Assembly (NCBI GenBank): GCA_964535955.1
Contig: CAZHVK010000009.1
Span: 50,811 to 70,810, forward strand
Direction: 5' to 3'
Source of the DNA: an uncultured Methanosarcinales archaeon
Lineage (GTDB): Archaea; Nanobdellota; Nanobdellia; Woesearchaeales; CAXGTL01
DNA: 20,000 nucleotides
The notes under the pieces were generated by a model, which was not told where the DNA came from, did not search any database, and saw only the letters and a program-made list of their open reading frames with translations. Made by a program: the position numbers and the translations under genes. Position 1 is the first letter of the stretch, and every line of letters starts with the position of its first letter. Positions 1 to 20,000 of this stretch are shown one piece after another.

Positions 1-208
1 TTTGTGATTCAACTTCTTTACCTTGTTCTTTAGCTTGTGTTTCGATTTGAGCAATTTCAGAAAATCCTAATGGAATTATCTTTGATTGGTTACATTGATA
101 TTTCCATTGCCAACCACCCAATACAGTAGAAAGAACCAAAGCTCCTGTTATTACTTCTATTGCTGCGCTTTCTCTTAATATTGTTTTTACAGTATCACTA
201 AAAGTCAT
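1..208 (-). CDS. Hypothetical protein, 5' part only (runs off the window), with N-terminal hydrophobic anchor
   Basis: Manual translation from ATG at 208: MTFSDTVKTILRESAAIEVITGALVLSTVLGGWQWKYQCNQSKIIPLGFSEIAQIETQAKEQGKEVESQ..., open to position 1; TATA-like TTTATAAA about 25 nt upstream. Confidence 0.7.
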   Translation of the reverse strand, partial: MTFSDTVKTILRESAAIEVITGALVLSTVLGGWQWKYQCNQSKIIPLGFSEIAQIETQAKEQGKEVESQ

Positions 209-332
209 ATTATATATAGGATAAAACTCCACTTTATAAATCTTTCCATGATTAACCACCTCCAAGTGATAACTAAGCCATCACCAAATAATAACAAAAA
301 CAATATAAATAAACCCTACTCCAACTAATATT

Positions 333-1151
333 ATGGACATAAAAATACTTAAAAAAGCACTTGAAGCATCTTGGAATATTGATACTTGTCACAAGCCTAT
401 GAAAAAAGACTATGCAAAAAACCATCCATCATATGGTCAATGCTATCCTACAACATTAATAGTAAATGACTTTTTCGGCGGCAAGATATTAAAATATAAA
501 TTCCCAGAAACAGAAATAGGTCATTTCTCAAATCTAATAGATGGAAAAGAAGTCGACTTATCAAGAGAACAATTTGATAAAGATGAATCATTTCCAAAAC
601 CACAAATTATAGACAGAAAAACATTAAAAACATCAAAAGCATACTTAATACTAAGATCTCATGTAAATAAATACCTGACAAAAAATTATCCAGACAAAGA
701 AATAGAAAAACTATCATATAGACAAGGTATTTTAGCAGTTATTCTTAATTCAAAAAAACAAATATTAATTATCTCTGCACCAGATGAACCAGATTATTGG
801 CGTTTTCCATCAGGTGGTGTTGACCCAGGTGAAACACATGAACAAACAGTGCACAGAGAACTAAAAGAAGAACTAAACATAGAAGTTGACATAATAAAAA
901 GAATAACAGATGTTACAAACAAGTTTATCTGGCCAAAGATAGTCATAAAAAAACACAATAATAAGTACAAAGGCCAGCAAAAACATATATTCATAACAAG
1001 AATCAAACCAAACCAAAACATAATTCTGCAAGAAGAAGAGATCGGTGGCTATAAATGGGTAAACAAAGAAGAAGTAGAAAACTATTTCTTATACCCAAAT
1101 CAAAGATCAACAGCAAAAAAAATCTTTGATGATTATAAAGAGTTTTTTTAA
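333..1151 (+). CDS. YunG-like N-terminal domain fused to a Nudix hydrolase (RppH-like)
   Basis: N-half has W..DTC, GQCYPTTLIVNDFFGGKI and HFSNLIDGKEVDLSREQF (YunG-like pattern); C-half has Nudix box GGVDPGETHEQTVHRELKEELNI and RppH-like YKGQQKHIF. Confidence 0.8.
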   Translation: MDIKILKKALEASWNIDTCHKPMKKDYAKNHPSYGQCYPTTLIVNDFFGGKILKYKFPETEIGHFSNLIDGKEVDLSREQFDKDESFPKPQIIDRKTLKTSKAYLILRSHVNKYLTKNYPDKEIEKLSYRQGILAVILNSKKQILIISAPDEPDYWRFPSGGVDPGETHEQTVHRELKEELNIEVDIIKRITDVTNKFIWPKIVIKKHNNKYKGQQKHIFITRIKPNQNIILQEEEIGGYKWVNKEEVENYFLYPNQRSTAKKIFDDYKEFF

Positions 1152-1155
1152 ATAA

Positions 1156-1881
1156 TCACTTCCTCTTATTCAAATCAGGAAGACTCTGAACCACTTTCGG
1201 CTTTGGTTTATGATCTGTTCTTGGCCTTGCTGGTCTTCTTGGTCTGTGTGAAGTTCTTGGATGTTTTGATCTTGCTGGTCTTTTTGGTTTAGTTGTTTTT
1301 GTCAGCTTTTTTTGTTTTTCAGTTTTTTTATATGGTTTTTTATAAGGTTTCTTGTATTTTGTTGCTGGTTTTTTGTCAGTTTTTAAAAGATATTTATTCA
1401 AATCTTTTCCAAGATCACAAAAATCATCAGCTTCATTCTTTAGAATCCTAGAAGCAGTCTTAGAAAAAGCAATAACTTCTGTTCTACAACCATGAGACTT
1501 AAGATATAATAATAATTCACCAAAATCACCATCACCAGATACAAGAACAACAGTATCAACTTTTTGTGCCATTCGAACAGCATCCATTGCAATACCAATA
1601 TCCCAATCACCTTTTTTAGTACCAGTAATAAATGTCTGCAAACCTTTCATCTTTACTTCAATACCAAGTCCTTCAAGAGCATCATGAAACTTTGATTCAT
1701 CTTTCATATCAGCTTTTATCACATAAGCGATTGCCTTGACAAGTTTTCTTCCAGAAACAGCTTTTTTCAATATTTCACCAAAATTAACTTTTGCATTATA
1801 CATATTTTTTGCAGAATAATACATGTTTTGAACATCAAACAATACTAATAATCTTTGTTCTTTATGTTTTAATTTACTCAT
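1156..1881 (-). CDS. NYN-domain (LabA/DUF88, PIN-like) protein with basic C-terminal tail
   Basis: Motifs FDVQNMY, KGDWDIGIAMD, LVSGDGDF and ADDFCDL; SD-like GAGGTG 8 nt upstream of ATG. Confidence 0.93.
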   Translation of the reverse strand: MSKLKHKEQRLLVLFDVQNMYYSAKNMYNAKVNFGEILKKAVSGRKLVKAIAYVIKADMKDESKFHDALEGLGIEVKMKGLQTFITGTKKGDWDIGIAMDAVRMAQKVDTVVLVSGDGDFGELLLYLKSHGCRTEVIAFSKTASRILKNEADDFCDLGKDLNKYLLKTDKKPATKYKKPYKKPYKKTEKQKKLTKTTKPKRPARSKHPRTSHRPRRPARPRTDHKPKPKVVQSLPDLNKRK

Positions 1882-1903
1882 TTTGTTTGCACCTCTTGTT
1901 TAG

Positions 1904-2035
1904 AGTATGTATTTAGTTAGTTGGCCTTTGTTTGTCTTTGAGGCTTTCTACCATCGTAAGATGATCAAGGATTGAAAACTTTAACATATATAATTATGTT
2001 TTCAGGCGAAAAGACTAGCCAACTAAATACATACT
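1904..2035 (-). promoter_or_regulatory. Putative structured RNA leader of the NYN gene
   Basis: Perfect 15-bp inverted repeat 1904-1918/2021-2035, continued by GGC/GCC and GTCTTT/AAAGAC, enclosing hairpins CATC-N4-GATG and TGAAAAC/GTTTTCA. Confidence 0.55.
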
Positions 2036-2037
2036 TC

Positions 2038-2328
2038 TTATATAAAATAACTTAATATCTTATGAAAATAATAATTTATTTTGTTATTATTTGTTTTAAA
2101 CACTTTCCCTTTATAAGAGTTTGTAATTCTTTTACCAGGACTTGTGATTATTACACCATCTAGATCAGGTTCTCTGCTTCCATTTGCTATATTATAAACA
2201 ACACCTGTTTGTTCTTCTTTCTCAATCACATTTTCTAGAATTATTTTTGTCTCTTTTTTTCTTTTTACTTTATCAACTAGTCTTTCACGATTTGTACAAA
2301 GTGAAACAACTCTATCCTCTTTTGTCAT
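2038..2328 (-). CDS. Hypothetical protein (possibly a fragment)
   Basis: 96-aa ORF with plausible composition in the first 70 aa; C-terminus resembles read-through into AT-rich intergenic DNA. Confidence 0.5.
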   Translation of the reverse strand: MTKEDRVVSLCTNRERLVDKVKRKKETKIILENVIEKEEQTGVVYNIANGSREPDLDGVIITSPGKRITNSYKGKVFKTNNNKINYYFHKILSYFI

Positions 2329-2392
2329 ATCTTTTATTTATATTCATATTCATATATAAACATTTATATGATTGAATATTCAACATAAACCA

Positions 2393-2571
2393 GCTTTGTA
2401 GAAAACCTGTCGTTTCCAACCATTTTCTGCCGTTGCGAGGGCTCATCACTATTAAGCCCGAGCAGGCAGGGTGTCAAGAATCAGAGATTCTTGATCATGC
2501 TCAGAAATTTGTGAACCAACAAATTTCTGACACAACGGCGAGGTAAAGCCGAGTAAGGTTTTCTACAGAGT
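2393..2571. mobile_element. MITE-like non-autonomous element, 179 bp
   Basis: Terminal inverted repeats GCTTTGTAGAAAACCT (2393-2408) / AGGTTTTCTACAGAGT (2556-2571), 14/16 match; flanked exactly by 10-bp direct repeat ACATAAACCA (2383-2392, 2572-2581); GC-richer than flanks; no transposase ORF. Confidence 0.8.
2471..2533. repeat. Double-hairpin palindromic module, copy 1
   Basis: GTG-TCAAGAATC aga GATTCTTGA-TCATGC-TCAGAAATTTGT gaacca ACAAATTTCTGA-CAC: perfect 9-bp and 12-bp hairpins, GTGTCA/TGACAC ends. Confidence 0.8.
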
Positions 2572-2695
2572 ACATAAACCACAAACTTTTTATATAACAT
2601 ATATTTTATTCATACTTGGGTTTAACTTCTTTGTAAGCAGAGTAAATGCAATAATAATAGTAATATTTATAAATAGATATGGAGTTTTGATACAC

Positions 2696-3349
2696 ATGGC
2701 AACAATATATGATATAGATCCAAATGAATTGATTGAAAAAGCAGGATTAGAATTTAAAAAATTAGGCATAAAAAAACCTTCTTGGAGTGATTTTGTTAAA
2801 ACAGGACGTCATAAAGAAAGACCGCCTGCAAATACAGATTGGTGGTATTTTAGACTTGCAGCTATTCTTAGAAGTGTTTATAAGCTTGGTCCTATAGGTG
2901 TTTCAAAATTAAGAACAAAGTATGGTGGAAGAAAAAATAGAGGCCATAAACCAGATAAAGTGTTTAGAGGGTCTGGTTCAATAATAAGAAAAGCATTGCA
3001 ACAACTTGAAGAAAATGGTTTTGTAAAAAAAATTGAAAAAGATGTTCACAAAGGAAGAATTATCACTCCAAAAGGAACATCATTCCTAGATAAGATTGCT
3101 TCACAGATATATAAACCAAGACCAAAAGTAAAGATTGAAGCAGCACCTAAAAAACAAGAAAAAAAACCTAAAAAACAAGTTATAAAAGAACAAAAAAAAG
3201 AACCAGCAAAACAAGAAGCAAAAGAAGTTGTTAAGAAACAACCACAAGAACCAGCAAAACAAGAAACAAAAGAAGTTGTTAAGAAACCAGATAATCTTCC
3301 AAAGGAAAAACCTGAGCAACAAGTAGAAGGGGTTAAAAAAGAGGAATAA
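2696..3349 (+). CDS. rps19e: 30S ribosomal protein S19e with Lys/Glu-rich C-terminal extension
   Basis: WSDFVKTGRHKERPP, WWYFRLAAILR, YGGRKNRG, GSGSIIRKALQQLE, GRIITPKG; start placed at ATG 2696, TTTATAAA at 2666-2673. Confidence 0.97.
   Translation: MATIYDIDPNELIEKAGLEFKKLGIKKPSWSDFVKTGRHKERPPANTDWWYFRLAAILRSVYKLGPIGVSKLRTKYGGRKNRGHKPDKVFRGSGSIIRKALQQLEENGFVKKIEKDVHKGRIITPKGTSFLDKIASQIYKPRPKVKIEAAPKKQEKKPKKQVIKEQKKEPAKQEAKEVVKKQPQEPAKQETKEVVKKPDNLPKEKPEQQVEGVKKEE
3200..3287 (+). repeat. Intragenic duplication (48-bp period) in the S19e tail
   Basis: gaaccagcaaaacaagaa(g/a)caaaagaagttgttaagaaac occurs twice, encoding EPAKQE(A/T)KEVVKK. Confidence 0.85.
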
Positions 3350-3403
3350 AGATGTATGCAAAATTTATTTTGCATGCTACGAACGAATTAAAGGTGAGTG
3401 AGT

Positions 3404-3577
3404 ATGGCAAGATACAAATCAAAAGGAAGAAAAATAAGATTATCAAAATTACACAAAAGAACAAGATGGGCACCTTTTTGGACAGTTCCAAAGATATATG
3501 GCAAAGGCAGAAGGGTTCACCCTGGACGTCATACTGTTATTAAAAGATCTTGGAGACGGACAAAAACTAAAGCATAA
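3404..3577 (+). CDS. rpl39e: 50S ribosomal protein L39e (absent from the ORF track)
   Basis: Manual translation MARYKSKGRKIRLSKLHKRTRWAPFWTVPKIYGKGRRVHPGRHTVIKRSWRRTKTKA (57 aa); R.WRRTK signature; SD AGGTGA upstream; conserved position before rpl31e. Confidence 0.92.
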   Translation: MARYKSKGRKIRLSKLHKRTRWAPFWTVPKIYGKGRRVHPGRHTVIKRSWRRTKTKA

Positions 3578-3582
3578 AAAAG

Positions 3583-4322
3583 ATGGCAGAAGAAAAGGAA
3601 TTAAAAAGAGTGTATAATGTTCCACTTAGAAGAGAGTTTCTTAAAACACCTAAATGGAAAAGAACAAAAAAAGCAGTAAAAGCATTAAAAGAATTCTTAG
3701 CAAAGCACATGAAAGCTGACATTAATAATGTTTTGATTGGTAAAAACTTAAATGAACATGTTTGGAAAAATGGTATAAAAAACCCTCCTCATCATGTTAA
3801 AGTAGAGGCAATTAAAGATAAAGAAGGTATTGTAAAAGCTGAGTTAGAAGGTTTTGAATATAAAACTTACAAAAAAGAAAAAAAAGAAGAAAAAGGCGCA
3901 CTTGGCAAAGTTGTTGACAAATTAAAAGGTGGAAAACAAGAACAAAAACAAGAAGAGCCAGAGAAAAAAATAAGAACAAAAGACAAATTAAAAGCAAAAA
4001 AAGCAGAAGAAAAAGCAAAAGAAGAGAAAAAAGAACAAGAGAAAAAAGAACAAGAGAAAAAAGAACAAGAGAAAAANNNNNNNNNNNNNNNNNNNNNNNN
4101 NNNNNNNNNNNNNNNNNNNNNNNNNNNNNNNNNNNNNNNNNNNNNNNNNNNNNNNNNNNNNNNNNNNNNNNNNNNNAAGAGAAAAAAGAACAAGAGAAAA
4201 AAGAACAAGAGAAAAAAGAACAAGAGAAAAAGGAAATAGAGAATAAGGAAGAGAAGAAAAAACAAGAAACACCAAAAAAAGAAACAACAGAACCTAAGAA
4301 ACCAGAAGTAAAAAAACAATAA
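3583..4322 (+). CDS. rpl31e: 50S ribosomal protein L31e with long EQEKK-repeat tail, spanning an assembly gap
   Basis: RVYNVPLR, RTKKAVKALKEFLAKHMK, LNEHVWKNGIKNPP; after the gap the EQEKK frame continues to ...EPKKPEVKKQ-TAA at 4320-4322, so the track's stop at 4239 is probably a gap-length artefact. Confidence 0.93.
4022..4231 (+). repeat. 15-bp tandem repeat (AAGAGAAAAAAGAAC)n interrupted by 100 Ns (4077-4176)
   Basis: At least three units visible on each side of the gap; true copy number unknown. Confidence 0.9.
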
Positions 4323-4375
4323 ACTTAATAAACAACAACGATTTCTGACATATTAACCCATAAAGAGTATAAAAA

Positions 4376-5368
4376 ATGAAAGAAAGACTGCCATTTGAAA
4401 AAATAGAAAGAAAAGTTCTTACTAAAAAACAAGCTGAGACTTCTGATAAGTTTGGTTGTGATCCTAATAATAGGTCAGTTGATGAACTAATTAACTATGG
4501 CATTATTAACATAGACAAACAAAAAGGGCCAACATCTCACCAAGTAACAGCTTATGCAAAAGACATTCTTAAAATAAACAAAGCTGGACACAGTGGCACA
4601 CTTGATCCAAAAGTCACAGGTGTTTTGCCAACAGCAATAGGGAGAGGTACAAGAGTAGTCCAAACCTTATTAATAGCAGGCAAAGAATATGTTTGTCTAA
4701 TGTATTTACATAAAAAAGCAGATGAAAACCATATAAGAGCAACAATGAAGAGTTTTGTTGGCAGGATTGAACAAATGCCGCCTGTCAAAAGTGCTATTAA
4801 AAGACAGCTCAGAAAACGTTCTATTTATTATTTAGACATATTAGATATTAAAGACCAATCAGTATTGTTCAGAGTTGGTTGTGAAGCAGGAACTTATATT
4901 AGAAAACTTTGCCATGATATTGGAAAACAACTTGGTATAGGAGCACACATGTCAGAACTTCGAAGAACAAAAGTTGCATGTTTTACAGAAGAATCATTAG
5001 TAACATTAAATGATATCAAAGATTCATTATGGTATTACCAGAATGAAGGTAATGAAAAATATATCAGACATGTTATCCAACCGATAGAGTTTGGTGTTAG
5101 GCATATTCCAAAGATTTGGGTGCTTGACACAACTGTTAATTCTTTATGTCATGGTGCTAATCTAAAAATACCTGGTATATCTAAATTACATTCAGATATA
5201 AAAAAAGGTGATATTATAGCTGTTATGACACTTAAAGATGAGTTAGTATGTATTGGCGAATCAATTACAACTTCTAAGGATATCATGAAAAATAATAAAG
5301 GTCTTTGTGTTATTATCAATAAGGTCTTTATGCTTCCAGGTATTTATCCAAGAATTGAGAAAAAGTAA
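4376..5368 (+). CDS. cbf5: H/ACA RNA-guided and tRNA Psi55 pseudouridine synthase Cbf5 (archaeal TruB)
   Basis: DKQKGPTSHQV, GHSGTLDPKVTGVL, QMPPVKSAIKRQLRKR, CEAGTYIRKLCHDIG, C-terminal PUA domain. Confidence 0.97.
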   Translation: MKERLPFEKIERKVLTKKQAETSDKFGCDPNNRSVDELINYGIINIDKQKGPTSHQVTAYAKDILKINKAGHSGTLDPKVTGVLPTAIGRGTRVVQTLLIAGKEYVCLMYLHKKADENHIRATMKSFVGRIEQMPPVKSAIKRQLRKRSIYYLDILDIKDQSVLFRVGCEAGTYIRKLCHDIGKQLGIGAHMSELRRTKVACFTEESLVTLNDIKDSLWYYQNEGNEKYIRHVIQPIEFGVRHIPKIWVLDTTVNSLCHGANLKIPGISKLHSDIKKGDIIAVMTLKDELVCIGESITTSKDIMKNNKGLCVIINKVFMLPGIYPRIEKK

Positions 5369-5369
5369 T

Positions 5370-5654
5370 TTACTCATAAAATTCAATATTATCATATACA
5401 CCTAATTCTTTAAGTGTATCCATTCTTTTTTTGAACTTATTATATGCACCTTTTATCATTGCAAGTGGCAGATGAAGAGTAACATATCCTAAAGAATAAA
5501 GAGTACTCATTCCTTCTCTGAATTCTTGTTTTGCACCAGGTTTAATCTCTTGTTTTGCTTCTTCTTCAACACATGTTTCTAAAACTCTTGATGAACCAAT
5601 AGAAATAGCTTCACTCATCACATAATATGTTTGTTCATTTTTCACCATAACCAC
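5370..5654 (-). CDS. Hypothetical protein
   Basis: 94-aa ORF convergent on cbf5; SD-like AGGTGG suggests the real start is ATG at 5648. Confidence 0.6.
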   Translation of the reverse strand: MVMVKNEQTYYVMSEAISIGSSRVLETCVEEEAKQEIKPGAKQEFREGMSTLYSLGYVTLHLPLAMIKGAYNKFKKRMDTLKELGVYDNIEFYE

Positions 5655-5745
5655 CTTTTCAAAAAAAAGGGATTGATTTTGTTTATAAGGTTTTATCTTG
5701 TGTAGAACATATTATGAAAAAGAAAGGGAAAAAAAAAGAATTATT

Positions 5746-6477
5746 TCAATATTTTAGGAATTTCTGACCTGTTGTTTTCTCAACACCTACCCAGAATGAA
5801 GCAATTGCTTCTAAGCATTTTCGGCAAGTATATAATGTTGAAGCTTCCCATAACATGTTACAGTTTAGTTTTTGTTCATCTTCGTAACCATTAACAATTG
5901 CATATTTTGAATCATGGTGTTCATCAAACCCTAGTAAATGACCTGCTTCATGTTTTGCCATATGTTTAATAAAATCTAAGGAATTTTGTCTTCCATTTGG
6001 TAAAGCTAAAACCATATAACCTTTAAAAAATTCTGCTTGTCCCCAATCTTGTGTTCCTCTTGTTAAATATTTATCAACTAACACAACATCAGCATGAGGT
6101 GTTCCTCGTTTAGTAGGGTCTCTCCAATGTTCTGTAATAAGTTCCTTTGAGAGATGGTATCCATCAACAAAACCATTTTCCTGATTAATAGATCTATTAA
6201 CTTGTTGAATCACAGTTTCATCAACTCCATAATCTTTTACTTGTAATTTTAAACCAAGCTGATTCAATAATTCTTCAATTCCAGCTTTAACATAAGGAAC
6301 TACTTTTCCATCAACACCTGGTACCCTCATAATTCTTATCTCTTTGCCCAATATCCAATTAGAACAAAAATAATCTTTGCCATCAATTCCTTCAGTACGA
6401 TGATCATGATGACGATCAGCATAAACTTTGAACCAGGAATCTTGCCATTTTTCTCGTGATTTTTGTCTTTCAAACAT
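5746..6477 (-). CDS. Metzincin-type zinc metalloprotease, archaemetzincin-like
   Basis: HEAGHLLGFDEHH zinc motif followed by CNM (Met-turn) and CRKC; SD GGAGG upstream. Confidence 0.8.
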   Translation of the reverse strand: MFERQKSREKWQDSWFKVYADRHHDHRTEGIDGKDYFCSNWILGKEIRIMRVPGVDGKVVPYVKAGIEELLNQLGLKLQVKDYGVDETVIQQVNRSINQENGFVDGYHLSKELITEHWRDPTKRGTPHADVVLVDKYLTRGTQDWGQAEFFKGYMVLALPNGRQNSLDFIKHMAKHEAGHLLGFDEHHDSKYAIVNGYEDEQKLNCNMLWEASTLYTCRKCLEAIASFWVGVEKTTGQKFLKY

Positions 6478-6574
6478 TTTTAATATCCTCCTATTATATC
6501 TTAAGTTATATCCAAGAAACCATTGCCATTATTAAAAACCTCTTATATTCAAACCAAGATAATCCCGAAAAGAA

Positions 6575-6727
6575 TGGGTCTGGCCGGACTTTCATCTTTA
6601 CAGATCTTGAACCGGCGACCATCTCGATTTTAAAAACAACTGCGTTGTTTTGAAGTTTCAACACAGTTGAAACAGTCAACGAGATGTCATTTATGGTGTA
6701 ACAACATAGCCACTAGACCACAGACCC
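6575..6727 (-). tRNA. tRNA-Val(GAC) with three insertions (D loop, anticodon loop, T loop)
   Basis: Removing 6691-6707 (17 nt), 6629-6674 (46 nt) and 6589-6605 (17 nt) gives the 73-nt cloverleaf GGGTCTGTGGTCTAGTGGCTATGACATCTCGTTGACATCGAGATGGTCGCCGGTTCAAGTCCGGCCAGACCCA; D- and T-loop introns form bulge-helix-bulge motifs. Confidence 0.88.
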
Positions 6728-6729
6728 AA

Positions 6730-7026
6730 TCATTTACTAAGGTCAGTTATATGCAATCTTTCATCAACAAACTCAACTTTAACTTCTTTTAAATCATTAA
6801 ACAAAAGATCATTTCCCCAAGGCAGAAACTTAGCAACCTTAAAATTTTTTAAATAACAACTTAATGCTCTAAACTCTAATATCTTGAAAGGCATCTTTAT
6901 TGTCTTATGAGGGTTATTTATCTTAAAAAACTTTACTTGTGTATTATAAGGATACATTTCATGTTCTTCTTTATTATAATTCTTAATTCTTGATACTAAC
7001 ATTGATTTTGCTTTATATTTTGTCAT
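6730..7026 (-). CDS. Hypothetical protein
   Basis: 98-aa ORF with SD-like GGGGGTG upstream; stop codon lies 2 nt before the 5' end of tRNA-Val. Confidence 0.7.
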   Translation of the reverse strand: MTKYKAKSMLVSRIKNYNKEEHEMYPYNTQVKFFKINNPHKTIKMPFKILEFRALSCYLKNFKVAKFLPWGNDLLFNDLKEVKVEFVDERLHITDLSK

Positions 7027-7065
7027 GTATAAACACCCCCTTATATCATAAAATACAGTCCTTAC

Positions 7066-7075
7066 TTATATATAA
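7066..7075. promoter_or_regulatory. Palindromic TATA box, possibly bidirectional
   Basis: TTATATATAA between the divergent 7026(-) gene and the structured RNA starting near 7095. Confidence 0.45.
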
Positions 7076-7094
7076 ATGTATCTCAAAATAACAC

Positions 7095-7205
7095 TGGTGC
7101 AACCCGCCAGTTTGGCCAGTGAGCCAATGTTATTCATCGTAAGAATGAGTTGAGGCTCTATTTGTCCTCATAATAAATTAGAGTCGGTGAACGAGGGTTG
7201 CACCA
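7095..7205 (+). ncRNA. Unassigned structured small RNA, about 111 nt
   Basis: Perfect 11-bp closing stem TGGTGCAACCC/GGGTTGCACCA; internal hairpins GCCA/TGGC, TTATTC/GAATGA and GGCTCTATTTGT/ATAAATTAGAGTC with G-U pairs on the + strand; TATA box upstream. Confidence 0.65.
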
Positions 7206-7256
7206 ATCCTTTATAATTTACGAATAACTTATAAACTACTAATCACAATCATATTA

Positions 7257-7321
7257 TGGCCTGTGATTATGTTATTCCCGGCTGACGAAAGGATGATGAG
7301 CGGAAGTAACTTATGAGGCCA
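7257..7321 (+). ncRNA. C/D box methylation-guide sRNA, dual guide for 23S rRNA domain V
   Basis: Terminal stem TGGCC/GGCCA; box C GTGATTA 7263-7269, guide TGTTATTCCCGG, D' CTGA 7282-7285, C' ATGATGA 7293-7299, guide GCGGAAGTAACTT, D ATGA 7313-7316; TTATAAA at 7229-7235. Confidence 0.85.
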
Positions 7322-7357
7322 CTATCTTTATATAGTTATAAATAATAAATAAATAAA

Positions 7358-8023
7358 ATGGTATTTAGAATCGGACATAGGGGAGCTGCAGGGTATGTTG
7401 ATGAAGATACTTTAGAAAGTATAAAAAAAGCTATTGAACTAAGATGCAGCATGGTAGAGATTGATGTAAGAAAGTGTAAGTCAGGTGAAATAATCCTTAT
7501 GCATGATAAAAAAGTAAACAGGACAACTAATGGCAGAGGAAAAGTGAGAAAGATTCCTTATGAGGATATCAGAAAATTAAGAACAAAATCTGGCTACAAA
7601 GTTCCCACATTAGAACAAGCTTTAAAACTTATGAAAGGTAAATGCCAGATCAATATTGAGATAAAAGACAGACATTCTTATATTGAGATACTTAATCTTA
7701 TTGAAAAATTTGATGTTTCAGAAGATGTTATAATTTCATCTTTTAGATGGGAAGTTTTAAAAAAAATAAAAGAATTAAATCCTATTATTAAGACAGGATT
7801 ATTATCAAAAAGAAGAATAGGCAGAATAAAGATTGCAAAAAGACTTGGTTGTTATAGTGTTCACCCACATTTCTCTTCTAGAATCACAAAAAGATTTGTT
7901 TACAGAGCCCATAAACACAATCTTAAGGTCATTGCCTGGACTATTAATTGGTCAGGTTTTATTGATGGTCTAAGAAAGATAGGTATTGACGGAATTATTT
8001 CTGATTTTCCTGAAAGGATTTGA
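7358..8023 (+). CDS. Glycerophosphodiester phosphodiesterase family protein
   Basis: IGHRGAAG, VEIDVR, ILMHD, RTTNG, INIEIK, AWTIN, GIDGIISDFP. Confidence 0.95.
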   Translation: MVFRIGHRGAAGYVDEDTLESIKKAIELRCSMVEIDVRKCKSGEIILMHDKKVNRTTNGRGKVRKIPYEDIRKLRTKSGYKVPTLEQALKLMKGKCQINIEIKDRHSYIEILNLIEKFDVSEDVIISSFRWEVLKKIKELNPIIKTGLLSKRRIGRIKIAKRLGCYSVHPHFSSRITKRFVYRAHKHNLKVIAWTINWSGFIDGLRKIGIDGIISDFPERI

Positions 8024-8036
8024 GAAAAATAAAGAG

Positions 8037-8142
8037 AGCCCCTGGCCAGACTTTCACTAATTTCTTAGATTTGAACTGGCGACCTGTCGCTTTCTGTATA
8101 AATTATACTAGGCGACCGCTATAGCCACTAAGCTACAGGGGC
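8037..8142 (-). tRNA. tRNA-Thr with apparent AGU anticodon and two introns (37/38 and 59/60)
   Basis: Removing 8092-8105 (14 nt) and 8051-8069 (19 nt) gives GCCCCTGTAGCTTAGTGGCTATAGCGGTCGCCTAGTAAGCGACAGGTCGCCAGTTCAAATCTGGCCAGGGGCT (73 nt); GCC acceptor start and U73 match archaeal tRNA-Thr; T-loop intron is a perfect BHB. Confidence 0.88.
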
Positions 8143-8194
8143 ATAGACTAAAGGTTGTATGATTTATTTAAAAACATTTCTAAAAATAAAAGAA

Positions 8195-8689
8195 TTATTG
8201 AGGAATACTTGATTCTAAATCTGAATGTTGTTCTTTTACCTTATCCCTAAGCTTTGATCTTGCTTTATTGTATAAAGCATTGCATCTATCAAACACTCTT
8301 CTTGCATGATGAACTTTTAGACTATCGCCTTTTTTGTCATTAATAGTATAAGTTTTTTCTTCTTGTCCTTTTTCTTTTATCACTATTCTTTCTAATTCTT
8401 GACATTCATAATTATGTGCAGTAATGCTTCTTTCATTAAGCATATCCAATAGCTTATACAGTGTATCTCCTTCTTTAATAATCATCCTGTTCATATTAAG
8501 GTCATCAGCATCTTGATAAAAACAAGGTATTCCTTCATTATAATGAACATCAACAACACGCGGTGATCCTGGATCATCTGATAAATCAATATTACCATTA
8601 TGATTAAAACTACCACATCCACCTAATGTAAGAATTCCTCCTATAAGTACTAGTGTTGTAGCTATTTTTGAAAAGTATTTTTTGATCAT
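8195..8689 (-). CDS. Hypothetical secreted or lipoprotein-like protein
   Basis: Basic N-terminus, hydrophobic stretch and lipobox-like LGGC. Confidence 0.7.
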   Translation of the reverse strand: MIKKYFSKIATTLVLIGGILTLGGCGSFNHNGNIDLSDDPGSPRVVDVHYNEGIPCFYQDADDLNMNRMIIKEGDTLYKLLDMLNERSITAHNYECQELERIVIKEKGQEEKTYTINDKKGDSLKVHHARRVFDRCNALYNKARSKLRDKVKEQHSDLESSIPQ

Positions 8690-8812
8690 ATTGTGTATGT
8701 GGAGATATTCATCCTTTATAAATGTTTCGTTTTTGCACTACTTCTGGGTGGTAATAGATTCTTAATTAAAACAATAAAATTTATATCTAACCTCTACTTA
8801 TACATCAATATA

Positions 8813-9139
8813 ATGCAAAACCTAGATGAAAAATCATTAGAAGAATTCATTCTAAACTCACAGTTTCCAGTAGCAGTGCTATTCTGGGGCTCATGGAGCC
8901 AAGCATGCAGAGAAATAGAGCCAATATTTGAAAACCTGAAACGACAATTTGCTCGAAGATTAAAGTTTGCAAAAGTAAACCTAGGTTCAAACAAAGCTCT
9001 AGGTGACAAATTAAATGTCAGAGCAGTGCCAACAATTGTATTCTTTAATGTTGCTGCAAAACCAGTACATCAGATATCAGGTGTTTATTCTCAGGCAGAT
9101 TTTACTAATAAATTTAATTCTGCTATGAATTTATTATAA
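8813..9139 (+). CDS. Thioredoxin-fold protein with SxxC active site
   Basis: VAVLFWGSWSQACREIEPIFE, FAKVN, VRAVPTIVFF (cis-Pro); start reassigned to ATG 8813 to give a 108-aa thioredoxin length. Confidence 0.88.
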   Translation: MQNLDEKSLEEFILNSQFPVAVLFWGSWSQACREIEPIFENLKRQFARRLKFAKVNLGSNKALGDKLNVRAVPTIVFFNVAAKPVHQISGVYSQADFTNKFNSAMNLL

Positions 9140-9153
9140 TTATGTATTTTCTA

Positions 9154-9981
9154 TCATTTCTTCAACCTGTTGCAATAGACAATATTGTCGTGTTGTTTGA
9201 ATATTGGAAAGATCAAATCAGGAATTAGTTTGTCTAAATCTTTATGAGTGTCATGACCAGATTGTTCTGATAAAAGATCATACACTTCTTGTAACTTATC
9301 TCCAATCAATTGATAATGTATTTCTTTTACACCATTCATCACTCTTTCACTAGGTGTAACATAATCTAAGATTTCTAATAAAGGATATTCTTTATTATCT
9401 AATCCTTTACAATACCTAATAATATCATTAACATCATCTTCTGAGCCAGTTATCTTTAGATTTAGATTTTGTTCAGTAACAATATCTTTAAAACCCCAGT
9501 CAAACACAACATATACTGGCTTTTTTTCTTTTAATGATATATAATACCTGACCATATTTTCAAACTGTGTTTCTGTATAATCATAATCATAACTAACTTT
9601 ACCAGCTTCATGCATCTCAAGTTCTAGAAGTGATTGTCTCATCATTACTCCAGATGTTGGTTCATGTTGAAATGGTATGTTGTTTGATACTTGTTTTATC
9701 TCTTTTATATTTTTTAGTATATGTGATAAATATTCATCATTATCTTCAGCTATATTAGAATGTTCAACAAGCAATATGTCTAAGTTCCTAGATTTGTCAA
9801 GAAATCCTTTAATCTCATTTATCTGTCTTTGTTTTTGTTCTTGAACCCTCTTATCATTCTCCATTTTACCAAGAACACCAACCAATATCATAAGATTATG
9901 TCTCATGTCTCTGTTAAACTCAATAGCTGTTCTAGTAAGTCCTTGTTTTTCAATTAAATCATAAGTTTTTTCATTTATCAT
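9154..9981 (-). CDS. Hypothetical protein
   Basis: 275-aa ORF, SD-like GAGGGG upstream, no motif recognised. Confidence 0.75.
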   Translation of the reverse strand: MINEKTYDLIEKQGLTRTAIEFNRDMRHNLMILVGVLGKMENDKRVQEQKQRQINEIKGFLDKSRNLDILLVEHSNIAEDNDEYLSHILKNIKEIKQVSNNIPFQHEPTSGVMMRQSLLELEMHEAGKVSYDYDYTETQFENMVRYYISLKEKKPVYVVFDWGFKDIVTEQNLNLKITGSEDDVNDIIRYCKGLDNKEYPLLEILDYVTPSERVMNGVKEIHYQLIGDKLQEVYDLLSEQSGHDTHKDLDKLIPDLIFPIFKQHDNIVYCNRLKK

Positions 9982-10122
9982 AATATCCCCTCATTACACA
10001 CTCCTGACTTATTTATCATTTATATATATTATTAAACTCTAATATGTAGATTAAATATATACCATAATAATTAGGTGTTTTCTAAGAATAACTTTAAAAA
10101 TGATAAAACACACCACTATACA

Positions 10123-11634
10123 ATGAAAACACAAAATGTATTTTTAATAAGAATAAGAAAAACCACCTCTTTATTTCAAATCACCAGAATAATAGACAGA
10201 AACCTAGAAAAACACCAAAAAGAGTTAGAAGCAGCTGTGTCAGAATTAGATGATACTTTTTTTGCAAAAATGATTACTCAATCTGATTTAGAAGATGTTG
10301 GGAAATTTATCCAACACATGAGCTGCATTGACAGAAAAAAGACAAAAGAGATATTATATACACTTTCTGATGATATGTGGAACAAGATGCTTGATGATGC
10401 TTCTTTTTCTCCTTATCATAAATTTTATGAAAACATAGTATATGCTTTGCATGCATATAAATTTTTTAGAAAATTCTTTAGTTACAAAAGACTTGAGACA
10501 AAGATGAAGGAGTTGAGTCAATATCATTTGTTTTATAGGATCTTAAAACAAGTAAAAAGAATTGATAAAACATTTAAAATAGAACTAAACCTTGAACTGA
10601 TCAATGAATTGTATGAAAAAGAATATCCAACAGGGTTTTATATTTTTTTAGAAAATAAAGATCAGTTTGTTTTAGAATTTTTATCTCTAATACCAATTGA
10701 TAAGATCATCAGTAAACATAAGCATGCCATTGGTATCATGGCAGTATTACTAGAAAACATATTAAAAATCAACAAACACATGGAATTTATTGAAAAATAT
10801 AATAAAGAATTAAAAAACATGTTTTATTCATCTGTAAACAGCAGTAAAATAGACAGACCTAATAATTTTATCACATTTATAGATTTTCTTAAATACAATG
10901 CGCCAGATAAACTCTCTGATTTTATTAACCAAGAAAATCTTCTTTCTGATAAAGGTGATATACAAATATATTCAAAACTGATTCTGCATCTTTTTTTGAT
11001 TAAATACAATACACTATTGTTTAAACATTTTTTTGAATTAGATATGATTAAGAAATATTTTGATTATAATAAGTATAATAAATCACAAAACAAATTAAGG
11101 TTTCTTGCAGCTTGTTTAAAAAAAGTCCTTTTTAGTTTTACTGCAGAGTATGAAAGGAATTCTGAGTTTGTAAAATTACTTTACTTTATCATAAGAAGAG
11201 AAATTATCAAGATTGCTAAAGATTATAATCCTGATTATAAATTAGCACTTTTAGAAGACAGACAAATCATGCAAGAAGAAGATAGCAAAGATCATCTTAA
11301 AAGAGAAATTGAAAAAGCACCTAAAGTTCCAGATATTCCTGATGAATTATCAGCAGATGATATTGATGATATGTCAAACCAGCATAAGTCAGAAGGTAGA
11401 AAAGAATTAATTGATATGTTTAATAAGATATTAGCACGCCATAAGCAGCATAGCAGTGATTATGACAAATGCATGAAAACTTATAAAAACACAGAATTAA
11501 CAAAACAAAACCTAGGTGATAAATTATTAATGCTTGCAGATGTTCTGACTATTATGTATGAAGATAAGACATGGACAGCAAGAAACAATGGATTTATTTT
11601 GGATGATTTAAGAGAAATGTCTGAGTTTATATAG
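10123..11634 (+). CDS. Hypothetical, probably alpha-helical protein
   Basis: Long ORF of about 500 aa; first ATG at 10123 preferred to GTG 10075; no motif recognised. Confidence 0.75.
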   Translation: MKTQNVFLIRIRKTTSLFQITRIIDRNLEKHQKELEAAVSELDDTFFAKMITQSDLEDVGKFIQHMSCIDRKKTKEILYTLSDDMWNKMLDDASFSPYHKFYENIVYALHAYKFFRKFFSYKRLETKMKELSQYHLFYRILKQVKRIDKTFKIELNLELINELYEKEYPTGFYIFLENKDQFVLEFLSLIPIDKIISKHKHAIGIMAVLLENILKINKHMEFIEKYNKELKNMFYSSVNSSKIDRPNNFITFIDFLKYNAPDKLSDFINQENLLSDKGDIQIYSKLILHLFLIKYNTLLFKHFFELDMIKKYFDYNKYNKSQNKLRFLAACLKKVLFSFTAEYERNSEFVKLLYFIIRREIIKIAKDYNPDYKLALLEDRQIMQEEDSKDHLKREIEKAPKVPDIPDELSADDIDDMSNQHKSEGRKELIDMFNKILARHKQHSSDYDKCMKTYKNTELTKQNLGDKLLMLADVLTIMYEDKTWTARNNGFILDDLREMSEFI

Positions 11635-11691
11635 AAATCTTTATTAACCTCTTCTATTTCTTATTATAATAATAATAGTGGGTGAGATAAT

Positions 11692-12804
11692 ATGAATGTT
11701 CAAGGAAAACATTATAGAACAATTTGGGTAAAAGAAGATAATAATAAGGTAATTCAGATAATTGATCAAAGACCTTTGCCTCATAAGTTTGTTATAGAAG
11801 ATATTTCTAATTCAGATGAAATGGCTGTTGCAATTAAAGATATGCATCTAAGAGGTGCAGGTTTGATAGGAGCAGCAGCTGGTTATGGTATGTATTTAGC
11901 AGTATTAGAAGCTGCAAATAACCCTGATAAGTTTGATGAACTTTTATTTACATCAGCTGAGAAGTTAAAAGCAACAAGACCTACTGCTGTTAATCTAAAA
12001 TGGGCTGTACAGAGGCAATTAGATGAAATTAAGAAAGGCAATTCAGTTCATGAAAAAATAGACATTGCATTTAAAACAGCTAACACAATAGCAGATGAAG
12101 ATGCTGAATTCTGTAAAAGATTAGGAGAACATGGTGTAAAGATAATTGAAGAATTAAGTAAAAATAAAAATGGTGAAGTTGTGAATATATTAACACATTG
12201 TAATGCAGGTTGGTTAGCATTTGTTGATTATGGATCTGCAACTGCACCAATATATGAAGCATTTAACAGAGGAATAAAGATCCATGTTTGGGTTGATGAA
12301 ACAAGGCCAAGGAATCAAGGTGCTAGACTAACTGCATGGGAACTTGGTCAACATGGTGTGCCTCACACTATTATTCCTGACAATGTTGGTGGTCATATTA
12401 TGCAGCATGGTATGGTTGACATGTGTATAGTTGGCACAGATAGAACAACATATACAGGTGATGTTGCTAATAAGATTGGAACTTATCTAAAAGCTTTGGC
12501 TGCACATGATAATAATGTTCCATTTTATGTAGCTTTACCTTCATCAACATTTGACTGGACTATAAAGGACGGTGTTAAAGAGATTCCAATTGAAGAAAGA
12601 GGTTCTGATGAAGTCAAATATATACAAGGCATGTGTAATGGTGAATTAAAAAAAGTATTATTAACACCTGAACAAAGTCCTGCAACTAATTTTGCATTTG
12701 ATGTTACACCGCGAAGATTGATTACTGGTCTGATAACAGAAAGAGGGATATGTAAAGCAAATGAAGAAGATATCTTAAGATTATATCCTGAAAATAAAAA
12801 ATGA
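11692..12804 (+). CDS. mtnA: S-methyl-5-thioribose-1-phosphate isomerase (eIF2B-like family)
   Basis: IIDQRPLP, MHLRGAGLIG, TRPTAVNL, LTHCNAGWLA, DETRPRNQGARLTAWEL, GDVANKIGTY, NFAFDVTP. Confidence 0.95.
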   Translation: MNVQGKHYRTIWVKEDNNKVIQIIDQRPLPHKFVIEDISNSDEMAVAIKDMHLRGAGLIGAAAGYGMYLAVLEAANNPDKFDELLFTSAEKLKATRPTAVNLKWAVQRQLDEIKKGNSVHEKIDIAFKTANTIADEDAEFCKRLGEHGVKIIEELSKNKNGEVVNILTHCNAGWLAFVDYGSATAPIYEAFNRGIKIHVWVDETRPRNQGARLTAWELGQHGVPHTIIPDNVGGHIMQHGMVDMCIVGTDRTTYTGDVANKIGTYLKALAAHDNNVPFYVALPSSTFDWTIKDGVKEIPIEERGSDEVKYIQGMCNGELKKVLLTPEQSPATNFAFDVTPRRLITGLITERGICKANEEDILRLYPENKK

Positions 12805-13628
12805 AACAAAAAATCATACAATTATGTAAGGACATAGAAAAACAGCATAACATCAAGATATTGTTTGCAGTAGAAAACGGTTCAAGAGCCTGGAGAATGT
12901 CTAGCAAAGACAGTGACTATGATGTTAGGTTTGTATTTGTAAGACAATTAAAAGATTATATTCAGATCAAACAGCTGCAAGATGTTATCAACATAATGTT
13001 TGACAAAGACGGCAACACAGTAAGCAAAAATGCAGTGATTGATTTGTCTGGGTTTGACATATTCAAATATATTAAATTATTATCATCTTCAAATCCAACA
13101 ACAATCGAATGGTTAATGTCAGACATTGTGTATTATGGTAAACAAAACAAGGTGTTGAAACAATTTGCATTGAAAAACCACAACCCAATTGCATTATATT
13201 ATCATTATAAATCAATGTGTAAGAATAATTATCTTAAGTATATTAAATCAGGACAAAACATTACATATAAAAGATATTTGTATGCTTACAGAGGTTTGAT
13301 AAATGCAAAATATGTTGTACATAAGAATAAGATTCCACCTATTATATTCACAAAAGCAATACAAGACATGGAAAACATCCTGCCGAAATTCATAACAGAT
13401 AAATTAAACAAGATAATTAACCTTAAATCACAAGGCAAAGAAAAAGACATTATCCAGAACATTGTCAAGATGGATGCTTATCTAGAAAAGTTTCTAAAAG
13501 ATGATTCAGAAGTCTCAGAGCGAAGCTCTGATGATGCTCAGAAACAAGTTTCTGACACTCCTGAAGCAGAAAAACAAAGAAATATTGATGACTTGAATAA
13601 AGAATTAAGAAAGATTGTTTTAAAATAA
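12801..13628 (+). CDS. Pol-beta-superfamily nucleotidyltransferase, YcgL/RlaP-like
   Basis: FAVENGSRAW..SKDSDYDVRFVF, NPTTIEWLMS, YYHYKSM, KRYLYAYR; ATGA overlap with mtnA. Confidence 0.9.
   Translation: MKQKIIQLCKDIEKQHNIKILFAVENGSRAWRMSSKDSDYDVRFVFVRQLKDYIQIKQLQDVINIMFDKDGNTVSKNAVIDLSGFDIFKYIKLLSSSNPTTIEWLMSDIVYYGKQNKVLKQFALKNHNPIALYYHYKSMCKNNYLKYIKSGQNITYKRYLYAYRGLINAKYVVHKNKIPPIIFTKAIQDMENILPKFITDKLNKIINLKSQGKEKDIIQNIVKMDAYLEKFLKDDSEVSERSSDDAQKQVSDTPEAEKQRNIDDLNKELRKIVLK
13512..13558. repeat. Double-hairpin palindromic module, copy 2, in frame inside a CDS
   Basis: GTC-TCAGAGC gaa GCTCTGA-TGATGC-TCAGAAAC aa GTTTCTGA-CAC; same architecture as 2471-2533. Confidence 0.75.
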
Positions 13629-13629
13629 T

Positions 13630-14034
13630 CTATATTGGTGGCTTGATTTTGTTTAAAACATCTCTAAAACAAGGTTCACTATAATCAATATTATCAATCT
13701 CATCAAAACCAAACCATTTATATTCACTATGTTCATGACTTAGTTTTATATCACCACCAACTAATTTACAGATAAAAAACACAGCATATCTATGAGCTTC
13801 ACCAACACCACATATCTTAACATCACAAACATTAACAATTTCAATCTTTAAGTCTGTTTCTTCTTTCATTTCTCTTAATAATCCTTGTTCAGGTTTATCA
13901 TCTTTATCCAAACGACCACCTGGAAATATCCATCTTTGTTTTGGATCAGCTTCCAAAGAAAATCTAAGCATAAGAAATCTGTTATCATGTATAATTATTC
14001 CATATTCTCCTATCCTAGTCATTAAATGTTTCAT
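13630..14034 (-). CDS. Nudix hydrolase (MutT-like)
   Basis: WIFPGGRLDKDDKPEQGLLREMKEETDL, LSHEHSEYKW. Confidence 0.92.
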   Translation of the reverse strand: MKHLMTRIGEYGIIIHDNRFLMLRFSLEADPKQRWIFPGGRLDKDDKPEQGLLREMKEETDLKIEIVNVCDVKICGVGEAHRYAVFFICKLVGGDIKLSHEHSEYKWFGFDEIDNIDYSEPCFRDVLNKIKPPI

Positions 14035-14444
14035 ATTAACTTAAACCCCTCAACAATATTAGTCTTTATCTCATCACTAACATTAACCCTATTTATTTCT
14101 TCCAATGCAATCCATTTATAATCATCATGTTCTTGACTTAGTTTGACATTAGTATCACTTATTGCTTTTACTAAGTAGACTATCTCAACAGTATGTCTAT
14201 TATTATCATGCGATATATAAGTAAAGATTCTGAATGGTTTTACTGTTTTTACCTTGATATTTGTTTCTTCAAAAAACTCTCTTTCAAGGCTTTGCTCAGG
14301 TGTTTCACCAAAATCTATTTTTCCACCTGGTAATTCATAAAATCCTGTTAAATATCCTTCTTCAGCAGATCTCCTGACTATTAAGGCTTTGTTGTCCTTG
14401 ATAAGCAGCCCACCTACTGTTATTTTCTGATATTTTTCTTGCAT
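14031..14444 (-). CDS. Nudix hydrolase (MutT-like)
   Basis: YELPGGKIDFGETPEQSLEREFFEETNI, LSQEHDDYKW. Confidence 0.93.
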   Translation of the reverse strand: MQEKYQKITVGGLLIKDNKALIVRRSAEEGYLTGFYELPGGKIDFGETPEQSLEREFFEETNIKVKTVKPFRIFTYISHDNNRHTVEIVYLVKAISDTNVKLSQEHDDYKWIALEEINRVNVSDEIKTNIVEGFKLI

Positions 14445-14553
14445 ATTATATAGGAATAATTTATAGTATAAAACCTTTTCTAGTATTTGACGTAAATATC
14501 ACGAATATATTCAAATACTTTTATAAATTATAAATACACCCCCTATATAGAAA

Positions 14554-15663
14554 ATGATACTAAACCCAAACTGCAGCGAGATTGTCGTTAGCATCAATAC
14601 AAGGAATGAGAAAGAAGTGTTTGAAGTAATCAAAGATATGATGAAAGCTTTGGATAGTAAATTATATATTAGTATTGCAGAATATAGTAATACACATTTG
14701 TTGAAAGAAAAAGATAAACTGATCTTTTTAACTAAACCATTTGGTGCTGATAAAAAACTTAATGACTTCATTGAAAAAAATAAATTACCAAAAGTTGAGT
14801 TTGATCTAGAAATTCCAATGGACCTAATTTATTTAAAAACAGAGACAAAAAAAGCTAATGACAAAACTTATAAGATTACAACAATCAAAATAGATGACAA
14901 AATACAAGATATGGTCTTTAAGAGCATCAAATTAAAGATTCAGGGAAAACAAGAAACAATTAAAAATACTAAAGTAGATATTTCAAAAATAGGCTATCTG
15001 CGTCTAAGAATAGGTAATCTAAAACTTTCAAACACATTAGGAAGCATGTATTCTCCATTTAAAGGAAATTCAATAGACATAGAAAATGATGCATATGATT
15101 CAGAATACTTTCCATCTTATAAAAAGGTTTTAGACATGGTTTCAGATAAGTTTAAAGTCAAAGTTTTAGGAGGCGATGGAGGATCAACTAGACAATTTGA
15201 AGAGTGGTGTAAACTTAACTTTCTTGATTATATTATAAATAGTGATAAATATACTGATTTCACATATTTTAAATGCATTGTCTATCTTCTTGACTGCAAA
15301 GATCTTCAAGACTTTAAAGTATTTTTAAAAGATTTAGAAAAGATTGGCATTTCGCTTGTTAAAGATTCTCGGCATAAGATTAATCCATTAGAGATAAAAA
15401 ACATTACCATTGGTGAAAAAATAGAACTCATCCTACCTGATAAAAGAGTGGCATTACAATATTTTACATTAGAACCTTTTGATGCAAACTTACTTGAGAC
15501 ATCTTTCCATATAGGTGTCTATACAATAGGAATTCCATACACAAACATAAAGACACGAATCTATTATATTTTACAAGAAGGAAAGCCAAAAAATGATAAT
15601 ACAAAATCTCTAAAACTTATCAAATATTTAGAAAAACATGCAAAGAAAACAATAAAGGTGTAA
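14554..15663 (+). CDS. Hypothetical protein, paralogue A (N-terminal MILNPNCSEIV), radical SAM-associated
   Basis: 369-aa ORF aligning along its length with the next ORF; TTTATAAA at 14520-14527 suggests a leaderless operon start. Confidence 0.85.
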   Translation: MILNPNCSEIVVSINTRNEKEVFEVIKDMMKALDSKLYISIAEYSNTHLLKEKDKLIFLTKPFGADKKLNDFIEKNKLPKVEFDLEIPMDLIYLKTETKKANDKTYKITTIKIDDKIQDMVFKSIKLKIQGKQETIKNTKVDISKIGYLRLRIGNLKLSNTLGSMYSPFKGNSIDIENDAYDSEYFPSYKKVLDMVSDKFKVKVLGGDGGSTRQFEEWCKLNFLDYIINSDKYTDFTYFKCIVYLLDCKDLQDFKVFLKDLEKIGISLVKDSRHKINPLEIKNITIGEKIELILPDKRVALQYFTLEPFDANLLETSFHIGVYTIGIPYTNIKTRIYYILQEGKPKNDNTKSLKLIKYLEKHAKKTIKV

Positions 15664-15668
15664 TAAAA

Positions 15669-16814
15669 ATGATACTAAACCCTAACTGCAGCGAAATAGT
15701 TGCTAGCATCAATGCAAGGAATAATAAAGAACTGATTGAAGTACTTAAAGATATGATGAAAGCATTGAATGCTAAGTTGTATATTACTGCTCCTGAATAT
15801 GGGGATATTGCTGTTAAAAAAGAAAAACAAGAGGGGGTTACAGTACTAAGGTTATTTTCTAAATATAATGATGAAGGAAACATGGATGAAAAGAATTCTA
15901 AATTAATACAAGAAGAGAAACTAAAAACATATTCTTTTAAATTAGAGGTTCCATTGGAATATATTTACTGGAAAGATTATAAAATCAAAATAGATGAAAA
16001 GATCTATGAACTTGTGTTTAAACAAGTTATGTTAACAGACACAAAGACTAAAGAAAAAACATTTATTGAAAATTTTAAGATAGATGTTTCAAGATTATAT
16101 TTTGGTTATATTTCAATAGGTGAACTTGGTTTAAGGTATGGTGGTGCTGAGGATATTGGTGCCTTTAAAGATGGTTCATTGTATATTCAAGAAGATGAAT
16201 ATGATGCTAGTAATTTTCCTGCATTTAAAAAAATATTGCAAAGTCTTGTAAAGAAATATAAGGTTAGTATTAATGGTTATGATGGTGGATCAACAAAGTC
16301 ATTTGATCAATGGTCTAAGTTCAATTTCATTAATTTTCTTATAGACAGGAAAAGGTTTTCACAATGTGGATCTTATGTAGATGGCAAAGTATATATCTGT
16401 GACTGTGAAAACTTAGAAGAATTTAAATCATTTTTAAAAAAACTAAAGAAGGCAGGAGTTGTGCTTGTTGACTATTTGAAAAAAGATAAAAATTCTAAAT
16501 TAAAGTATATCAATCCTAATGATATCCAAGATATTCTTTTGAGTGATGATGCAAAAGCAATTATTAATGGCAAAGAAGTTCCTTTAAAAGATTTATCATT
16601 GGTTCCTATTGACTTAAATGTTTCAAAAGTTGAACAAGATCAGGACTTAATGTATAATTTAGCATATTATGCTCAAATAAGTATGAATCCAAAAGAAAAT
16701 AAAAAAATATTTTATATATTCATGAATGATGAAACAGTAGTTGAAGATAAAGCATTTACAGCACTTATCCAATATCTAGAAAATAATTCAAAGGAAATTT
16801 TTGAAACAAAATGA
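15669..16814 (+). CDS. Hypothetical protein, paralogue B (N-terminal MILNPNCSEIV), radical SAM-associated
   Basis: 381-aa ORF starting 5 nt after paralogue A; ATGA overlap with the radical SAM gene. Confidence 0.85.
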   Translation: MILNPNCSEIVASINARNNKELIEVLKDMMKALNAKLYITAPEYGDIAVKKEKQEGVTVLRLFSKYNDEGNMDEKNSKLIQEEKLKTYSFKLEVPLEYIYWKDYKIKIDEKIYELVFKQVMLTDTKTKEKTFIENFKIDVSRLYFGYISIGELGLRYGGAEDIGAFKDGSLYIQEDEYDASNFPAFKKILQSLVKKYKVSINGYDGGSTKSFDQWSKFNFINFLIDRKRFSQCGSYVDGKVYICDCENLEEFKSFLKKLKKAGVVLVDYLKKDKNSKLKYINPNDIQDILLSDDAKAIINGKEVPLKDLSLVPIDLNVSKVEQDQDLMYNLAYYAQISMNPKENKKIFYIFMNDETVVEDKAFTALIQYLENNSKEIFETK

Positions 16815-17590
16815 TAAAAGTCTTATCACTCCACTTCACAAACAAATGCACAAGATCATGTAAAAACTGCTACATGAAAAACAAGAAGACAAGACCAAAA
16901 CCATTCAAGTTCTTTATGCAGTTTCCAAAGATAGCAAAACAATTAGGCATAAAACAAATAGCTTTGGGTGGTGGTGAACCTTCTATGTTTCCTGATTTTA
17001 TTGAAGAATTTTCCAAAGAATGCAAAAAACACAAAGTCATTGTTAATATGACAACAAATGGTGATAATATAACTAAAGATAATATAAAAAAATTCAAAAA
17101 CATAACATTAATCTCTTTTTCATTTGACAGGTTTAAGATATTATCATTAGATGATATAAAGACTTTATTCAAAAAAATAGATTTAGTCAAAAAAAACAAG
17201 ATCAAAACAGGCATTAATCTTCAATTAGATCCATACTTAATCAAACACTTATATCCTATGTTAGGTGAGATGTTTAAACATGCTGATTATGTTTATCTGC
17301 TTCAGTCAAAGCCAAGCAATCTTAAGCTAGATAAAAACCTAAGAATAAGATTATTAGGTGCAAGAAAATTATTCAAAAAAGTGTATGTTGATGATAGTCT
17401 AAGAATGTGTCTTGGTTTTTCAAAATCATGCCACAGAGGAAGGCAGATTGTTTCAATAGATTTTAGTGGTAATGTTTACAAATGTTCATTTGACAAACCC
17501 TTTGTTAAATTAAAAAAACCACAAGACTTGATAAATATTGTAAAAAAACAATATCCCTTTGAAAAGACATGCGAATGTCCTTTTATATGA
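16811..17590 (+). CDS. Radical SAM enzyme with Twitch/SPASM-like C-terminus
   Basis: CTRSCKNC, GGGEP, MTTNG, SFSFD; CHRGRQIVSIDFSGNVYKCSF and terminal CECP. Confidence 0.93.
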   Translation: MIKVLSLHFTNKCTRSCKNCYMKNKKTRPKPFKFFMQFPKIAKQLGIKQIALGGGEPSMFPDFIEEFSKECKKHKVIVNMTTNGDNITKDNIKKFKNITLISFSFDRFKILSLDDIKTLFKKIDLVKKNKIKTGINLQLDPYLIKHLYPMLGEMFKHADYVYLLQSKPSNLKLDKNLRIRLLGARKLFKKVYVDDSLRMCLGFSKSCHRGRQIVSIDFSGNVYKCSFDKPFVKLKKPQDLINIVKKQYPFEKTCECPFI

Positions 17591-17652
17591 ACTCACTTGT
17601 TCTACACAAACAACCAAAAACTATTTAAACCAATTCCACACAAAACCAATAC

Positions 17653-18417
17653 ATGAACTCAATCTACGCAATAATCAGTGTAATAATAGTATCATTAATC
17701 TCAATAATAGTAGCACTTCCTTTATTGATAAAGAAAAAACCATCTGAAAAATTATTATTATTCTTATTAAGCATATCTGTTGGTGTTTTACTAAGCACTG
17801 TATTCATAAACTTTTTGCCAGAGATTATTGAACATAAATATTCTATAAACACAGCATTATATATCTTAACAGGATTCATATTAATGTTTATATTAGAAAA
17901 GTTTGTACATTTTCATCATTCACATAAATGTGATCATGACCATGGCCATGCTCATGCATATAACCTTGCACCAATCAATTTAATCGGCGATGGCATACAT
18001 AATTTTATAGATGGTCTAGTGATAGCAGGTGCATATGCTACAAACATCACGATTGGTATAACAGCAACCATTTCAATCATATTTCACGAGATTCCGCAAG
18101 AGATTGCAGACTTTGGTGTATTATTATATTCAGGATTGAAAAAGAAAAAAGCATTATTATTCAACTTCTTATCAGCAGCAACAGCAATCCTTGGTACTGT
18201 TATTGGCATTGTTTTAGTAGATAAGATACATTGGTTTAATAATTTCATAATTCCCTTTGCATGCGGCAATTTCTTATACATTGCAGCATCTAACCTATTG
18301 CCACAATTACACAGACATTGTAAACTTAAAGATACTCTTTTCCACCTACTAGCAATCATTATTGGTATTGTGATTATTTTGTTAGTTACAGTGTATGGAC
18401 CTGTTCATATGCATTGA
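17653..18417 (+). CDS. ZIP-family metal (zinc) transporter
   Basis: Multiple TM segments, His-rich loop HFHHSHKCDHDHGHAH, GDGIHNFIDG, HEIPQEIADF. Confidence 0.95.
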   Translation: MNSIYAIISVIIVSLISIIVALPLLIKKKPSEKLLLFLLSISVGVLLSTVFINFLPEIIEHKYSINTALYILTGFILMFILEKFVHFHHSHKCDHDHGHAHAYNLAPINLIGDGIHNFIDGLVIAGAYATNITIGITATISIIFHEIPQEIADFGVLLYSGLKKKKALLFNFLSAATAILGTVIGIVLVDKIHWFNNFIIPFACGNFLYIAASNLLPQLHRHCKLKDTLFHLLAIIIGIVIILLVTVYGPVHMH

Positions 18418-18420
18418 TTC

Positions 18421-18855
18421 TTACCTAATAACTTCTTTAACAGCTCTCTCCAACTTCTCAGCTTCATCACTACCAATCCTATAAACTTTTCCATTTACCA
18501 TCTTGATCTCAACAGCATCAAACCCTGATATATTATAGAGCCAGAAAGGTTTCCAGAATACATATCTTATGCCCCAACCATAATACCAATGATTTTTTAC
18601 AGATTCAACAGAAACAATTTCTTTAATAGGAAATTTCTTTCTAAATATTCCATAACCAAACTTAAGTCTTAGATAATCATGATCAACTGAAACACTAAGT
18701 GTTGAAAAAGATGTAAGAATAATAATTACAGCAAACACCACAATAAGAGCAATAATTTCTAGTTCTTGTGCCACAAAAAGAATAAAGAAATAAATAGCAA
18801 GGATAATATCTATGACAATCATTAGATATCCTATTTGTGTGTGATTGTAAGTCAT
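18421..18855 (-). CDS. Conserved membrane protein, two TM helices plus PH-like domain
   Basis: YNHTQIG, two hydrophobic helices, WYYGWGIR, LYNISGFDAVEI, RIGSDE. Confidence 0.8.
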   Translation of the reverse strand: MTYNHTQIGYLMIVIDIILAIYFFILFVAQELEIIALIVVFAVIIILTSFSTLSVSVDHDYLRLKFGYGIFRKKFPIKEIVSVESVKNHWYYGWGIRYVFWKPFWLYNISGFDAVEIKMVNGKVYRIGSDEAEKLERAVKEVIR

Positions 18856-18919
18856 GATATTGATTTAGGTTTATGAATATATAAAGTTTGTTGTTTAAAG
18901 TATGTATAGAAGAATTAAT

Positions 18920-19321
18920 TCATTCAATCTTCAAAGCTTCCATTATCTTATCAAGCTTTTCATTGATTATTTTAAGATCTTTGCCAGAGTTTCTATTGCC
19001 AGAACCTTTACTAGGACCAGATTTCCCTTCTTTAGCAAAACAATCATCACAAAATAAAGGTTTGCTTGTAGTTGGTTTAAAGGGAACTTCACATTCAGTA
19101 CCACATGAAGAACAAGTAACTTTAGTCATCTGAACATCGCGCCTATTTCTTCTGCCGCGTTTATCTCTGCCTCTGTCACCAAAACCACCTCTTGAATCTC
19201 TCCTTCCTCTTGAAGAACCGCCTCTAGAGTCTCTTCTGCCTCCAAAACCGCTTCTACCTTTACCTGAAGAGCTTCTTTTAGAATCTCTTTTTCCGCCTTT
19301 TGATCTTTCAAATCTTGCCAT
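18920..19321 (-). CDS. CxxC-x17-CxxC zinc-ribbon protein with RG/RS-rich N-terminus
   Basis: CSSC-(17 aa, including EVPFKP)-CDDC; C-terminal INEKLDKIMEAL coiled segment. Confidence 0.92.
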   Translation of the reverse strand: MARFERSKGGKRDSKRSSSGKGRSGFGGRRDSRGGSSRGRRDSRGGFGDRGRDKRGRRNRRDVQMTKVTCSSCGTECEVPFKPTTSKPLFCDDCFAKEGKSGPSKGSGNRNSGKDLKIINEKLDKIMEALKIE

Positions 19322-19427
19322 AAATCAATAAGAATTCAACTTAGTATATAAGGTTATGTGGGAATTGAGTTCTACTAATTGAAGTTTGTAAGAGATGATT
19401 ACTTATAATGTCAGAATTCCTAGGATT

Positions 19428-19787
19428 TTACTTATAACAACTTCCACACTTAGCTTTTGTCCTCACCAATTTCAACAACTTAACAATCTTCTTCTCATCT
19501 ACTTCTTTCAAAGACTTAAACTTAAGATGCCTCATATACTTGCCTTTACCTTTAAAATTATCAGCATCTTTTTTGTTAAGACCTTTCACAGAAAAACCCA
19601 AGTTAACACTATCTTTTAAACCAACTATGTAGAACCAACCTTCATACCAAGCAACACCTAGTTTCTTTTGTTCATTTATTTTTGGAAATGTCTTTAAGAT
19701 TAGTTTTCTTAGTTTATTACATATTTGTTTTTGTGGTGATTTTTGTTTTTTGATATAATCACTAACTTGTTTATTCATATCATGCAC
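19428..19787 (-). CDS. DUF1801 (YdhG-like) domain protein
   Basis: VSDYI, LRKLILKTFP, VNLGF, GKGKYMRHLKF; start may be the ATG of MNKQ at 19778. Confidence 0.85.
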   Translation of the reverse strand: MHDMNKQVSDYIKKQKSPQKQICNKLRKLILKTFPKINEQKKLGVAWYEGWFYIVGLKDSVNLGFSVKGLNKKDADNFKGKGKYMRHLKFKSLKEVDEKKIVKLLKLVRTKAKCGSCYK

Positions 19788-19995
19788 CTAAAAACTTCAA
19801 AGCTTCAAACACCAAGAAAGCAGGCCACACCAATGCTTTTATCACACCCCATACTTCATTCCAAAAACCAGTTGCAGTTGATATGTAATATATCAATGAT
19901 CCTACAAAACCTAAGAAATACATTCCTCCACCATTGCATGAATGTGCAAAATGTTTACATTTTGTTTTTTTTGTTGTTTTTTTCTTTTTTGCCAT
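19780..19995 (-). CDS. Small conserved membrane protein
   Basis: GGGMYFLGFVGSLIYY...FW..WGVIKALVWPAFLV, two hydrophobic segments; overlaps the next gene. Confidence 0.75.
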   Translation of the reverse strand: MAKKKKTTKKTKCKHFAHSCNGGGMYFLGFVGSLIYYISTATGFWNEVWGVIKALVWPAFLVFEALKFLGA

Positions 19996-20000
19996 ATTAT

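What the first reader, a model, noticed from the sequence alone, without database searches (positions are those of the whole stretch)
8037..8142. Archaeal tRNA-Thr with A34 (AGU anticodon)
Seen: the 21 nt between the anticodon stem strands are CTAGTATAATTTATACAGAAA. Every single-intron register that leaves a 7-nt loop gives A at position 34 (AGU or AGA). Acceptor identity (G1-C2-C3, U73) and the short variable loop favour Thr(AGU). All stems are intact, so it does not look decayed. Established: archaea generally lack A34 tRNAs and the TadA/ADAT wobble deaminase, reading NNU/NNC with G34. In the canonical BHB register base 34 faces a C in the intron, which would pair with G or inosine but not A. 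Inference: either unmodified-A34 wobble, an unknown A-to-I activity possibly tied to splicing, or a recent G-to-A change or consensus error.
Basis: partly seen in the sequence, partly recalled or inferred. Interest (0 to 1): 0.72.

Follow-up and report, generated by a model that had tools for sequence, protein, structure and literature searches.

The report
Conserved A34 threonine tRNA in archaea
A small marine DPANN archaeon and its relatives carry an intact threonine tRNA gene whose anticodon starts with A, a type that archaea are said never to have, and no known enzyme to convert that A to inosine was found in them.

Summary
Window 8142..8037 (minus strand) is a two-intron tRNA-Thr gene with anticodon AGU; A34 is base 8109.

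It is not an error:
- Contigs of 4 runs from 2 studies show no difference at 8109.
- 3 of 3 congeners keep AGU. One has no anticodon-loop intron, and its loop reads CTAGTAA.

The same backbone with AGU occurs in 26 of 401 sampled genomes of the order (15 families). It occurs in 0 of 83 genomes from other orders of the class. In 25 genes examined, every stem pair is kept, with many compensatory changes.

AGU is a paralogue of the normal GGU gene, not always its replacement. The two lie side by side in 3 genomes. No GGU gene is detectable in this genome or in a closed relative.

No TadA was found. Matches over the cut-off occur in 2 of 401 genomes, neither an AGU genome. The only deaminases in these genomes are dCMP or cytidine deaminase-like.

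ACC codons are not depleted.

Best reading: a functional, genome-encoded A34 tRNA-Thr, most likely unmodified, as in Mycoplasma. Inosine made by an unknown enzyme stays open.

This scan earlier noted an A34 alanine tRNA in another DPANN lineage (e1-3201499).

The parts
8037..8142 (-). tRNA-Thr(AGU) gene: three exons, two introns, discriminator U73 at 8037
   Evidence: Sequence. Cloverleaf score 64. Fold z = -3.48. Orthologues.
8106..8142 (-). Exon 1: tRNA positions 1-37 (acceptor 5' strand, D arm, anticodon-stem 5' strand, loop C32 U33 A34 G35 U36 A37)
   Evidence: Parsing.
8107..8109 (-). Anticodon AGU. A34 is base 8109.
   Evidence: No other letter at 8109 in contigs of 4 runs. The intron-free orthologues read CTAGTAA.
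8092..8105 (-). Intron 1, 14 nt, at the canonical 37/38 position. The motif is relaxed: only the 3' bulge is canonical.
   Evidence: One search lists the registers. One search pairs C32-G and U33-A, bulges A34, forms the helix GUAUA/UAUAC, and leaves a 3-nt bulge at the 3' splice site. G003 lacks this intron.
8070..8091 (-). Exon 2: positions 38-59 (A38, anticodon-stem 3' strand, variable loop AGGUC, T-stem 5' strand, UUCAAA)
8051..8069 (-). Intron 2, 19 nt, in the T-loop at 59/60. Full bulge-helix-bulge motif: central helix UUCA/UGAA, inner helix CUAA/UUAG.
   Evidence: Read by hand. The inner hairpin appears in the fold. The variant-strain contig diverges exactly at 8069 (table 7). My finder scored 33 G000 tRNA genes above noise, and 23 of them have extra sequence in the T-loop.
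8037..8050 (-). Exon 3: positions 60-73 (U60, T-stem 3' strand, acceptor 3' strand, U73)
8165..8172 (-). TTTAAATA, centred about 26 nt upstream of position 1: a likely archaeal TATA box
   Evidence: Read by eye. Inference from the known archaeal promoter consensus; not tested.
8025..8033 (-). T-rich tract TTTATTTTT just after the gene: a likely transcription stop
   Evidence: Read by eye; inference only.

Best explanation
This is a working gene for a threonine tRNA with a genome-encoded A at the wobble position 34.

Shown:
- The cloverleaf is intact.
- A34 is conserved in many genomes.
- The stems are under purifying selection.
- The gene is a paralogue of the ordinary tRNA-Thr(GGU) gene.

Inferred steps:
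- The transcript is cut at two introns (37/38 and 59/60) by the archaeal splicing endonuclease.
- It is charged by ThrRS through G1-C72, C2-G71 and U73, plus G35 and U36.
- It reads ACU by a Watson-Crick A:U pair.

Most likely, at about 60:30 against inosine, A34 stays unmodified, as in Mycoplasma capricolum tRNA-Thr(AGU). These genomes have no TadA/ADAT-type deaminase.

The rare ACC codons (3% of Thr codons here) would then be read by weak A:C pairing or by tRNA-Thr(UGU).

Proposed history: a GGU gene duplicated in tandem, one copy changed G34 to A, the two coexisted (G025, G149, G262), and GGU was then lost in some lineages, including this genus and G028.
For: Gene and base:
- Searches show the gene.
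- contigs of 4 runs from 2 studies cover 8109 with no difference. A second strain differs only in the introns.

Conservation:
- AGU is present in 3 of 3 congeners, next to the same GDPD gene in G002 and G003.
- The pattern TAGCGGYCGCCTAGTA, with up to 1 mismatch, gives an AGU arm in 26 of 401 genomes of the order, in 15 families. That count includes the unpublished G335. The reversed-pattern control gives 8 hits by my count.
- In a second sample, 15 of 218 order genomes match and 0 of 83 genomes from other orders of the class.

Selection (25 AGU genes):
- Every acceptor, anticodon and T-stem pair is a standard pair in all 25. In the D stem, pairs 10-25, 11-24 and 12-23 are standard in all 25; position 13-22 is T.T in 23.
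- Both-sided changes occur in acceptor pairs 4-7, in anticodon-stem pairs 2 and 3 (CG 14, TA 11 each) and in T-stem pairs 1-4.
- 15 of 25 have no anticodon-loop intron.

Independent tools:
- ARAGORN calls tRNA-Thr(agt) in 13 intron-free loci and in G028.
- Rfam tRNA scores 63.5-66.2 bits for 3 of 3 tried.

Relation to GGU:
- GGU lies beside AGU in G025, G262 and G149.
- No GGU cloverleaf was found in G000: of 802 YTGGTR sites with a perfect stem, none scored 48 or more.
- None was found in the closed genome G028: of 588 sites, the best scored 50.5, which is noise.
- The finder does detect GGU genes in G010, G014, G019, G024 and G262.

No deaminase:
- The TadA model scores over its cut-off in 2 of 401 genomes, neither with AGU. 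Weak hits occur in 6 of 26 AGU genomes against 142 of 401 overall.
- The single CDA-fold gene of G000 is dCMP-deaminase-like and lies next to a dUTPase-like ORF. It scores 22 bits on TadA against a cut-off of 150.
- The same kinds are found in G028, G025, G333 and G035; G221 has none.
- No ADAR/ADAT1 domain in 5 of 5 genomes.

Codon use in G000: ACU 32%, ACC 3%, ACA 64%, ACG 1%.
Against: - No RNA data exist, so neither expression, nor splicing, nor the chemical state of A34 has been seen.
- ACC is not avoided where AGU is the only purine-34 isoacceptor found. In G028, ACC is 20% of Thr codons. Its C/(C+U) is 0.475, like boxes served by a G34 tRNA (0.29-0.67) and above Ala (0.29) and Pro (0.20), where no G34 tRNA was found. 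That fits efficient reading of C, which inosine would give.
- Archaea already have one unidentified tRNA adenosine deaminase activity, the one that makes m1I57. This is recalled, not tested.
- My tRNA inventory of G000 is incomplete. About 40 genes were found, with no tRNA-Ala at all. The assembly has 31 contigs with N gaps, so a hidden GGU gene cannot be fully excluded there.
- The anticodon-loop intron has a poor bulge-helix-bulge motif.
Confidence: 0.6

Rival explanations
1. A34 is deaminated to inosine by an enzyme unrelated to TadA/ADAT2, or too diverged to be recognised. The tRNA would then work as tRNA-Thr(IGU) and read ACU, ACC and ACA.
For: - ACC is not depleted in genomes where no GGU gene was found. 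Thr C/(C+U) relative to the other four-fold boxes is 1.17 in G028 and 1.06 in G000, against 0.91 and 1.43 in two GGU genomes.
- In G028 the Thr box looks like the boxes that have a G34 tRNA.
- An unknown archaeal tRNA A-deaminase is already implied by m1I57 (recalled).
Against: - The TadA model scores over its cut-off in 0 of 26 AGU genomes.
- CDA-fold genes in five AGU genomes (G000, G028, G025, G333, G035) are dCMP or cytidine deaminase-like. G221, 99% complete, has none at E of 0.01 or better.
- No ADAR-type domain was found.
- AGU coexists with GGU in 3 genomes. The literature describes I34 and G34 isoacceptors as excluding each other (PMC8879553, passages).
Confidence: 0.27
2. The gene is a decaying or non-translational tRNA-like copy of a Thr gene, and a normal GGU gene that I missed does the decoding.
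For: - My inventory of G000 is incomplete.
- G028's copy has an odd T-loop, CGCACAT.
- The anticodon-loop intron motif is poor.
Against: - 25 of 25 copies keep every acceptor, anticodon and T-stem pair and D-stem pairs 10-25, 11-24 and 12-23, with compensatory changes, across 15 families.
- Intron-free copies score 63.5-66.2 bits on Rfam tRNA.
Confidence: 0.04
3. Assembly or consensus error, or a strain-private mutation at 8109.
For: None found.
Against: - Contigs of 4 runs from 2 studies show no difference at 8109, including a second strain.
- 3 of 3 congeners and 22 further genomes of the order carry A34.
Confidence: 0.01
4. The intron is cut in another register, giving anticodon AGA. That would be a serine-type anticodon on a Thr body.
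For: Three registers that keep U33 and R37 give CUAGAAA.
Against: - Orthologues without the intron read CTAGTAA (15 of 25).
- The G002 intron gives AGU in every register.
- The gene has a short variable loop and a Thr-type acceptor with U73.
Confidence: 0.01

Closest known systems
tRNA-Thr(AGU) of Mycoplasma capricolum, with unmodified A34 (Andachi 1987 and Inagaki 1995, as cited in passages of PMC11066159)
   Same: Same anticodon. It occurs in a small genome. As cited, it was sequenced with an unmodified A34 and reads ACU, ACC and ACG in vitro. It works beside a UGU isoacceptor.
   Different: That tRNA is bacterial, and its A34 state was measured. Here the state is only inferred. Here the gene has archaeal enzyme-spliced introns, and in some relatives it coexists with GGU and CGU isoacceptors.
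Thr-tRNA(AGT) and Leu-tRNA(AAG) standing in for GNN in Lactobacillales, Leuconostoc and Mycoplasma (bioRxiv 10.64898/2026.05.15.725136, passages)
   Same: An ANN anticodon in a four-fold box, kept across genera. It replaces the GNN isoacceptor only. Thr-AGT is the commonest such case.
   Different: Most of those bacteria keep TadA for tRNA-Arg. That survey found only 3 ANN among 10,517 archaeal tRNAs in GtRNAdb and did not describe them.
Eukaryotic tRNA-Thr(IGU) made by ADAT2/ADAT3, and bacterial tRNA-Arg(ICG) made by TadA
   Same: A34 is encoded in the gene and sits in a four-fold box.
   Different: No ADAT or TadA homologue was found in the AGU genomes. In those systems the G34 isoacceptor is absent, whereas here GGU and AGU can sit side by side.
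A34 tRNA-Ala(AGC) in an Iainarchaeota-like DPANN archaeon
   Same: An archaeal tRNA gene of a four-fold box with A34, kept in related species, in DPANN.
   Different: It involves another amino acid and another lineage. I did not test that note.
Multi-intron tRNA genes of Thermoproteales and ARMAN-type DPANN archaea, spliced at bulge-helix-bulge motifs
   Same: The introns lie at 37/38 and 59/60. The 59/60 intron has a full bulge-helix-bulge motif.
   Different: This concerns gene structure only and has no bearing on A34.

Membership tests
tRNA (Rfam RF00005 cloverleaf) | Seven-pair acceptor stem, D, anticodon and T arms, U8, U33, T-loop UUCRA | tested here: met
   All are present after removing the two introns. 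The window gene itself fails RF00005 and ARAGORN because of the introns. Intron-free orthologues score 63.5-66.2 bits.
tRNA (Rfam RF00005 cloverleaf) | Stem pairs kept by compensatory change among relatives | tested here: met
   In 25 genes, every acceptor, anticodon and T-stem pair is standard in all 25, and so are D-stem pairs 10-25, 11-24 and 12-23. Both-sided changes occur in 10 pairs.
tRNA-Thr (archaeal ThrRS substrate) | G1-C72, C2-G71, discriminator U73, G35 and U36 (identity set recalled, not from a call) | tested here: met
   G1-C72 and C2-G71 in 25 of 25, U73 in 25 of 25, G35 and U36 in 25 of 25. Charging itself was not tested.
Archaeal enzyme-spliced (bulge-helix-bulge) tRNA intron | Two 3-nt bulges holding the splice sites, separated by a 4-bp helix | tested here: met
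   T-loop intron 8069..8051: central helix UUCA/UGAA, bulges AA|U and AG|U, inner helix CUAA/UUAG (by hand; the hairpin appears).
Archaeal enzyme-spliced (bulge-helix-bulge) tRNA intron | The same motif at the anticodon-loop intron | tested here: inconclusive
   Only C32-G and U33-A of the central helix and the 3' bulge are present. The 5' site lies inside a helix in the computed fold. G002 and G136 have the full motif, with A34 paired to T (by hand).
TadA/ADAT-dependent I34 system | A TadA/ADAT2-type CDA-fold deaminase encoded in the genome | tested here: not met
   NF008113 scores over its cut-off in 0 of 26 AGU genomes and in 2 of 401 overall. G000's only CDA-fold gene scores 22 bits against a cut-off of 150.
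TadA/ADAT-dependent I34 system | Inosine at position 34 of the mature tRNA | not testable with these tools
   No RNA run holds this DNA.
Mycoplasma-type unmodified A34 tRNA | A34 gene in a four-fold box in a genome without a tRNA A34 deaminase | tested here: met
Mycoplasma-type unmodified A34 tRNA | A34 chemically unmodified in the mature tRNA | not testable with these tools
   This needs tRNA sequencing or mass spectrometry.
Mycoplasma-type unmodified A34 tRNA | A34 takes the place of the G34 isoacceptor | tested here: inconclusive
   No GGU was found in G000 or in the closed G028. GGU lies beside AGU in G025, G149 and G262.

The most novel reading that the evidence does not exclude
Archaea of this order convert A34 to inosine with a deaminase that is not of the TadA/ADAT family. 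It could be the still unidentified enzyme behind archaeal m1I57. Wobble inosine would then exist in all three domains and would have arisen more than once.
Probability: 0.2. Interest if true: 0.9.

Novelty: new member of a known kind. Interest (0 to 1): 0.68.

Why it matters
Reviews state that archaea have no ANN anticodons and no A34 deaminase. PMC11066159 says the same.

Here an A34 tRNA-Thr is kept under selection in at least 15 families of one DPANN order. It sometimes sits beside GGU and sometimes appears to stand alone. That gives a natural series of stages: duplication, G34-to-A change, coexistence, loss of GGU. The series can be used to study why A34 is normally forbidden.

It also gives a concrete target, position 34 of one tRNA in marine metatranscriptomes or tRNA-seq, to ask whether archaea can make wobble inosine.

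Standard tRNA finders miss the gene here, so tRNA censuses of such genomes are biased.

Tried and rejected
1. A table of Thr isoacceptors drawn from the acceptor pattern GCCYCNGTRGC seemed to show GGU in 0 of 5 AGU genomes and in 4 of 5 others. It is invalid. ARAGORN later found GGU next to AGU in G025, with acceptor GCTTCAG, which the pattern cannot match. I withdrew the claim of mutual exclusion.

On inspection these are Lys(CUU), Met(CAU) and Lys(CUU) with introns. No further A34 tRNA was seen.

3. Whole-genome tRNA inventory of G000 with two finders of my own: about 40 genes. No tRNA-Ala, Pro(GGG) or Leu(GAG) was found, so the inventory is incomplete. Both pre-filters leak: GC islands missed 2 of 36 known genes, and the ORF mask missed 7 of 40.

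4. A 14-nt exact match to a GGU anticodon arm in G002 lies in coding-like sequence with no tRNA features.

5. RNA evidence: no RNA holder is listed for this DNA.

6. The 3' acceptor regex gave only noise.

7. Codon use does not separate AGU from GGU genomes (3 against 2 genomes, which is too few for a test).

8. Literature searches listed no paper that describes an archaeal tRNA-Thr(AGU). Supplements were not opened.

Full report
**What is there.**
On the minus strand, window 8142..8037 reads GCCCCTG TA GCTT AGTGGCTA TAGC G GTCGC [CTAGTA + 14 nt + A] GCGAC AGGTC GCCAG [TTCAAA + 19 nt + T] CTGGC CAGGGGC T. This is a class I tRNA with two introns, a Thr-type acceptor and discriminator U73.

I wrote an intron-aware cloverleaf search. 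It scores this gene 64 where noise is about 47-50. It confirms that every single-intron register keeping U33 and a purine at 37 gives AGA or AGU.

The pre-tRNA folds at -37.7 kcal/mol, z = -3.48, with 0 of 200 shuffles as good. A34 is base 8109.

By eye there is a TTTAAATA box about 26 nt upstream and a T-run downstream. Both are inference only.

**Not an error.**
Contigs from 4 runs of 2 studies cover 8109 with no difference. A second strain, in 110-nt contigs in two runs, differs only inside the two introns and diverges exactly at the 59/60 splice point.

The host genome is 1.49 Mb, 29.7% G+C, in 31 contigs, and is rated 100% complete.

All 3 other genomes of the genus have the orthologue with AGU:
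- G003 has no anticodon-loop intron; its loop is CTAGTAA.
- G001 and G002 have different 12-nt introns.

In G002 and G003 the gene lies in the same place, after the GDPD gene. One of those public records is titled Candidatus Woesearchaeota, and another uncultured Methanosarcinales. Earlier notes of this scan also call the genome a Woesearchaeon. I did not test the taxonomy further.

**Spread and selection.**
The 16-nt pattern TAGCGGYCGCCTAGTA (D-stem 3' strand, base 26, anticodon-stem 5' strand, loop to position 37) was searched with up to 1 mismatch.
- It matches 27 of 401 sampled genomes of the order.
- 26 of those genomes carry CTAGTA. They fall in 15 families. The count includes the unpublished G335; without it the figure is 25 of 400.
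- 2 matches are CTCGTA, the CGU isoacceptor.
- The reversed pattern gives 8 hits by my count.

A second sample gives 15 of 218 genomes of the order and 0 of 83 from other orders of the class. It adds 4 new carriers. The pattern fixes one backbone, so these are lower bounds.

I fetched and parsed 25 of the 26 genes:
- Every acceptor, anticodon and T-stem pair is a standard pair in all 25. D-stem pairs 10-25, 11-24 and 12-23 are standard in all 25; position 13-22 is T.T in 23.
- Both-sided changes occur in acceptor pairs 4-7, anticodon-stem pairs 2 and 3 (CG 14, TA 11 each) and T-stem pairs 1-4.
- U73 is present in 25 of 25.
- 15 of 25 have a plain 7-nt loop CTAGTAA. 10 have an intron at 37/38. 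4 have the T-loop intron (this genus only).

ARAGORN calls tRNA-Thr(agt) in 13 intron-free loci and in G028. Rfam tRNA gives 63.5-66.2 bits for 3 of 3 tried. These are working tRNA genes, not decayed copies.

**Relation to GGU.**
I first thought AGU simply replaced GGU. That rested on an acceptor-pattern search and is wrong. ARAGORN finds the following:
- In G025, tRNA-Thr(ggt) lies 135 nt after the AGU gene.
- In G262, it lies 12 nt before the AGU gene.
- In G149, the order is Leu(taa)-AGU-GGU.

In G262 the two genes share D arm, T arm and nearly the whole acceptor, and differ in the anticodon arm. They look like tandem paralogues. In G025 the AGU gene is almost identical to the CGU gene.

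Family f26 keeps Leu(taa)-AGU. The three f26 loci where ARAGORN sees Leu(taa) (G028, G152, G318) show no GGU beside it.

Unbiased scans for any YTGGTR loop closed by a perfect 5-bp stem, each site tested with the cloverleaf model, gave no GGU gene in two genomes:
- The closed genome G028 (773,982 bp): 588 sites, best score 50.5, which is noise.
- G000: 802 sites, none scoring 48 or more.

The same model does find GGU genes in G010, G014, G019, G024 and G262 with scores of 60-76. BLAST with the G025 GGU gene finds nothing in G000, G001 or G003.

So G000 has AGU, UGU (contig C9:49454-49571) and CGU (contig C8:68778-68896), and no detectable GGU.

One caveat applies. My inventory of G000 is incomplete: about 40 genes, no tRNA-Ala. 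The assembly also has gaps.

**Deaminases.**
- G000 has one CDA-fold gene. It is dCMP-deaminase/ComEB-like, lies beside a dUTPase-like ORF, and scores 22 bits on the TadA model against a cut-off of 150.
- Over 401 genomes, TadA scores over its cut-off in 2, neither an AGU genome.
- Weak CDA-family hits occur in 142 of 401 genomes, and in 6 of the 26 AGU genomes. Both tallies include unpublished genomes.
- In G028, G025, G333 and G035 the CDA-fold genes are dCMP or cytidine deaminase-like. G221, rated 99% complete, has none.
- No ADAR/ADAT1 domain was found in 5 of 5 genomes.

**Codon use.**
In G000 the Thr codons are ACU 32%, ACC 3%, ACA 64% and ACG 1%. An A34 anticodon therefore pairs perfectly with nearly all pyrimidine-ending Thr codons.

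ACC is not specially avoided. Thr C/(C+U), relative to the other four-fold boxes, is as follows:

| Genome | Thr isoacceptors | Ratio |
|---|---|---|
| G000 | AGU only | 1.06 |
| G028 | AGU only | 1.17 |
| G025 | AGU and GGU | 1.10 |
| G010 | GGU | 0.91 |
| G019 | GGU | 1.43 |

In G028 (42% G+C), ACC is 20% of Thr codons. Something reads ACC well there. It could be A34 through A:C pairing, the UGU tRNAs, or inosine.

**Introns.**
The T-loop intron has a full bulge-helix-bulge motif (by hand; the hairpin is seen).

The anticodon-loop intron does not.

This genome's UGU gene has the same ...ACAGAA intron end. Across the 10 AGU genes that have this intron, the base in that position is C in 2, A in 4, G in 2 and T in 2. 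Only G002 and G136 have a full central helix, and there A34 pairs with T (by hand). The intron therefore says nothing about G or inosine at 34.

**Mechanism and odds.**
Shown: a conserved, selected, genome-encoded A34 tRNA-Thr that is a paralogue of GGU, in genomes without a TadA-type enzyme.

Inferred: splicing, charging, and Watson-Crick reading of ACU.

I put about 60% on an unmodified A34, as measured in Mycoplasma capricolum (cited in PMC11066159), and about 27% on inosine from an unknown enzyme. The rest goes to minor rivals. Coexistence with GGU and the lack of any candidate enzyme favour A. The normal use of ACC where GGU is missing favours I.

**What is known.**
I read passages of four papers:
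- PMC11066159: archaea lack A34 genes.
- PMC8007984: all ANN are missing in Archaea, and no archaeal A34 ADAT is known.
- bioRxiv 10.64898/2026.05.15.725136: 3 ANN among 10,517 archaeal tRNAs in GtRNAdb, and Thr-AGT and Leu-AAG replace GNN in some bacteria.

Four searches listed no paper on an archaeal tRNA-Thr(AGU). I opened no supplements.

This scan noted an A34 tRNA-Ala in another DPANN lineage earlier (e1-3201499; not checked by me). The phenomenon may therefore be wider in DPANN.

Noticed in passing
window 6575-6727 (minus strand): A second hidden tRNA gene, tRNA-Val(GAC). It has extra sequence in the D-loop, the anticodon loop (53 nt between the stem strands) and the T-loop. ARAGORN and Rfam miss it. 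The same gene lies near the AGU gene in G001, G002 and G003.
   Followed up: partly
window 7092-7204; second copy at G000:C16:21792-21946: A GC-rich structured element of about 110 nt (CACTGGTGCAACCCGCCA...GGGTTGCACCA), repeated elsewhere in the genome.
   Followed up: no
25 AGU genes; also the UGU and CGU genes of G028: D-loop AGTAGC (A at position 18) always goes with T-loop TGCA or CGCA (G at position 55), in 9 of 9 genes. D-loops with GG at positions 18-19 (AGTGGCTA, and AGCGGTAC in G182) always go with T-loop TTC, in 16 of 16 genes. This looks like covariation of the tertiary G18-psi55 contact to A18-G55 in Thr tRNAs of this order.
   Followed up: partly
G000 whole genome; G028 whole genome: No tRNA-Ala was found at all in G000, nor Pro(GGG) or Leu(GAG), by any finder. 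In the closed G028 only Ala(UGC) and Pro(UGG) were found. Either these genes are split or built more complexly, or U34 tRNAs read whole boxes here.
   Followed up: partly
G000:C7:65833-65966; G028:760423-760522: tRNA-Ile with anticodon UAU, canonical intron. AUA may be read by UAU rather than by an agmatidine-modified CAU.
   Followed up: no
G000:C13:31642-31488 (minus strand): A tRNA-Arg whose intron has a perfect bulge-helix-bulge motif at 35/36, giving UCG. Assuming the canonical 37/38 position would wrongly give UCA, a UGA-reading anticodon (by hand).
   Followed up: partly
G000:C5:4685-4873: Two adjacent intron-free tRNAs. One is His(GUG) with an AT-rich acceptor, GTAATAG. The genome also has a three-intron His(GUG) gene at C1:148858-149020. 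The intron-free pair may be of foreign, for example viral, origin.
   Followed up: no
G028:511628-511700 (minus strand): The AGU tRNA of the closed genome G028 has T-loop CGCACAT, which lacks T54, T55 and A58. Its family relatives have TGCAAAT or TGCAAGT.
   Followed up: no
L047 (G044:C71:9970-10428), L048 (G009:C46:2734-3195): These are the only two TadA matches over the cut-off in 401 genomes of the order (168 and 156 bits). The G009 copy has two in-frame stops. They may reflect bacterial contamination or gene transfer. Neither genome has the AGU pattern.
   Followed up: no
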